Part shown: positions 1-64,000 of the stretch, in pieces | Layout of the letters: the number at the start of each line of letters is the position of its first letter | How positions within the stretch are numbered: the stretch's first letter is position 1 | NCBI GenBank assembly: GCA_016875915.1 | Contig: VGOM01000003.1 | Location: 66,716-130,715 of the forward strand | Direction of reading: 5' to 3' | Origin: Chloroflexota bacterium | Lineage (GTDB): Bacteria > Chloroflexota > Dehalococcoidia > UBA2247 > RBG-13-53-26 | Length of the DNA stretch: 64,000 bases | Notes under the pieces: generated by a model | Told to the model about the DNA's origin: nothing | Databases searched by the model: none | Seen by the model: only the letters and a program-made list of their open reading frames with translations | Made by a program: the position numbers and the translations under genes

Positions 1-1403
1 TGCCCAGCATCGCCCAGGTGGCCCAAGTGGAGATGCTCACCTGCGGCGAAGTGGACGCCCCAGGCGTTAATCTCGCCATGCGGGAGGGCAGGACCGTCAA
101 GAGGGAGGCCCGGGCCTGTCCGCAGGGCACCACCGTCACGGTCCGCGATCTCTTCCGCAATGTCCCGGCCCGCCTGAAGTTCCTCAAGTCGGCCACCACG
201 GAGAACAACCAGATCAGCAACATGGTGAGTCAGTACTGCCTGGCCTTTCCGGAGGTGAGGTTCACCCTGAGCATCGATGGCCGGAACGTTCTGCGCACCC
301 CGGGAAGCGGCAGCTTGAGGGATGCCCTGGCGGAGGTCTATGGCCCTGAGGTGGCCCAGGCCATGCTAGAGATCAGGGCCAATGTCGGTGAGGCGGGCCT
401 GGCCCCGGCCGTCACTGGCTTCGTCAGTCCCCCCTCCGTCACCCGCGCTGCCCGGAACTGCCTCAGCTTCTTCGTGAACCGGCGGTGGGTGCAGAGCCGC
501 CTGCTCACCGGGGTGGTGGAGAAAGCCTACGAGGGCTGGCTGGCCGTGCGCAGGTACCCCATAGTGGCCCTCAACCTCTCCATGTCGCCGGCTCTTGTGG
601 ACGTCAACGTTCACCCCGCCAAGAGAGAGGTCAGGTTTGCCCAGGAGCCCGTGGTCTTCGGCACGGTCCACGGTGTCGTGCGGCGGGTCCTGATGGAGAA
701 GGCCCCCATACCGGAGATGAGCCCATCGGCCTTCGCCGCCCCCGTGGAAGTGGGCAGGGCGGGTGAGACACCGCTGGTCACCGCCGGACAGCGGCGGGTC
801 TTGCCCCTCATGCCCGAGCCCGCCCGACGTGAGATACCCGTCCTTCGTGTGTTGGGCCAGGCAGCTGGCACCTATGTCATTGCTGAGGGCCCTGACGGAC
901 TGTACCTCATCGACCAGCACGCTGCCCATGAGAGGGTGCTCTTCGACCGCGTACTGAGTCAGAGCCGGGAGAGGGCCGTGGAGGTCCAGTCGCTGCTGGA
1001 GCCGGTGGCCGTTGAACTCACGCCGAAACAGGAGACACTCCTGGCAGATCACCGGGAGATGATGGTCCAGTTCGGTTTCTCCATTGATCCCTTCGGCGAT
1101 AAGACCTGCCTGGTCCGCGCCGTCCCCTCCGTGCTGACCGGGAAGCGCATCACAAATGCTGTCAAGGAGACGCTGGACTCACTGGAGGGCGAGTCCGACG
1201 TGCTTGACGGCGAGGACAGGATGGCCCGTTCTCTGGCGTGCCATGGCGCAGTACGTGCCGGGCAGTCGCTCAGCCAGGAGGAGATGAGAGAGCTCGTTGG
1301 CCAGTTGGAGAGGACCACCTCCCCCCGCACCTGTCCCCACGGCCGGCCCACCATGGTTCACCTTAGCTCCATCCGGCTGAACCGGGAGTTCGGGCGCACT
1401 TGA
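1..1403 (+). CDS. mutL: DNA mismatch repair protein MutL, 5'-truncated by the window edge (N-terminal ~100 aa missing)
   Basis: ORF in frame to the window start. Motifs GTTVTVRDLFRNVPARLKFLKS and a C-terminal dimerisation region resemble MutL. Confidence 0.85.
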   Translation, partial: PSIAQVAQVEMLTCGEVDAPGVNLAMREGRTVKREARACPQGTTVTVRDLFRNVPARLKFLKSATTENNQISNMVSQYCLAFPEVRFTLSIDGRNVLRTPGSGSLRDALAEVYGPEVAQAMLEIRANVGEAGLAPAVTGFVSPPSVTRAARNCLSFFVNRRWVQSRLLTGVVEKAYEGWLAVRRYPIVALNLSMSPALVDVNVHPAKREVRFAQEPVVFGTVHGVVRRVLMEKAPIPEMSPSAFAAPVEVGRAGETPLVTAGQRRVLPLMPEPARREIPVLRVLGQAAGTYVIAEGPDGLYLIDQHAAHERVLFDRVLSQSRERAVEVQSLLEPVAVELTPKQETLLADHREMMVQFGFSIDPFGDKTCLVRAVPSVLTGKRITNAVKETLDSLEGESDVLDGEDRMARSLACHGAVRAGQSLSQEEMRELVGQLERTTSPRTCPHGRPTMVHLSSIRLNREFGRT

Positions 1404-1486
1404 CCGGGCTGACGATGCCATCGGGGACGTGTCCTACTATCCATTCCTGGAGAAAGCGTTGAGGCTGGTCTGAGGAGGAGTTGGAG

Positions 1487-2266
1487 ATGATTCTGGACAG
1501 GTTCGCGTTGACTGGAAGAGTGGCGATCATCACCGGGGCGGGCCGGGGCATAGGGAAGGGCATCGCCTTGGCCTTCGCTGAGGCTGGGGCCGACATGGTC
1601 CTGATTGACATAACGCCAGATGCGATCGAGAGGGCCGTGTCTGAGGTCGAAGGCCTGGGCCGCCGAGCCCTGGCCGTAGCCTGTGACGTCCGCGAGCCCG
1701 AGCAGATAGACCTGATGGTCAGCTCGGCTATGGGCAAGTTCGGCCGCATCGACGTTCTGGTCAACAACGCCGGCGGCACGCCGTTCAAACCAACCCTGAA
1801 GACCAGCCCCCGCACCTGGGAGGCAATCGTGCGGCAGAATCTGACCGCCACCTTCCTCTGCAGCAAGGCTGTCAGCATCGTCATGCTGGACCAGAAGAAC
1901 GGCTCTATCATCAACATCTCCAGCCGGGACTCTCAAATACCGAGCCTGGGCATGGCCGCCTACGGTGCGGCCAAGGCGGGAGTGAACTCGTTGACCAAGA
2001 CACTGGCCTGGGAGCTCGCCCCCTACGTGCGGGTTAATGCCATCCTGCCCGGGGCCATCTGGACGGAAGGCAGCGCCCCGGTGCTGGAGCCAGTCAGGGA
2101 TCGGGTGATCGCCAACACTCCGCTGAAGCGGATCGGCAGGCCGGAGGACATCGCCCTGGCCGCCATCTACCTCGCTTCCTCTGCCTCAGACTGGGTGACC
2201 GGGAAGCTGTTCGAAATCGACGGCGGCATCGAGTTCGTGCCCGCGGCCGCGGAGGAGATGGGCTAG
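1487..2266 (+). CDS. short-chain dehydrogenase/reductase (SDR, FabG-like)
   Basis: TGAGRGIGKGIA Rossmann motif and NNAG; catalytic Y-x3-K (YGAAK). RBS GAGGAGGAG sits 6 nt upstream of the ATG at 1487. Confidence 0.8.
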   Translation: MILDRFALTGRVAIITGAGRGIGKGIALAFAEAGADMVLIDITPDAIERAVSEVEGLGRRALAVACDVREPEQIDLMVSSAMGKFGRIDVLVNNAGGTPFKPTLKTSPRTWEAIVRQNLTATFLCSKAVSIVMLDQKNGSIINISSRDSQIPSLGMAAYGAAKAGVNSLTKTLAWELAPYVRVNAILPGAIWTEGSAPVLEPVRDRVIANTPLKRIGRPEDIALAAIYLASSASDWVTGKLFEIDGGIEFVPAAAEEMG

Positions 2267-2343
2267 GAGTCACCAGCCGTGCGCGCCCAGGAAGCGAGCA
2301 TCCCCGGACCGAACGAGCTTCCGGCGCTTGTCAGTGCAAGGGT

Positions 2344-3783
2344 CTACGGCTGCGAGGCCATCAAGTTCCGGTGATACCGGATGAACCTGTCGATGGCCTT
2401 GGCCGCGCTGGGGATGGAGTGGTAGACGGTCAGGCCCGCCTCGTAGAAGTCCTTGACGTACTTGGCCGCGAAGTGCCATCCCTCCCCTGTGGCCATGTAG
2501 TGCGCCACCACCGCCATGGGCATGGCTGACTCGCGGTGCAGCCTGATGATCGTCTCCGTCTCGCGGTCGATCAGGATGGGAGCCACGGCCAGCGACAGCA
2601 TGATTCCTCTGATGGGCAGATGGAAGACCAGCAGGTCGATCCCCTGGAACTGACCCAGCTTGGTTAGGGCGTGGCGGAACACCTCATGGCCGAAGCCCAG
2701 GTGGGGGATATCCACGGGGTTGCTCAGGATGGTTCCCGCGTCGTTGCCTAGGGCATCCCTGAAGGCCTGTCTGATGTCATCGGGCAGTTGGGGAAGGACG
2801 AAACCCGCCCTGTCCCAGTCGTCGGTGGCAAGGACCCCCGCCCCTCCCCCCACCCCGGCCATGGCCAGCCTCTTTCCTCCTAGAAGGGGCATGTACTGGA
2901 GGGTGACCAGCATGTCCGCCATCTCGTCCAGGTCGTTCACCCTGATGGCCCCGGCCTGATCCAGGGCCCTCATCCACAGGTCGTGTGAGCCCGCCAGAGA
3001 GGCGGTATGGGAAGCGGCCACCCTGGCCCCGGCACCCGTGGTGCCTCCCTTCAGGACGACCACCGGCTTGACCGCCGCCAGTTCCTGAAGGACGCGGTAG
3101 AAGCGCCGCCCGTCCTTCACTCCCTCGATGTAGGCGGCCACCACCTTGGTCTCCGCATCCTGGTGGAGATACTCCAGCAGGTCCGTTTCATCGATGTCGC
3201 AGGCATTTCCATAGGAGATCACCTTGTTGAACCGGATGCCCCTAGCCCCGGCCGCCCGCACCAGGTACATGGTGTTGCCGCCGCTCTGGCAGATGAAGGA
3301 CACCGGACCGGTCTCATGGGGCAGATCGGGGGCAAAGGAGAAGCCGGCCTTGGGGGAGTGTATGCCCAGGCAGTTGGGGCCGATGACCCGCACGCCGGTT
3401 GACTGAGCCAGACGCTGCACCCCCATCTCCAGTTGCCTGCCGGTCTCTGTTCCGAATTCGGCGAAGCCGGAGGTGAACAGGCAGACGGCCTTGGCCCCCT
3501 TGGCCGCCGAGTCCTTGATCAACTGGGCCACGAAGGGGGCTGGAATGCAGGAGATGACGTAGTCCACTGCCTCGGGGATGTCACTTAGGTGGGGGTAGAT
3601 CTTCAGCCCCAACACCTCGCCGCCCTTGGGGTTGACCAAGTGGATCTTGCCCTTGAATCCGTACTCGATGATGTGATTCAGGAACAGCCGCCCGGTGTTG
3701 AACCCCTCGTCGCCCGGGGCGACGCCGACGATGACCACGGACCGCAGGTTGAAGACGGCATCCAGAGCTTCGTTCTTGTTCAT
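2344..3783 (-). CDS. acyl-CoA synthetase (NDP/ADP-forming) alpha subunit-like, paralog 1
   Basis: CoA-binding N-terminus (NLRSVVIVGV), succinyl-CoA-synthetase-like flavodoxin domain, phosphohistidine motif HTASLAGS. Start ATG 3783 chosen by alignment to the paralogs. Confidence 0.75.
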   Translation of the reverse strand: MNKNEALDAVFNLRSVVIVGVAPGDEGFNTGRLFLNHIIEYGFKGKIHLVNPKGGEVLGLKIYPHLSDIPEAVDYVISCIPAPFVAQLIKDSAAKGAKAVCLFTSGFAEFGTETGRQLEMGVQRLAQSTGVRVIGPNCLGIHSPKAGFSFAPDLPHETGPVSFICQSGGNTMYLVRAAGARGIRFNKVISYGNACDIDETDLLEYLHQDAETKVVAAYIEGVKDGRRFYRVLQELAAVKPVVVLKGGTTGAGARVAASHTASLAGSHDLWMRALDQAGAIRVNDLDEMADMLVTLQYMPLLGGKRLAMAGVGGGAGVLATDDWDRAGFVLPQLPDDIRQAFRDALGNDAGTILSNPVDIPHLGFGHEVFRHALTKLGQFQGIDLLVFHLPIRGIMLSLAVAPILIDRETETIIRLHRESAMPMAVVAHYMATGEGWHFAAKYVKDFYEAGLTVYHSIPSAAKAIDRFIRYHRNLMASQP

Positions 3784-3844
3784 TCCTTGAATCCCCGCCC
3801 GCGGGCACTGGCTATCCGCCGCGGACGCTGCTCCTGGCGAAGCC

Positions 3845-5278
3845 TCAGCCGGTCTTGCCCGCTCTCTGTCTCGCCTCGTGGTAGCGCAGGAAGCGGTCGA
3901 TGGCCTTGGCCGCGCTGGCCATGGAGTGGAAGACGGGCATGCCCGCTTCACTGCAGCCCCGCTGCAGGTCCAGGGCCTTCTGCCAATCCCAGTTGGTGAT
4001 CAGGAACTGCAGGACCAGGGCCAGCGGCTTGTCCGTCTCCCTGTGGATCCTGGTCACGAAGTCCCGGAACTGGTTGATCTCGATCTCGAAGGCGGACGAG
4101 GAGAACCAGGCCGCCTGTCCGAAACCGGCGTGGATCAGTCCCAGGTCGAAGCTGTCGCCGCTGCTGTAGCTCAGCAGCCTCTTCACCACGTCATAGAAGC
4201 TCTGGCTGTAGCCCACCATGGACAGGTCGATGGGATTCTTGAAGATCATTCCGGCGGTATTGCCGAACAGCTCCATCAGCTCCTTGATCAGCTCCGGCGG
4301 CAGCCTGGGCAACGTGAAGCCGGCCATGGTCAGCTCGTCGGTGGCCAAGACGCTGGCTCCTCCGCCGCCTCCGAAGACGCCCACCTTCCGTCCCCTGGGC
4401 AGGGGGAGCAGGGCGAAGGTGACCAGCAGATCGACCATCTCCTCCAGATTGCCCACGCTGATGGCTCCCGACTGCTGGATGAGGCTGTCCCACACCTCGG
4501 CGGAGCCAGCCAGGGAACCGGTGTGCGATGCGGCGATCTCTCCCCCGGCTCTGGTGTAGCCTCCCTTGAGGACCAGGACGGGCTTGACCGCTGAAAGCCT
4601 GGACAGCACCCGGTGGAACCGCTCACCGTCCTTGATCCCCTCGATGTAGGCCGCCACGATCTCCGTCTCGGGATCGTGGGCAAGATACTCCAGGAGGTGG
4701 CTCTCGTTGATGTCGCAGGCGTTCCCGTACGAGACCGCCTTGCTGAACCTGACCCCTCGCTGACTGGCTGCCCGGATGAGGTAGGAGGTGTTGCCGCCGC
4801 TCTGGCCGATCAGGGCCACCTTGCCCACCCGTCGGGAGAAGTCCGAGGCGAACGACAGCCCCACCTTGGGCGAGTAGACGCCCAGACAGTTGGGCCCTAC
4901 GATCCTGATCCTCGAAGCCTGGGCGATGCGGACGATCTCCCGTTCCAGATCCCTGCCCTCCTGGGTCCCCGTCTCCGAGAACCCTGAGGTGTAGATGGAG
5001 ATGGTCTTCACTCCCTTGGCGGCGCAGTCCCTGACCAACTGGGGGACGTGGGGGGCCGGGATGCAGCATATGGTGTAGTCCACGGGTCCCGGGATGTCCT
5101 TGACGTTGGTGTAGGCCAGCAGCCCCGAGACCTCCCCGCCCTTGGAGTTGATGGCGTAGATGGGCCCCTTGAAGCCGGAGGTGCGGATGCTGTCCAGAAA
5201 CCACTGCCCCGACTTCCCCGGAGAAGCGCCGGCGATGGCGATGGACGTTGGGTAGAAGATGGGGTCAAGCGATCCCAT
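3845..5278 (-). CDS. acyl-CoA synthetase (NDP/ADP-forming) alpha subunit-like, paralog 2
   Basis: IAIAGASPGK, HTGSLAGS and ligase-CoA domain; 477 aa. Confidence 0.8.
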   Translation of the reverse strand: MGSLDPIFYPTSIAIAGASPGKSGQWFLDSIRTSGFKGPIYAINSKGGEVSGLLAYTNVKDIPGPVDYTICCIPAPHVPQLVRDCAAKGVKTISIYTSGFSETGTQEGRDLEREIVRIAQASRIRIVGPNCLGVYSPKVGLSFASDFSRRVGKVALIGQSGGNTSYLIRAASQRGVRFSKAVSYGNACDINESHLLEYLAHDPETEIVAAYIEGIKDGERFHRVLSRLSAVKPVLVLKGGYTRAGGEIAASHTGSLAGSAEVWDSLIQQSGAISVGNLEEMVDLLVTFALLPLPRGRKVGVFGGGGGASVLATDELTMAGFTLPRLPPELIKELMELFGNTAGMIFKNPIDLSMVGYSQSFYDVVKRLLSYSSGDSFDLGLIHAGFGQAAWFSSSAFEIEINQFRDFVTRIHRETDKPLALVLQFLITNWDWQKALDLQRGCSEAGMPVFHSMASAAKAIDRFLRYHEARQRAGKTG

Positions 5279-5351
5279 ATCGGCCTCCTCGACAACAGGC
5301 GGTTGAGACTGGAGCAGAGCCGGAGGACGGGCTCACCGGGGGCGGTCCTGG

Positions 5352-6794
5352 CTAGTCAAAGCCCCGTGCCCGCCGTCTCTCATGGTACCGGATGACGTGA
5401 TCGATGGCTCTGGCCGCACTCGTCATTGAGTAGTATACAGGTATCCCCGCTGCGGCGCAGCCCTGTTGCAGGTCTTCGATACTCTTCTGCCAGTCCCAGC
5501 CGGTGATGAGGTACTGCATCACCAGCGCCAGGGGCTTGCCCGCCTCGCTGCGAATCCTGGTCACAGCGTCCTTGAAGGAGTTGATCTCAGCGTCGAAGAC
5601 GGAAGTGGAGAACCAGGCGGCCTGCCCGAAACCGATGTGGATTACCGACAGGTCCACGAAGCCCTCATAGATGAGCAGTCGCCTGATCAACTCATAGAAC
5701 CGATCGCTGTAGGCGAAGGACGAGAGGTCAAGGGGATTGTTCAGGATCAGGCCTGCCTCGGTAGGCACGGACCTCCTGATCTCCTCCCCGATAGCCTCTG
5801 GGAGCGGCGGCAGCACAAATCCATGCCTGGACCAGTCATCGGTGCCCAGCACTGTTGCCCCGCCCCCCCCGCCGAAGATGCCCACCCTTCTCCCCTGTGG
5901 CACCGGAAGGAGAGAGAGGGTGACTAGGACATCAACCAGTTCCTCCAGGCTGTAGACGCGGATGGCCCCGGCCTGTTGCAGCAGCCGGTCCCAGACCTGG
6001 TCCGAGCCGGCTAGGGAGCCGGTATGCGAGGCCGCTGCCTTGGCACCGGCGCCGGTATGTCCTCCCTTGAGGACGACCACGGGCTTGCGGCAGGCCAGCT
6101 CCGTCAGCACCTGAAAGAACCGCTGTCCGTCTCTCACCCCCTCGATGTAGATGGCCACTGTCCGGGTCTCCGCGTCCCCGGCGAGGTACTCCAGCAGGTC
6201 GCTCTCCCCGACGTCGCAGGCATTCCCGTAGGAGACCACCTTGCTGAACCGGATGCCCCTGTAGGTAGCCGCTCTGGTGGTGTAGACGGAGTTGCCGCCG
6301 CTCTGGCAGATGAAGGCCACATCGCCGCTCTCCATGGGGAAGTCCGAGGTATATGTGAATCCCACTCTGGGGGAGTAGACCCCCAGGCAGTTCGGGCCCA
6401 CCACCCGAACCCCGGTCTCCCTGGCCGCGCGCGACACTTCATCCTCCAGCCGCCTGCCCTCTTCGGTGCCGCTTTCGGAGAAGCCGGCGGTGAACACGGA
6501 GACCGCCTTGGTCCCTTTGGCGGCGCATTCCCTGATCAACTGGGGCACCGCCGGTGCCGGGATGCAGCAGACGACGTAGTCTACATGGCCGGGCACCTCG
6601 CCCAGGCTGCGGTAGGCCTTCAGGCCGGAGATGCTCTCCCCCTTGGAGTTGATGGCGTAGATCTGCCCTTTGTAGCCGGAGGCCAGGAGGCTGTCAAGGA
6701 AGAGCTGCCCCGGCTTCCCTGGGGAGGCCCCTGCGATGGCCACCGATCTGGGGTTGAACAGTGAATCCAAGGAGTCGTTCCCCTTGGTCATCAA
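5352..6794 (-). CDS. acyl-CoA synthetase (NDP/ADP-forming) alpha subunit-like, paralog 3
   Basis: NPRSVAIAGASPGK, HTGSLAGS; 480 aa. Confidence 0.8.
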   Translation of the reverse strand: MMTKGNDSLDSLFNPRSVAIAGASPGKPGQLFLDSLLASGYKGQIYAINSKGESISGLKAYRSLGEVPGHVDYVVCCIPAPAVPQLIRECAAKGTKAVSVFTAGFSESGTEEGRRLEDEVSRAARETGVRVVGPNCLGVYSPRVGFTYTSDFPMESGDVAFICQSGGNSVYTTRAATYRGIRFSKVVSYGNACDVGESDLLEYLAGDAETRTVAIYIEGVRDGQRFFQVLTELACRKPVVVLKGGHTGAGAKAAASHTGSLAGSDQVWDRLLQQAGAIRVYSLEELVDVLVTLSLLPVPQGRRVGIFGGGGGATVLGTDDWSRHGFVLPPLPEAIGEEIRRSVPTEAGLILNNPLDLSSFAYSDRFYELIRRLLIYEGFVDLSVIHIGFGQAAWFSTSVFDAEINSFKDAVTRIRSEAGKPLALVMQYLITGWDWQKSIEDLQQGCAAAGIPVYYSMTSAARAIDHVIRYHERRRARGFD

Positions 6795-6806
6795 GTCGTT
6801 TTCCTT

Positions 6807-8687
6807 CTAGCTGTGCAGCGGTATGGCGTCGGGCGGTGACACCCGTATCACCGCATCGTACTCTGGCGGGCAGACCATCTGGCAGTTGCCGCACTTGACG
6901 CACTTGGTCTGATCGATGATCTTGATCCGCTTCTCGTCGCTTCTGATGGCTTCCGCAGGGCAGGTGAGCACGCAGTGCTCGCAGCCCCTGTCGCACTTGT
7001 CGGGGAGGATGTAGTAGGCGATCAGCTCCTTGCACACCAGCGCCGGGCAGCGCTTCTCAAGGATGTGGGCCTCGTACTCATCGCGGAAGTAGCGGACGGT
7101 GGTCAGAACCGGATTGGGCGCCGACCGCCCCAGGCCGCACAGTGAGCCCTCCCGGATGTCCCGGGCCAGTTCGATGAGCAGGTCCATGTCCTCCATCCTG
7201 CCCTTGCCGGCCGCGAAGTCGGCCAGGATGTCCAGCATCTGTTTCGTTCCCAGGCGGCACATAGTGCATTTGCCGCAGGATTCCTTCTGGATGAAGTCCA
7301 GGAAGTACCGGGCGGCATCCACCATGCAGTTGTCCTCGTCCAGGACGATCATGCCCCCGGAGCCCATCAGGGAGCCGGCCTTGGTCAATGAGTCGAAGTC
7401 AACGGGTGTGTCCAGCAGGCTCTCCGGCAGACATCCCCCGGAAGGGCCGCCTATCTGCACCCCCTTGATCCTCTTGTTCCTCGGCACGCCGCCCCCCACC
7501 CCGAAGATGAGGTTGCGCAGGCTGGTGCCCATGGGCACTTCGACCAGGCCGGTATGGGCGATCTTGCCCGCCAGAGCGAAGACGGCCGTTCCCTTGCTGC
7601 CCTCCGTACCGATGCCGGCATACCATTCCGCCCCCCGGTCGAGGATCATGGGTATGCTGGCGAAGGTCTTCACGTTGTTGAGCAGGGTAGGTTTGCCCCA
7701 CAGGCCTGATTCCACCGAGTGGGGCGGCCTCACCCTGGGCATGCCCCGCTTGCCTTCTATGGAGTACATCAGGGCGCTGGCCTCACCGCAGACGAAGGCC
7801 CCGGCCCCCTCGGCAACCTCTATGTGAAAGCTGAAGCCGCTGCCCAAGATGTCCTTCCCCAGGAATCCCGCCGCCTCCGCCTGTTTCAGGGCCAGACTGA
7901 AGCGCCTCACGGCCAAGGGGTACTCATCCCGGACGTAGATGTAGCCCTGTGGCGCGCCCATGGCGTAGCCGGCGACGATCATCCCTTCGATGACTGAATG
8001 AGGATCGCTCTCCAGCAGTGCCCGGTCCATGAAGGCGCCGGGATCGCCTTCGTCGGCATTGCAGATGACGTACTTCGGCCGCCCCGGGGCGTTGTGGCAC
8101 ATCTCCCACTTGACCCCGGCGGGGAAGCCGGCCCCCCCTCGTCCCCTCAGCCCGGACCGTTTGATCTCGGAGATGATCTCTGCTGGTGCCATGCCCAGGG
8201 CACTGACCAGGCTGCCGTATCCGCCGCGGCTGACGTAGTGATCGATGCTCTCGGGGTTGATGTTACCGCAGTGGCGCAGGATGTGCCGCAGCTCGTGTTC
8301 AAACCGGGGCAGCTCGGGAATGGACGGGGCCATGCCCTCGGCCACTTCGAAGGTGCCCAGGGCCAACTCCAGGCAGGGGTCGTCGCCGGCTACGTAGCCC
8401 TCCACCAGACGGCGGACTCTGTCCGTGGTGGTGTTGCCATAGCACACGCTGAAGCTGTCTGGCTTGACGATGACCACCAGGGGCTCGGCGTAGCACAGGC
8501 CCATGCACCCCACCGGGACCACGGGAGCGTCAATGCCCTGCCTCCGTATCTCGGCCTCAAAGGTCCTGGCCACGTCCAGAGCGCCGGCCGCCCGGCCGCA
8601 GGTGGCCGTGCCGATGAGGACGTGGGTTTTGCGCTGCAGTGCCTCCCACTCTGAGATGGCCCGGTGCTTGATATGATCGAAGGTCAT
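6807..8687 (-). CDS. NuoF-like NAD(P)H-binding flavoprotein subunit. It carries an N-terminal thioredoxin-like [2Fe-2S] domain and C-terminal 2x[4Fe-4S], like HydB/HndC/FdhB.
   Basis: GRGGAGFPAGVKW FMN/NADH site; CGKCTMCR; C-terminal CxxCxxCxxxCP x2. Confidence 0.85.
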   Translation of the reverse strand: MTFDHIKHRAISEWEALQRKTHVLIGTATCGRAAGALDVARTFEAEIRRQGIDAPVVPVGCMGLCYAEPLVVIVKPDSFSVCYGNTTTDRVRRLVEGYVAGDDPCLELALGTFEVAEGMAPSIPELPRFEHELRHILRHCGNINPESIDHYVSRGGYGSLVSALGMAPAEIISEIKRSGLRGRGGAGFPAGVKWEMCHNAPGRPKYVICNADEGDPGAFMDRALLESDPHSVIEGMIVAGYAMGAPQGYIYVRDEYPLAVRRFSLALKQAEAAGFLGKDILGSGFSFHIEVAEGAGAFVCGEASALMYSIEGKRGMPRVRPPHSVESGLWGKPTLLNNVKTFASIPMILDRGAEWYAGIGTEGSKGTAVFALAGKIAHTGLVEVPMGTSLRNLIFGVGGGVPRNKRIKGVQIGGPSGGCLPESLLDTPVDFDSLTKAGSLMGSGGMIVLDEDNCMVDAARYFLDFIQKESCGKCTMCRLGTKQMLDILADFAAGKGRMEDMDLLIELARDIREGSLCGLGRSAPNPVLTTVRYFRDEYEAHILEKRCPALVCKELIAYYILPDKCDRGCEHCVLTCPAEAIRSDEKRIKIIDQTKCVKCGNCQMVCPPEYDAVIRVSPPDAIPLHS

Positions 8688-8700
8688 CTGCGGGGTGAGA

Positions 8701-9207
8701 CTACTTGCTCTGGGATGGTCTGCCGGCCTCGGTCTCCTTGAGTCCGGCCAGGACCTCTTCCACCTTGAAGGGTGTCATCCTGGGGTGTATCTCTTCGCCG
8801 ACCACCACCACCGGGGCTAGGAAGCAGCAGCCGATGCAGGCCACCCTGTCCAGGCTGAACTCCCCGTCGTGGGTGATATCCCCCACCTTGGCCCCCAACT
8901 CCCTCTCCAGGGCGTCCAAGACCAGGGCTCCTCCGGCCATGTGACAGGCTGTGCCCATGCAGGCCTTCACCGGGTGTTTGCCTAGCGGCGTGAAGCGGAA
9001 GCGATTGTAGAACGTGGCCGTGCCGTAAACTGAGGCGGCCGGGACCCGGGTGAAGTTGGCCGCCTCCAGCATAGCCTCCCGAGGCAGGTAGCCGAACTCA
9101 TCTTCAGCCTCCTGCAGGATCCGTATCAGCTCCACCCTCTCCGGTTTGTGGCGGCTGAGTATGTGCCTCAGCTGCGCGGTGATCTTCCTGGAATCGGCGT
9201 GCTTCAT
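8701..9207 (-). CDS. NuoE-like [2Fe-2S] thioredoxin-like subunit
   Basis: CMGTACHMAG...CIGCCFLAPV cysteine pattern. Start chosen at MKHADS; this ATG overlaps the upstream stop as ATGA. Confidence 0.7.
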   Translation of the reverse strand: MKHADSRKITAQLRHILSRHKPERVELIRILQEAEDEFGYLPREAMLEAANFTRVPAASVYGTATFYNRFRFTPLGKHPVKACMGTACHMAGGALVLDALERELGAKVGDITHDGEFSLDRVACIGCCFLAPVVVVGEEIHPRMTPFKVEEVLAGLKETEAGRPSQSK

Positions 9208-9611
9208 ACCCGGCTGCAGATCTCCGGCGGATTCTCCACCGTCTCCTTCACATATCGTACCATATGGTTCAGGCACGCCACGGTGAGCTCGACGAGGTCT
9301 TCGCCGCGGATCTTCTTGATGTTGCCGCCCGAGTAGAGGACCCTGACGCTGCTGGGGAACTCCTCGTCGGCGCGGGTGTACAGGAAATGGATTCGGATGC
9401 CCGGGAAGAACTCCTTCCTCATGCCCCAGTGCTCACCCAGGCCCAGCGACTCCACCTCGGCCCCGACGAACCCGGCCAGCCCGGAGACGTCGTCCACCCG
9501 GTCCAGAGCCTCCTTCCGCAGATCCGCCTCTCTCTTGATGAAGGCATCATGGGGGGTGAGCGGCCCGTCGATCTCCTTGATGCTGACCAGCCTCTTGTCC
9601 TTCAGCCCCAT
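9204..9611 (-). CDS. hypothetical protein (~135 aa) embedded between cooC and nuoE-like
   Basis: ORF with GAGGTG RBS. Composition is protein-like; no family recognised. Confidence 0.45.
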   Translation of the reverse strand: MGLKDKRLVSIKEIDGPLTPHDAFIKREADLRKEALDRVDDVSGLAGFVGAEVESLGLGEHWGMRKEFFPGIRIHFLYTRADEEFPSSVRVLYSGGNIKKIRGEDLVELTVACLNHMVRYVKETVENPPEICSRV

Positions 9612-9639
9612 TCCTCCACCTCGGCCGCCCGGTCTGCGG

Positions 9640-10395
9640 TTACAGGCCAACCCTGTCGATCAGTTGAGTCACCCCTGTTCGCAGGGGCGAGTCCTGAGGC
9701 AACTGGGTCGTCGGCAGGCCTTTGACCTCCAGTTCCGCCAGGTTGGGGTCCTGTCGTATGGTGGCCATCAGCTCGAAGTTGTACTTGTTGATCGTCTCCT
9801 CGATCTCCGGAGGCAGGCCGTTGAGGGAGCGGTTGACCACCAGGCAGACCTTGCCCACGCTGGTTCGCAGTTCCCTGACGAGTGACTTCATGGCGGCGGC
9901 GGTTCTGATCCCTCTCTGGGTGAGGTCGGAGACGATGAGCAGTATGTCCACGTCCCTGGTCGTCTGGCGACTGATGTGCTCCATGCCCGCCTCGCTGTCG
10001 ATGACCACGTAGCGGTAGTTCTGGCCCAGCTTGTCGATGGACAGACGAAGCATGTTGTTGGCCGCGCAGTAGCAGCCGGGCCCCTCGGGGCGCCCGATGG
10101 CCAGGAGGTCGAATCCCTTGTATTCGTCCAGGGCCGCCCGTATCCTGCCGTCCAGGTACTCCTGTTTGGACAGGGTGGGACTGAAGGCCCCGGTCTGCAC
10201 CGACTGGCTCATCTCCTCGCGGATCCGGCCCACGGTCTCCCCAACGGGCACGCCCAGGGCCTGATTCAGGTTGGTGGCCGGGTCCGCGTCGATAGCCAGG
10301 ACCACCCCCTTCTGCGAAAGGAGATGGACCAGCAGGGCAGAAATAGTTGTCTTGCCGGTCCCCCCTTTGCCGGCAACGACAACTGTGGTGGTCAT
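9640..10395 (-). CDS. cooC: CO dehydrogenase nickel-insertion ATPase CooC/AcsF
   Basis: P-loop VAGKGGTGKTT; MinD/ParA fold with CxC; operon context. Confidence 0.85.
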   Translation of the reverse strand: MTTTVVVAGKGGTGKTTISALLVHLLSQKGVVLAIDADPATNLNQALGVPVGETVGRIREEMSQSVQTGAFSPTLSKQEYLDGRIRAALDEYKGFDLLAIGRPEGPGCYCAANNMLRLSIDKLGQNYRYVVIDSEAGMEHISRQTTRDVDILLIVSDLTQRGIRTAAAMKSLVRELRTSVGKVCLVVNRSLNGLPPEIEETINKYNFELMATIRQDPNLAELEVKGLPTTQLPQDSPLRTGVTQLIDRVGL

Positions 10396-10404
10396 GCTGT
10401 CGAC

Positions 10405-11772
10405 CTACTTCTTGAGGTTTGCGGCGAAGCCCGGCAGGAAGGCCGGGATCTCGCTGGCCTCCCTGGGGCCGACAACGATCTCCCAGCCGGGGAGGGCCTC
10501 CCCGAGTTCGCCCCTGATCCGGGCGGTCAGTCCAGGGATGATCAGCTTCCGGGTCTTGGTCCGGCCTTCAATGCCGCACTTCCTGACGAAGGGGGCGATG
10601 CTGTCGCCGGTGAACTTGCCGGCGGCCCAGCCGGTGAGCACACCCAGCCCCTCGGTGTCCTTGACCAGGAGGTAGGAAGCCACCTTGCTCCCCTCGATCT
10701 CGGAGCTGACGATGAAGTAGGTCAGGGCCCAGTTTGAGGTGATCAGGACCGGGGAGTCCTCAGTGGGCGTGCCTATGTCATATACCTTCTCTTCCACCGA
10801 CAGCGGCATGCGCGGATCGGTGAAGATGTTGAGACGCTGCACCAGAAGCGGCAGCAGCGAGTGCTGATCGAAGTCGGAGAGGACGGTGATGGCGGCGAAC
10901 TTCACCACGAATGCGGAGGCGGCCAGCGCCTCCTTCAGCCCGCCCTTGGCCACAAAGCATGGGAAGGATATGGTTGGATAGCCCAGCGGCCGGAAGTTCT
11001 GCTTCACCGCCGCCCTGCGGATGAAGGTCTGGTCTCGTATTCCTTCCGTGAGGTTCTTGGAGCCGGGGTCCAGGACCAGATCATCGATCTTCTCTGCCTT
11101 CAGCTTGGTGGTCAGTGGAACAAGTTCAGCGATACTGGAAGCCTTGACTCCCAGAGGGGTTGGCGACTGCTTCACCCTGGGAATCACGGCGTCGATGTTC
11201 TCTTTGGTGATGGGATAGAGGAGCGGCTTTCGGTCGCCGCAGACGTCCCTGGCGGCGAACAGGGTCTCAACGTCGGTGCAAATGAGGACCAGCCCGGCAT
11301 CGGTGCTCGCGCATACCTTCTTCACCAGGGCCAGGTACTTGGCCTTGTCCCCGGATTCGTGTTGCAGGGCTATCAGGTCGGCCTTTAGCTTCAGCCCGAC
11401 CCTCTCGAACTGGATGTCTCTGACCTTCTTGATCTTGGCTTCTGCAACAGCATCGGAATCCTTGTCAGAGATGAGGATGGCTATGGCCGTGGGATGGAAG
11501 TAGGTCTTCTCATGCCGGTAGATCACCTCTTCGTTTCCGATCTGCACGGCGTTACTCCCGGCACCGATAGTGACCAGCTTGATGGCCGGCGCCAGGGCAT
11601 CCTCAAGCTCTGCCTTCACCTCAGCCGTCAGGTAGGGGCACTTGTCCAGCGTAGCTCCCCCTGAAGCCAGCTTCATGGCAAAGGCGAAACAGGTGGGGAA
11701 ACCGCACTCCTTGCAGTTCTTCTTCCCTGCTTCGGGCAGTCTCTTGACAACGTCGGTTCCTTTGATGGGCAT
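10405..11772 (-). CDS. cdhE: corrinoid iron-sulfur protein large subunit, CdhE/AcsC (gamma)
   Basis: N-terminal [4Fe-4S] motif CKECGFPTCFAFAMKLA...CPY, then a TIM-barrel/corrinoid domain; 455 aa. Confidence 0.9.
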   Translation of the reverse strand: MPIKGTDVVKRLPEAGKKNCKECGFPTCFAFAMKLASGGATLDKCPYLTAEVKAELEDALAPAIKLVTIGAGSNAVQIGNEEVIYRHEKTYFHPTAIAILISDKDSDAVAEAKIKKVRDIQFERVGLKLKADLIALQHESGDKAKYLALVKKVCASTDAGLVLICTDVETLFAARDVCGDRKPLLYPITKENIDAVIPRVKQSPTPLGVKASSIAELVPLTTKLKAEKIDDLVLDPGSKNLTEGIRDQTFIRRAAVKQNFRPLGYPTISFPCFVAKGGLKEALAASAFVVKFAAITVLSDFDQHSLLPLLVQRLNIFTDPRMPLSVEEKVYDIGTPTEDSPVLITSNWALTYFIVSSEIEGSKVASYLLVKDTEGLGVLTGWAAGKFTGDSIAPFVRKCGIEGRTKTRKLIIPGLTARIRGELGEALPGWEIVVGPREASEIPAFLPGFAANLKK

Positions 11773-11812
11773 GCTGAATCCTCCTCTATCTCAATGCAGT
11801 CCTATTCCGCAC

Positions 11813-13033
11813 CTAGATTGGCAGCTCTACCTCACCCTTTATCCAGGGGTGCCCCACCTTCTCCAGGAAGGCGGGAAGTTGGTCAACGGTCTTGACATCC
11901 TCTTCGCTGGCTATCTTGTCGTACAGGTCTGCCGGGATGACATCCTTGTAGCGTTCCTTGATGGCCTTGGGCATCCAGACTACTCTGCGCAGTCCGCCGT
12001 CTGCCTGGAAGAACTTCGGCGATCTGATCAGTTCCAGGGCCAGTCCGCAGGAACCCTCCACCTGTCTGCCGCCGGACGTTACCCCGGCCATCTTGGAGAA
12101 GGCCTCGCCGAGCAGCGTCGGCCCGACGAAATCCCTGTGGACGATGCCGAAGGCATCCACTTCTGGGATGTAGAACAGAATAGCCTGGAAGCAGCCACAG
12201 GAGGTGTGGGGGTGCTCAAAGGCGCTGTGGAGATAGACCCGATTGTATTCCCCCAACGATCTCTCGGCGACGCACTGATTGCAGCCACTGTATTCCCCCC
12301 TGCCGGGGTCCAGCAGTTCACCCTTCTCCACTCCGAAGATGGGACCTTCGGGATCCAGCTTGTAGGCCGCCTTGCCGTCAAACCAGTTGATGGCGCCGCA
12401 GTTGGCGATCCGCTCTGGAGTGATCACACAGCAGTGGGTGGGGGCGAAGCTCTGGCACAGGACGCAGCCGTAGAAGAGGTCCACGTCTTCTTCTCTCAGA
12501 CCCTTCAGCCTCTCATCCCTGGCCTCGTAGACCTTGAGGGCTTCGGCCAGCAACTCCTGGACCTTCTTCTCATCGGTGACCAGGGTGATCGATATCTTCT
12601 CGATGGCAGACAGCTCCGAGGTGTAGAGGAAGATCAGAATGTCCCCTACCTCCTTCAGGGAGTTGAGACCCTTCTTGAAGGAGGCCTTGCTCAACCTGAT
12701 CCAGACGTCGTTTCTCTGGTTCATGTGATACACGCCCTCTATGTAGTTGGCGTACATGTGCATCCGCCTCTCGATCACCGGCTCCATGTCCTTCTCTAGG
12801 GCCTCACCGGCGATATTGATCAGGATGGCTATGGGGTAGCTGGACCCCTCCGGCATATCCTTGATATCAGGTCCGATGACCTCCACCTTCTCGTGTTCGA
12901 TCTCATCGGGATTCTTCAGCGTCACCAGTTCGAACTTGGCCTTTGCCTTTGGACCGCCAAACTCGACCTGCATGTCCTCTTTGCGGATCACCTCGCCTTC
13001 ATACTGGGGCCCGATATCGACGTGAAACTCCAT
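11813..13033 (-). CDS. cdhC: acetyl-CoA synthase catalytic (A-cluster) subunit, archaeal-type CdhC (beta), short form of 406 aa
   Basis: A-cluster Cys-Gly-Cys (SCGCFQ) and upstream Cys ligands; operon context. Confidence 0.8.
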   Translation of the reverse strand: MEFHVDIGPQYEGEVIRKEDMQVEFGGPKAKAKFELVTLKNPDEIEHEKVEVIGPDIKDMPEGSSYPIAILINIAGEALEKDMEPVIERRMHMYANYIEGVYHMNQRNDVWIRLSKASFKKGLNSLKEVGDILIFLYTSELSAIEKISITLVTDEKKVQELLAEALKVYEARDERLKGLREEDVDLFYGCVLCQSFAPTHCCVITPERIANCGAINWFDGKAAYKLDPEGPIFGVEKGELLDPGRGEYSGCNQCVAERSLGEYNRVYLHSAFEHPHTSCGCFQAILFYIPEVDAFGIVHRDFVGPTLLGEAFSKMAGVTSGGRQVEGSCGLALELIRSPKFFQADGGLRRVVWMPKAIKERYKDVIPADLYDKIASEEDVKTVDQLPAFLEKVGHPWIKGEVELPI

Positions 13034-13034
13034 C

Positions 13035-13580
13035 CTATCCTTCCTCCTTCAATTTGGATACCAGGGTTTCCAGGAAACTCTTCCACTCCTCGTCCTTCCT
13101 GAAGTTCGGGAGTGAGAAATCAGCATTGGGGAACACGTATTTGCAGAGAGTCATGGTCTTCAAGTGGGGCGCGAAGTGCTTCAGAGTGGAGAGGCCCTGA
13201 TTCCCGAGGTCTGTCCTGATTCCGAAGAAGACCACCAGGTCGTGGTTGCCCTCCTTCCTGACGCCCTTCCAATCAGGATCCTTGAGGCGGTTGATTATCT
13301 CGACGACGTCATACTCGCTGTCGGGCTTGACCCCCAGTTCCATCATCTTGGCCCTGATGTGTGCCGTGGCGCATATCGGTGCCTTGGACGCCTTGGCTAT
13401 CTCCAGTGCGTATTCGACGAGGGACTTCCCGTCAAGGCAAGTGCCCAGCAATCTGGGGCCGAGCACGAATAGTGGTCGCTTCGCCCGCTTGATCGTGTCG
13501 GCAAACTCGGCAGCCTCGGTCACTACCTTGGCTCCCTTTGTCCCGGTTAGGACGTTGACCCTGTGAAGTGGCATCACCAT
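13035..13580 (-). CDS. cdhB: CODH/ACS epsilon subunit CdhB
   Basis: ~180 aa, positioned between cdhA and cdhC; typical CdhB size and composition. Confidence 0.7.
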   Translation of the reverse strand: MVMPLHRVNVLTGTKGAKVVTEAAEFADTIKRAKRPLFVLGPRLLGTCLDGKSLVEYALEIAKASKAPICATAHIRAKMMELGVKPDSEYDVVEIINRLKDPDWKGVRKEGNHDLVVFFGIRTDLGNQGLSTLKHFAPHLKTMTLCKYVFPNADFSLPNFRKDEEWKSFLETLVSKLKEEG

Positions 13581-13652
13581 AGCACTCGGTCCTCCTCGGT
13601 TGTCGACTCATGGCGTGTCGCGCGAATCATCAGTCTGCCCCCGTCACATTCC

Positions 13653-15965
13653 CTAGTGGATCACTGCTTCCAGAGGCACCTTGGTGGGATATGTGCCAAT
13701 CAGTGTGGGCAGGCTCAGAACGGGCTTGGGCTTCCAGCCGATCTCCTTGAGGTAGGTCAGTACCTCCTTCTTGTACACGATGGGGAGGTCCTTGTCGGTC
13801 CGGACATAGTGCTGCAGGTCCTCAGGCAGTCCGCTTCCCATATGCTTCTTGTACAGGGAGATGTAGTGATTGAGCTTGATCGCCCTGCCCTGCGGGGTGT
13901 CGTTCTTCCTGATACACAGCTTGGCGATGGTCACCATGGCTCGTTCCTTCGATTCCGTGACGTACACCAGGTGTTCTGGTGAAGGCTCCTCCGTGTCCAC
14001 GATTTCCCGTTTTCGCCCGTCCATGACCTTCCAGTCATCCTCGCCCTTCTTGCTGAGGTACAGTCTCCGGTATTTTGAGGAGTGAGGGCCGAGCAACACC
14101 GGGATGCCCATGCGGTTGCAGCCCGTGGCGATGGTGGCTGCCTTCTGGGAGTAGGCTCCCCAGGCCACTCCGCAGGCGCCCACGCGGTTGAGGATGTAGT
14201 CGGCGATAACCTCGTAGTTGCCCCTGAGAGGGAGGGTGGCGAAGATGTTGGCGATCTTTATGGCCGCCCCGGTGATGTGGGCATTGGCTACGCAGGAGCC
14301 CACGTTCACAACTCCTCCTGCGTCGAAGTTCCCCGGGAACCTCTCGTAGATCGTCTTTCCCTCGGCATCCTTCTTCATACCGGCCACCATAGCGGCGCAG
14401 CCGCTCATGACCACGATGTACTTCCTCTTGGCGAACTCCTCTGCCATCTCTACGATGTCGTCCACATCGGGGTAGTTGGAGCAGCCCACGAAGGCCACTA
14501 CCCCGGGGATGGTGCCGAGCACGATGGGGGCCCCGACGTTCCTGATCTCCGTGTCCATGATCGGGCCGCGTCCCGCCCTGACCTTGAAAGTATCGGTGCC
14601 GGCGACTGCCTGCATTATTCTCATTATGGGGATCTTGCGCGGGCAATCCTGATCGCACTTCCCACAGCCAATACACTCGTCAACCATCTGCCGCAGGGGC
14701 TCGAAATTGCCTTGCCCGGCCTGCCTTATCCCAGTCCCGATAGACATCAGGTTGGGACAGGCCCTCTCGCATATCTCGCATTCCCGACATGACTTGGCCA
14801 GCTCCTGGGCTTCCTTCTCGTCGAGGAGGTGCTTCCGTCTCTGTGGAGCCAGCTTCAGGGCCACCTTCACCGCCACCTCCCCGGCCTTCTCGTGGTCCAG
14901 GATGAGGTACTGCTTTCCTTCCTCGACCACCTTCTTCACGATCTCGTCGGCATCCATTTCGGTGGCGTCCTCGAAACCGTAGCAGGCCTTGTCCGAGGTG
15001 GCAATCATAGCGGTGCCCACCTTCTTGGCCTCTATGCCTACGTCAGTCCTGATGCACTGTTCATCCGTGACGATGACATCAGCTATCCCGGTCCTGACGT
15101 AGTAGAGCTGTCTGGAGAGCGGCCCGATCACCTTCGCCTTGTCGGCATATCTCGTGGTCTCCAGAGCGGTGCAGCAGATCCCGCCAACCTCCACCTTGTC
15201 GTACAGGTCGTTCTTGCGGAGATGGTCGATGATGTTCGTCGAGGTGGCGGGGTTGTGGCCGATGACCAGTATCGTCGGCTTGGCGATGTCCACACACGAG
15301 ACCCCAGCGTCGATCAAAGGCGTATCGGCAACCGAAGTTGGGTACTTGAAGCCGGTGATCTGGGCTATGTCGGCGGCTTCCATGACCACATGGTCCAGCA
15401 TGCCGGCATGAAGCGCCTTTGACTCGTAGTCCAGATTGCTGCCCTCCTGCCCCGTATTGAGGGCGGAAACCAGGTGGATCAGCTCACGTTCCGCGTATTC
15501 TACGGCCGTTCTCAGATCTGCCAGTGTCTCCGGCTTCAGGCCCAGCACTGTCCTGATGTTGGGGGCCTCAACGGCGACGTTGTCTCCCAGGTTGATCTTG
15601 CAGTCCTCGCCATGCTTCTCGATGAGGTAGTCGATGATATGCCGGGCATGGCCACCGTGGGCGGCCAGTCCCATACAGCAGGCCAGGAGCACGATCCTTC
15701 CCTGTTGACCGGCGATATCGATGCCGCAGGCTCCTCTCTTGCCCGCGGTGAGGTCGCACTTGCCGTAGGTGCAGAAACAGCACAGGTCGCAGAATGGTGC
15801 GTACCACGGAGCGTAGGTCTTCAGGAGCCTCATATCCCAGTTTCGCAGGTCGGCCACGTCTGGCATCGGCGTGGCGCCGATCGGCTCCCAGTTGTCTTCC
15901 GCCCTGATGATCTTCTCGATTTCCTTGCGTTTCTTGGTCTTCTTGTGTTCCGCTGTTTGCGTCAT
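13653..15965 (-). CDS. cdhA: carbon monoxide dehydrogenase catalytic alpha subunit CdhA (archaeal-type, with inserted ferredoxin domain)
   Basis: 770 aa. N-terminal Cys cluster CDLCCFCTYGKCDL; HcpC/CooS fold motifs; internal 2x[4Fe-4S] (CRECEICERACP, CIGCGKCDQDCP). Confidence 0.9.
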   Translation of the reverse strand: MTQTAEHKKTKKRKEIEKIIRAEDNWEPIGATPMPDVADLRNWDMRLLKTYAPWYAPFCDLCCFCTYGKCDLTAGKRGACGIDIAGQQGRIVLLACCMGLAAHGGHARHIIDYLIEKHGEDCKINLGDNVAVEAPNIRTVLGLKPETLADLRTAVEYAERELIHLVSALNTGQEGSNLDYESKALHAGMLDHVVMEAADIAQITGFKYPTSVADTPLIDAGVSCVDIAKPTILVIGHNPATSTNIIDHLRKNDLYDKVEVGGICCTALETTRYADKAKVIGPLSRQLYYVRTGIADVIVTDEQCIRTDVGIEAKKVGTAMIATSDKACYGFEDATEMDADEIVKKVVEEGKQYLILDHEKAGEVAVKVALKLAPQRRKHLLDEKEAQELAKSCRECEICERACPNLMSIGTGIRQAGQGNFEPLRQMVDECIGCGKCDQDCPRKIPIMRIMQAVAGTDTFKVRAGRGPIMDTEIRNVGAPIVLGTIPGVVAFVGCSNYPDVDDIVEMAEEFAKRKYIVVMSGCAAMVAGMKKDAEGKTIYERFPGNFDAGGVVNVGSCVANAHITGAAIKIANIFATLPLRGNYEVIADYILNRVGACGVAWGAYSQKAATIATGCNRMGIPVLLGPHSSKYRRLYLSKKGEDDWKVMDGRKREIVDTEEPSPEHLVYVTESKERAMVTIAKLCIRKNDTPQGRAIKLNHYISLYKKHMGSGLPEDLQHYVRTDKDLPIVYKKEVLTYLKEIGWKPKPVLSLPTLIGTYPTKVPLEAVIH

Positions 15966-15968
15966 GTC

Positions 15969-16874
15969 CTACCCCTGTTTGATGGTTTCTCTTACCAGCT
16001 TGAGTGTCTCGGGATGTCTCAACACCACCAGGTTTGCCCCGGCTAGGAGGAGGGAGATGGCGGTCATTCCTTCCCAGAGTATGCCCTGCTCCTTGTTCTC
16101 CTTGGCCTCCTTGGTCTTCCAGCACTCGCCTGCCACGTCGGCGATGATCGGCATCTGTGTCTGGGCGTCCTTGAAGATGACCCCGGTCTGCTTCGTTCTC
16201 TCCATGATGGTGAAGGTGTATTCCATGCCATACCCCAGGGCTGAACTCAGGGGGTCAATGACGACCCTGTCAGCGGGGAAGACCTTGGACAGTTTGATGT
16301 TCAGCTCTTTCATCAGGTTGATGTCCAGCGGGCTCTGAGCGATTATGGCATGGCCATTCTCTGCCGCAGCCTTGGCGATCACCTCGTAGTTCTCCTTCAC
16401 CACCGGGCCGAGGAGCAGGTTTTCGCCCTTGCACACTTCAGCCACCTTGGACAGCACCTGGGCGTCCTTCTTGTCGTCCTTTGACCCGCAGACGATCAGC
16501 GGTGCTCCCACTGCATCAGCCACCTTCTTGACCAGCTGTGCTGCTCCCTCTGCTGGGGCATTCTTGCCCGCCGGGTCGGTGCTCTCCAGTACCAGACAGA
16601 TGGCGTCCGCTCCATAGTCCAGGCACTTCTTGGCCCACTTGACGGGATCGGATATCACGTCTTGGAACGGTTCCAGGACCCACTTGGCCCATCCCTCTGG
16701 CGGTGAATCGAAGACTTGGAGGGCGAACTTGGGCGGGTTGGGTATGGAGCCCTCGTCGAAGAAATGGAAGGGGAGGGCATTCTCCCCGCCTATCTTCAAA
16801 GCCTTGGGGCCTTTGCCGATGGCAACCTCTCTGACCTTCCCGGTGTATGACTCGACTGCTGCTTTGTACTCCAT
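15969..16874 (-). CDS. cdhD: corrinoid iron-sulfur protein small subunit CdhD/AcsD (delta)
   Basis: 301 aa TIM-barrel protein directly upstream of cdhA; N-terminus MEYKAAVESYTGKVREVAIG resembles AcsD. Confidence 0.85.
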   Translation of the reverse strand: MEYKAAVESYTGKVREVAIGKGPKALKIGGENALPFHFFDEGSIPNPPKFALQVFDSPPEGWAKWVLEPFQDVISDPVKWAKKCLDYGADAICLVLESTDPAGKNAPAEGAAQLVKKVADAVGAPLIVCGSKDDKKDAQVLSKVAEVCKGENLLLGPVVKENYEVIAKAAAENGHAIIAQSPLDINLMKELNIKLSKVFPADRVVIDPLSSALGYGMEYTFTIMERTKQTGVIFKDAQTQMPIIADVAGECWKTKEAKENKEQGILWEGMTAISLLLAGANLVVLRHPETLKLVRETIKQG

Positions 16875-16900
16875 AGTCTGTCCCTTCTCCTTTCCTGTCT

Positions 16901-17815
16901 CTAGTCCTCCAACCAGGAATGGGAATATAGCGTCTGCCCCAGGAGGATCTGGGCTGTCTTCACATAGTCACGCTGCTTCTTGGAGAGGCTCGAGAGTACG
17001 ATATGTTCCTCGTCCATTGCCTTGTGGATGAGTTCGATGATGTCAGGCATCTTGCCCTGGTCTAGAGCCATTAGCTCCGCATCCAGGGGGTCGGCGATGG
17101 CGGAGTACAGTCCGTTTCGTTTCAGCATCATCAGGTAGGTGCGGTTGATGATCCCTCTGAGTTCCTCGGGTGTTCCATTGGACACATTTGAAAGGCCCAC
17201 TGTGGATTTGATGTCAGGCAGGATATCAGGCAGTATCTTGATGAACTCCAGGTCCGCGGTCACCTGTGTCTGGTCCGCGCTCACTGGCAGTACGATCGGA
17301 TCGACCCAGATGTCCTCGTTGGGGATGCCCAGTTCGTTGGCGTAGGCCACCGTGTCCAGGATGCTCTCTGTCCTCGATTCCACATCAGGCGGGCAACCCT
17401 TGTCTGTGAGCACTGACAGGACCACGGCAGTGTTGTACTTCTTGGCTAGGGGCAGCGTCTTCTCCTTGCTGTCGGTTCGCCCTGACGCCGAGTTGAGCAG
17501 TGGTCTCTTCTTGCTGGCCTTCAGACCTGCCTCCATGGCGATGGGATTCAGGGTATCTATCGACAACGGCAAATCGGACACGGCCTGCACGGTGTTCACC
17601 AGCCACTCCACGGTCTCCTCGGGGTTCTTCCTCGCTGGACCTATGTTCAGGTCCAGGTAATCCGCGCCTGCCTTGGTCTGAGCTATGGCCAGATCCTGGA
17701 TTACCTTGGCGTTTCTCTCCTTCACTGCTGTGGAGACTTCCTTGGAGATGATGTGGATATTCTCACCGATGATGATCACTGAGTACCTCCTTGCGTATTC
17801 TGAATGGCACGCCAA
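16901..17815 (-). CDS. acsE: methyltetrahydrofolate:corrinoid/iron-sulfur protein methyltransferase AcsE (pterin-binding, MtrH-like)
   Basis: 304 aa. Pterin-binding barrel motifs IIGENIH and DYLDLN; first gene of the operon. Confidence 0.85.
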   Translation of the reverse strand: MACHSEYARRYSVIIIGENIHIISKEVSTAVKERNAKVIQDLAIAQTKAGADYLDLNIGPARKNPEETVEWLVNTVQAVSDLPLSIDTLNPIAMEAGLKASKKRPLLNSASGRTDSKEKTLPLAKKYNTAVVLSVLTDKGCPPDVESRTESILDTVAYANELGIPNEDIWVDPIVLPVSADQTQVTADLEFIKILPDILPDIKSTVGLSNVSNGTPEELRGIINRTYLMMLKRNGLYSAIADPLDAELMALDQGKMPDIIELIHKAMDEEHIVLSSLSKKQRDYVKTAQILLGQTLYSHSWLED

Positions 17816-18162
17816 CCGCCGTCCGTGGTTGGGGGCTGACTGGAGTCGGACTGGTCCTGGGTCCCCCTGAGGGAGAAACCGGGCCTATGGACGGAGCTTC
17901 TGGGAGTTGAATCTGGATCAAGGAGGACGATGTCGGAAGAGGTGGCTACTTGACCACAGCCATGATGGCTGAAGTGTGTCCCCTTGGCTGATGCTGGGAA
18001 GAATCGCTGCGCACCTCCCCGTCCGGCACCGGGAGTGGCCCTTGTCTCCTTCATCCAAACGATTATTATAGCATCGCCCAATTGGGGCTACAAATCAGGG
18101 GTGAGGCCCGAGCCAGAGCGCGAGACGAGGTGCTGGCTGATCTCTGTTGCCGCCCTGGCTGG

Positions 18163-19605
18163 CTAGTCCATGGGGCAGGCGCAGTAGAGGTAGTCCACCT
18201 TCTGGTACTCGCCGATGTCGTGGTTGTTGTAGTAGAACTTGGCCAGCAGGGGGTCCACCTTGGCCTGTGTGTCGTAGTCCCAGGGTGGAGCGGCGCACTC
18301 CGGACACCAGTGTCCGGCCCGGATGAGGACCGGAGTGGCATCCCATTCATGATCGAAGGCGCAGCGCCACCTCAGCTTCGTCTTGGCATTGGTGAATGTG
18401 CTAGACAGGCACTCCCCTCCCCTTATCCTGGCCATGGTCTGGATCTCCTCCATGGTGAAGTTCTTCAGGTCGAGGATGGCTTGGGGTTCGCCCGGCTCAT
18501 CCTCGGGAACCGTATAGTGCTTCCAGTCGGGGATCTTCTCCCAGGCCTCGCGGCTGCCGAAGAACGCCTTGATCTTCTCCTCATCGTTGTTCTTGATCCA
18601 GTGCAGTGGCTCTGCCATCCTCTTCAGGAATGCCCTGACTACGAGGGGTGGCGCGATCCTGGCTCCGTATTTCAGATACCAGGGGATGTTGGCCTCCACC
18701 TGCTTGTAGTGGTCCTCGAGCGACTGCCTCCAGTGGCCCAGGTATTCGTTGAGGACGTAGCTGTCCTCGTACCAGCAGCAGTGGAAGTTCCGGGTGGCGA
18801 ACCAGTTCAATGGCATTATCTTCCGGTAGTCCCCCATGCCAAAGAGCTTCATCATGCGGTCAAGGTAGTCCTTGAAGACCACCCGGCAGGCCGGGCCTCC
18901 GCCCATGTTGTACACCCGGCCGTAGAAGTCATCGGGCGCCTCTATGGTCTGGACCAGGCCGTAGCCGGCGTCCGTGCTCGTGATCAGCTCTATGTGTGTG
19001 TCTACCGGCTGATGGAACATGATCGGGTCCATCAAAGTAAGGGCGTTGGGGATGGCGATGTAGGTCTGCCGCATTACCGCCCAGTACTTCAGCCCCGACT
19101 CTATGACCGACGTCTCGGCGGCAATCTTGGTCGTGGCGTAGTAGTCGCCCACGCTGGGCTTCATCGGGTCGCCCACCCTGACCATGTGGATCGGCGGCAG
19201 GCGGTCGCCATACTGGGCTACGGAGGCTACGTAGACGAGGCGGACGTTGTCCCCGTTCTGGGGCTGCTTCTTGATGGCGGCAATGATGTTGGCCGTGCCG
19301 CCCCGGTTGACGGCCTTGCACATGGCCGGCTTGTCGTCGGCCTCTGGGGCGATCAGCGAGGCGGGATGGAGGACGTGGTCTGCACCATCAATGGCCCTCA
19401 GCACGTCGTCGGGATTGCACAGGTCCCCCCAGGCGATGGTCACCCCCGGCTGCCCCTCGTACTTGGAGAAGGCCTTCTTGTTCTCCTTGGATGGCCGGAG
19501 GAGGAGAACTGTGTCGTACTTGTCCCTTCTCCGCAGCAGTTCCTGGAACGCCTCGCCGCCCATGGAGCCCGAGGCACCGGTAAGCACAATCTTCTTCTTG
19601 GCCAC
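18163..19605 (-). CDS. NAD-dependent epimerase/dehydratase family protein with long C-terminal extension
   Basis: N-terminal Rossmann motif VLTGASGSMGGE; YxxxK. The Trp/Cys-rich C-terminal ~150 aa is unrecognised. Confidence 0.6.
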   Translation of the reverse strand: MAKKKIVLTGASGSMGGEAFQELLRRRDKYDTVLLLRPSKENKKAFSKYEGQPGVTIAWGDLCNPDDVLRAIDGADHVLHPASLIAPEADDKPAMCKAVNRGGTANIIAAIKKQPQNGDNVRLVYVASVAQYGDRLPPIHMVRVGDPMKPSVGDYYATTKIAAETSVIESGLKYWAVMRQTYIAIPNALTLMDPIMFHQPVDTHIELITSTDAGYGLVQTIEAPDDFYGRVYNMGGGPACRVVFKDYLDRMMKLFGMGDYRKIMPLNWFATRNFHCCWYEDSYVLNEYLGHWRQSLEDHYKQVEANIPWYLKYGARIAPPLVVRAFLKRMAEPLHWIKNNDEEKIKAFFGSREAWEKIPDWKHYTVPEDEPGEPQAILDLKNFTMEEIQTMARIRGGECLSSTFTNAKTKLRWRCAFDHEWDATPVLIRAGHWCPECAAPPWDYDTQAKVDPLLAKFYYNNHDIGEYQKVDYLYCACPMD

Positions 19606-19799
19606 AGTCGCTACCCCCGACTACAGTCTCTGGGTCTCTCCCTGTTGTCAGCCCAGATTATACAATAGATAGGCAATTGACCGGGTGGTCTGCTGCTTCC
19701 TGGGGGAGGGCCTCCCTTGTTTGTGCCAGGCCGGGCCCTGTCTGCGGGCCTCCCGCCCGGCGTGAAGCGCCTCGCAGACCCGCCCCCGGCCGCGGTGCT

Positions 19800-20642
19800 T
19801 CAGAAAGTCACCACGCTGCCGGCGGCGTTGAACAAGAGGCTCTGGCCGAGTTCCTGGGCCAGCCGCACTGATGCCGGCATACCGGTGCAGTGGCAGACGC
19901 CCAGCCTCTGGACCCCCATTCCCTTCAGCTCGGCGATGGTAAGCTCCAGTTGCACCTCGGAAGCCCGGATGAGGTGCATGCCGCCCACCACCGTGTGTAT
20001 GGGTTGAACGCCGGTCACCTTCTGCGCGTGTCTCAGGGTATTGATGGCGCCGCGGTGGGCACACCCCAGCACCACCACCAGTCCCTCATCCGTCTTGATG
20101 AACAGAGCCTGGTCGTCGGCCAGGGGGTCCGGCAGAATCGCTCCGTTCTTCTCCACATACATCCCCGGGTCGATGGCCTCGTAATCCGTGATCATAGGGA
20201 TCTCGCCGCTGGTGACCACGTCCTTCGACAGCCAGACGGGCTCCCGGGTGATCTGGAACACGGCGCCCAGCCTCTCCAACTCTTGCCTGTCGTGTGGCAT
20301 CCCGATGCCACCGGGTGTCTCGTCCTTGAAGACCTGGATGTACTTCGCCTCAAAGATGCCGGGGTGGGCCACCACCTTCACCGTCCTGTTGATCCTGGTT
20401 AGGACCTGGCGCAGACCGCCGGTGTGGTCGTAGTGGCCGTGGCTGAGCACGATGGCATGGATCCGGGGCCAGTCGATGCCGAGGATATCACCATTGTGCA
20501 CCGCTGAGACGCTGGCTCCCGCGTCGAGCAGGACCGTGATGCCCTCCGTTTCCATCAGGATGCTCAGGCCCCATTCCGCCAGCAGTCCCCGTGGCCGGCC
20601 AGATACCGTGTTGTCACTCAAAGTGGTCAGCCGGCACTTCAT
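19800..20642 (-). CDS. MBL-fold metallo-hydrolase
   Basis: HGHYDHTGG metal-binding motif. Confidence 0.7.
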   Translation of the reverse strand: MKCRLTTLSDNTVSGRPRGLLAEWGLSILMETEGITVLLDAGASVSAVHNGDILGIDWPRIHAIVLSHGHYDHTGGLRQVLTRINRTVKVVAHPGIFEAKYIQVFKDETPGGIGMPHDRQELERLGAVFQITREPVWLSKDVVTSGEIPMITDYEAIDPGMYVEKNGAILPDPLADDQALFIKTDEGLVVVLGCAHRGAINTLRHAQKVTGVQPIHTVVGGMHLIRASEVQLELTIAELKGMGVQRLGVCHCTGMPASVRLAQELGQSLLFNAAGSVVTF

Positions 20643-20768
20643 GTGGCACTCCTCTCTGCCGCCTCGGAGATCTCACATTCTGGCAGCGGTGGCCCCGGCC
20701 GGTCAAGCTGCAGGGCCGGTCATCTCGACATTGTTGAGCACGGTCTGCCATGCTAGAATACGCCTGCC

Positions 20769-21704
20769 ATGAGAGTGGTCTTCATGGGCACGCCCGGCTT
20801 CGCCCTCCCCGCGCTCCGCCGCCTTGCCGGCAGTGACTTCGAGGTGGCCGCCGTCTACACCCAGCCCGATGAGCCGGTGGGGAGGGGACGCCGCATGGTG
20901 CCCACGCCGGTCAAGTCGCTGGCCCTGGACCTGGGGCTGACCGTGAGGCAGCCGGCTTCTTTGAAGGAGGCTGGGGAGGTGGCCTGGCTGGCCGGACTGC
21001 GGCCTGACTTCATAGTGGTCGCCGCCTACGGTCAGTTGCTGCCCCAGAGCGTCCTGGACATCCCCCGGTTCGGCTGCATCAACATCCACCCCTCCCTCCT
21101 CCCCCGGCACCGCGGCCCCTCCCCGGTTGCTGGCGCCATCCTGGCCGGCGATGAGGTCACCGGGGTGAGCATCATGCTCATGGACAGAGGCATGGACACC
21201 GGCCCGGTGCTGGCCCAGCGCCAGCAGCCCATGTCCGCTGACGACACAACGGAGACCCTCACCGACAGCCTGGCGGAGGTGGGGGCGGACCTCCTCATGG
21301 AGACTCTGCCGCTCTGGCTGGCTGGACGCATCGCCCCCCAGGCGCAGGATAACGGAATGGCCACCTGCTCCAGGGTGATCACCAAGGAGGACGGCCGGAT
21401 GGACTGGCATCTGCCGGCCCCGGAGCTGTGGCGCAGGGTCCGGGCCTTCCAGCCTTGGCCCGGCTGCTACACCACCTGGGAGGGCAAACTGCTCAAGATC
21501 GTCCAGGCAGTGCCACTGCCGGGTGAAGGCGAAGCCGGCAGGGTGACGGAGATCAGGGGCGTGCCGGGGGTGGCCGTCGGCGTGCAGACCGGGGATGGCC
21601 TTCTGGGATTGCTCAAGGTGCAACTGGAAGGGAAGCGGGTGGTGGATGCCGGGGAGTTCGTCCGGGGACAGCGGGGCTTCGCCGGCTCGCTGCTGCCCGG
21701 CTAG
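20769..21704 (+). CDS. fmt: methionyl-tRNA formyltransferase
   Basis: MRVVFMGTPGFALPAL N-terminus; SLLPRHRGPSP formyltransferase motif; C-terminal Fmt domain. Confidence 0.9.
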   Translation: MRVVFMGTPGFALPALRRLAGSDFEVAAVYTQPDEPVGRGRRMVPTPVKSLALDLGLTVRQPASLKEAGEVAWLAGLRPDFIVVAAYGQLLPQSVLDIPRFGCINIHPSLLPRHRGPSPVAGAILAGDEVTGVSIMLMDRGMDTGPVLAQRQQPMSADDTTETLTDSLAEVGADLLMETLPLWLAGRIAPQAQDNGMATCSRVITKEDGRMDWHLPAPELWRRVRAFQPWPGCYTTWEGKLLKIVQAVPLPGEGEAGRVTEIRGVPGVAVGVQTGDGLLGLLKVQLEGKRVVDAGEFVRGQRGFAGSLLPG

Positions 21705-21707
21705 CCT

Positions 21708-23417
21708 TCAGCTCAGTATCAGGTTGAGTATCCCCCCGGCTATCAGGGACGCCGCCACCATGATAGCCGTCGCCTTCAGTACCCCCCTCAGCCCGAACTC
21801 CCGCAGCAGGATGACGAAGGTGGCGATGCAGGGGAAGGACATGGCCAGGACCACGCTGCCCACCACCAGTTGCCCTGCGGTCATGTCCAGCGGGGCCATC
21901 AGCCCCAGGGCCACATCCTTGCGCAGGAATCCCATGATCAGGGCAACCACCGCCTCCTTGGGCAGACCTAGAACAGTGGTCACCACCGGGGCAGCGGCGT
22001 CGGCGATGGCATCGAAGATGCCGAAGCTGTAGAAGAGATTGATCAGCAGCACGCCGCCCAGGACAATGGGCGTGGCCTCCACCACGAAACCTCTGATTCG
22101 GCGCCACAGCTTCTGGAGCACCGCTTGCCGGGAGGGCACGCGGTAGGGCGGTATCTCGATGAGCAGTTCCGGGGTGAAGCCCTTCACTCCGTAGCGCAGT
22201 ATCAGGCCCAGAACCACCCACACCGCCAGCAGTGTGCCATAGACCATGAGCACATACTCCACCCCTCTGTCGCCCACTAGGCCGAAGATCATGGCCTGGA
22301 GGGAGGCGCAGGGAATGGCGATGGAGATCAGGGTAGCCGCGATGAACCGCTCCCGCTTGCTTTCCAGGATCCGGGTGGCCAGGATGCCTGGCACGTTGCA
22401 GCCGAAGCCCAGCAGGGTGGGGATCACCGCATAGCCGTGCAGGCCCAGGCGGTGCATCACGGTATCCACCAGCACCGCCAGCCTGGGCAGATAGCCGATG
22501 TCCTCCAGCAGCCCCAGCGCCAGATAGAAGGAGAACACGTACGGCAGCACCATGCCGAACTCCACATAGAGCCCCGTGGTCAGCAGGCCCAGGGCCCCCG
22601 GGAAGTCGATCTCGCCCCCCGTGGTATTGCCTATCAGCAGGTCGTGGAGCAGGCCGCTGCCTCCCAGGAGGTCGCTCAGCCGCAGTATCACCGGCGCCCA
22701 GAGCCTTTCGAACAGGGGATCGATGGCGTAGCTGATCAGGCTCTCGCTGATGAAACGCACTGCCACGAAGGTCCCCGCCAGGATGGCCAGGGCCATGATG
22801 CTGCCGGTCAGCGGCCTGATGCTGGCGTCGGCCATGTGCTCCAGCCAGGTGTGATGGCGGTGGCTGATCTGCTGCACCTGCGCCACGATCTGTCCCACCG
22901 CGGCCCAGCGCTCCTCGCTGGTCCGGGCCTTCTGTGGCGGGGAAACGGCCCGGGGAATGATCGACACCAGGTCCTTGATCCCTTCGCCGCTGACCGCCAC
23001 CGTCGGTATCACCGGCACCCCCAGGAGTTCCCTCAGCTTGTCCAGGTCGATCCCGATGCCCCGGTGTTTGGTGTCGTCCCACAGATTCAGGGCCACCACC
23101 ACCGGTACGTTGCTCTCCAGCAACTGCAGGGTCAAATAGAGGTTCCTCTCCAGGTTGGTGGCATCGACGACATTGACCACCACGTCGCCGCTGGGCAGCA
23201 TCTCCAGGGCGATCCTTTCCGCCTCGCAGGTTGGCTCCAGGGTGTAGGTGCCTGGGACGTCGATGATCTCCGCCTGCCCCTCGCCCAGCTTCATGGTCCC
23301 CTGGGTGTAGCCCACCGTGGTCCCGGGGTAGTTGGAGGAGATGACGTGCACGCCGGTGAGGCGGGAGAAGATAACGCTCTTCCCCACGTTGGGGTTGCCC
23401 ATGAGGAGTATTCGCAT
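21708..23417 (-). CDS. feoB: ferrous iron transporter FeoB
   Basis: N-terminal G-domain GNPNVGKS, followed by a polytopic membrane domain. Confidence 0.85.
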   Translation of the reverse strand: MRILLMGNPNVGKSVIFSRLTGVHVISSNYPGTTVGYTQGTMKLGEGQAEIIDVPGTYTLEPTCEAERIALEMLPSGDVVVNVVDATNLERNLYLTLQLLESNVPVVVALNLWDDTKHRGIGIDLDKLRELLGVPVIPTVAVSGEGIKDLVSIIPRAVSPPQKARTSEERWAAVGQIVAQVQQISHRHHTWLEHMADASIRPLTGSIMALAILAGTFVAVRFISESLISYAIDPLFERLWAPVILRLSDLLGGSGLLHDLLIGNTTGGEIDFPGALGLLTTGLYVEFGMVLPYVFSFYLALGLLEDIGYLPRLAVLVDTVMHRLGLHGYAVIPTLLGFGCNVPGILATRILESKRERFIAATLISIAIPCASLQAMIFGLVGDRGVEYVLMVYGTLLAVWVVLGLILRYGVKGFTPELLIEIPPYRVPSRQAVLQKLWRRIRGFVVEATPIVLGGVLLINLFYSFGIFDAIADAAAPVVTTVLGLPKEAVVALIMGFLRKDVALGLMAPLDMTAGQLVVGSVVLAMSFPCIATFVILLREFGLRGVLKATAIMVAASLIAGGILNLILS

Positions 23418-23427
23418 GGCCGCCAGT

Positions 23428-23685
23428 CTAGTCCGGCTGGACCGCTATCTTCCTGGCCATGCCGAAGCCGATGGCTACCTCCGCCCGGTCCACGCGGACT
23501 ACCACCGGACCGTGCATGAAGGCGGCGCTGACCTTGGTGATCCTCTTGCCCGGTCTGATGCCCAGGGCGTCGAGGCGGTTGACCAGGCCTTGTCCGCCTT
23601 TGATCTCGACCACCGTGGCGCTCTGCCCCGTGGCCATGCGGGCCGCCGTGAGCCTCTCACCGTCGGTTCGGGGCTTCTCCGTCAT
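23428..23685 (-). CDS. feoA: FeoA family protein
   Basis: 85-aa SH3-like protein directly upstream of feoB. Confidence 0.75.
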   Translation of the reverse strand: MTEKPRTDGERLTAARMATGQSATVVEIKGGQGLVNRLDALGIRPGKRITKVSAAFMHGPVVVRVDRAEVAIGFGMARKIAVQPD

Positions 23686-23749
23686 GCCTCCTCCGCCGGC
23701 GTCGCGGATTTGTTAGGGCCCGCTAACTTATCATCGCAAAAAAAGAGAC

Positions 23750-24247
23750 TCATCGTTGCCTCCGCCTGGACTTCGGCTTCAGGGGACGGGCCCGCGGCAG
23801 TTCGCCGTACTGAACATAGCGCTGGTAGTTCCCCAGCCATGGTGGCATGTCCTCGGGGCAGGCCTCCACGAAGGCCAGGAACTTGGAGAACCTCTCCAGG
23901 GTGGCCGGGCTCACCGAATGCTCCATGCGGCAGGCATCCTCCCTGGCGGTGGCCGGATCGATGTCCAGGACGTCGGTCAGGAAGCGGCGCAGCACCTCGT
24001 GACGGTGGAACACATTCCGGGCCGTCTTGTCGCCGGCCGTGGTCAGCTTCACCCGCCCGTACCTCTCGTGCTCCACCAGCCCTTCCTCGGAGAGCTTTCG
24101 CAGCGCCGCGGTGACGCTGGGCATCTTCACCCCCAGCGCCTGGCTGATCTCCTTCACCCTCACCGCCTTGCCTCTGGAGCGGAGCATGGCCACAGCCTCG
24201 AGGTAGTCCTCCATGCTGGATGTCTGCTCTGATCCTATTCTTTCCAT
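23750..24247 (-). CDS. DtxR/MntR-family metal-dependent transcriptional repressor
   Basis: EDYLEAV N-terminal HTH; metal-binding and dimerisation region; sits upstream of feoAB. Start uncertain (24247 vs 24214). Confidence 0.7.
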   Translation of the reverse strand: MERIGSEQTSSMEDYLEAVAMLRSRGKAVRVKEISQALGVKMPSVTAALRKLSEEGLVEHERYGRVKLTTAGDKTARNVFHRHEVLRRFLTDVLDIDPATAREDACRMEHSVSPATLERFSKFLAFVEACPEDMPPWLGNYQRYVQYGELPRARPLKPKSRRRQR

Positions 24248-24395
24248 ACGATTGTTAGTCTCACAAAACATTCTAGCGCAAATCGCCTCACCGGTCAAGT
24301 GCGCCCCGCTTTGGGAAAACTTGTGAGCTGAGATGGATTGGGAATAGAATCATAGATTATCGTCCAGCGAACAATCGTCAGGCGGTGAGGAGACC

Positions 24396-24605
24396 TTGGC
24401 CGGGCGCATAGAGATCGATCAGGAAGTCTGCAAAGGGTGCGAGATGTGCATCACCTTCTGCACTAAGAAGTCCATCTGCCTCTCCGGCTCCCTGAATGCC
24501 GCCGGCTACATACCGGTGGTCTTCAGCGATGGCGGCGAGTGCAACGGCTGCGCCGTGTGCGCCGTGGTCTGCCCCGAGGCGGCCATAGAGGTCTATCGTG
24601 ACTAG
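24396..24605 (+). CDS. 2-oxoacid:ferredoxin oxidoreductase delta subunit (2x[4Fe-4S] ferredoxin)
   Basis: CKGCEMCITFC and CNGCAVCAVVCP motifs; TTG start after a GGTGAGGAG RBS; overlaps korA start. Confidence 0.7.
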   Translation: MAGRIEIDQEVCKGCEMCITFCTKKSICLSGSLNAAGYIPVVFSDGGECNGCAVCAVVCPEAAIEVYRD

Positions 24606-25670
24606 AAGGCTGATGGATGGCAACAGCGCCGTCGGCGAGGCGGCCATCAGGGCCGGCTGCCAGTGCTACTTCGGCTACCCCATCACCCCTCAGAACGAGC
24701 TGACGGAGTACATGGCCACCCACCTCAGTCGCCGCAAGGGCTGCAGCTTCATCCAGGCAGAGAGCGAGATCTCGGCCATCAACATGGTCTTCGGGGCCAG
24801 TGCCGTGGGGGCCAGGTCAATGACTTCATCGTCCAGCCCCGGGATGAGCCTGAAGCAGGAGGGGATATCCTATCTGGCCTCCTGCGAGCTTCCTGCCGTG
24901 ATCGTCAACATGTCCCGGGGTGGCCCGGGACTGGGCACCATCTCCGCTGCGCAGTCCGACTACTTCCAGTCCACCCGCGGCGGCGGGCACGGCGACTACC
25001 GCACCATCGTCCTGGCACCCTCGTCGGTCCAGGAGCTGGCCGACCTGACCCACAGGGCGTTTGACCTGGCTGACAAATACCGCATCCCGGTGATCATCCT
25101 GGGCGATGGCATGCTCGGCCAGATGCAGGAGCCCGTGGATTTCAGGCATGAAGCGCCGGCGGAACTGCCGGTGAGGAGCGATGCACTGAGAGGGGCTAGG
25201 GGCCGCCCCAGCAAGATAGTCAGGACCTGCACCTCCAATACCAGCGAGATGGAGGAGCTGAACTGGAGCCTCTACCGAAGGTATCAGTTGATCGAGAAGA
25301 AGGAGACCGCCTTCGAGACCTTCCTGGTCGATGACGCGGAGCTGATCGTGGTGGCCTTTGGCATCGCCGCCAGGATTGCCAAGGGAGCTATCAAGAGCGC
25401 CCGGGCCAACGGCCTCAAGGTGGGTCTGGCCCGGCCCATCACCCTCTGGCCCTTTCCATCGGGGCGCATCAAAGAGCTGGCCGCCACCGCCAAGTGCCTC
25501 CTGGTCTTCGAGATGAACATGGGCCAGATGCTCGAGGACGTGCAGTTGGCCCTGCAGGGACAGGGGGAGGTCTTCTTCTACGGCCGGCCGGGCGGCGTCA
25601 TCCCCACCCCCAGCGAGGTGCTCCGGGTGATCTCCCGCCACTATTACCAGCGGGGGCTGAAGAAGGGCAA

Positions 25671-25674
<4 letters not shown>
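24598..25674 (+). CDS. 2-oxoacid:ferredoxin oxidoreductase alpha subunit
   Basis: 358 aa Por/Kor/Vor alpha-like protein; ATGA overlap with the beta gene. Confidence 0.8.
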
Positions 25675-26415
<741 letters not shown>

Positions 26416-26426
<11 letters not shown>

Positions 26427-26946
26427 GACCATCTTCGCCGGCTTCGGAGGCCAGGGAGTCCTCTCCATGGGCCTCAATCTGGCCGAGGCGGCCATGCTGG
26501 AAGGCAAGAACGTCACTTTCCTGCCGTCCTACGGCGTCGAGGTCCGCGGGGGCACGGCCAACTGCACCGTGGCCGTGTCCGACGAAGAGATCGCCTCGCC
26601 GGTGGCCTCGGCGCCGGAGTTCGTGGTGGCCATGAACCAGCCCTCGCTGGTCAGGTTCCAGAATCAGGTCCAGTCGGGAGGCGTCCTCTTCTACAACGCC
26701 TCGCTGGTCAATCCCCAGAACCCCCGGGGCGACATCGAGCTTGTCGGCGTTCCGGCGGGGGAGATCGCCGAGAAGCTGGACAGCCCCAAGTCGGCCAACA
26801 TGGTTATGCTCGGGGCCTTCGCCAGGAAGACCAATATCGTCTCGATGGACACTGTGGCCGAGGTGCTGAGCACCATCCTGAAGAACAAGGCCAAGCTGGT
26901 GTCCATCAACAAGAAGGCCCTGAAGGCGGGTTATGACCTGTTCTAG
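26416..26946 (+). CDS. 2-oxoacid:ferredoxin oxidoreductase gamma subunit
   Basis: 176 aa; FAGFGGQGV gamma-subunit motif. Confidence 0.75.
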
Positions 26947-27008
26947 CCCCGGCGGCTGTCTGCTGCCAGGGGAGCCAAGTTGACATAAAGGACAGCGGAG
27001 AGCGGATC

Positions 27009-27440
27009 ATGTGTGTGAAGCAGATATCCATCAGCCTGGACAATGTCCCCGGGAAGTTACTGGACGTCAGCGAGCGCCTCGGCATCGAGGGGATCAACAT
27101 CCGTGCCATCTCGGTGGCCGACACCGCCGATATCAGCACGGTGCGGTTCGTCACCGATGACCCGGAGAAGACCACCAACGTGCTCAGGAGCCAAGGCTAC
27201 TCCGTGAAGACCACCGATGTCATCGCCGTCGAGGTCCCCGACCACCCCGGCGGACTGCAGGCCGTACTCAAGCCGCTCAAGGCTGCCGGGATCAACGTCC
27301 ACTACCTCTATCCCTACCTCGGCCGGGGCGAGAGCGGCCAGCCCGTAGTCATCGTCGGTGTGGACAAGACCGAAGAGGCGGTGAACGTGCTGCGCAAGAA
27401 CTGGGTCCACACCTTCGGCGAAGAGATCTACTCGCTCTGA
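27009..27440 (+). CDS. ACT-domain protein (tandem ACT)
   Basis: Two ~65-aa ACT-like repeats (ISISLDNVPGKL / VIAVEVPDHPGGL). Confidence 0.55.
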   Translation: MCVKQISISLDNVPGKLLDVSERLGIEGINIRAISVADTADISTVRFVTDDPEKTTNVLRSQGYSVKTTDVIAVEVPDHPGGLQAVLKPLKAAGINVHYLYPYLGRGESGQPVVIVGVDKTEEAVNVLRKNWVHTFGEEIYSL

Positions 27441-27459
27441 GGCCGGGCCCCGCCCCTTC

Positions 27460-28200
27460 CTACGCCACCACGGCCGCCGGCTGGTCCTGCAGGGGATGGG
27501 TCCTCACCACCAGTGAGAACAGGAAGGGGTACTCCGCCTTCAGGTGCTCCACGTAGCTCAGCCACTCGGTGATCAGCCGGCTGAACGCCCGTTCGATGTC
27601 GCCCGCTATGTGCTTCAGGTCGCTCTCGGGGAGGCCCCCGAGCGACCGGCGGGCCTCCAGCTCCTCGTCGAGGTGGAACACCGCCAGCAGCATGTCGGTG
27701 AACCCCTCATGCTCCAGCAAGTTGGGATTCTCCATCAGGGCCAGCATGAAAGGCCTCTTGGCTCCCAGGAGGGCCTTCAGCGGATCGAGGCTGGCAGCAT
27801 CGACTCTGGATTGCAGCCCGGCGGCATGCGCCAGGACCCTGGCTCTCTTGAACTCCCCCGGACCCCACCGGGTGGTCACCCGGAAGCGCTCCTTGATCTC
27901 GGCGCTCCGCTCCGAGTAGCTCACCAGTTCGGCCAGCAGGTGGTTTCCCACCTCGCTGAAGAAGGCCCCCACCACGATGTTCAGCTTGCGGAGCAGCGCC
28001 TGTTTCTCCCGCTGGTGCAGGAGCCTGTCGATGACCAGGCCCACCAGGAACACCTCCAGGGGGAGGAAGGCCAGATCGCCGACGAGGTAGATGTAGATGT
28101 GGTGCGTGTCGCGGAAGATGGCATAGTGCGCCAGGTACAGCAGGCCGGAGCTGATCAGGAACACCGCGGCGACGATGGCGAAGAAGAGGTGCCTTCTCAC
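27460..28200 (-). CDS. hypothetical membrane-anchored protein
   Basis: Two N-terminal TM helices, then a soluble domain; no family recognised. Confidence 0.4.
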   Translation of the reverse strand: MRRHLFFAIVAAVFLISSGLLYLAHYAIFRDTHHIYIYLVGDLAFLPLEVFLVGLVIDRLLHQREKQALLRKLNIVVGAFFSEVGNHLLAELVSYSERSAEIKERFRVTTRWGPGEFKRARVLAHAAGLQSRVDAASLDPLKALLGAKRPFMLALMENPNLLEHEGFTDMLLAVFHLDEELEARRSLGGLPESDLKHIAGDIERAFSRLITEWLSYVEHLKAEYPFLFSLVVRTHPLQDQPAAVVA

Positions 28201-28227
28201 GTTGTTCTGTCCCCGGTCAACATTCTA

Positions 28228-29661
28228 TCATGGTCGCGGGTTCAGGGATCGGTGGTAGCTGCTGAACCGGCGCAGCGCCCTGGCGGCGCGGCGCAGCGAG
28301 CTGTACGTCACGATGCCGGACCGGCGCAGGTCCTGGACGAACTCCGCCGACTCTGCCGGCCTCTCCTGCTCTTGGACGGCCACAAGAACGGGCTTCCCCG
28401 CCGGGCTGCTCCGGTTGTAGTCCACGATGAAGGCCTTGAACTCGGCCAGAGCCTGCTCCGACAGCCACTTGGCGTAGTCGGCCCCCATGTGGAGGATGAT
28501 CAACTCCACCTGCTGCTCAGCAGATACGGCATCCAGGGCCTTCCGCAACAGCGCGGTGCTGGCGAAGAGGCTGCCGGCATCCATGGGATTGACTATGCTC
28601 TGGTTCACCAGGGTGGTGAACTCCAGCAGTCTAGCCGTGGTCTGGGGCGAGGGAGAGGGCAGATCGAGTCCCTCTTCAGCGCAGGTGTCAGCCGTGGCCA
28701 CATTGTTGCCTCCGCCACCGCCGAACACGGCCACCCCCGTGCCGGCGAATGGCTTCACCCTGAGGAAGGTCATGCACAGATCGCCCATCTCATCGATCGA
28801 ACCGACGGACAGGGCCCCTGTCTGCTTGAAGAAGGTCTCCCACATCCGCCTGTTTCCGGCCATGGAGCTGGTGTGCGTGGCCGTTGCCCTGGCTCCGGAG
28901 GAAGTCAACCCGCCCTTCCAGACGATCACCGGCTTTCTGGGTGTCAGGTCCCCAACGATGCGGGTGAGCTTCCTGCCGTCCTTCACACCTTCCAGGTACA
29001 TGCAGATGATGTCCGTCTCAGTATCCTGAGCGAGGTACTCAAGGAAGTCCGTGCAGTCCATCATCAGGGCATTGCCGTAGCTGACCAGCTTGGAGAAGCC
29101 GATCCCCATGGTCGGGCCCAGCCTAGCGAATCCCTGTCCATGGCCGCCGCTCTGGGAAAGGAAGGCCACCGGCCCTGGAAGCAGGGTGATCTTGTCATAC
29201 ATCTGCATACGTGCCGCCGGCACGTGGTAGCCCAGGCAGTTCGGTCCCACCACCAGCAGCCCCCCGCGGATGGCGATATCCCGTATCTCCCGTTCTGCCT
29301 CCGCCCCCCGTGCCTCACCCGTCTCGGAGAAGCCGGCGGTGGCGATCTGTATGTTCACCGCGCCCGCCTGGACGCAGTCCCGCAGCACGGAGGCCACCGC
29401 CGCCACCGGCACGGCCACAATCACCAGGTCCACGGTCTCAGGGATGGCGCTCACGGCGGGGTAGGCCTTCAGTCCCTGGATGACCTCGGCCTTGGGATTC
29501 ACCGGGTAGATCCGTCCCTCGAAGCCGGCCTGCTGCAACAGGCGGAGGAAGGTGAACCCCGTGTAGCCCGGAGGATGGTTGGCCTCGCTGCGGGGGACGC
29601 CGACTATGGCCACGGACCTGGGGTGGAAAGCCCGTTCCAGATCCTCGAATCTGCTCGTCAC
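28228..29661 (-). CDS. acyl-CoA synthetase (NDP/ADP-forming) alpha subunit-like, paralog 4
   Basis: HPRSVAIVGV CoA-binding; HTSSMAGN phospho-His region. The N-terminus of the longer track ORF is non-homologous; GTG start chosen at 29661 by alignment to the paralogs. Confidence 0.7.
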   Translation of the reverse strand: MTSRFEDLERAFHPRSVAIVGVPRSEANHPPGYTGFTFLRLLQQAGFEGRIYPVNPKAEVIQGLKAYPAVSAIPETVDLVIVAVPVAAVASVLRDCVQAGAVNIQIATAGFSETGEARGAEAEREIRDIAIRGGLLVVGPNCLGYHVPAARMQMYDKITLLPGPVAFLSQSGGHGQGFARLGPTMGIGFSKLVSYGNALMMDCTDFLEYLAQDTETDIICMYLEGVKDGRKLTRIVGDLTPRKPVIVWKGGLTSSGARATATHTSSMAGNRRMWETFFKQTGALSVGSIDEMGDLCMTFLRVKPFAGTGVAVFGGGGGNNVATADTCAEEGLDLPSPSPQTTARLLEFTTLVNQSIVNPMDAGSLFASTALLRKALDAVSAEQQVELIILHMGADYAKWLSEQALAEFKAFIVDYNRSSPAGKPVLVAVQEQERPAESAEFVQDLRRSGIVTYSSLRRAARALRRFSSYHRSLNPRP

Positions 29662-29719
29662 TATGGCTGCTGTTCCATGGCCTGGAGACTGGGGAGGCAG
29701 TCCTGACCTGCCGCCTTCT

Positions 29720-30655
29720 CTAGGCCGCCTGGGGCTGCCTCTGCAGCTCCTCGATATCCAGCGGTTCGCCCCTCGACGGGTCCCTCCGCAGCTTGATTGC
29801 CTCGATGGGGCACACATCCACGCAGACGCCGCAGCCCATGCACTTGGCCTCGTTGATCACGGCCTTCTGGCCGTCCTTGCTCATGCTGATGGCATTGAAC
29901 TTGCAGGTGCCATCGGTGCAACTCGCACAACCATTGCAGTCGTCGCTGACCTCTGCCACGTACCCCGAGGAAGCCATGATGGGGACCATCCCTTCCAGCA
30001 TGTTCCACATCCTGATTCCCACGCAGCAGCAGGAGCAGCAGTTGCAGATGGCCATGAATCTGTTGCCCATCTCCTTCTTGAAGTAGGCGGTGTGAACGAA
30101 GCCCTTCTTGTGGACATCCTCCAGGATCTTCACCGCCTCGTCCTGGGACACCTTGCGGAACATCTTGCTCTCCTCCGCGATGAACGACGCAAACGGATCA
30201 CCCACAAACATGCACGCCTCATACGGCGGTGGCATACACGGGGTCTCAGAGAGGGAGCGGCACACACAGGTGCCCACCGCCACCGGGCTGTTGGCCTTCA
30301 GGATCACCTCCCTGGCCAGCTTGTAGGGCATGACCTTCTCCGAAGGGACCAGGTGCAGGTCCTTCTTTTGGGTCACCAGCTTGATGGCATCCTGCAGCTT
30401 GACCACCTTGCCGTGGTAGATGTTCGTCTCGGTGGTGGCCGAGGAATCCGCTATCTGCTGCACGTAGAACTTCAGCATGGCATCCGTTTCCTCGGACACC
30501 TTCTGGCGCGGCTCCTTGACCGGCAGGCCCGATGCTTGGAAGGCGTGCCAGATGAAGTTCTCGATGTACTTCATGTAGAGGAACGCCGGGAAGAAGTCGT
30601 TCTTGTGCTCCAGCGGATAGATGTCGTAGAGTCCCTTGGCCAGTTCGTGGTGCAT
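29720..30655 (-). CDS. Cys-rich iron-sulfur protein: unusual CNCCSCCC motif plus C-terminal 2x[4Fe-4S] ferredoxin domain
   Basis: CxxCxxCxxxC and CxxCxxCxxxCP (CMGCGVCVDVCP) motifs; extra clusters CVCRS and CNCCSCCC; 311 aa. Confidence 0.55.
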   Translation of the reverse strand: MHHELAKGLYDIYPLEHKNDFFPAFLYMKYIENFIWHAFQASGLPVKEPRQKVSEETDAMLKFYVQQIADSSATTETNIYHGKVVKLQDAIKLVTQKKDLHLVPSEKVMPYKLAREVILKANSPVAVGTCVCRSLSETPCMPPPYEACMFVGDPFASFIAEESKMFRKVSQDEAVKILEDVHKKGFVHTAYFKKEMGNRFMAICNCCSCCCVGIRMWNMLEGMVPIMASSGYVAEVSDDCNGCASCTDGTCKFNAISMSKDGQKAVINEAKCMGCGVCVDVCPIEAIKLRRDPSRGEPLDIEELQRQPQAA

Positions 30656-30870
30656 TCTCTCCTCCTCGGATTCCCTGACGGAAGTGTCCAGCCGCTTGAG
30701 GGGCGTGTCCGCCTTGCTCAGTCCCGCTCCGGGGACAGCCTATCACATGGATAATAGCAGGTCAAAGCGTACCTTCGGCTGTCTCACAGGACCGGCTGCC
30801 TCTCGTGCCGCCGGCCCTGTTGACAGGAATCGCCTGTCCGAGTACCTTTCGTCCAGAAAGGAGACCGCCT

Positions 30871-31167
30871 ATGGATGCCAGAATACGACCCCTGGTGGAT
30901 GCCGAGACCCTGGCCGCGGAGATGCGCAGGCTTGTGGAGGAATCGAGCAGCCTCATAGTATCCCAGGCGCAGGCCTACCTGCATGGTGAGACCGAGGTGG
31001 AGGGGAAGGTATCCGCCGAGTGGACCCAGTTCGCCCTTGAGGCCCCTGACCAGGTGGTGGTGGCTCTGCCTCTGGTCATGGAGTCCATCCTGCGGGCCAC
31101 CACGACCATGATTGCCAGGAACAACCTGAGGCTTCTTCAGCTTCTGAACCTGGCTCCCCGCGACTGA
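30871..31167 (+). CDS. hypothetical small protein (~98 aa)
   Basis: ATG preceded by an AGGAGA RBS; no homology recognised. Confidence 0.3.
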   Translation: MDARIRPLVDAETLAAEMRRLVEESSSLIVSQAQAYLHGETEVEGKVSAEWTQFALEAPDQVVVALPLVMESILRATTTMIARNNLRLLQLLNLAPRD

Positions 31168-31183
31168 GCCTTCGTCACGCCGC

Positions 31184-32617
31184 TCAGGCCCTGACCGGCG
31201 GACGCCTGTCCGCCCAGGGCCGCGCCTGCTCCAGTTGCGCCGCCAGGCGGAACAGGGTTGCCTCGTCCCCGAAGCGCCCCGCGAAATGCGTTCCCACCGG
31301 CAGGCCATCGTTGTTCCAGAACAGGGGCACGGACATGGCCGGCTGTCCGGTGAAGTTGCAGATCGGAGTGAAGGGAATGTACTCCGCCATGCGCAGCACC
31401 CCCTGAAGGGGATTCTCCGCAGGGGAGTCGAAGGTGCCCAACGGCACCGGGGGCTCGGCGATGGTGGGCGTCAGCCAGACGTCGTACCGCTCCATGAAGC
31501 GCCCGATAACCCGTGCAATTCTCTGCAGGTCGGCCACTGCCGCGAGGTACGATGATGCGCTGTGCAGGCATCCCATCTGGTAGAAAGCCCAGGTCAGCGG
31601 CTCGAACTGGTCCGGCGTCGGCCTGCGCCCGGTCTCCCTGGCCATGTGGTCGATGTTCCAGGCCAGCCCCGCCGAGAACGCGGTGACGAAGGAATCAGCT
31701 GTCCCTTGGGCCTCGACTGATATGGTAGCTTCCTCCACGTCGTGCCCCAGATCGGCGCACAGCCGGGCCGCATCGCGGACGGCAGACACGCAGTCGGCGT
31801 GGACCGGCACTCCGGTGGGAGCGGCGCTGGTGAAGGCGATGCGCAGCCGTCCGGGATCGGCGCCCAGCTCTTTGGCGAAAGAGCGGACAGGCGGCGGTGC
31901 ACAGTATGGGTCGCCGGCGTCGGGGCCGGCGGTGGCGTCCAGGAGCGCCGCGCTGTCCCGTACCGAGCGGGTGATGGCGTGCTCCACCACCAGGCCTCCA
32001 TATATGTCGCCGTAGTCGGGTCCCATGGGATTGCGGGCCCGGGTGGGCTTCATGGCGAACACCCCGCAGCAGGAGGCGGGGATGCGCAGAGACCCGCCGC
32101 CGTCCCCTCCGTGAGCCATGGGCACCATGCCGGAGGCCACGGCGGCCGCGGAGCCCCCGCTGGAGCCGCCGCTCGATCTCGTGGTATCCCATGGATTGCG
32201 GCAGGGGCCGAAGAGGCGAGGCTCGGCGCTGGTGATGATGCCGAACTCCGACGTGCTGGTCCGGCCCAGGGTGACCAGCCCTGCCAGCTTCTGACGGTGG
32301 ACCAGCTCGCTGTCGTGGTCGGGCACGTAGTCCCGCAGGAAGGCCGAGCCCGCCGTGGTTCGCACTCCGGCGTAGGACGAGAGGAGGTCCTTGAGCAGGA
32401 AGGGCACGCCGGTGAAGGGTCCCCGGGGCAGCTGTCTTGAAGCTGTTTCGCGTGCCTGTTCATACATCGGCGTGACCACTGCATTGAGCACCGGGTTCAG
32501 CCTCTGGATGCGCTCAATGGCTGCGTCCACCAGTTCCCGGGGGTTCACTTCCCGGCGCCGCACCAGCTCCGCTTGGGCGGTGGCGTCCGTGAATGCCAAT
32601 TCATCTATTGGAGACAT
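31184..32617 (-). CDS. amidase (amidase-signature family, GatA-like)
   Basis: [14 protein letters not shown] amidase signature; catalytic Ser-cisSer-Lys context. Confidence 0.8.
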
Positions 32618-32698
32618 CGTTCACCTCCTGTGACCTGCCCCGGGGCTTTCCCTTATGCGATCCGGGTGCAGACACTCGAACGCGGCGCGATGGTCTTG

Positions 32699-34549
32699 TC
32701 AGGAGGGGCCCACTCTGCGTCGTGGCCGTGCCCTTGCCGGCTTCCTGCTGTCGAAGGGGAGGGTGAAGAAGAAGGTGGCCCCCTTGCCCAGTTCTGACTT
32801 CACCCCTATCTTGCCTCCGTGGGCCTCCACCAGCCTCCGGCATACCAGGAGCCCCAGTCCGGCTCCTCCGATGCCGCCGATCTTGGTCACCTCCGCTCTC
32901 TCGAAGGGCTGAAACAGGCGGGTCTGATCCTCGGGGGAAATGCCCATTCCCTGATCACTCACGCTGATGGTCAGCATCTGCCCGTCTCCTTCAGCGAAGA
33001 CCCGTATGTCGCCGCCGTCAGGCGAGTAGTTCACCCCGTTCTCCAGGAGGTTGTACAGAATGCGCCCCAATCTCAGTTCATCGGCGTGGATCGGTGGCAA
33101 CTCCCCGGGCAGGTCCACCACGAACCGGTGCCGCGAGGACTGGCGCCTCACCTGGTCCACCGCTTTCTGAACAACCGCCTGGAGGTTCACCGGTGTGACG
33201 TAGAGCGACAAGCGGTCGGCCCGGACCCTGGACAGCTCCAGCAGGTTCTCCAGCAGATGAGACAGGGAATCGGTCTCGAAAGAGGCGTCCTCCAGGAGTT
33301 GCCGCATCTCCTCCTTCGAGAGATGTGCTCCGTCGGCCAGGGCCGTCTTCAGGGCCCCCATGATCACAGTCAGGGGACTGCGCAGCTCGTGGGAGACCAG
33401 GCCGATGAACTCATCCTTCAGTTCATCCATCTTCTTTCGTCGCTCGATGTCGCGTAGGTAGACCATAAGCTGGAAGCTGCCCTGGCCGCTGTCCTTGAGT
33501 TCCACGATCTTGGCCCAGACGGGGATCTTCCGGCCGTCGAACCTGACCAACTCCACCTCCGCCTCGGCAACCCCGGTCGCATCAAGGTCGGCTCTGACCG
33601 ACGACTGTATTTCCATGGTCTTGCCGGTGACCATGTCCCGCATGTCGGCGCCGCGGAGGCGTTCGACGGGATAGCCCAGCAGGCTGCAGGCTCCGTTGTT
33701 GCAGTCGATGATGTGCCCGGTGGAAGCGACCGTCAGGATCCCGTCGGGGGAGGACTCCACCAGGGTGCGGTACCTTTCCTCCGCCCTTCTCGTCTCCTCG
33801 TCGGCCTTCTTGCGGTTCGTGATGTCCACCAGTACCCCCTGCATCCCCACTATGGCGTTGCCGACGTAGACGGGCCTGTTGAACCCCTGTACCCAGAACG
33901 CCTCGCCGGAGCCGGGCATGACCATGCGGCATTCCCATGGCTCGTCGAGCCGGCCCGACATGGCTTTGCCGAACTTCTCCATCGAGCCGGGCAGATCTTC
34001 AGGGTGTATGAAGTCTGCGAAGGGCTTGCCCACCAGTTCTGATTCGCTGTGCCGGAAGATCGACTCAAAGGTGGGGCTGATGTAGGTGGTCACGCCGGCA
34101 GCGTCGACGGAGTAGACCACCGCATCGATATTCTCCACCAGGTGGCGGTACTTGTCCTCCGATTCCAGGACTCTCCTCTCGATCTCCTTGTGGTGTGAGA
34201 TGTCTCTGGCGAAGACCAGCGTGGCCGGTTTGCCGTTGTATTCCGTCATGGTCGAGCGGATCTCCACGTGCACCTCGCAGCCGTCACACCTGAGGAGTTG
34301 GATCTCCTGGCGAGCGGCGACACTCCTCCCCTTCTGCCTTTGGCGATATCTATTCACCATGGCAGGCAAGTCGCTGGAATGGACGAAACTGGCGAAGGTT
34401 GTGCCCACCAACTCGCCCTTCCTGCATCCCAGGATGCGCTCAATCTCCTTGCTGGCCGCGACAATCACTCCCACTCTGTCGTCGACGTCCTGAAGGAGAG
34501 CCACGCCTTCCCCGGCGCGGCTGGCCGTCTCCACCAGCAGACGGTACAT
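32699..34549 (-). CDS. multi-PAS sensor histidine kinase
   Basis: Three PAS-like segments; H-box [12 protein letters not shown]; HATPase N/G boxes (GGAGLGL). Start set at MYRLLVE; the upstream part of the track ORF overlies the repeat region. Confidence 0.75.
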
Positions 34550-34854
34550 CTCCGCCTGGGGGTCTGCGGCTCCTCTTGCACCGGCAATGTTCCCGGACTT
34601 GCCCCGGGTCGACCGCGACGCCGCGCTGGGCCTTCCGGCTGCCCTAGTCGGTCTGGTGGATCTGGAGGAGGTATGCCCTGTCTCAGGTTCTCTCAAGAGG
34701 ACCTCCGTTGTGCAACCGGCCCGGGAACCCCTGCTGGCACGGCCTGCCCTTCCTCGACACCTGCCGTATGCGCACTATTCTGCAAGGTAGCATAGCGTTT
34801 CGCACCTAGTCAAACGGCCCCCATATGCGACTCCGGGGGCCGTGGCGCCATCAG

Positions 34855-34980
34855 GTCCTTCCGCGGAAGGATCATCCCTCACTTGATCCAGCATCCACTC
34901 CGCTCAAGCGTGTCATCCCGCACTTGATGCGGGATCCAGGGGTGGTGCGGGGACCAAGACGGGTGATGCAAACCCACCCC
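34855..34980. repeat. REP-like repeat cluster: two tandem units plus flanking hairpins
   Basis: CCTTCCGCGGAAGG palindrome; partial unit GATCATCCCTCACTTGAT; full unit GTCATCCCGCACTTGATGCGGGATCCAGGGGTGG; GGGGTGG...CCACCCC inverted repeat. Confidence 0.8.
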
Positions 34981-35037
34981 GTCGTACTTGCCACGCGGCG
35001 GCCCCGGGCGTACACTCGAACATTGGACCCGTTGGCA

Positions 35038-35994
35038 ATGAGCACTCTCCTACTCGGCCGGAAGGAAGTCGCGGGACTGCTGGACATGGGGGAGGTCATG
35101 CGGGTGGTGGAGCAGGCCTTTCGCGACTACGCTGCCGGGTGTGCCCAGATGCCGGCCAAGGTCTACCTCCGCGTCCCCAGGGGCGACTTCCGGGCCATGC
35201 CCGCCGCCGTGCCCCATGCCGCGGGCGTGAAATGGGTCAACGTCCATCTCTCCAACCATGAGCGGGGACTGCCCAGCATCATGGGCGTCCTCATCCTCAG
35301 CGATCCGGACACCGCCTATCCCCTGGCCATCATGGATGCCACGGAAATCACCGCTTACCGCACGGCGGCCACCTCTGCCAACGCCTCCCGGCACCTGGCC
35401 CGCCCGGAGTCGCGTACTCTGGGGTTGATCGGCGCGGGACGCCAGGCCAGGATGCACCTCCAGTCCCATGCCCTAGTCTTCGCCTTGGAGAGGGTCAGGA
35501 TCCACGACGTTCACCTCCAGGCTGCCGAATCCCTGGTCAGGTCCTTCCCCCAGCTCTGTGCCGAGGCCTGCTCCGCTGAGCAGGCGGCTGCTTCGGACAT
35601 CGTCTGCACGCTGACCCCGTCCACCGTGCCCGTGGTGAAGGCGGCCTGGATCAGGCCGGGGACCCACATCAACGCCGTTGGCGCCGATGCGCCCGGCAAG
35701 CAGGAGTTGGAGCCATCGCTGTTGCTCTCAGCGCGGGTGGTGGTCGACGATCTCACTCAGGCCTGCCATGCCGGTGAGATCAATGTTCCCCTGTGTCGCG
35801 GTCTCTTCAGCAAGGAGCAGGTCTGGGCTACCCTGGGCGAGATCATCGCCGGGGCCAAGCCCGGCCGCAGTGATGACCGGGAGATCACCATCTTCGATTC
35901 CACCGGACTGGCCATCGAGGATGTGGCCACGGCCTGGATGGTCTATCAGCGGGCGAAGGCGCATGGCGGCTACCCCTCCATGGACATCGTCTGA
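35038..35994 (+). CDS. ornithine cyclodeaminase / mu-crystallin family protein
   Basis: 318 aa; Rossmann motif LGLIGAGRQA; OCD fold. The upstream in-frame part of the track ORF is translated repeat DNA. Confidence 0.75.
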   Translation: MSTLLLGRKEVAGLLDMGEVMRVVEQAFRDYAAGCAQMPAKVYLRVPRGDFRAMPAAVPHAAGVKWVNVHLSNHERGLPSIMGVLILSDPDTAYPLAIMDATEITAYRTAATSANASRHLARPESRTLGLIGAGRQARMHLQSHALVFALERVRIHDVHLQAAESLVRSFPQLCAEACSAEQAAASDIVCTLTPSTVPVVKAAWIRPGTHINAVGADAPGKQELEPSLLLSARVVVDDLTQACHAGEINVPLCRGLFSKEQVWATLGEIIAGAKPGRSDDREITIFDSTGLAIEDVATAWMVYQRAKAHGGYPSMDIV

Positions 35995-36006
35995 GGTTGA
36001 GGAAGC

Positions 36007-37350
36007 CTAGCCGCCGCTGGGCCCCAGCCAGGGCGTGCCGCCGGGCGGCAGCACCTCGAACGGCTCGCCGGCCAGCTTGGCGCTCAGGGTTGTCGCCACT
36101 GATTCCGCCGGCACCCGGATCTGCTTCAGGGAGTCCCTGTCCCTGATCGTCACCTGGTGGTCTTCCAGCGACTGGAAGTCGATGGTCACGCAGTAAGGAG
36201 TGCCGATCTCATCCTGGCGGCGGTAGCGCCTGCCGATGCTCTGCGAGTCATCGTACTGGGTGATCATGCACCGCCGCAGGCGGGCGTTGACCTCCGTGGC
36301 CATGGGCACCAACTTCTCGTTGCGGCTCAGGGGCAGCACGGCAGCCTTGATCGGCGCCAGGTCGGGGTGCAGCCTCAGCACCACCCGCTTCTCCTTCTCC
36401 ACCGTTTCCTCGGCGTAGGCGTCGAGGAGGAAGGCCAGCACCGAGCGGTCCACTCCGGCAGAGGGCTCGATGATGTAGGGCAGGAAGCGCTGCCCGCTCT
36501 CGTCGTCGAAGTAGCTCAAATCCTTGCCGCTGTGCTTGGCGTGCTGCTCCAGGTCGAAGCTGCCCCGGTTGGCGATGCCCTCCAGCTCCGACCAGCCCAT
36601 GGGGAAGAGATACTCCACGTCGTAGCAGCCGATGGCGTAGTGGGCCAGTTCCTCCTTCCCGTGCTGGCGCAGGTGGAGGTGCTCCTTCTTGATGCCCAGC
36701 CTGGTGTACCAGTTGAACCGCTGTTCCAGCCAGTACTCGAACCACTTGCCGTCGGTGCCGGGCTTGACGAAGTACTCCATCTCCATCTGCTCGAACTCGC
36801 GGCTTCTGAAGATGAAGTTCCCCGTGGTGATCTCGTTGCGGAAGGACTTGCCTATCTGGGCGATGCCGAAGGGGAGCTTCTTCCGTGACGAACCCAGGGC
36901 ATTCTGGAAGTTGACGAAGATCCCCTGGGCCGTCTCCGGGCGGAGGTAGACCACTGCCGCCTGATCCTCCACCGGGCCCATGAAGGTCTTGAACATCAGG
37001 TTGAACATCCGGGGCTCGCCGAGGACGCCCCCGCACTGGGGGCACTTGTTGCCAGGCACCTGATCGGCCCGGAAGCGGGAGTTGCAGGACTTGCATTCCA
37101 CCAGCGGGTCGGCGAACTGCTGGACGTGTCCGCTGGCCACCCACACCTGGGGGTGCATCAGGATGGCGGAATCGAGGCCCACCACGTCGTCTCTCTCGTG
37201 GACCATGGCCTTCCACCAGGCCTCCTTGACGTTGCGCTTGAGCTCCACGCCCAGTGGCCCGTAGTCCCAGCAGCTGCCCAGTCCGCCGTAGATCTCGCTG
37301 GACTGAAAGATGAAACCCCGCCTCTTGCACAGCGAGACGATGGTCTCCAT
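36007..37350 (-). CDS. glyQS: glycine--tRNA ligase (dimeric alpha2 type)
   Basis: [20 protein letters not shown] class-II motif; anticodon-binding C-terminus; ~448 aa from ATG 37350. Confidence 0.9.
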
Positions 37351-37470
37351 GTCAACGCCGTTTCCCTGCTTCACTCCCTGCGCGTCTCCCTTCAATTCGT
37401 TGCAGTTAAGGTATCAGCTTTGTGCTGCAGTGTCAAAGCTTGACACTGGGTGCGGCGATGCGGAAGAATT

Positions 37471-38115
37471 ATGGCCATGATTCTCAGGGGACTGGAAGTT
37501 GGCATGTATATGTCCAACTGCTACATCGTGGGCTCGGAGAAGACCCTCGACGGGATGATTATTGACCCCGGTGGTGAGGCGGGACGGATTCTGGAGACTG
37601 TTCAGGACCTCGGCCTGACTGCCAGGATCATTGTGGCCACCCATCTGCACTTGGACCACATCGGTGCCGTGGCCAAGGTCAAGGAGGCCACTGGGGCCCA
37701 GTTCGCGGCCCACGAATCGGCAGGCTCCAAGAAGGGTGGCCAGGCCGTCAACCGGATGGTTGCCTCCATGATGGGCGGCTCCTTCCGCGCTCCGCCTCAG
37801 CCTGACAGGCTGCTGCGTGAAGGGGACACCGTCGAGGTCGGCGAGCTGCGCTTCGGGGTGATCCACACCCCCGGCCACAGCCCCGAAGGGATGTGCCTCT
37901 ATGGCCACGGCCTTCTGTTCTGCGGGGATACCCTGTTCAACCTGAGCATCGGCCGGACGGACTTCCCCGGCGGCGACTATGACCAACTGATGGGCAACAT
38001 CCACAAGAAGCTGATGACCCTCCCCGATGAGACCAGGGTGCTCTGCGGCCATATGTCGGAGACCACCATTGGCTTCGAGCGCAAGCACAACCCCTTCGTG
38101 CTCGGCCTCTACTAG
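37471..38115 (+). CDS. MBL-fold hydrolase (glyoxalase II-like)
   Basis: HLHLDHIG and HTPGHSPEG motifs. Confidence 0.7.
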   Translation: MAMILRGLEVGMYMSNCYIVGSEKTLDGMIIDPGGEAGRILETVQDLGLTARIIVATHLHLDHIGAVAKVKEATGAQFAAHESAGSKKGGQAVNRMVASMMGGSFRAPPQPDRLLREGDTVEVGELRFGVIHTPGHSPEGMCLYGHGLLFCGDTLFNLSIGRTDFPGGDYDQLMGNIHKKLMTLPDETRVLCGHMSETTIGFERKHNPFVLGLY

Positions 38116-38211
38116 TCAGGCCGTTTCCCTCTGCTGTCCGCAAGTCCTCAAAAAGAGTAGCGCGGGGCATGCCCCGCGCTTACTGACTTGATCGGTATCC
38201 GCAGCCTTGAT

Positions 38212-40281
<2,070 letters not shown>

Positions 40282-40491
40282 CAGCAACCCTCCTTGATCC
40301 GGCCACAAACTAAGGGGGCCGTCTGCAGCGGTCCCCCGGGGCGAGATCGACAACTGGCCTGAGACACTGGCCATAGAGTTTACCGAAAGGGCTATTGGCG
40401 GTCAAATGGCCGAACGCGTGGGATGCCCGCCCGCACGTTGTGGGCCGCCGCACCGATGGTGTAGAATACGGCGTCACCCTGGGAGCGCAAT

Positions 40492-43194
40492 GTGGACAGG
40501 CCTCTTCTTGTTCTCTTCGATGGTCATGCCCTGGTCCACCGCGCCTTCCATGCCCTGCCCCCCCTTTCGGTGAGCAAGACGGGTGAGCCGACCGGAGCGG
40601 TGTACGGCTTCGTCCTCATGCTGCTCAAGGTCATTCACGACCTCAAGCCCACCCACTGGGCCATCGCCTTTGACCGGCCCACCCCCACCTTCCGCCACCT
40701 GGAGTTCGATGAATACAAGGCCCAGCGGCCCAAGGCCCCTGACGAGCTCGTCCGGCAGTTTGGCCGGGTCCGGGAGGTGGTCGACGCCTTCAAGATGCCG
40801 GCCTTCGAGGTGGATGGCTATGAGGCTGATGACGTCCTGGGCACCATCGCCCGTCGAGCCTCGGCTCAGGACATGGACACCATCATCGTCACCGGTGACA
40901 ACGATGAGCTGCAGCTCGTTTCACCCAGGGTGAAGGTCCTCCTCCCCCAGAGGGGCTTCGCCGAGTCCAGCCTCTACGATGTTGCCGCGGTCAACGCCAA
41001 GTACGGCGTTTCCCCGGGGCAGGTGGCCGATTTGAAGGGACTCAAGGGCGATCCCTCGGACAACATCCCCGGGGTCCCCGGTGTGGGCGACAAGACCGCC
41101 GCCCGGCTGATCCAGGAGTTCGGCACCGTTGAAGCGGTCTACCAGCGCCTCGATGATGTCGCCCCGCCCAAGCTCCGCGAGACCCTCCGGGCCGGCGAAA
41201 CCCAGGCCAGACAGGGCAAACGGCTGGCCACCATCATCACCGACGTGCCGGTGGACTTCGACCCCGCCCGCTGCACGGTGGGCGGCTACGACCGCCCCCG
41301 GTTGCTGCAGCTCCTTCGGGAGCTGGAGTTCTTCCGGGTGCTGGACCGCCTGCCTGAGCTGGGGAACGGGCAACCCGCCGCCGCGCCTGACCCTCCCCAG
41401 GGCGGCCCGGAGTATCAGCTTGTGGAAGCGGCCCCCGATCTTCATCAGGTGGTCGAGGCCCTGGCCGGCAGCACCGCCTTGGTCATCCATCCCGTGGTCC
41501 AGCGCGCGGGCCGCGGTCAGACGGAGCTCATCGGCCTGGCGCTCTGGGTTCCCCAAGGCAGGACTTGCTACGTGCCGTTGCGCCGTGGACCGTCCATGTG
41601 GTCGCGGGGACTGGACCCGGAGCAGGCCCTGGGCCTGCTCCGCCCTCTGCTCTCGGCGGCTCAGCCCGCCAGATGGGCCCACGACACCAAGGAGGTCATC
41701 ACCTGCCTCCTCGACCACGGCATCGGGCCGGTCAGCCTGGACTTCGACACCATGATCGCGGCCTATCTCCTGGGGGAGAAGGCGCTGGACCTCAGGACGC
41801 TGGCCATGAGCCGACTGGGAGTCGAGCTGGCGTCTTCGGCGGAGCTGATCGCCCCCAAGCGGGGACTGGCCGCCGGGGAGGACCTCCCCGGACTTCCCGG
41901 AGTTGCCTGTGCCGAAGCGGCGGCCGTGGGCCGGCTCCAGCCGCTGCTGAAGGAGGCCATGGCCGGGCAGGGACTACTCAAGTTGTTCACCGAGGTGGAG
42001 ATGCCTTTGGTCCCCGTTCTGGCCCGGATGGAGCGGAACGGGGTGGCCCTGGACGTCGACCACTTCAGGGCCATGTCCCAGAATCTGGGAAGACAACTCC
42101 TGGAGCTGGAGCGCTTGATCTACGGCTTCGCCGGACATCCTTTCAACATCAACTCCCCGCAGCAGCTGGGCACCGTCCTGTTCAGCGAGCTGAAGCTGCC
42201 CGGAGGCAGGAAGACCAAGACCGGCTACTCCACGGAGGCCTCCGTTCTGGAGGGCCTGGCCGGGAGCGTCCCCATTGTCAAGCTGGTCCTGGAGTACCGC
42301 CAGTTGGCCAAGCTCAAGTCCACTTACATCGATGCCCTGCCCGTCCTGGTGGACCGCCGCACAGGACGGGTGCACACCAGCTTCAACCAGACGGTGGCCG
42401 CCACGGGACGGCTCTCCTCCAGCGATCCCAACCTGCAGAACATCCCTATCCGGGGCGAGCTGGGCAATCAGGTGAGGCGGGCCTTCGTCGCCGCCCCCGG
42501 TTGCCTCCTGGTCAGCGCGGACTACTCCCAGATAGAGCTTCGGGTCCTGGCCCACCTCTCCCGGGACGCCGGCCTGCTCACCGCCTTCCAGGAGGACAAG
42601 GACATCCATGCCGCCACGGCCGCCGAGGTGTTCGGGGTGTCCCTGGCCGAGGTCACCTCCGACATGCGCCGCATCGCCAAGGTGGTCAACTTCGGGGTGG
42701 CCTATGGCATGAGCGACTACGGACTGGAGCAGGCCACCGAGCTCTCCCGGGAGCAGGCCTCGAAGTTCATTGCCTCGTATTTCCAGAGGTACCCCCGGGT
42801 GAAGGACTACATCGAGGCCACCAAGAGGCAGGCCCGGGACAGGGGCTATGTGGAGACCCTGCTGGGACGGAGGCGGTACATCCCCGAGATGCACTCCCCC
42901 AACAGGCAGCTCCGGGAGGCCGCCGAGCGGATGGCCATCAACATGCCCGTTCAGGGGACGGCGGCCGACATCATCAAGGTGGCCATGGTCGACCTTCAGA
43001 GGGCCTTGGACAGGGATGGTATGATGTGTAGGATGATCCTCCAGGTGCACGACGAGCTTCTCCTCGAAGCGCCGCAGGGAGAGGTGGAGCGGGCCCGCCG
43101 GCTGGTGGAGGAGAAGATGTCCCAGGCGGCTGCCCTGGCCGTCCCGCTGAAGGTGGATGTCAAGGTGGGGCCGAACTGGGCCGAGATGAATTAG
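40492..43194 (+). CDS. polA: DNA polymerase I
   Basis: 5'-nuclease domain (LLVLFDGHALVHRAFHAL); 3'-5' exo-like region; polymerase motifs A/B/C (DYSQIELR, RRxAKxxNFGxxYG, VHDE). GTG start. Confidence 0.95.
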   Translation: MDRPLLVLFDGHALVHRAFHALPPLSVSKTGEPTGAVYGFVLMLLKVIHDLKPTHWAIAFDRPTPTFRHLEFDEYKAQRPKAPDELVRQFGRVREVVDAFKMPAFEVDGYEADDVLGTIARRASAQDMDTIIVTGDNDELQLVSPRVKVLLPQRGFAESSLYDVAAVNAKYGVSPGQVADLKGLKGDPSDNIPGVPGVGDKTAARLIQEFGTVEAVYQRLDDVAPPKLRETLRAGETQARQGKRLATIITDVPVDFDPARCTVGGYDRPRLLQLLRELEFFRVLDRLPELGNGQPAAAPDPPQGGPEYQLVEAAPDLHQVVEALAGSTALVIHPVVQRAGRGQTELIGLALWVPQGRTCYVPLRRGPSMWSRGLDPEQALGLLRPLLSAAQPARWAHDTKEVITCLLDHGIGPVSLDFDTMIAAYLLGEKALDLRTLAMSRLGVELASSAELIAPKRGLAAGEDLPGLPGVACAEAAAVGRLQPLLKEAMAGQGLLKLFTEVEMPLVPVLARMERNGVALDVDHFRAMSQNLGRQLLELERLIYGFAGHPFNINSPQQLGTVLFSELKLPGGRKTKTGYSTEASVLEGLAGSVPIVKLVLEYRQLAKLKSTYIDALPVLVDRRTGRVHTSFNQTVAATGRLSSSDPNLQNIPIRGELGNQVRRAFVAAPGCLLVSADYSQIELRVLAHLSRDAGLLTAFQEDKDIHAATAAEVFGVSLAEVTSDMRRIAKVVNFGVAYGMSDYGLEQATELSREQASKFIASYFQRYPRVKDYIEATKRQARDRGYVETLLGRRRYIPEMHSPNRQLREAAERMAINMPVQGTAADIIKVAMVDLQRALDRDGMMCRMILQVHDELLLEAPQGEVERARRLVEEKMSQAAALAVPLKVDVKVGPNWAEMN

Positions 43195-43209
43195 GGCTGG
43201 AGGGGGCAG

Positions 43210-43584
43210 ATGAGCCACGCCAGGATACTTGTAGCCGATGATGAGCCTGATATCCGCCTCATGGTGACTCGGATGCTGGGCAAGGACTACCTGGTCCTGG
43301 AGGCGGCGAACGGAAACCAGGCCGTCAGCCTGGCCCGGCTGCACAAGCCCGACCTCGTCCTGATGGACATCATGATGCCCGAGAAGGATGGCTACTCGGC
43401 CTGCGCCGCCATCAAGTCCGATCCCGACACCAAATGCATCCCCGTGATCATGGTCACCGGCATCGACCACCAGCTGAACATCAAGCTCAGCGAAGAGATG
43501 GGCGCTGACGGATACATCACCAAACCCTTCAGCCTCGACGAGTTGCTCAATGTGGTTACCAGGTACGTCCAGAGCACCGGCTAG
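43210..43584 (+). CDS. single-domain response regulator (CheY-like receiver)
   Basis: DD...D phospho-acceptor (LMDIMMP) and K motifs; 124 aa. Confidence 0.8.
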   Translation: MSHARILVADDEPDIRLMVTRMLGKDYLVLEAANGNQAVSLARLHKPDLVLMDIMMPEKDGYSACAAIKSDPDTKCIPVIMVTGIDHQLNIKLSEEMGADGYITKPFSLDELLNVVTRYVQSTG

Positions 43585-43797
43585 ACCCCCGGGCCTTCGC
43601 CGGCTCCACTCCACAATTGATGCCAGATCCACCATGGGCCCCTCCATGGTCTTCGGATACATCGCCGCCCTGCACGCCACAGGCGACCAAAGTCACATAC
43701 AGCCCATCTAGCGGAATCTGCTATCATATTGCCCATATCCAGGTGGGGCGGGAACCCGGCGAGTCAGAATCGAAAGCTGAAGGAGGAAAGTCGAACC

Positions 43798-43953
43798 ATG
43801 AAGATCGTCACTCTGTGTAGCTCAGGCAGTTGCTGCCCGGTGCTCAAGATCGGTGAAACGCAGGTGGAGATTGGTGAGGATGGGAATCTGTGTGTTCTCA
43901 CCATGGAGCAGTGGCAGACCCTCAAAGACAAGATAGTCAAGAACGAAGTCTAG
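43798..43953 (+). CDS. small Cys-rich protein (51 aa) with CSSGSCCP motif
   Basis: ATG 6 nt after a GAAGGAGGAAAG RBS; GC3-rich codons; followed by a strong hairpin terminator. Confidence 0.45.
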   Translation: MKIVTLCSSGSCCPVLKIGETQVEIGEDGNLCVLTMEQWQTLKDKIVKNEV

Positions 43954-44049
43954 GATATCCCTCGGAGTTGAGCAGCTAGGCCCCACCTCGAGCATGCTCG
44001 TACCCCCGGGTACTCACATAGACACGAATCGGCAAGCTGTGCCCCCGCC

Positions 44050-44083
44050 GAAGAAGGGGCTGGATGCATCCAGCCCCTTCTTC
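44050..44083 (+). terminator. intrinsic-terminator-like hairpin (15-bp perfect stem, TGCA loop)
   Basis: GAAGAAGGGGCTGGA-TGCA-TCCAGCCCCTTCTTC lies downstream of the small Cys-rich ORF. The U-tract is weak. Confidence 0.5.
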
Positions 44084-44105
44084 TCATGCCTGGCCCTTCG
44101 CGGCG

Positions 44106-44114
44106 TGCTATAAT
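44106..44114 (+). promoter_or_regulatory. extended -10 promoter element TGCTATAAT
   Basis: Perfect TGnTATAAT 40 nt upstream of the ATG at 44154; an identical 9-mer occurs at 48635. Confidence 0.45.
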
Positions 44115-44153
44115 GGCTTCCCATCCGCTGAACATGCTACAGGAGACAGGTCA

Positions 44154-44897
44154 ATGAGCAAGCTGATGAAGAGACTCCGCCAGGTGTGTGAGTGTGCCCC
44201 TCCCCCGATGGGATTCAAGAAGGGCGCGGCCCAGCCCAACCGCCAGATGGCCCTCGTGGCCTCCCTGCCCCCGGGAGGGAGGCGTCTGGCCGGTGGACTG
44301 AATCTGGCCGAGATCGACGCCGTCCTGATTCACGGAGGTGATCTGGCCGGCGAAGGCGCGCTTCAGGAGATCACCGCTGTCCTGGGTCAGACCCCCTGGG
44401 GGGTGTGGCTGGGCCACGGGGCGTCGCCCGATTTGGAGAAGATCGTCGAGTCCGGCGCCGACTTCATCGCTCTGGAGTCGTCACAGGCCGCCGGACTGCT
44501 CCAGGAGGACCTGGGCAGCATCCTCAAGGTGGACCTGTCGGGCGACAGGTTCCTCCTCGGGGCCGTCGGCGATCTGCCCGTCGATGCGGTGCTCATGTAC
44601 CTGGGGCAGGGCGGGGGCGACCTCACCATTGCCGACATCCTGCGCTGCGGGTGGCTGGCCGGCCTGGTGGACAAGCCCCTCCTGGTGGCCCCCGGCCGGG
44701 AGTTATCCGACAAGGAGATGCGCCTCATCTGGGATGCGGGGGTCAGCGGCCTCGTCGTCCCGGTGGCCGATGAGCAGGGCCGGGAGGTCCTCTCCCGGCT
44801 GTTCCAGATCATCAAGGACCTGCCTGCCCGGACCCGGAAGCGAAGCGAGGACCACATCTTTCTGCCGTCCGTGGACGTCGAGTCCGACGAAGACTGA
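44154..44897 (+). CDS. hypothetical protein (247 aa)
   Basis: AGGAGACAGG RBS; protein-like composition; no family recognised. Confidence 0.45.
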   Translation: MSKLMKRLRQVCECAPPPMGFKKGAAQPNRQMALVASLPPGGRRLAGGLNLAEIDAVLIHGGDLAGEGALQEITAVLGQTPWGVWLGHGASPDLEKIVESGADFIALESSQAAGLLQEDLGSILKVDLSGDRFLLGAVGDLPVDAVLMYLGQGGGDLTIADILRCGWLAGLVDKPLLVAPGRELSDKEMRLIWDAGVSGLVVPVADEQGREVLSRLFQIIKDLPARTRKRSEDHIFLPSVDVESDED

Positions 44898-44917
44898 TAG
44901 CCTGTGCCCTTCTGAGC

Positions 44918-44982
44918 AGATCATCCGGCCCTGTGCTCTCAACGTCATCCCGCACTTGATGCGGGATCCATGGGGCGGGGTG
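44918..44982. repeat. REP-like hairpin repeat, copy (core ATCCCGCACTTGATGCGGGAT)
   Basis: Shares the core TCATCCCGCACTTGATGCGGGATCCAGGGG with the loci at 34855, 45538, 49277 and 54396. Confidence 0.8.
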
Positions 44983-45009
44983 TAGTGACCATAGTTGAAA
45001 GGAGGAGCC

Positions 45010-45492
45010 ATGTCATCTCACATCGACGTCGCCATCAGGGATCTCCAGCCGCAGATGGTGGCCTACATCAGCAAGAAGGGACCGTACACCGGGATTCAGC
45101 AGGCCTTCGGCACGCTGTTTGGCTGGCTGGGCCAGAAAGGACTGGTGCCCGCCGGACCGCCGTCGGGCGCCTACTTCAACGCGCCCGGCGAGGTGCCTGA
45201 GGAACAGCTCCTCTGGGAGTTGCGCTGCCCCGTGGCCGGCAACGTCCCTGCTGCCGGTCCCGACGCCGGCGGACTGGGCGTCAAGCGGGTTGAGGCCGCG
45301 CAGTTGGCCGCCACCATGCACAAGGGGTCCTTCGAGGGTATTGGAGCCACCTGGGGGGCACTGGGCCAGTGGGTCGCCGCCAACGGGTACCAGATAGCCG
45401 GCCCGGGAATCGAGATCTACCTCAGCGACCCCGGAACCACCAAGCCCGAGGACCTGCTCACCGAGGTGGCCTTCCCCGTCCGCAAGGCATAG
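45010..45492 (+). CDS. hypothetical protein, possibly GyrI-like small-molecule-binding domain
   Basis: AAAGGAGGAG RBS; 160 aa. The fold guess is low confidence. Confidence 0.4.
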   Translation: MSSHIDVAIRDLQPQMVAYISKKGPYTGIQQAFGTLFGWLGQKGLVPAGPPSGAYFNAPGEVPEEQLLWELRCPVAGNVPAAGPDAGGLGVKRVEAAQLAATMHKGSFEGIGATWGALGQWVAANGYQIAGPGIEIYLSDPGTTKPEDLLTEVAFPVRKA

Positions 45493-45537
45493 GGGCCCCG
45501 TGGCCAATGCGCCTCGGTCCGCTGGCCGTGCCGTAGT

Positions 45538-45622
45538 GTCCTTCTTCGGAAGGACTACCCTCTCTGATGTCATGCCGCACTCGATGCGGCATCCAGAGGC
45601 GGTGGGGGTGCACGCACCCCCG
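45538..45622. repeat. REP-like composite repeat (UUCG-type hairpin + core hairpin + GC hairpin)
   Basis: GTCCTTC-TTCG-GAAGGAC, then GTCATGCCGCACTCGATGCGGCATCCAG, then GGGGGTG-CACG-CACCCCC. Confidence 0.8.
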
Positions 45623-45694
45623 TTTGACACGCCGCCAAGATACTTCGTACAATACTAATAGTTTCTCGGCAGTGATGGGAAGAGGAGGCTGCAG

Positions 45695-45892
45695 GTGAAG
45701 TCCGAAGCTATCCAGTGGTTTGTCCGCAGCGGGGTCATGCCCATTGGCGGCGGATTGTTCAGAGAGGTTCCCTGCCTGGTCAGCCGGGACGGGGTTCATG
45801 TGGTGGCCCTCAACGGCCGCACCGTGGAGCAGGCCAAGCGGCTCTATCTTGAGGAACGCGGTACGGGCGACGGCCCGTCCCTGATCTGCTGA
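45695..45892 (+). CDS. hypothetical small protein (65 aa)
   Basis: GTG start 6 nt after an AGAGGAGG RBS. Confidence 0.3.
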   Translation: MKSEAIQWFVRSGVMPIGGGLFREVPCLVSRDGVHVVALNGRTVEQAKRLYLEERGTGDGPSLIC

Positions 45893-45914
45893 AGCCCTGC
45901 CTCAGCGCCGGGCC

Positions 45915-48443
45915 CTATTGGCCGGCCTCCTGCACCTCGAAGACCACCGTGGAGTACCCCCTGTCGTAGGTGAAGCCGATCCGGCCGGAGCCGTCGGCCT
46001 GCAGGGTCTCCAGCCGCGTTCTGTGCCCGCCGTCCCTGGTGTACCACACGGCATAGGACTTGCCCGGGGAGAGGTCGCCCACCACGTGCGCCGTGGTCAC
46101 GCTTGATGCGCTGGCCGACTCCGTCCATTTCCGGTAGCGGTCGCCCGAGCTGTTCCAGGCGCCGATGGCGATCTCCACGGAGCCCGACGAAGGGGCGACG
46201 CTCATGTTCACCGACTCCGTGGACGTCACCCCAGCCAGATCGATCAGCAGTGCCGCGTTGCCTTGCGCGTCGATAGTGGTCACCCCCCGGGAGAAGGGCC
46301 GGCTGAAGCGGCTCACCGCCACCCGTGTGCTGAACGTCCCGTCCAGCATCAGCGATATCCTTCCGGTGGCCGGGTCGTAGGTGGCGTCCAGCACGTTCGT
46401 GGCCGGGGTGGACACCGAGGTGATCCGCGGCAGGTCCGGGTTGTAGCTCCCCTTGAGCACCTGCAGCGTCTCCATGGAGTTGCTCTGCTTCCCGTAGCGG
46501 AGGGTCTGTCCGTCCACACAGATCCAGTAGTCGTCACCCACCCTGACCTCTCCGATGGGGAAGGGCATGACTATGTCCAGCTCGTGCCTGGCCTCGCCGT
46601 CCCCGAACGGCGACGAATCCAGGGTCAGGGCGATGTTCCCTGATTTGTCCTCGATAGAGTTCATCCTGGTCCACAGCCAGCCGATGCTCTTGTTGGCCGC
46701 CGTCTGGGTGGAGACCAGGTCGAAGCCTGCCGTCTTCATCACGCTGAGGGCGGAAAGATAGGAATCCCGGAGCTGGTACCCCGGGGTATCGCCCCGGTCG
46801 AACTGCCACAGGTGGTTGGTCACCAGACACACCGGGTAGCTGCCGGCGTAGCCCATGAAGTTCCTCGAGAAGAGGACCTGCTGAGCGCTGCTCAGAGCCA
46901 CGTCGGTGTTGTAGCCGATGTCGGCCGGGGAAACCCGGCCCGGAACGTAGGTGCCGTTCACCCAGCCCAGGGTCATGGTGTGGTGCTCCGTCTCCGGCTT
47001 GGCCGAGATCACCGTGAACCCGTACTTGCTGGCCAGGCCGTTTGTGTACCCGTCCAGATACTGGAACTTGGTGGCGATGAGCACCTGGGTGTCGGAGTAG
47101 CCGTAGAGGTCGAGGACCTCCCTCATCCTCTTCAGCCAGGATTCCTGCACCGCCATGTCCGGCTCCATGAAAGCCCCCACGCTGTACATCTCCAGGTCCG
47201 GGTCCGCGGTATTGGTCACCCCGTCGCCGTCCATGTCCCAGTCCAGCCAGTTCTTCGTGCCATCGCCATCGGCATCGCCGAAGGGATCGACTGGAAGGCA
47301 AGACCCCGCCCAGCGCCACCAGTCCCTGTCGTGCTGATAGCCGTGCGACGCCACGATGTAGTCCTGGTATGGCCTCAGAATGTCCATCAGCTCTTCGCTG
47401 TCGGCATTGTACTGCCCATTGTCGTTGTACTGGGGGGGATCCTGATCGTAGACCATTATGCCTGCCGGCGGCTTGGGATCCAACTGGTCCTCCATGAAGG
47501 CCAGGGTGGGATACCCGCCCAGATTGGCCTTGGTCCAGTTGATCAGGCTGACGTAGTCCTCGATGGCCGTCTCCGGGACGCCGCAGTCATCGATCTCCAG
47601 GGAGTAGTACGGTTTCACGTAGGGCATCCCCGAGTACTCCTGGATCAGCCGCACCAGCATCGAAGCGTGGACCGGATAGCCCCAGTCCTTGAACCCGAAG
47701 TAGACCGCCCGCGCCCCGCTGCCATACTTTGCCAGAGTGATCGCCGGGGTCCCGTCGCTGTAGCTCTCCAGAACGGTCACCCCGCTGGCGCTGGCCGAGA
47801 TGTTCATGAACCCCCAGCTCGTGCCGCTGATCTGATACCCCTTGAAGGGCTCCAGAGCCCAGGTCCCCGCCCGGTTGGCCGCCGTCAGGCTCTTGGCGGC
47901 GCTGCCCGAAATCCCCACCTGGAACACATTGTTCACGTTCCCGCCCCAGGTGCAGTCGTTCTCCATCCGGACTATCCCCAGGAAGGGATACTCCTCGAAC
48001 ATCCGCTTCACGCTTCTCTCCGGCGTCTCCACGTCGGAGTAGGCATAGCCGTCCCCGGCATCGAAGATGATCACCCGGTACCGCATGTTCCCGTTCAGCA
48101 CCAGGTCTAGGTCCCCGCGCCCGCCGCCCTGGTCCTTCAGATACCACCGGTCCCCGCCCCCCGCCAGATCGTAGCGTTCGGTGCGGTCGAAGACCTGAAC
48201 AGAGTACCCCCACTTCTTCAGCGGGGTCTCCAGCAAAGGCAGCTCGGAGCTGGCCACGGCATCGCCCCTGACCAGTATCAGGATGCGGTGGTCAATGGAA
48301 GTGCCCGTGCCGCTGCTGTTGTTGTGGCTGTCGTCCGGCGGGGCGGTCTTGGCCTGGGCGCAGAGAGAAACGCTGCTGATGATCAGGATGGCCAAGACCA
48401 GAATTGAGGAGGATGCCCACGCTCTCCTGAGGAGTCTCTTCAT
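45915..48443 (-). CDS. large secreted protein (~842 aa) with a polysaccharide-deacetylase/DUF2334-like region and tandem Ca-binding DxDGDG loops
   Basis: Signal peptide MKRLLRRAWASSSILVLAILIISSVSLCAQA; HGYQHDRDWW motif; DADGDGTKNWLDWDMDGDGVTNTAD; W/Y/N-rich composition unlike GC-driven spurious ORFs. Confidence 0.6.
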   Translation of the reverse strand: MKRLLRRAWASSSILVLAILIISSVSLCAQAKTAPPDDSHNNSSGTGTSIDHRILILVRGDAVASSELPLLETPLKKWGYSVQVFDRTERYDLAGGGDRWYLKDQGGGRGDLDLVLNGNMRYRVIIFDAGDGYAYSDVETPERSVKRMFEEYPFLGIVRMENDCTWGGNVNNVFQVGISGSAAKSLTAANRAGTWALEPFKGYQISGTSWGFMNISASASGVTVLESYSDGTPAITLAKYGSGARAVYFGFKDWGYPVHASMLVRLIQEYSGMPYVKPYYSLEIDDCGVPETAIEDYVSLINWTKANLGGYPTLAFMEDQLDPKPPAGIMVYDQDPPQYNDNGQYNADSEELMDILRPYQDYIVASHGYQHDRDWWRWAGSCLPVDPFGDADGDGTKNWLDWDMDGDGVTNTADPDLEMYSVGAFMEPDMAVQESWLKRMREVLDLYGYSDTQVLIATKFQYLDGYTNGLASKYGFTVISAKPETEHHTMTLGWVNGTYVPGRVSPADIGYNTDVALSSAQQVLFSRNFMGYAGSYPVCLVTNHLWQFDRGDTPGYQLRDSYLSALSVMKTAGFDLVSTQTAANKSIGWLWTRMNSIEDKSGNIALTLDSSPFGDGEARHELDIVMPFPIGEVRVGDDYWICVDGQTLRYGKQSNSMETLQVLKGSYNPDLPRITSVSTPATNVLDATYDPATGRISLMLDGTFSTRVAVSRFSRPFSRGVTTIDAQGNAALLIDLAGVTSTESVNMSVAPSSGSVEIAIGAWNSSGDRYRKWTESASASSVTTAHVVGDLSPGKSYAVWYTRDGGHRTRLETLQADGSGRIGFTYDRGYSTVVFEVQEAGQ

Positions 48444-48634
48444 CAGGTCAAAACAAACTGGCTGAGCTTCGTCCCCGACGGCCGCCGCACCGCGCAAAGC
48501 GGCTCTTCAGCAGCACAATTGGGGTCTCGCGCTCTGGCCGTCCCCCGTGTACCCGACCACTACCTTAGTCGCTGCGGCTGGCCGCTTTCCCTCTGGGCGC
48601 TCGGGCAGGGGCCGGGCCGACTCCGTGCCCGACC

Positions 48635-48643
48635 TGCTATAAT
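48635..48643 (+). promoter_or_regulatory. extended -10 promoter element TGCTATAAT (candidate leaderless transcript)
   Basis: The identical 9-mer occurs at 44106. The first ATG (48642) overlaps the box, so the next ATG (48651) would sit at about +1 to +3. Confidence 0.4.
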
Positions 48644-48650
48644 GTCCGCC

Positions 48651-49274
48651 ATGGAGGGACCTCAGAAGTGGGACCGCTCCTATCTCGAGCCGCCCGACAC
48701 CAGTTGGCGCAGCGACACCCGGCTTCGGCCCGTCGAAGTGGTCGTCTGCACCACCACCGGCACCTTCTCCGGCCGGACCTACCGCCTCGACCGCCAGCGT
48801 CTCCTCGATGCCCTGAACCAGGGCCTGGCCCCCAAAGGCTCTTCCATCGGCAGGGACTTCCTGCCTCTGACCCAGGTTGAGGTCTGCTCGCCGGATGGCA
48901 CCAGGGCTTCCCTGGAATCCACCTTCGTGGGCAAAGCCAACATTCTCTTCGTCGGTGAGCGCAGCAAAGGCCAGGTCAGCCCCTCCGCCGCGGGCGGCGA
49001 CCAGCGGGGACCGCATTGGCGGGAGAAGAAGCCCGTGGCCACGGAGGTGCGCGTCTCGTCCTACGTCATCGTGGGCAGCATGCACACCGAGGCGTGGCAG
49101 GAGCTACTGGAGATCCTTGACAGCGAGGAGCGCTTCCTCCCCCTGACCGGCGTCCGGGTCACGCCGGCCCCGGCCGCCGGCGACGCCGAGTTCGAATTCG
49201 TGGCCGTGAACAAGGCCCGCATAGACTACCTCGGCCAGCCCCCGGTTGATCCGCTGCGTTCATCCCTGGTATGA
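48651..49274 (+). CDS. hypothetical protein (~207 aa), possibly leaderless
   Basis: ORF 48519..49274; an ATG at 48642 or 48651 lies just after the TGCTATAAT box; no RBS. Confidence 0.4.
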   Translation: MEGPQKWDRSYLEPPDTSWRSDTRLRPVEVVVCTTTGTFSGRTYRLDRQRLLDALNQGLAPKGSSIGRDFLPLTQVEVCSPDGTRASLESTFVGKANILFVGERSKGQVSPSAAGGDQRGPHWREKKPVATEVRVSSYVIVGSMHTEAWQELLEILDSEERFLPLTGVRVTPAPAAGDAEFEFVAVNKARIDYLGQPPVDPLRSSLV

Positions 49275-49276
49275 AG

Positions 49277-49355
49277 TCGACTGTCTCTCCCCTCCCGATG
49301 TCATGACGCACTTGATGCGGCATCCGGGTGAGGCTGGGGTGCGTGTAGACAGTCC
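49277..49355. repeat. REP-like hairpin repeat copy flanked by 8-bp inverted repeat GACTGTCT/AGACAGTC
   Basis: Core GTCATGACGCACTTGATGCGGCATCCGGG. Confidence 0.8.
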
Positions 49356-49376
49356 GGGAATCGAAGGAACTGGGCC

Positions 49377-50237
49377 ATGCCCAAATGTCTGATAGCCTAC
49401 TTCTCGCAGACGGGAGCCACGGCCCGGGCCGGTGAGCGCATTGCCGCCGGCCTGCGCGCTTCGGCCTTTGAAGTCAAAGCCTGCAACATCAAGGACCAGA
49501 AGCCGCCGGATGTCAACGAATACGACGTCCTGGGCATCGGGTTGCCTGTCTATGTCTATGCCCCGCCGCTCAACGTCTCTGACTACGTCAGAAGCCTGCC
49601 CCGTCTCGATGGGAAATCGGCCTTCGTCTTCGTCACCTACGGCACCTACCGCTTCAATGCCGCTGACCGCATCCGGCAGGCGCTGGCCCGCAAGGGGGCC
49701 AAGGGAGTGGGCTACTTCCACTGCCGTGGTGCTGACTTCTACCTGAGCTACCTCAAGCTGGGCTACCTCTTCTCTCCGGATCATCCCACAGCCGAGGAAC
49801 TGGCCGGGGCGGAGGCCTTCGGCGGGCAGGTCGCCGCGCGGGTCAAGGCCGGGGAGGACTTCAACGCGGCAAGGGAAAGCGCCCCATCCCTGATCTACCG
49901 CATCGAACGGGCCTCATTCAGTCGCTGGATGTCCACCTGGCTCCATACCAGGTTCTTCAAAGTTGACCAGCAGAAATGCAACATGTGCGGCCTTTGCGCC
50001 GCACGTTGCCCGGTGGGCAACATCACCGAGGACAAGGCCGGCTACCCTGTCTGGGGACGCGATTGCCTGCTCTGCCTCACCTGTGAAATGGAATGTCCCG
50101 AAGAGGCCATAGCTTCCCTGCAAACCTCAAGGGCCTTCCTCCCCTTCATGAAGCACAACGTCCGGAAGGCCTGTGAAGACCCCTCAGTCACCCATGCACG
50201 GGTGACTCAGCGCAATGGCCGTACCATCCGCGTCTAG
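49377..50237 (+). CDS. flavodoxin-like domain fused to 2x[4Fe-4S] ferredoxin domain (EFR1-type ferredoxin)
   Basis: IAYFSQTGAT flavodoxin signature; CNMCGLCAARCP and CLLCLTCEMECP. Confidence 0.65.
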   Translation: MPKCLIAYFSQTGATARAGERIAAGLRASAFEVKACNIKDQKPPDVNEYDVLGIGLPVYVYAPPLNVSDYVRSLPRLDGKSAFVFVTYGTYRFNAADRIRQALARKGAKGVGYFHCRGADFYLSYLKLGYLFSPDHPTAEELAGAEAFGGQVAARVKAGEDFNAARESAPSLIYRIERASFSRWMSTWLHTRFFKVDQQKCNMCGLCAARCPVGNITEDKAGYPVWGRDCLLCLTCEMECPEEAIASLQTSRAFLPFMKHNVRKACEDPSVTHARVTQRNGRTIRV

Positions 50238-50281
50238 CAGACGGTCGAGCCTGCTCCCTTCGTATCCGGGCTGAGGCCCGG

Positions 50282-50290
50282 TGGTATAAT
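50282..50290 (+). promoter_or_regulatory. extended -10 promoter element TGGTATAAT
   Basis: TGnTATAAT 38 nt upstream of the ATG at 50329. Confidence 0.4.
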
Positions 50291-50328
50291 GTCGCCGATG
50301 GAGTCAAGTGAGGTAGGGGGAACCAGCT

Positions 50329-50616
50329 ATGGCACCGACTGACTGGGTGAAATGGGGAGTCGCCGCAGAGTTTGCGCCGCCAAACCATGGTGAGCCGGCC
50401 AAGAGGAAGCTCCGCTGCGTGTACTGTGAGATCGAGACCATGCATGAATGGCTCGAACCCACTGGATGGTGGCAGTGCGGTGAATGCAAACACCTGAGGC
50501 GGCCGCACGGACTCTACTGCCCCGTGTGCAAGGAAGGGATGCTGCACTTCCAATACTACGATGTCTGGAAGTGCCGGGTGTGTGGTCATGCCAAGCAGGA
50601 GGGTGACGGCGACTGA
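50329..50616 (+). CDS. zinc-ribbon protein (four CxxC pairs)
   Basis: CVYC...CGEC...CPVC...CRVC; 95 aa. Confidence 0.5.
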   Translation: MAPTDWVKWGVAAEFAPPNHGEPAKRKLRCVYCEIETMHEWLEPTGWWQCGECKHLRRPHGLYCPVCKEGMLHFQYYDVWKCRVCGHAKQEGDGD

Positions 50617-50632
50617 GCCGGAGTTTGCTCCC

Positions 50633-51169
50633 CTACTGCTCTCCTGAGCGCCTCTTGTGCAGCAGCCTGGCCACGTGCGGGGCCACCGGATTGTAGTGCA
50701 GACCCTTCTCCCTGATCAGCCTCACGATATACCTGATCAGGAAGACCTCCAGCAGCAGGATGCCCGCGATGGCGCACAGGTCGGCCACGTTGAAGATCGT
50801 CCTCACCTGGCCCCCCGAGGTGATCAGCTCCACGAAGTCGGTCACATGGCCGTAGGCGATCCGGTCCACCAGGTTCCCCAGGCTGCCCCCGATGAACAGC
50901 CCCGTGCCCAGGTTGAGCAGCGTGTCGTTGGTTCGCTCCAGCCGCCAGTAGAGCACCAGGGACGCCCCAATCATCAGCGAAGGCAGGAGCACGGAGATCA
51001 GGGGCGAAGCCGGAATGCCCAGGAATATCCCCGGATTGACCACGTAGGTCATCCGCAGCCAGAAGTCCTGAGGCAGGGCCTCGCCCAGCGTCAGGCTCTC
51101 CCTGACGCACAGCTTGGTGAGCTGGTCCAACTCCAGCACCGCCAGGGCCACGAAAGGCGCCAGCAGCAT
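50633..51169 (-). CDS. lspA: lipoprotein signal peptidase II
   Basis: Motifs NPGIFLG, GGSLGNLVDR and FNVAD; four TM segments. Start chosen at MLLAPF. Confidence 0.8.
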   Translation of the reverse strand: MLLAPFVALAVLELDQLTKLCVRESLTLGEALPQDFWLRMTYVVNPGIFLGIPASPLISVLLPSLMIGASLVLYWRLERTNDTLLNLGTGLFIGGSLGNLVDRIAYGHVTDFVELITSGGQVRTIFNVADLCAIAGILLLEVFLIRYIVRLIREKGLHYNPVAPHVARLLHKRRSGEQ

Positions 51170-51438
51170 CACCCGCCACAGCCCCGCCCCCCTCAGTCCT
51201 CCCCCGCTGGCGGCCTCAGCCTCAATCCTCGTAGACACCTTTGGGTCAGTCGCCCCCCCCACAGCCCCATTCTCACACCACTAGGCGCAGACTGCAAACG
51301 CGCCCGGGCCGTGCGCAGGCACGGGGAACGCCACCCACTATAGGGCAGGCGGCTCACATCGATGTCTCATTCCCCGGCGCGGACTTAACATAACCTCCGC
51401 CCCGGCACCGCCCGTCGGCCGCGGGTGGCCGGCGCGGC

Positions 51439-52218
51439 TCAGCCCGGGAAGGACAGGCCGCCGCTGACGCTGAAGATCTGCCCGGTGATCTGGTTGGATT
51501 CCTCTGCAGCCAGGAACAGGGTCAGTTGGGCGATGTCCCCCGGCCGGTTCATCCCGAAGGGCATTCGCTCCTCGGCCTTCTTGAAGATCCGGTAGATATG
51601 GCTGGTGGGGTCGGCCATGGCATAGTCGTAGCCCGGGGTGTCCTTGGTCACCGTGGTGCAGATGGTGTTGACCCGTATCTGCCACCGGGCTGTCTCCTGG
51701 GCGATCACTTTGGTCATCAGCACCAGCCCCGCCGCGGCCCCCCCGATCAGCGACTCCCTGGGGGTCGGCGTCCTTCCCGCGTCCGTGGTGATCATGATGA
51801 TCTTCCCCTGCTGCCTTTCCATCATGTGGTCCAGCACGGCCCGCACGCAGTAGAGCCGGGACAGCAGGTGACTCCTCACCGTGTCCACGTACAGCCCCGG
51901 GTCGATCTTGACGAAGAACTCCGGCGGCGCTCCGCCCCCCGCCCCGCTGGCCACCAGGATGTCCACCCGGCCGCACCTCCCCACCGCCCGGTCCACCATC
52001 CGCTTCACTTGCTCATAGTCCCAGATGTCGGCCTCCTCAAAGCTGGCCTGCCGTCCCATCCCCCGGATCTCCTCCAGGACCGGCCGGGCCTGTTCCTCGC
52101 TCCGCCCGTTCAGCACCACCTCCGCCCCGTTCCGCGCCAGGGTAAGGGCCACCGCCCTGCCGATGCCCTTGGTCGATCCGGTGACCAGCGCCACCTTGCC
52201 CGTCAGGTCTGCCTGCAT
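51439..52218 (-). CDS. SDR-family oxidoreductase
   Basis: TGSTKGIGRAVA, NGR and YxxxK-like motifs. Confidence 0.8.
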   Translation of the reverse strand: MQADLTGKVALVTGSTKGIGRAVALTLARNGAEVVLNGRSEEQARPVLEEIRGMGRQASFEEADIWDYEQVKRMVDRAVGRCGRVDILVASGAGGGAPPEFFVKIDPGLYVDTVRSHLLSRLYCVRAVLDHMMERQQGKIIMITTDAGRTPTPRESLIGGAAAGLVLMTKVIAQETARWQIRVNTICTTVTKDTPGYDYAMADPTSHIYRIFKKAEERMPFGMNRPGDIAQLTLFLAAEESNQITGQIFSVSGGLSFPG

Positions 52219-52374
52219 GCTCTGCCTCCCTCGAAGAACTGCTAGGTCATGCTATAGAACCCAAGCCCTCGCCGCAAGTCCCCCGCCGCAGGCGGGCCCG
52301 TCCAAAGTGGCGGCCCCGGCCCGACAACCGCTACACTAGTACCTTGGGCGCAGATCAACGCGAAAGGACGGACC

Positions 52375-54378
52375 ATGAGAACACTCACCAAGCTCTTCCA
52401 GCCCATCAGGATCGCCGATGTTCGGGTCAAGAACCGCATCGTCATGTCCCCCATGGGACTGGGCCGGGCCACCGTGGACGGCTACGTCACCGACGGCATG
52501 GTCGACTTCTACATCGAGAGGGCCAGGGGTGGGGCCGGACTGATCTACGTTGTCTGCGGCTACAACGACTTCTGCGTCTACCTGCCCACCATCCCCGCCC
52601 TGGAGGACGACAAGTTCCTTCCCGGACTCAGGAGGCTCACCGGCGCCATGCACGAGCACGGCGCCAAGGTCTTCGCCCAGCTGATGAGCATGGGTTCATC
52701 CAGCTTCGGCATGCCCGGTGGCATCCCCCAGCCGGCGCCCTCGGCCATCCTCAACACCCTCACCAAGTGCATGCCCCGGGAGATAACCACCGCCGAGGTC
52801 AGGCTGCTCGTCGAGCATTTCGCTGAAGGTGCCTGGCGCGCCAAGGAGGGCGGCTTCGACGGCGTGGAGCTCTGCGGCAACGGCGGCTACATCATGAACC
52901 AGTTCCTCTCCCCGCTGACCAACCAGCGCACCGACGAGTACGGCGGGGATTTCGAGAGGCGGACGAGGTTCCCCATCGAGGTCGTCCGGGCCATCAGGAC
53001 CAGGGTCGGACCGGGCTACCCCATCTCCTACCGGGCCTCCGGCGATGACTTCATGGAGGGCGGCAACCGCCGCGAGGAGGTCAAGGCCGTGGTCAGGGCC
53101 CTGGAGAAGGCCGGCATCGACCTCATCAACGTCACCGCCGGCTGGCACCAGTCCTTCCTGCCCCTGGCCTCCATGGACGTCCCCCGCGGCACCTACGTCT
53201 ATCTGGCCCACGGCATCAAGCAGGAGGTCGGCCTCCCCGTCATCGCCTGCAACCGCATCAACAACCCCTTCCTGGCCGAGCAGATCCTGGTTAACGGCCA
53301 GGCGGACATGATCGGCATGGGCCGCCCCTTCCTCACCGACCCCGAATGGCCGAAGAAGGCCGCCGAGGGACGCTACGACGAGATCCGCCAGTGCACCGCC
53401 TGCGACCAGCGCTGCCTCGATGCCGTCTTCTCCCTCAAGGAGATCACATGCACCTTCAACCCCGCCGCCGGCAGGGAGAAGCAGTACGCCCTCATCCCCG
53501 CCCCGAAGATGCGCAAGGTCCTGGTCATCGGCGGCGGTCCCGCCGGCATGGAGGCCGCCCGCACCCTGGCCCAGCGGGGCCACCGGGTCACCCTGTACGA
53601 GAAGTCCCACAGGCTCGGCGGCCAGTTCAACCTGGCCGCGGTGCCCCCCGGCCGGGGCGAGTTCGCCTCCGCCGTGGACTTCATGGCCCGGGAGCTCTAC
53701 CGGGTCGGCGTCAGGGTGGAGCTGGGCCATGAGGCCAGCGCGGATACAGTCAAGAAGCACCGGCCCGACGCCGTGATCATCGCCACCGGCGCCACCCCCC
53801 TGCACCCCGACATCCCCGGTATAGACGGCGGCAACGTCTTCGGCGCCTGGGAGGTACTGGAGCGCAAAGCCGCTCTGGGCAAGCGGGTGGTCGTCATCGG
53901 TGGCGGGGCGGTGGGCATGGAGACAGCCCTGTTCATCGCCCGCCAGGGCCCCCTGTCCGCTGAATCGGCCGTGTTCCTTGCCCTGGGCGAAGGACTGGAT
54001 GCCCAGGCCGCCGTCCAGTTGCTCCGCAGTGGCCCCGAGGTCACCATACTGGAGATGCTCGACCGCATCGGCCAGGATATGGGGCCGACCACCCGGTCCT
54101 CCATCAGGTTCGCCTTGCGCCAGCACGGGGTGAAGGTCATCACCCGGGCCAAGGCCCGCCGCATCACTCAGGCCGGCGTCATCTACCAGCTCGGCGGCAA
54201 AGAGGCTCTGGCCGAGGCGGACGCCGTGGTCATCGCTATGGGCGCTAGGCCGGAGAACCGCCTCTTCGAAGCCCTTCAGGGCCTGGTCCCCGAGGTCTAC
54301 AGCATCGGCGACTGCGTCAAGGCCCGGACCGCCTGTGAAGCCATCGAAGAAGGCGCCCTCATCGCCCGCCAGATCTAG
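52375..54378 (+). CDS. Old-Yellow-Enzyme-family FMN oxidoreductase fused to FAD/NAD(P)-binding domain (2,4-dienoyl-CoA reductase/enoate reductase-like)
   Basis: N-terminal OYE TIM barrel (RIVMSPMG); CxxC...C [4Fe-4S] linker (CTACDQRC); GGGPAG and GGGAVG Rossmann motifs; 667 aa. Confidence 0.85.
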   Translation: MRTLTKLFQPIRIADVRVKNRIVMSPMGLGRATVDGYVTDGMVDFYIERARGGAGLIYVVCGYNDFCVYLPTIPALEDDKFLPGLRRLTGAMHEHGAKVFAQLMSMGSSSFGMPGGIPQPAPSAILNTLTKCMPREITTAEVRLLVEHFAEGAWRAKEGGFDGVELCGNGGYIMNQFLSPLTNQRTDEYGGDFERRTRFPIEVVRAIRTRVGPGYPISYRASGDDFMEGGNRREEVKAVVRALEKAGIDLINVTAGWHQSFLPLASMDVPRGTYVYLAHGIKQEVGLPVIACNRINNPFLAEQILVNGQADMIGMGRPFLTDPEWPKKAAEGRYDEIRQCTACDQRCLDAVFSLKEITCTFNPAAGREKQYALIPAPKMRKVLVIGGGPAGMEAARTLAQRGHRVTLYEKSHRLGGQFNLAAVPPGRGEFASAVDFMARELYRVGVRVELGHEASADTVKKHRPDAVIIATGATPLHPDIPGIDGGNVFGAWEVLERKAALGKRVVVIGGGAVGMETALFIARQGPLSAESAVFLALGEGLDAQAAVQLLRSGPEVTILEMLDRIGQDMGPTTRSSIRFALRQHGVKVITRAKARRITQAGVIYQLGGKEALAEADAVVIAMGARPENRLFEALQGLVPEVYSIGDCVKARTACEAIEEGALIARQI

Positions 54379-54395
54379 CGCCTTGCATGCCGGCA

Positions 54396-54455
54396 GGTCC
54401 GCCTCTGGCGGATCATCCCTCACTTGATGCGGCATCCAGGGGGTGGCGGCGTCCC
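54396..54455. repeat. REP-like hairpin repeat copy
   Basis: GGATCATCCCTCACTTGATGCGGCATCCAGGGGGTGG. Confidence 0.8.
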
Positions 54456-54622
54456 TTCATGTCCACCACGACATAGGCCCACCCGCACGTAGCATTTGAC
54501 AACTGAATCTCATTCTGCTATCTTCCACTCACCCATCGCAGCCGATCCATGCAGGTTGTGACTGCTCACTGAGGGGATCGGGTTCGTGATAGAATCGGGA
54601 TTCTGAGGGGAGGGAACACACC

Positions 54623-55522
54623 ATGAGACTCAGACTGATCTTGTTGGCCATTCTGGTTGCCTCATTCATCGCGCCTCTCGTCCCGGCAGGGCCTGCCGGC
54701 GATGTGCGTGGTGCGGACAGTGGGGCATGCAGGGCGTACATCCGCAACGTGGACGTGAGTTCGTACAACACCCCCGACCACGCGTTTCCAGTGGACTACC
54801 TCGAGACTGTAACCGTCAGAGTCGTCTCTCCCCTGCCTTTCATCAGCCACAAGGTGGATATGGCCTTCATGGACCTCTTCTCCTGGACCGTTTCGGAAGA
54901 AACGGATACCGGCACTGAGACCTCCTATGAGACGCCGGTTGATGTGGCAGACTACGCCGACTACGGGATCGGACTCTACAAGGTGACCGCGAGGGGAGTG
55001 CTGCAGGACGGGCGCACGTGTTCGGCCGTGGTCTTCATCGTGGTTGGAGGCACAACGCCGGTGAGCACCGTCGCGGGGATAGTTGCGCTTGTCCTGGCTG
55101 TCGGCGGAGCACTTGGTCTCCTGATACTGCTGATACTCATATTCATGGGCATTCTGGGTTCATCCTCGTTGGTCGGCTGCCTGGGCGTCTTGCCGTTTGC
55201 TGCACTGCTCATACCGTTGGCCATGGTCACAGGCGGCGGCCAGAGCTCAGGATCTGGCCAAACGACTGGATCGGGGGGCGCGCCGCAAGCACCTGCCGGT
55301 AGCCCGGACGCCTCCGGAGGCGGCGTGAAGTTCCGCCTGAAGATATCATTGCTCGCCATCGGCTGCGCGCTGTTGTCAACCATAGGGTTCGTTGTGCTGT
55401 TCCAGCAGATGGGTTCGGTGTACCCGACCATTACGGTCGTGGTGCTGTCGCTTGTGCTGGGGCTGGTCGCTGGTATTCTACTGCCAACACTGGCAGCGAC
55501 ATTCGCTCGTCGTCGGAAATAA
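54623..55522 (+). CDS. hypothetical membrane protein with N-terminal signal peptide and extracytoplasmic domain
   Basis: Signal peptide; ~150-aa soluble domain, then 4-5 TM helices and a Gly/Ser linker. Confidence 0.5.
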   Translation: MRLRLILLAILVASFIAPLVPAGPAGDVRGADSGACRAYIRNVDVSSYNTPDHAFPVDYLETVTVRVVSPLPFISHKVDMAFMDLFSWTVSEETDTGTETSYETPVDVADYADYGIGLYKVTARGVLQDGRTCSAVVFIVVGGTTPVSTVAGIVALVLAVGGALGLLILLILIFMGILGSSSLVGCLGVLPFAALLIPLAMVTGGGQSSGSGQTTGSGGAPQAPAGSPDASGGGVKFRLKISLLAIGCALLSTIGFVVLFQQMGSVYPTITVVVLSLVLGLVAGILLPTLAATFARRRK

Positions 55523-55628
55523 GCGCAGGGGGTGGGCAGCAATGCCCACCCCCTCCTCTTTCCCTGGCCCCTCCGCCCGGAGGCCACAGGGCGTCCGTTT
55601 CATGCCCCCCATTGATTCAGACCGAAAG

Positions 55629-56297
55629 CTACGGTGCTTTCAGAACCATGAAGGAGAAGGAGTTCTGGATCTTGGATCCGCATTCATCGTAGATCTGCAC
55701 GGACAGCCGGCCTCCCGTGCTCCCGTAGCCTGCACCACGTGCGGCACTGAATGTGGGAGTGATTATCGTCACGAAGCTATTGCACTCGTATGAGATGCCA
55801 GATAGCGCAATCAGATAGCGGCAATGGTTGCTGTCCCAGGCGCAACTGTCGACGTTGAACCCATAGTCGATGGCTCCGCTTTCACCTATAGCGCCCATGG
55901 CAACTATCATGTTTGGCCCGGGCTCTCCCTGGGTACCCTGCACTCCCTGGTCGCCCGTGTCACCCTTCGCTCCCTGCGGACCTTGTTCCCCCTGAACCCC
56001 CTGCATGCCTTGAGGACCCTGCTCTCCGATCTCGCCCTTGACGCCTTGAACACCCTGCATTCCCTGTTCGCCCTGGGCTCCTTGTGGTCCCGGCGAACCC
56101 ATCATGCTGCCTGTCCTGTACATGCCACCATCGGTCAGATTGATGGTAATGGTGCCGTCGGCGTTGCTCACCACGCTCTCAATCCCAACCCCTGGTGGCC
56201 CCTGTTTGCCCCTGGCCCCCGCACAAGCACTGCCTACAGTTGCGCCAGCGACCAGCAGTAGTACCACCCCGACAGTCACGAGCTTGAAGAAACGCAT
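55629..56297 (-). CDS. secreted collagen-like triple-helix repeat protein
   Basis: Signal/anchor MRFFKLVTVGVVLLLVAGATVGSACA; about 25 G-x-y triplets, then a ~90-aa Cys-containing C-terminal domain. Confidence 0.7.
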   Translation of the reverse strand: MRFFKLVTVGVVLLLVAGATVGSACAGARGKQGPPGVGIESVVSNADGTITINLTDGGMYRTGSMMGSPGPQGAQGEQGMQGVQGVKGEIGEQGPQGMQGVQGEQGPQGAKGDTGDQGVQGTQGEPGPNMIVAMGAIGESGAIDYGFNVDSCAWDSNHCRYLIALSGISYECNSFVTIITPTFSAARGAGYGSTGGRLSVQIYDECGSKIQNSFSFMVLKAP

Positions 56298-56436
56298 CTT
56301 CCCCCTCCTTGCCTAGATACTGCGGCTAGGATTCTAAAGAAACGATGGAGGGCGGGTCAAGGAAGGCCAGAAGAGAAGGAGCGCATTGCCTCTCACCTTC
56401 CTGAGGCGCCCGCCGGGCGCCCAGAGGCTTCTATCA

Positions 56437-56712
56437 TCACAAGTGGTGGAAGAAGATGAGCAGGGCGTCGCCCTCATTGAGCGGTCCGTCGCGCTCGTCG
56501 TCCGGCAGCCTCTCTCCGTTGCTGAAGAACCATATCTGCGGGCGGATCATCCCCGCTTCGTCGTAGGCCCAGCGCTTCATCGAAGGGAACCTCTCCGCCG
56601 TGGCCCGGAGGCACTCAGTGGCGCTGCACGCCTCTACCTCGAATGCTTCCAGATCGCTGCTCAACTGGCTCAGATGGCGCAGCAGCCGCGATATGGTCAC
56701 CCTGATCTTCAT
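56437..56712 (-). CDS. MoaD/ThiS-like beta-grasp protein lacking the C-terminal Gly-Gly
   Basis: Alignable to the MoaD pattern (MKIRVTISRLL...GDALLIFFHHL versus ...GDEVAIIPPVSGG); sits downstream of acr3. Confidence 0.4.
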   Translation of the reverse strand: MKIRVTISRLLRHLSQLSSDLEAFEVEACSATECLRATAERFPSMKRWAYDEAGMIRPQIWFFSNGERLPDDERDGPLNEGDALLIFFHHL

Positions 56713-56737
56713 CGGCTTCTCATCCGACGCCCCCGCG

Positions 56738-57835
56738 CTACCCGTGGGAGGCCGCCGCCCGACCTGGTTCCCCGCCGAAGTACCGCCGCTTGAAGTAGAG
56801 CGACACATTCACCAGGCTGATCAGCACCGGCACCTCCACCAGCGGCCCGATCACCGCTGCAAACGCCACTCCCGAGCCGATGCCGAACACCGCCACCGCC
56901 ACCGCGATAGCCAGTTCGAAGTTGTTGCTGGCGGCTGTGAAAGCGATGGTGGCTGTCTTCGAGTAGTCGGCCCCAACCCTCTTGCCCATGTAGAATGAGA
57001 CCAAGAACATCGCCACGAAGTAGATCAGCAGCGGGATGGCGATGCGCACCACGTCCAGAGGCTGATCCACTATCTCTTCCCCTCTGAGTGAGAACATCAC
57101 CACAATGGTGAAAAGCAGAGCGACAAGGGTCATCGGGCTGATGTTCGGGATGAACCTGCTTTCGTACCACTGCCGCCTCTTCGCTCTGAGCAAGGCAAAG
57201 CGGGTGAGCATCCCGCCAAAGAAGGGGATGCCCAGGTAGATAGCCACACTCCGGGCGATCTCTGCCATGGTCACCTCCACTGACGCCCCCTCCAGGCCGA
57301 ATTTGGGCGGCAGAACGGTGACGAACACGTAGGCGTACACGGAGTAGAACAGTATCTGGAAGATGGAGTTGAAGGCCACCAGACCGGCTGCATACTCCGT
57401 ATTCCCCTTGGCCAGCTCGTTCCACACGATGACCATGGCGATGCAGCGGGCCAGGCCCATCATGATCAGTCCCACCATGTAGTCCGGGTAGTCCCAGAGC
57501 ACCCCCAGGAACAGTATCGCCAGGAAGAACATCAGCACCGGGCCGATGACCCAGTTCTGCACTAGTGAGAGCCCCAGCACCCGCCAGTTGCGGAACACCC
57601 GGCCCAGCTCCTCGTACCTCACCTTCGCCAGAGGTGGATACATCATCAGGATCAGCCCGATGGCGATGGGTATTGAGGTGGTGCCCACCTGGAAGCGGGT
57701 GATGGTGTCGGCCACCTCGGGAACGAAGTTGCCCAGCCCCACTCCCAGCGCCATGGCCAGGAATATCCACAGCGTCAGGAAGCGGTCGAGCAGAGAGAGC
57801 CGGCCCATTCGGGTTCCCGGTTTGGTGTTGCTCAT
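56738..57835 (-). CDS. acr3: ACR3-family arsenite efflux permease
   Basis: Polytopic; [10 protein letters not shown] and MMYPPLAKV motifs typical of the ACR3/ArsB(Acr3) family. Confidence 0.85.
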
Positions 57836-57941
57836 CCCCCGGTTCGCAGCCACTCCATTCCAGCGACCTGTCTGGGACGTTCTATCTTGCTTCTCCCCCG
57901 ATGCCCCTGATTGGCTGATCTCCACTCAACTTCAGCAATCA

Positions 57942-58781
57942 TCACCCCAGCAGCTTGGCCAGCGCCTGGCGGTCGGCAGCGGCCTCAGGCTCACCCAGCG
58001 GCGGGCACTCCTCAAGGCGGGCCTTCCCCTTGGCCAGATCTATGGCGAAGGCCAGACAGGTCTTCCGGCCACACTCGCGGCAGTTGGTCTGCGGCAGGAA
58101 TTTGTTCATGGCCAGGCCCATGCCCATCTTCGACTTGCCCGGCTCGATGGCATGCTGCGGTTTGTGCTCCTGCAACACTGACGCGATCTTGTGGAACAGC
58201 GCCGGCTCCGGATACGCCCCCATGTCATGCACTGTGTAGCCCCTGAACACCACCGGATTCTCCTGGAAACAGCTCCAGACGGCCTTCTCTACTACCTTGG
58301 GGTCAAGCCCGGGTGACTTGGTATCGGTCTCTCCCGGGCGGCACAGCAGGCTGACGATGGTCACTATCTGCTTGTTGAATCTCTCGATCACCTCCACAGG
58401 GATGTTGTGCAGATATGGAGTCGGCGCTGTCGATCCGATGACCTGCTTCTTGTCATCAACACCGTTCCTCTTCAATGCCAGCAGCGTTTCCCCCGGCAGA
58501 TGCCCGGAGGACTCCCTGCCGCAGAGCACCAGATACCGGATATTGGGGTTGGCCACGATGTTGCATAGCATCTTCTCCGTGCCCACGTTCTCCGTCTGCA
58601 GCATGCCCGACAGCGCCGCCCCGGCGTCCATCCCTGCCAGAACCAGCGACTGCAGCTCGGGGGGAATCTTGAAGTCGAAATCGTCCAGGATCACGCAGAC
58701 TGCTACCGGGGAGAAGTCATTGCCCCTGACATAGCGCCCCGGCTCAGGAGGATAGCCCTCTGGCGGCTTCACTTTCAGCAT
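57942..58781 (-). CDS. MtrA-like corrinoid-binding domain fused to a CFeSP-type N-terminal [4Fe-4S] domain
   Basis: Blocks close to methanogen MtrA (PVAVCVIL, QTENVGTEKMLCNIVANPNIRYLVLCGRESSGH, NGVD, HNIPVEVIERF). C-terminal CRECGRKTCLAFAIDLAKGKARLEECP resembles the N-terminus of CdhE at 10405..11772. GGAGG RBS. Confidence 0.75.
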   Translation of the reverse strand: MLKVKPPEGYPPEPGRYVRGNDFSPVAVCVILDDFDFKIPPELQSLVLAGMDAGAALSGMLQTENVGTEKMLCNIVANPNIRYLVLCGRESSGHLPGETLLALKRNGVDDKKQVIGSTAPTPYLHNIPVEVIERFNKQIVTIVSLLCRPGETDTKSPGLDPKVVEKAVWSCFQENPVVFRGYTVHDMGAYPEPALFHKIASVLQEHKPQHAIEPGKSKMGMGLAMNKFLPQTNCRECGRKTCLAFAIDLAKGKARLEECPPLGEPEAAADRQALAKLLG

Positions 58782-58906
58782 CACGACTCGCCTCCAATTA
58801 TCAGGTATGGATACCCCCCTTGACAAAGCCCGGTGGTCGTAATATGATATGTCTCGATATATCGAGATATTACCCGATATAGTTCAAACCAGCAAGGGAG
58901 TTGGGC

Positions 58907-59404
58907 ATGTTCAGAACACACAGAATGTTCCACGACCACTGGCAGGAAAGCCCGTTTCAACGAGGAGACCTGAAGTACGTCATACTGGATCTGATAAAGG
59001 ACAAACCCCGTCATGGGTACGAGATCATACAAATCCTGGAGGAACGCTCTCACGGCTTCTACAAGCCCAGCCCCGGCGCCATCTACCCCACACTTCAACT
59101 CCTGGAAGAGATGGGCCACATTGAGGTCACTCATCAGAACGGTAAGAAGGTCTACACCATAACCGATGAGGGCAGACGCTTCTTGTCTGACCGTGAGCAC
59201 TTCGCAGACGGCATCAAGAGACAGATGAGGGATTGCTGGGGCAAAGGCAATGCTTCAGAGATGCGGGAGACCATGGCCGAGATAGGCAGGATCGGCAGGA
59301 TCGTTGGCAGGCGTTTTCGCAACTTGGACGCCGACAAGATGAACCGCATTCGCGAGGCCATCTCCAGGGCCCGCAAAGACATCGAGGCCATACTCGAGGA
59401 CTAG
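58907..59404 (+). CDS. PadR-family transcriptional regulator
   Basis: Winged HTH motif YVILDLIKDKPRHGYEIIQILEE...GAIYPTLQLLEEMG; divergent from the mtrA-like/acr3 operon. Confidence 0.75.
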   Translation: MFRTHRMFHDHWQESPFQRGDLKYVILDLIKDKPRHGYEIIQILEERSHGFYKPSPGAIYPTLQLLEEMGHIEVTHQNGKKVYTITDEGRRFLSDREHFADGIKRQMRDCWGKGNASEMRETMAEIGRIGRIVGRRFRNLDADKMNRIREAISRARKDIEAILED

Positions 59405-59420
59405 AAGGGAGGGAAACGGA

Positions 59421-59897
59421 ATGAGCGACATGAGTGACATGATGAAGGCCATGTTGGGCAGCATGAGCAAAGAGGAGAAGCTGGGGATGATGAGTACCAT
59501 GATGGAGACCTTCTTCGCCGGCGTGTCGGTCCAGGATAGACAGAAGATGATGGAGCAGATGATGCCGAAGATGATGGAAGGGGTCAACATGATGGAGATG
59601 ATGCCCAGGATGATGATGGGCATGATGCCAGCTATGATGGGCAGAAGCGAAGGCAGGGAAGGGATGACCCCGGTGATGGGCGGCTGTCACGGAGAGGGTA
59701 TGGGTATGATGCCGCAGATGATGGTCCAGATGATGCCGAACTGCGTCAAGATGATGCTTCCCGGTATGCCCAAGGAAGAGCGTATGGACTTTGTCTCCAA
59801 TATGGTCGCCACCCTGGTGGAGCAGGGCTCGGCCGGAATGTCGGAGGAAGAGAAGAGCGAGTTCGTGGCCAGGATACTGGAGAAGGTAACCTCCTGA
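59421..59897 (+). CDS. methionine-rich protein (~40 of 158 residues Met; MMP/MMxxMM repeats; one Cys-His pair)
   Basis: Strong GGGAGGG RBS 16 nt after the padR stop; GC3-rich codons on this strand, while the antisense His-rich ORF has T-rich third positions. Confidence 0.6.
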   Translation: MSDMSDMMKAMLGSMSKEEKLGMMSTMMETFFAGVSVQDRQKMMEQMMPKMMEGVNMMEMMPRMMMGMMPAMMGRSEGREGMTPVMGGCHGEGMGMMPQMMVQMMPNCVKMMLPGMPKEERMDFVSNMVATLVEQGSAGMSEEEKSEFVARILEKVTS

Positions 59898-60104
59898 AGC
59901 CCGCCGGGCTCCTTCTGTCGTCACCGCAGACCTGAACCACGTCCTGCATCCCCGTCCGCGGTTGCACCCCGTCCGGAGTCATCGCTGCTGCTCCCGCTTG
60001 ACCCACCTCATCAAGCCACGAGACCCCGCGGCGCAACCGCCCTGCGCAACCCCGGCCCCCAATCGTCTCCTCTCCACCACTTTGCCCCGCCCAAAGGGTT
60101 CGGT

Positions 60105-60134
60105 TTTACAGGGTCATCCGGAAAACTATATAAT
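60105..60134 (+). promoter_or_regulatory. sigma70-like promoter (TTTACA -35, 18-nt spacer, TATAAT -10) embedded in a CCGGAAA...TTTCGG inverted repeat
   Basis: An AT-rich island in GC-rich DNA 250 nt upstream of the HMGCS-like gene; an inverted repeat brackets the -10. Confidence 0.5.
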
Positions 60135-60385
60135 TACTTTCGGTAATGGCGACTCAGGTCACTGCAAAGCGGCTTCCCCCACGTGTCATCCTAGCCAGCC
60201 GTTTGCAGTCGGCCCCATCCCTTCTCCAGCTTCTGACTGAGCCCCGTTTCGTTCGCCATCGGACTGCCCCTGCGTGTAGGCGGTGGTCCGCCTAGTCCGT
60301 GCCTGCCGGGGCCCATGTCGCCCGGTGGCATGACTCTACATCGGAGAATGAGAACAGATCTAGACTAAGGAGGTAAAGAGGGAAA

Positions 60386-61807
60386 ATGATAGGAATCTGT
60401 TCGTACGGCGCATATGTACCCCTTTACAGACTGGCCCGGGAGATCATGGTCCTTGAGGGCAAAGGGGGTGCAGGCGAAAGGGCGGTTGCCGGGGCCGATG
60501 AAGATGCCCTGACCATGGCCGTTGACGCCATCCTCGACTGCACCAAGGGTATGGACCGCGGCTCGGTCGAGGCGCTGCTCACTGCCACCACCTCATCGCC
60601 GTTTGCGGAGAAGCAGTTGGCCGCCGCCGCAGCAGCCGCAGTCGATCTCAACGACAACATCATCACCGCTGACCTCACCGCTTCGCTCAAGGCGGGGCTG
60701 ACCGCCCTGAAGCTGGCCGCCGACATGGTCAAGGCCGGCTCGGCCAAGAAGGTCATGGTCGCCGCCACCGACTGCCGCCTGGGCACGCCGCTGTCCCCCG
60801 TGGAGTCCAACTCCGGCGACGGCGCCGCCGCCCTGCTCGTCGGTGACAAGGACGCCATCGCCACCATCGAAGGCTTCTACACCTTCGCCACCGACTTCAC
60901 CGACACCTGGAGGCCGGCCACCGACAAGTTCGTCCATGTCTGGAGCGACCGGTTCACCGTTGCCGAAGGCTACACCCCCATGATGCAGAAGGCCATCGCC
61001 GCTGCCATGAAGAAGTTCGGGGTCGAGGCCAAGGACATCTCCAAGCTGGTCTACAGCGGTCCCGACGCCAGGACCCATGCCGGCATCGCTGCCGCCCTGA
61101 AGTTCGACCCCAAGACCCAGTTACAGGACGGCCTCTTCGGTGTCATGGGCAACACCGGCGCTGCCTTCCCCCTGATGCTCCTGGTCGCCGCTCTGGAGCA
61201 GGCCAAGCCGGGTGACACCATCCTGGTCGCTGCCTGGGGTGACGGCGTGGACGTCATGCTTCTCAAGGTCACCGACGCCATCGAGAAGGCCAGGGACAGG
61301 CACGGTGTGCTGGGCTATCTGAAGTCCAAGAAGATGCTCCCCAGCTACGTCAAGTACCTCCGGCTGCGCCACCTCTTCTACTATGAAGCCTCCCGGATGA
61401 CCCCCATCACCCCAGGGTTGGCACAGCTCTGGAGGGAGAGGGACTCGATGTACAAGCTGCATGCCAGCAAGTGCAAGCAGTGCGGCTGGCTGGAGTTCCC
61501 CATCCGCCGCATCTGCCCCAAGTGCTACTCCAAGGACAGCTACGATCAGGTGAGACTGCTGGAGCAGAAGGTCAAAGTGTACAGCTTCAGCACCGATACC
61601 ATCCCCACCATCCCCGAGGTCACCGACCCGCCGCTGGGCCGGGCCATCGTCGACTTCGAGGGCGGTGCCAGGCTGGAGCTTGAGATGACGGACTTCGGCA
61701 ACATCCAGGATATGAAGATTGGTCAGCCCATGGAGATGACCTTCCGGAGGCTGGAGAGGCAGGGAGACGTCGCTGCCTATGCCTGGAAGTGCAAGCCGGT
61801 GCGATAA
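60386..61807 (+). CDS. HMG-CoA-synthase-like (thiolase-fold) domain fused to a DUF35 zinc-ribbon/OB-fold domain
   Basis: N-terminal GICSYGAYVPLYRL, as in archaeal HMGCS; C-terminal CKQCGW...CPKCYS zinc ribbon + OB. The position of the catalytic Cys appears to be Ser/Leu (TASLKAG). Confidence 0.7.
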   Translation: MIGICSYGAYVPLYRLAREIMVLEGKGGAGERAVAGADEDALTMAVDAILDCTKGMDRGSVEALLTATTSSPFAEKQLAAAAAAAVDLNDNIITADLTASLKAGLTALKLAADMVKAGSAKKVMVAATDCRLGTPLSPVESNSGDGAAALLVGDKDAIATIEGFYTFATDFTDTWRPATDKFVHVWSDRFTVAEGYTPMMQKAIAAAMKKFGVEAKDISKLVYSGPDARTHAGIAAALKFDPKTQLQDGLFGVMGNTGAAFPLMLLVAALEQAKPGDTILVAAWGDGVDVMLLKVTDAIEKARDRHGVLGYLKSKKMLPSYVKYLRLRHLFYYEASRMTPITPGLAQLWRERDSMYKLHASKCKQCGWLEFPIRRICPKCYSKDSYDQVRLLEQKVKVYSFSTDTIPTIPEVTDPPLGRAIVDFEGGARLELEMTDFGNIQDMKIGQPMEMTFRRLERQGDVAAYAWKCKPVR

Positions 61808-61817
61808 GAAGGAGGAA

Positions 61818-63005
61818 ATGATGGGTACCATAAAAGACAAAGTTGCCATAGTCGGAATGGGTTGCACCAATTTCGGGGACCTCTGGAGCAAAGGCGTCTC
61901 CGACATGATCATCGACAGTGCCTACGAGGCCTACCAGGATGCCGGGGTCGGACCCAAGGACATCGAGGCGGTTTTCGTCGGCAACGTCTCCTCCAGCATG
62001 TGGACCGGGGCCACGGTGACCGAGGCCCTTCAGTTGGACAAGATCCCCGCCACCAGGGTGGAGAACAACTGCGCCACCGCCGCCGAGGCTCTCAGGGTGG
62101 GTGCCTTCTCCATCGCCGCCGGCATGTACGACACCGTCCTCTGCGTCGGCTTCGAGAAGCTGAAGGACTACGGCAGCGGCGCTCTGGAGATGCCCGGCTC
62201 GCTGCACCCCATCTCTGTGGTCGGCTCGGCGCCTGGCTCCTTCGCCAAGTCTGCCGTGCAGTACTTCGAGAAGTACCAGATCCCCTTCCAGAAGGGCAAG
62301 GAGATGCTGGCCAAGATCGCCGTGAAGAACCACGCCAACGGCGCCCTGCACCCCAAGGCCCACTTCCGCCGGGCCATCACCCTGGAGACGGCCATGAATG
62401 CCCCCATCATCGCCTGGCCGCTGGGGCTCTTCGACTGCTGCCCGGTCACCGACGGGGCGGCCTGCGCCGTCATCACCAGCGCCGAGAAGGCCAAGGCCAT
62501 GAAGAAGCCCCACGTTCTGATCAAGGGACTGGGACTGGCCGTCGGCCGCATAGACCCGTTCAAGGGCAAGTTCCGCTCCGATGTTGACATCACCTTCTGG
62601 GACGAGACCTGGGCGGCGGCCCAGCAGGCCTATCAGCAGGCCGGGGTCAAGGACCCCCGCACGGAGATCGGCTCCGCCGAGGTCCACGACTGCTTCACCA
62701 TCACTGAGCTGATCATCTACGAGTCGCTGGGATTCTGCCCCCGCGGCAAGGGCCCCGAAGAGGTGGAGAAGGACTCCTTCACCCTGACGGGTGATCTGCC
62801 GGTCAACACCGACGGCGGACTGAAGTCCTTCGGCCATCCAGTTGGCGCCAGCGGTCTGCGCATGGTCTACGAGCTGTACAACCAGCAGCTTGGCAGAGCC
62901 GACAAGCGGCAGCTGAAGAATCCCAAGCTCGGTCTGGCCCATTCCCAGGGCGGCACGCCGGGCATGTTCCAGGCGTCTGTGACCATCGTTGGTCCCGGTA
63001 ACTAG
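61818..63005 (+). CDS. SCP-x-type (nonspecific lipid-transfer) thiolase
   Basis: VAIVGMGCT active-site Cys region; C-terminal HxxGAxG (GHPVGASG); AAGGAGG RBS. Confidence 0.85.
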   Translation: MMGTIKDKVAIVGMGCTNFGDLWSKGVSDMIIDSAYEAYQDAGVGPKDIEAVFVGNVSSSMWTGATVTEALQLDKIPATRVENNCATAAEALRVGAFSIAAGMYDTVLCVGFEKLKDYGSGALEMPGSLHPISVVGSAPGSFAKSAVQYFEKYQIPFQKGKEMLAKIAVKNHANGALHPKAHFRRAITLETAMNAPIIAWPLGLFDCCPVTDGAACAVITSAEKAKAMKKPHVLIKGLGLAVGRIDPFKGKFRSDVDITFWDETWAAAQQAYQQAGVKDPRTEIGSAEVHDCFTITELIIYESLGFCPRGKGPEEVEKDSFTLTGDLPVNTDGGLKSFGHPVGASGLRMVYELYNQQLGRADKRQLKNPKLGLAHSQGGTPGMFQASVTIVGPGN

Positions 63006-63197
63006 GACATACACGGAATCGAAAGCGTTCGCTGGGGCGGCGGGTGCTGCCCCAGCATGGCCCTTCATCAGGAAGGGCCGGTGATGCCGATGTGTAAACG
63101 CGACTGCCATCCCCGGTTGTGGCAGGCCAAGTATGGTCAGGCATCAGTCGACTTGCCACTGACTTCACCCGGCCATCTGCGGTTCTAAGGAGGACTC

Positions 63198-64000
63198 ATG
63201 GATTTCGCCTTCACCCCCGAGCAGGAAGCCTGGCGGCGGGAGATACAGGATTTCCTCAAAGACAATCCCCCCGAGAAGTTCCCCACCCAGTCCGGAGAGG
63301 ACTCCTGGGGACATGGTGCCTTCTCCTACGAGTTCGTCCGCCTCCTCGGTCAGAAGAACTGGATCCCCCTGACCTGGCCCAAGAGGTACGGCGGCTCCGA
63401 GCGGTCCAATATGGACCTGATGATCCTTTTTGAGGAGCTGGCCTGGGCCCGGGTTCCCTGGGCGGCCGGCGCCATCTGCTGGTCCATGGCCAACACCATC
63501 CTGGACATGGGCAGCGAGGAGCTGAAGCAGGAGTTCCTGCCCGGAATAGGGAAGGGCGAGACCATCCTCTGGCTGGCCATGAGCGAGCCGGATGCCGGCT
63601 CCGACCTGCTGGCCCTGCGGACCACCGCCGTGGAGCAGGACGACTGCTTCCTGGTCAACGGCCAGAAGGTCTGGAGCTCTCTGGCCCACATCTCTCAGTA
63701 CGGCTTTCTCTTCGTCCGCACGGAGACCGACCCCAAGGTGCCCAAGTGGGCCTCCATCAGCACCCTCATTCTGGACAAGAGCCTGCCGGGGGTCACTGTT
63801 GTGCCCATGGTCAGCATGCTGGGAGAGGTCTTCCACACTGAGGTCTTCCTGGACAACGTCCGGGTGCCCAAGCGGCACCTCCTGGGTCAGAAGAACCAGG
63901 CGGTCCTGCACCTGGCCAAGACACTGGAGTTCGACCGCTTCTGGGCCCGCTTCCCCAAGGCCCGTTTCTGCCAGAGGATCACCCACGACCTGGTTCAGTA
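63198..64000 (+). CDS. acyl-CoA dehydrogenase, 3'-truncated by the window edge
   Basis: MDFAFTPEQEAWRREI...; ACAD N-terminal and middle-domain motifs; AAGGAGG RBS at 63187. Not in the ORF track because it runs off the end. Confidence 0.75.
   Translation, partial: MDFAFTPEQEAWRREIQDFLKDNPPEKFPTQSGEDSWGHGAFSYEFVRLLGQKNWIPLTWPKRYGGSERSNMDLMILFEELAWARVPWAAGAICWSMANTILDMGSEELKQEFLPGIGKGETILWLAMSEPDAGSDLLALRTTAVEQDDCFLVNGQKVWSSLAHISQYGFLFVRTETDPKVPKWASISTLILDKSLPGVTVVPMVSMLGEVFHTEVFLDNVRVPKRHLLGQKNQAVLHLAKTLEFDRFWARFPKARFCQRITHDLVQ

Follow-up and report, generated by a model that had tools for sequence, protein, structure and literature searches.

Several described systems offer points of comparison for the methionine-rich protein studied here. 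MrpX (methionine-rich peptide X) of Azospira suillum is a small, stress-induced protein in which Met makes up 20% and charged residues 44%; it carries a signal peptide and is sacrificially oxidised (PMC4436054). It is periplasmic, is encoded together with yedYZ (MsrPQ), and is controlled by the ECF pair SigF/NrsF. The Mets-motif binders of Cu(I) and Ag(I), which include the Ctr1 ectodomain (MMMMPM), CopC/PcoC, CusF, the Met-rich inserts of CueO/PcoA, and SilE/PcoE, are extracytoplasmic, mostly of beta fold or disordered, and often assisted by His. ArsD, a small accessory protein of ars operons, has a thioredoxin-like fold with an As(III) site formed by Cys12-Cys13-Cys18, and ArsA is its partner. 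Two further systems are helical: the copper storage proteins of the Csp type form a four-helix bundle with a Cys-thiolate core, and the M domain of SRP54 has Met-rich amphipathic helices ('methionine bristles'). TsoA is a selenoprotein with a LULAXC motif (NCBIfam NF045695) (PMC13188914).

In the window (the whole stretch of Chloroflexi DNA that was analysed, 64,000 nucleotides), the Met-rich ORF is a genuine gene for a cytoplasmic protein (Table 1). Its product of 158 aa contains 42 Met (26.6%), along with 17 Glu and 9 Lys, and 23% of its residues are charged. Of the window's 408 ORFs with 50 aa or more, it is the richest in Met (next 11.5%, median 2.5%). Four exact MMPxMM units were counted (MMPKMM at residue 47, MMPRMM at 60, MMPAMM at 68 and MMPQMM at 96), together with a further MMPNC at 104. 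The peak Kyte-Doolittle hydropathy over 19 aa was 0.68, indicating that the protein has neither a signal peptide nor a membrane helix. These results bear out the initial annotation, which had described a cytoplasmic protein of about 27% Met (about 40 of 158 residues) with repeated MMP(K/R/A/Q)MM units and no signal peptide. The same annotation had called the gene translationally well-signalled and placed it next to a PadR regulator and the acr3 cluster; a Shine-Dalgarno sequence was indeed found 7 nt ahead of the ATG, with padR directly upstream and the genes for the MtrA-like/Fe-S protein and Acr3 farther out. The claim of a single Cys-His pair stood only in part: C89-H90 is present, and H90 is the sole His, but besides C89 there is a second Cys, C108, which had been overlooked, and the pair is not conserved, most relatives having Gly/Gln at these positions.

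Table 1. Features of the Met-rich locus and its surroundings (positions in the window).
Feature	Position	Strand	Remarks
Acr3 arsenite efflux permease	56738..57925	-	TIGR00832, 457 bits (cutoff 283)
MtrA-like corrinoid-type domain and Fe-S protein	57942..58781	-	divergent from PadR; probable start ATG 58781
Sigma-70-type promoter of the PadR-MetRich operon	58820..58848	+	TTGACA-17-TATGAT; 11/12 consensus matches
Perfect 16-bp palindrome TCTCGATATATCGAGA	58852..58867		putative operator for PadR, shortly after the -10
Extra half-site CGATATA	58875..58881		conserved in 9/11 aligned loci
PadR-family regulator gene	58907..59404	+	165 aa; ATG 58907 (ORF list begins at TTG 58901)
Antisense His-rich ORF	59214..59924	-	236 aa; artefact of ATG/CAT complementarity; overlaps the 3' end of padR
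Shine-Dalgarno sequence GGGAGGG	59407..59413	+	read from the sequence
Met-rich protein gene	59421..59897	+	158 aa plus stop
N-terminal helical repeat, aa 1-52	59421..59576	+	three amphipathic helices, Met faces (MMxxMM periodicity), M[ST]xEEK caps
Met/Gly/Pro-rich linker, aa 53-95	59577..59705	+	pLDDT 31-47; holds the non-conserved C89-H90 (59685-59690)
C-terminal three-helix domain, aa 96-158	59706..59894	+	family core with MMPxC signature
Cys108 codon	59742..59744	+	conserved cysteine of the family

The choice of coding strand was settled by codon usage and by the pattern of substitutions. GC3 was 0.84 in the Met-rich sense frame, as in the adjoining genes, and 0.46 in the antisense His-rich ORF. 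Across 13 family genes, substitutions at codon positions 1, 2 and 3 of the sense frame amounted to 0.26, 0.20 and 0.48, respectively. When the window gene was compared with its relative at locus L001, 95 codons differed, of which 36 were synonymous when read in the sense frame and 9 when read in the antisense frame, in which nearly every substitution between relatives would be non-synonymous. All three measures favour the sense frame, in agreement with the earlier view of the antisense ORF as an artefact.

A homology search, which had been proposed as a check, returned Met-rich relatives, with 246 hits when these were clustered at 90% and about 414 clusters when the identity threshold was 50%. 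They occur in Chloroflexi (including Dehalococcoidia), Desulfobacterota, sulfate reducers, methanogens, ANME-like archaea, Alphaproteobacteria and others, and most of the carriers are strict anaerobes. The members carry no Pfam or NCBIfam assignment and are named hypothetical, with the exception of two JGI entries; scans of the window protein against Pfam, NCBIfam and PADLOC gave nothing significant, and a search of the plasmid collection for mobile contexts yielded no match. Literature searches on Met-rich proteins with arsM, PadR, copper or anaerobes, on LULAXC/TsoA/HgcC, and on anaerobic arsenic methylation found no description of the family. This MMPxC family of bacteria and archaea appears to be undescribed so far.

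Conservation within the family is position-specific. About 35 alignment columns are 86–97% Met, with Leu, Ile, Val or Phe at 1–13%, and the aliphatic columns exchange L/I/V/F with one another and seldom with Met, so that sulfur, and not hydrophobicity alone, is under selection. C108, P106 and P114 are invariant in both the 28-sequence (A1) and the 105-sequence (A4) alignments; in the wide alignment, position 108 is Cys in 159/174 sequences (91% conserved across 176 members). Members have only one or two Cys, and 96/175 have exactly one. The family signature is MMPxC(L/V)xMMLPxxPKEERxDF...GMSEEEK, preceded by MMxxMM helices, and the window protein, which has the MMPxC motif that defines the family, retains every invariant column of A1 and A4. 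An N-terminal hydrophobic segment was seen in just 4/269 members.

The AF2 model is all-helical and divides the protein into three parts. The C-terminal helices (residues 96–115, 118–136 and 142–157) were modelled at pLDDT 89–97, and this domain also occurs as stand-alone proteins of 55–110 aa; a search with the domain alone found 13 short proteins and no fusions. The N-terminal helices (2–13, 17–31 and 37–52) reached pLDDT 56–69, and the two helical parts align weakly with each other (hhalign E=7e-4, probability 27%). The linker that joins them is predicted to be disordered; in relatives it varies in length and is often GGMMGMMS-like. Foldseek and sequence comparison with solved structures gave no match for the protein.

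The PadR gene directly upstream (PF03551, 74 bits against a cutoff of 27) was assigned its start from 12 orthologues that align from MF... onwards. In Chloroflexi, padR and the Met-rich gene form a two-gene operon behind a conserved promoter and a putative palindromic operator. The -35 and -10 elements upstream of padR are kept in most of 11 aligned Chloroflexi loci, and the palindrome core GATATATCG is invariant in all 11; CGATATATCG occurs once in the 64-kb window. The palindrome is thus a putative operator to which PadR may bind. No conserved Cys/His metal sensor site was seen in the alignment of PadR orthologues, and a scan of the 56–61 kb region against Rfam gave nothing.

The strongest genomic link of the family is with arsenic (ArsM, Acr3, ArsP and ArsR-CVC), not with copper or silver. 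In the window, the gene beside acr3 encodes an MtrA-like/Fe-S protein (PF04208, 125.7 bits; PF04060, 52.3 bits), whose orthologue at locus L105 (76% identity) is the immediate upstream neighbour of the Met-rich gene within an ars operon (Trx-like - CcdA-like - DUF169-like - MtrA-like/FeS - MetRich - ArsM - Acr3). Other arrangements are MetRich - ArsM - MtrA-like ... ArsR(CVC) - ArsP (L014), ArsR(CVC) - ArsM - ArsR - ArsP ... MetRich ... Acr3 (L041), HgcC-like - ArsM - MetRich (L009, L135 and L142), and MetRich - Trx-like - CcdA-like - Acr3 (L018, L108 and L123). The identity of the ArsM neighbour was confirmed (NF008823, 357 bits); L025, L031 and L051 were left out of the ArsM count because the ArsM Cys motifs are missing there. 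In 17/116 loci, the Met-rich gene has a core ars gene no more than 6 kb away; among the 68 loci that are 5 kb or longer, the figure is 12. Both are raw counts, uncontrolled for genome-wide frequency. ArsA and ArsD motifs were absent from every locus.

Genes for other soft metals were found at some loci. In Hydrogenimonas the Met-rich gene follows CopA(MCO)-CopB, in Methanosarcinaceae it lies near a Cu P1B-ATPase (626 bits), and at L047 genes for MerA (588 bits), MerR-like and MerT-like proteins surround a member that consists of the C-terminal domain only. A gene for an MbdU-like metal-binding selenoprotein is located at L010, and molybdopterin oxidoreductase was not among the frequent neighbours. 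The soft-metal link drawn in the initial annotation gains support from the context of these neighbourhoods and of the ars operons, but with arsenic in place of copper and silver as the strongest partner. About 80% of the loci have no metal gene within 6 kb, and in many Chloroflexi the PadR-MetRich pair is placed among unrelated metabolic genes.

Taken together, the Met-rich protein is probably a new accessory protein that binds soft metal(loid)s. That it is more precisely an inducible, cytosolic binder of thiophilic metal(loid)s through thioethers plus a thiolate is the explanation that we favour, at a little less than an even chance. PadR would repress the operon through the palindrome and stress would release this repression. 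The Met thioethers on the amphipathic helices, together with the conserved Cys thiolate of MMPxC, could then coordinate As(III)/methyl-As(III), Cu(I) or Hg(II), and the bound species would be handed over to the enzymes of efflux or methylation, or else be kept off Fe-S and thiol proteins. The AhpD/CMD CxxC proteins found next to the gene or fused to the domain at some loci are candidate thiol partners. The protein would in this way be a buffer or a hand-over carrier for the resistance machinery, which in the Chloroflexi lineage may be Acr3 efflux, ArsM methylation and the MtrA-like corrinoid/Fe-S protein, and in other phyla copper or mercury systems. Several points speak against such a binder. 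As(III) favours two or three thiolates, and the protein can provide one Cys, with no His conserved. Sites rich in thioethers are classically those that bind Cu(I)/Ag(I) outside the cytoplasm, and not within it. The large share of loci that are free of metal genes, the lack of a conserved Cys/His sensor in PadR and the low pLDDT of the N-terminal half count in the same direction. A bolder version is rather doubtful, namely that the protein is a hitherto unrecognised core accessory of anaerobic arsenic operons, a helical carrier lined with thioethers and bearing a single reactive thiolate, which holds and shuttles As(III)/methyl-As(III) among the MtrA-like/Fe-S protein, ArsM and Acr3/ArsP, and serves copper or mercury elsewhere.

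Alternatively, the protein may serve in the cytosol as a sacrificial Met sink in the manner of MrpX; a role as a ROS sink had also been raised in the initial annotation. Under metal(loid) stress, ROS, reactive chlorine or electrophiles would oxidise its surface Met, which housekeeping Msr/thiol systems would then reduce again. MrpX itself is a precedent, with a Met content below that of the window protein, and oxidative stress arises from both arsenic and copper. AhpD-type (alkylhydroperoxidase-like, AhpD/CMD) CxxC proteins adjoin the Met-rich gene in five loci and are fused to the domain once (L050), and ECF sigma and SHOCT genes are found nearby in several loci. However, the strict position-specific conservation from archaea to proteobacteria would be needless in a sink that depends on composition only, and signature motifs of MsrA/MsrB were absent from every ORF within 6 kb in 59 loci; both observations weaken this explanation. 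The protein moreover lacks both a signal peptide and a yedYZ/msrPQ partner, and its carriers are mostly strict anaerobes, so that a role as a sink is considered unlikely.

Less likely again is an adaptor with 'methionine bristles' (as in the SRP54 M domain or calmodulin pockets), which would bind a hydrophobic ligand or peptide and not a metal ion; an organoarsenical, a corrinoid or PadR itself (as anti-repressor or co-sensor) could be the ligand. The Met faces of the helices, as read from the sequence, span roughly 180 degrees, and proteins of the corrinoid type (B12-binding, MtrA-like) are often encoded right beside the gene. The Met-rich gene also lies directly downstream of a transcription factor, which is PadR in 40/116 loci; in Methanosarcinaceae, ArsR and a small HTH-like protein with the same kind of motif (MMPxMMxxC) take this place. 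Hydrophobic or phenolic molecules are the usual signals for PadR regulators, and the two JGI members are named 'predicted GTPase'. Against this, PadR is missing beside the family in most phyla, Met is seldom replaced by Leu/Ile although a purely hydrophobic groove should tolerate this, no similarity to SRP54_M or any solved protein was detectable, and the invariant Cys is left unexplained.

A methionine/sulfur reserve, degraded to feed the SAM regeneration required for methylation by ArsM, is very improbable: the extreme Met content and the position next to SAM-dependent ArsM in at least six loci are in its favour, but storage would need neither ordered, conserved motifs nor invariant Cys/Pro nor a folded domain, and many loci have no ArsM, with no protease or MetK partner seen. 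That the Met-rich ORF is no gene at all, or that the antisense His-rich ORF is the real one, can practically be dismissed, since, although antisense ORFs recur in 53 loci, the present one overlaps padR and is ruled out by GC3 and the codon substitution pattern, and the sense gene has a ribosome binding site and conserved length and termini.

Homology to TsoA was also considered and rejected. The MMPxC helix region of the window protein matches TsoA weakly (E=0.012), but the score against NF045695 was 16 bits, compared with a cutoff of 170, and the protein has no selenocysteine. Only 3/105 family members match at E<0.01. A small neighbour protein in Methanosarcinaceae does match the C-terminal part of TsoA (E=8e-10); hhalign to this TsoA-like neighbour aligned just a 14-aa motif (probability 1%), and a homology search with it returned four proteins, none of them a named TsoA.

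Where soils and sediments are anoxic, as in rice paddies, aquifers and seeps, arsenic is methylated and detoxified by poorly understood anaerobes, whose ars operons hold many unnamed genes. The Met-rich family is one of these, with about 35 fixed Met, one Cys and dedicated regulators. If it does bind metal(loid)s, it would represent a new, thioether-dominated type of cytosolic soft-metal ligand set and would supply a new marker gene for the handling of arsenic by anaerobes, and together with the MtrA-like/Fe-S neighbour it would give a testable entry into corrinoid-linked arsenic (de)methylation. As an arsenic carrier, it would be the first chaperone of metal(loid)s in the cytosol to rely mainly on methionine ligands. 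Were it instead a cytosolic Met sink, the MrpX concept would be extended to anaerobes and to the cytoplasm.

In comparison with the known systems, the window protein resembles MrpX in being small, rich in Met, presumably induced by stress, and associated with a dedicated regulator; its share of charged residues is 23%, against 44% in MrpX. No sequence similarity between the two was detected, however, and the window protein is cytosolic, apparently controlled by PadR, and distinguished by a conserved Cys, fixed Met positions and ars contexts. The initial annotation had pointed to CTR, CusF and PcoC-type proteins, with which the family shares MxxM/MMP-type thioether motifs and, in some members, a position after CopA(MCO)-CopB or near a Cu P1B-ATPase. 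The window protein is nevertheless unrelated to them, being all-helical, without a signal peptide and without a Pfam match to CopC, CusF or related families; the members are cytosolic, lack His, have one Cys and are linked in their genomes chiefly to arsenic. Like ArsD, the protein could pass a metalloid to a transporter or enzyme, but the family has one conserved Cys, a helical fold and no ArsA in any locus. The resemblance to the SRP54 M domain is confined to the Met-rich amphipathic helices, as there is no PF02978 hit and no GTPase domain in a protein of this size, and its Met positions are intolerant of Leu/Ile. Csp1/Csp3 are likewise helical-bundle proteins with sulfur side chains lining the helix faces, and Csp3 is also cytosolic; in place of the thiolate-filled four-helix bundle, the Met-rich family has predicted three-helix units lined by Met thioethers.

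The Met-rich gene encodes a product of 158 residues, including 42 Met (26.6%), 17 Glu, 16 Gly and 9 Lys, and ranked first by far for Met content among the window's ORFs of 50 aa or more (n = 408; runner-up 11.5%, median 2.5%). It contains MMPxMM in exact form four times (positions 47, 60, 68 and 96) and, at position 104, the related MMPNC as a fifth unit. No hydrophobic segment was detected, indicating that the protein has neither a signal peptide nor a membrane helix, and a Shine-Dalgarno sequence (GGGAGGG) lies 7 nt upstream of the ATG. The initial annotation had described the ORF, its composition, the missing signal peptide and the good translation signal in the same way; the Cys-His pair it reported as the only one exists (C89-H90), but a second cysteine, C108, had been missed. 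The 3' flank (~490 bp) is non-coding; neither an Rfam match nor a + strand site resembling an intrinsic terminator was detected in it.

The sense ORF is a genuine gene. Its GC3 was 0.84, similar to PadR (0.73), MtrA-like (0.79) and Acr3 (0.83), compared with 0.46 for the antisense ORF, and codon alignments of 13 family genes gave per-site differences of 0.26, 0.20 and 0.48 at codon positions 1, 2 and 3. Comparison of the window with a relative (L001) gave 95 changed codons, of which 36 were synonymous when read in the sense frame but only 9 when read in the antisense one. These values, together with an overlap with the 3' end of PadR, rule out the antisense ORF as a gene and agree with its earlier dismissal as a CAT/ATG artefact.

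The homology search that had been proposed as a check, covering 5.8 billion proteins, detected 246 relatives, mostly of 140-185 aa, all named hypothetical and none with a Pfam domain. When a profile was run exhaustively against 1.84 billion cluster representatives, 414 clusters matched at E<=1e-3, 206 of them at E<=1e-10; the protein itself had no significant match in Pfam, NCBIfam or PADLOC. Among species-representative genomes, carriers were found in Dehalococcoidia, other Chloroflexi, Desulfobulbaceae, Desulfobacterales, Aminicenantes, Nitrospinales and Hydrogenimonas, and in the archaeal Methanosarcinaceae, Methanotrichaceae and one ANME-1-type archaeon. Methanolobus sp. ZRKC3 (Methanosarcinaceae) has two copies, and several Alphaproteobacteria, among them the isolate Roseovarius marisflavi DSM 29327, also carry the gene.

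Invariant columns in alignments of 28 and 105 sequences included M48, P49, P106, C108, P114, F124 and E144. In a 176-sequence alignment, about 35 columns were 86-97% Met, with Leu/Ile/Val/Phe reaching only 1-13%, and in the L/I/V/F columns (31, 32, 109, 113, 124, 129, 132 and 148) aliphatics replaced one another and Met almost never appeared. Since Met has a single codon, this pattern amounts to strong selection for the thioether itself. Column 108 was Cys in 159 of 174 sequences of the wide alignment, and Cys is present exactly once in 96 of 175 members; 62 members lack His, and C89 and H90 are replaced by Gly and Gln in most relatives. The part bearing the family signature, MMPxC(L/V)xMMLPxxPKEERxDFxLxMVxxLxEQGSxGMSEEEKxxFVxKVxEKV, is also found as stand-alone proteins of 55-110 aa.

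AlphaFold2 was run with two alignments and gave an identical picture in both (table). By direct reading of the sequence, Met recurs at i, i+1, i+4 and i+5 in the MMxxMM pattern, which would give each N-terminal helix an all-Met face of ~180 degrees, and C108 falls mid-way in the Met arc of helix 96-115. Profile-profile comparison aligned residues 1-50 with 102-155 (E=7e-4, probability 27%), setting C108 opposite M7 and the core residues of the C-terminal domain opposite Met; this is suggestive, though not proof, of an internal duplication whose N-terminal copy has an all-Met core. Foldseek found nothing similar to the model in the PDB, and a PDB sequence profile search returned only designed helical repeats and no solved structure resembling the protein.

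Both annotated neighbours were present: 16 nt separate the end of PadR (PF03551, 74 bits) from the start codon of the Met-rich gene, and Acr3 (TIGR00832, 457 bits), like the MtrA-like plus PF04060 Fe-S protein, is transcribed divergently from the same ~125-bp region. In 40 of the 116 loci the Met-rich gene has PadR directly upstream. The palindrome core 5' of PadR was invariant in all 11 Chloroflexi loci examined, despite differing flanking genes, and the promoter and half-site were retained in most; across the window this 10-bp core has a single occurrence. Pairing and conservation together point to a self-contained two-gene module, presumably autorepressed. No conserved Cys or His was found in the PadR alignment. 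Because the -35 hexamers overlap, the putative PadR operator region may also influence the divergent MtrA-like/Acr3 operon.

Table. Coordinates and gene orders (MetRich, Met-rich gene; L numbers, loci of relatives; MtrA-like/FeS, MtrA-like domain, PF04208, fused to PF04060 Fe-S domain)
Locus	Position	Feature
Window	59421..59897 (+)	MetRich
Window	59214..59924	Antisense ORF, rejected
Window	59898..60385	3' flank
Window	60105-60134	Promoter-like site in 3' flank
Window	58797-58848	Back-to-back promoter-like sites (TTGACA +, TTGTCA -)
Window	58820-58848	Near-consensus promoter TTGACA-17-TATGAT, upstream of PadR
Window	58852-58867	Perfect 16-bp palindrome TCTCGATATATCGAGA, upstream of PadR
Window	58875-58881	Extra half-site CGATATA, upstream of PadR
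Window	58907	PadR start ATG (alignment)
Window	57942..58826 (-)	MtrA-like/FeS, adjoining Acr3
Window	55629..56297 (-)	Secreted protein, long collagen-like Gly-X-Y repeat (GPQGAQGEQGMQGVQG...)
Window	~9200-17800 (-)	CO dehydrogenase/acetyl-CoA synthase-like cluster
Window	10405..11772	Fe-S domain protein in that cluster
Product	2-13, 17-31, 37-52	Three N-terminal helices, pLDDT 56-69
Product	53-95	Met/Gly/Pro stretch, pLDDT 31-47
Product	96-115, 118-136, 142-157	C-terminal three-helix domain, pLDDT 89-97
L105		Trx-like - CcdA-like - DUF169-like - MtrA-like/FeS - MetRich - ArsM - Acr3 (one strand)
L014 (archaeon)		MetRich - ArsM - MtrA-like ... ArsR(CVC) - ArsP - MtrA-like/FeS
L041		ArsR(CVC) - ArsM - ArsR(CVC) - ArsP ... 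MetRich - FeS-domain protein - DsbA-like - Acr3
L009, L135, L142		HgcC-like - ArsM - MetRich
L094, L099, L100		PadR - MetRich; ArsM and HgcC-like divergent
L018, L108, L123		MetRich - Trx-like - CcdA-like - Acr3
L105	2191-3024	MtrA-like/FeS type
L014	2892-3584, 5449-6321	MtrA-like/FeS type
L025	4578-5255	MtrA-like/FeS type
L005	6177-6527	HgcC-like
L009	4757-5014	HgcC-like
L052	8823-9083	HgcC-like
L094, L099, L100, L135, L142		HgcC-like
L050	5462-5938	MMPxC Met-rich domain fused to CMD/AhpD CxxC domain (Nitrospinales, 3.4-Mb contig)
L029	5977-6500	MetRich frameshifted after MMPHC: pseudogene or assembly error (Chloroflexi MAG)
L022	5576-5884	~104-aa protein
L030	5591-5905	~104-aa protein
L145, L146		~104-aa protein
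L028	5645-5938	CRMCP protein
L044	1555-2175	CRMCP protein
L058	7496-7990	CRMCP protein

Neighbour mapping of relatives (58 genome loci and 80 metagenome loci) showed the homologues recurrently inside ars operons. Of 116 loci, 17 had a core ars gene (ArsM, Acr3, ArsP or CVC-type ArsR) no more than 6 kb away, as did 12 of the 68 loci that span at least 5 kb; for a random gene we would expect, as a rough estimate, ~1% or less. ArsM was called by NF008823 (357 bits, cutoff 263) plus the ArsM Cys motifs, and three members of the ArsM cluster lacking these motifs were left out. The MtrA-like/FeS protein of L105 was 76% identical to that of the window. Many loci, including most PadR-MetRich pairs, had no recognisable metal gene nearby.

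In several ars operons, of both bacteria and archaea, the MtrA-like/PF04060 fusion adjoins Acr3, ArsM and ArsR(CVC); by analogy with HgcA it could be a corrinoid-dependent partner in arsenic methylation or demethylation, a subject on which no literature was found. An AbrB-type protein matching the NCBIfam 'HgcAB-associated protein HgcC' (106 bits, cutoff 70) pairs with ArsM, not hgcAB, in Dehalococcoidia-type loci.

Other metal and thiol genes were also found near the Met-rich gene. The order CopA(MCO)-CopB-MetRich occurs in two Hydrogenimonas species, a copper P1B-ATPase (TIGR01511, 626 bits) lies nearby in Methanosarcinaceae, a member consisting of the C-terminal domain (aa 96-158) only stands amid MerA (588 bits), MerR-like and MerT-like genes (L047), and a fragment of an MbdU-like metal-binding selenoprotein was detected in L010. 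An AhpD/CMD CxxC protein adjoins the gene in five loci, and the two domains are fused in L050, where a second stand-alone Met-rich domain gene and a further CMD gene follow.

In Methanosarcinaceae, a ~104-aa protein (N-terminal MMPAMMKKCM, HTH-like C-terminal part; NCBIfam TsoA at E=8e-10, under cutoff) has an ArsR-family gene on one side and the Met-rich gene on the other, with a cytochrome-c-like lipoprotein and a Cu P1B-ATPase downstream. A ~165-aa Cys-containing protein (motif CRMCP), with no Pfam or NCBIfam match, stands beside Met-rich and CMD genes in Alphaproteobacteria-type loci. Elsewhere in the window, ORF translations resemble CO dehydrogenase/acetyl-CoA synthase and corrinoid Fe-S protein components, consistent with an anaerobic Chloroflexi-type genome.

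Four findings converge: selection is specific for the thioether, one Cys is invariant within a motif framed by prolines, the regulators are dedicated and of stress type (PadR, ArsR, ECF sigma), and the gene recurs in operons beside thiol-redox partners and determinants for arsenic, copper and mercury. The reading that accounts for them best is that the protein is inducible and binds thiophilic metal(loid)s in the cytosol, as a buffer or hand-over carrier, a tentative assignment that we rate at somewhat short of an even chance. In the window's lineage its client would be the arsenic system of Acr3, ArsM and the MtrA-like protein. Binding of As(III), which normally prefers two or three thiolates, would require the protein to form an oligomer or a mixed complex with a small thiol; this, the unusual nature of Met-based sites in the cytosol and the heterogeneous context are the weak points of the binder reading.

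The main rival, a sacrificial Met sink like MrpX (PMC4436054), would account for the composition and the AhpD link, but appears unlikely: the positional conservation and cytosolic location do not fit it, and no Msr genes were found nearby. A role as adaptor for a hydrophobic ligand or in regulation is less probable again, on a par with some function outside those considered, and a Met store for SAM is very improbable.

Membership of several known families was rejected: CopC/CusF-type proteins (export signal, beta fold and Pfam match all lacking), ArsD (Cys triad and ArsA partner both missing), Csp (lacks a Cys-lined bundle), the SRP54 M domain (no match) and TsoA (score of 16 bits, cutoff 170; weak match in only 3 of 105 members). 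A literature search found no published description of the family. By analogy, the working of the protein seems most akin to that of known Met-rich soft-metal binders or Met sinks, and it represents a new protein family, cytosolic and with a predicted thioether-plus-thiolate design, that recurs in ars operons.
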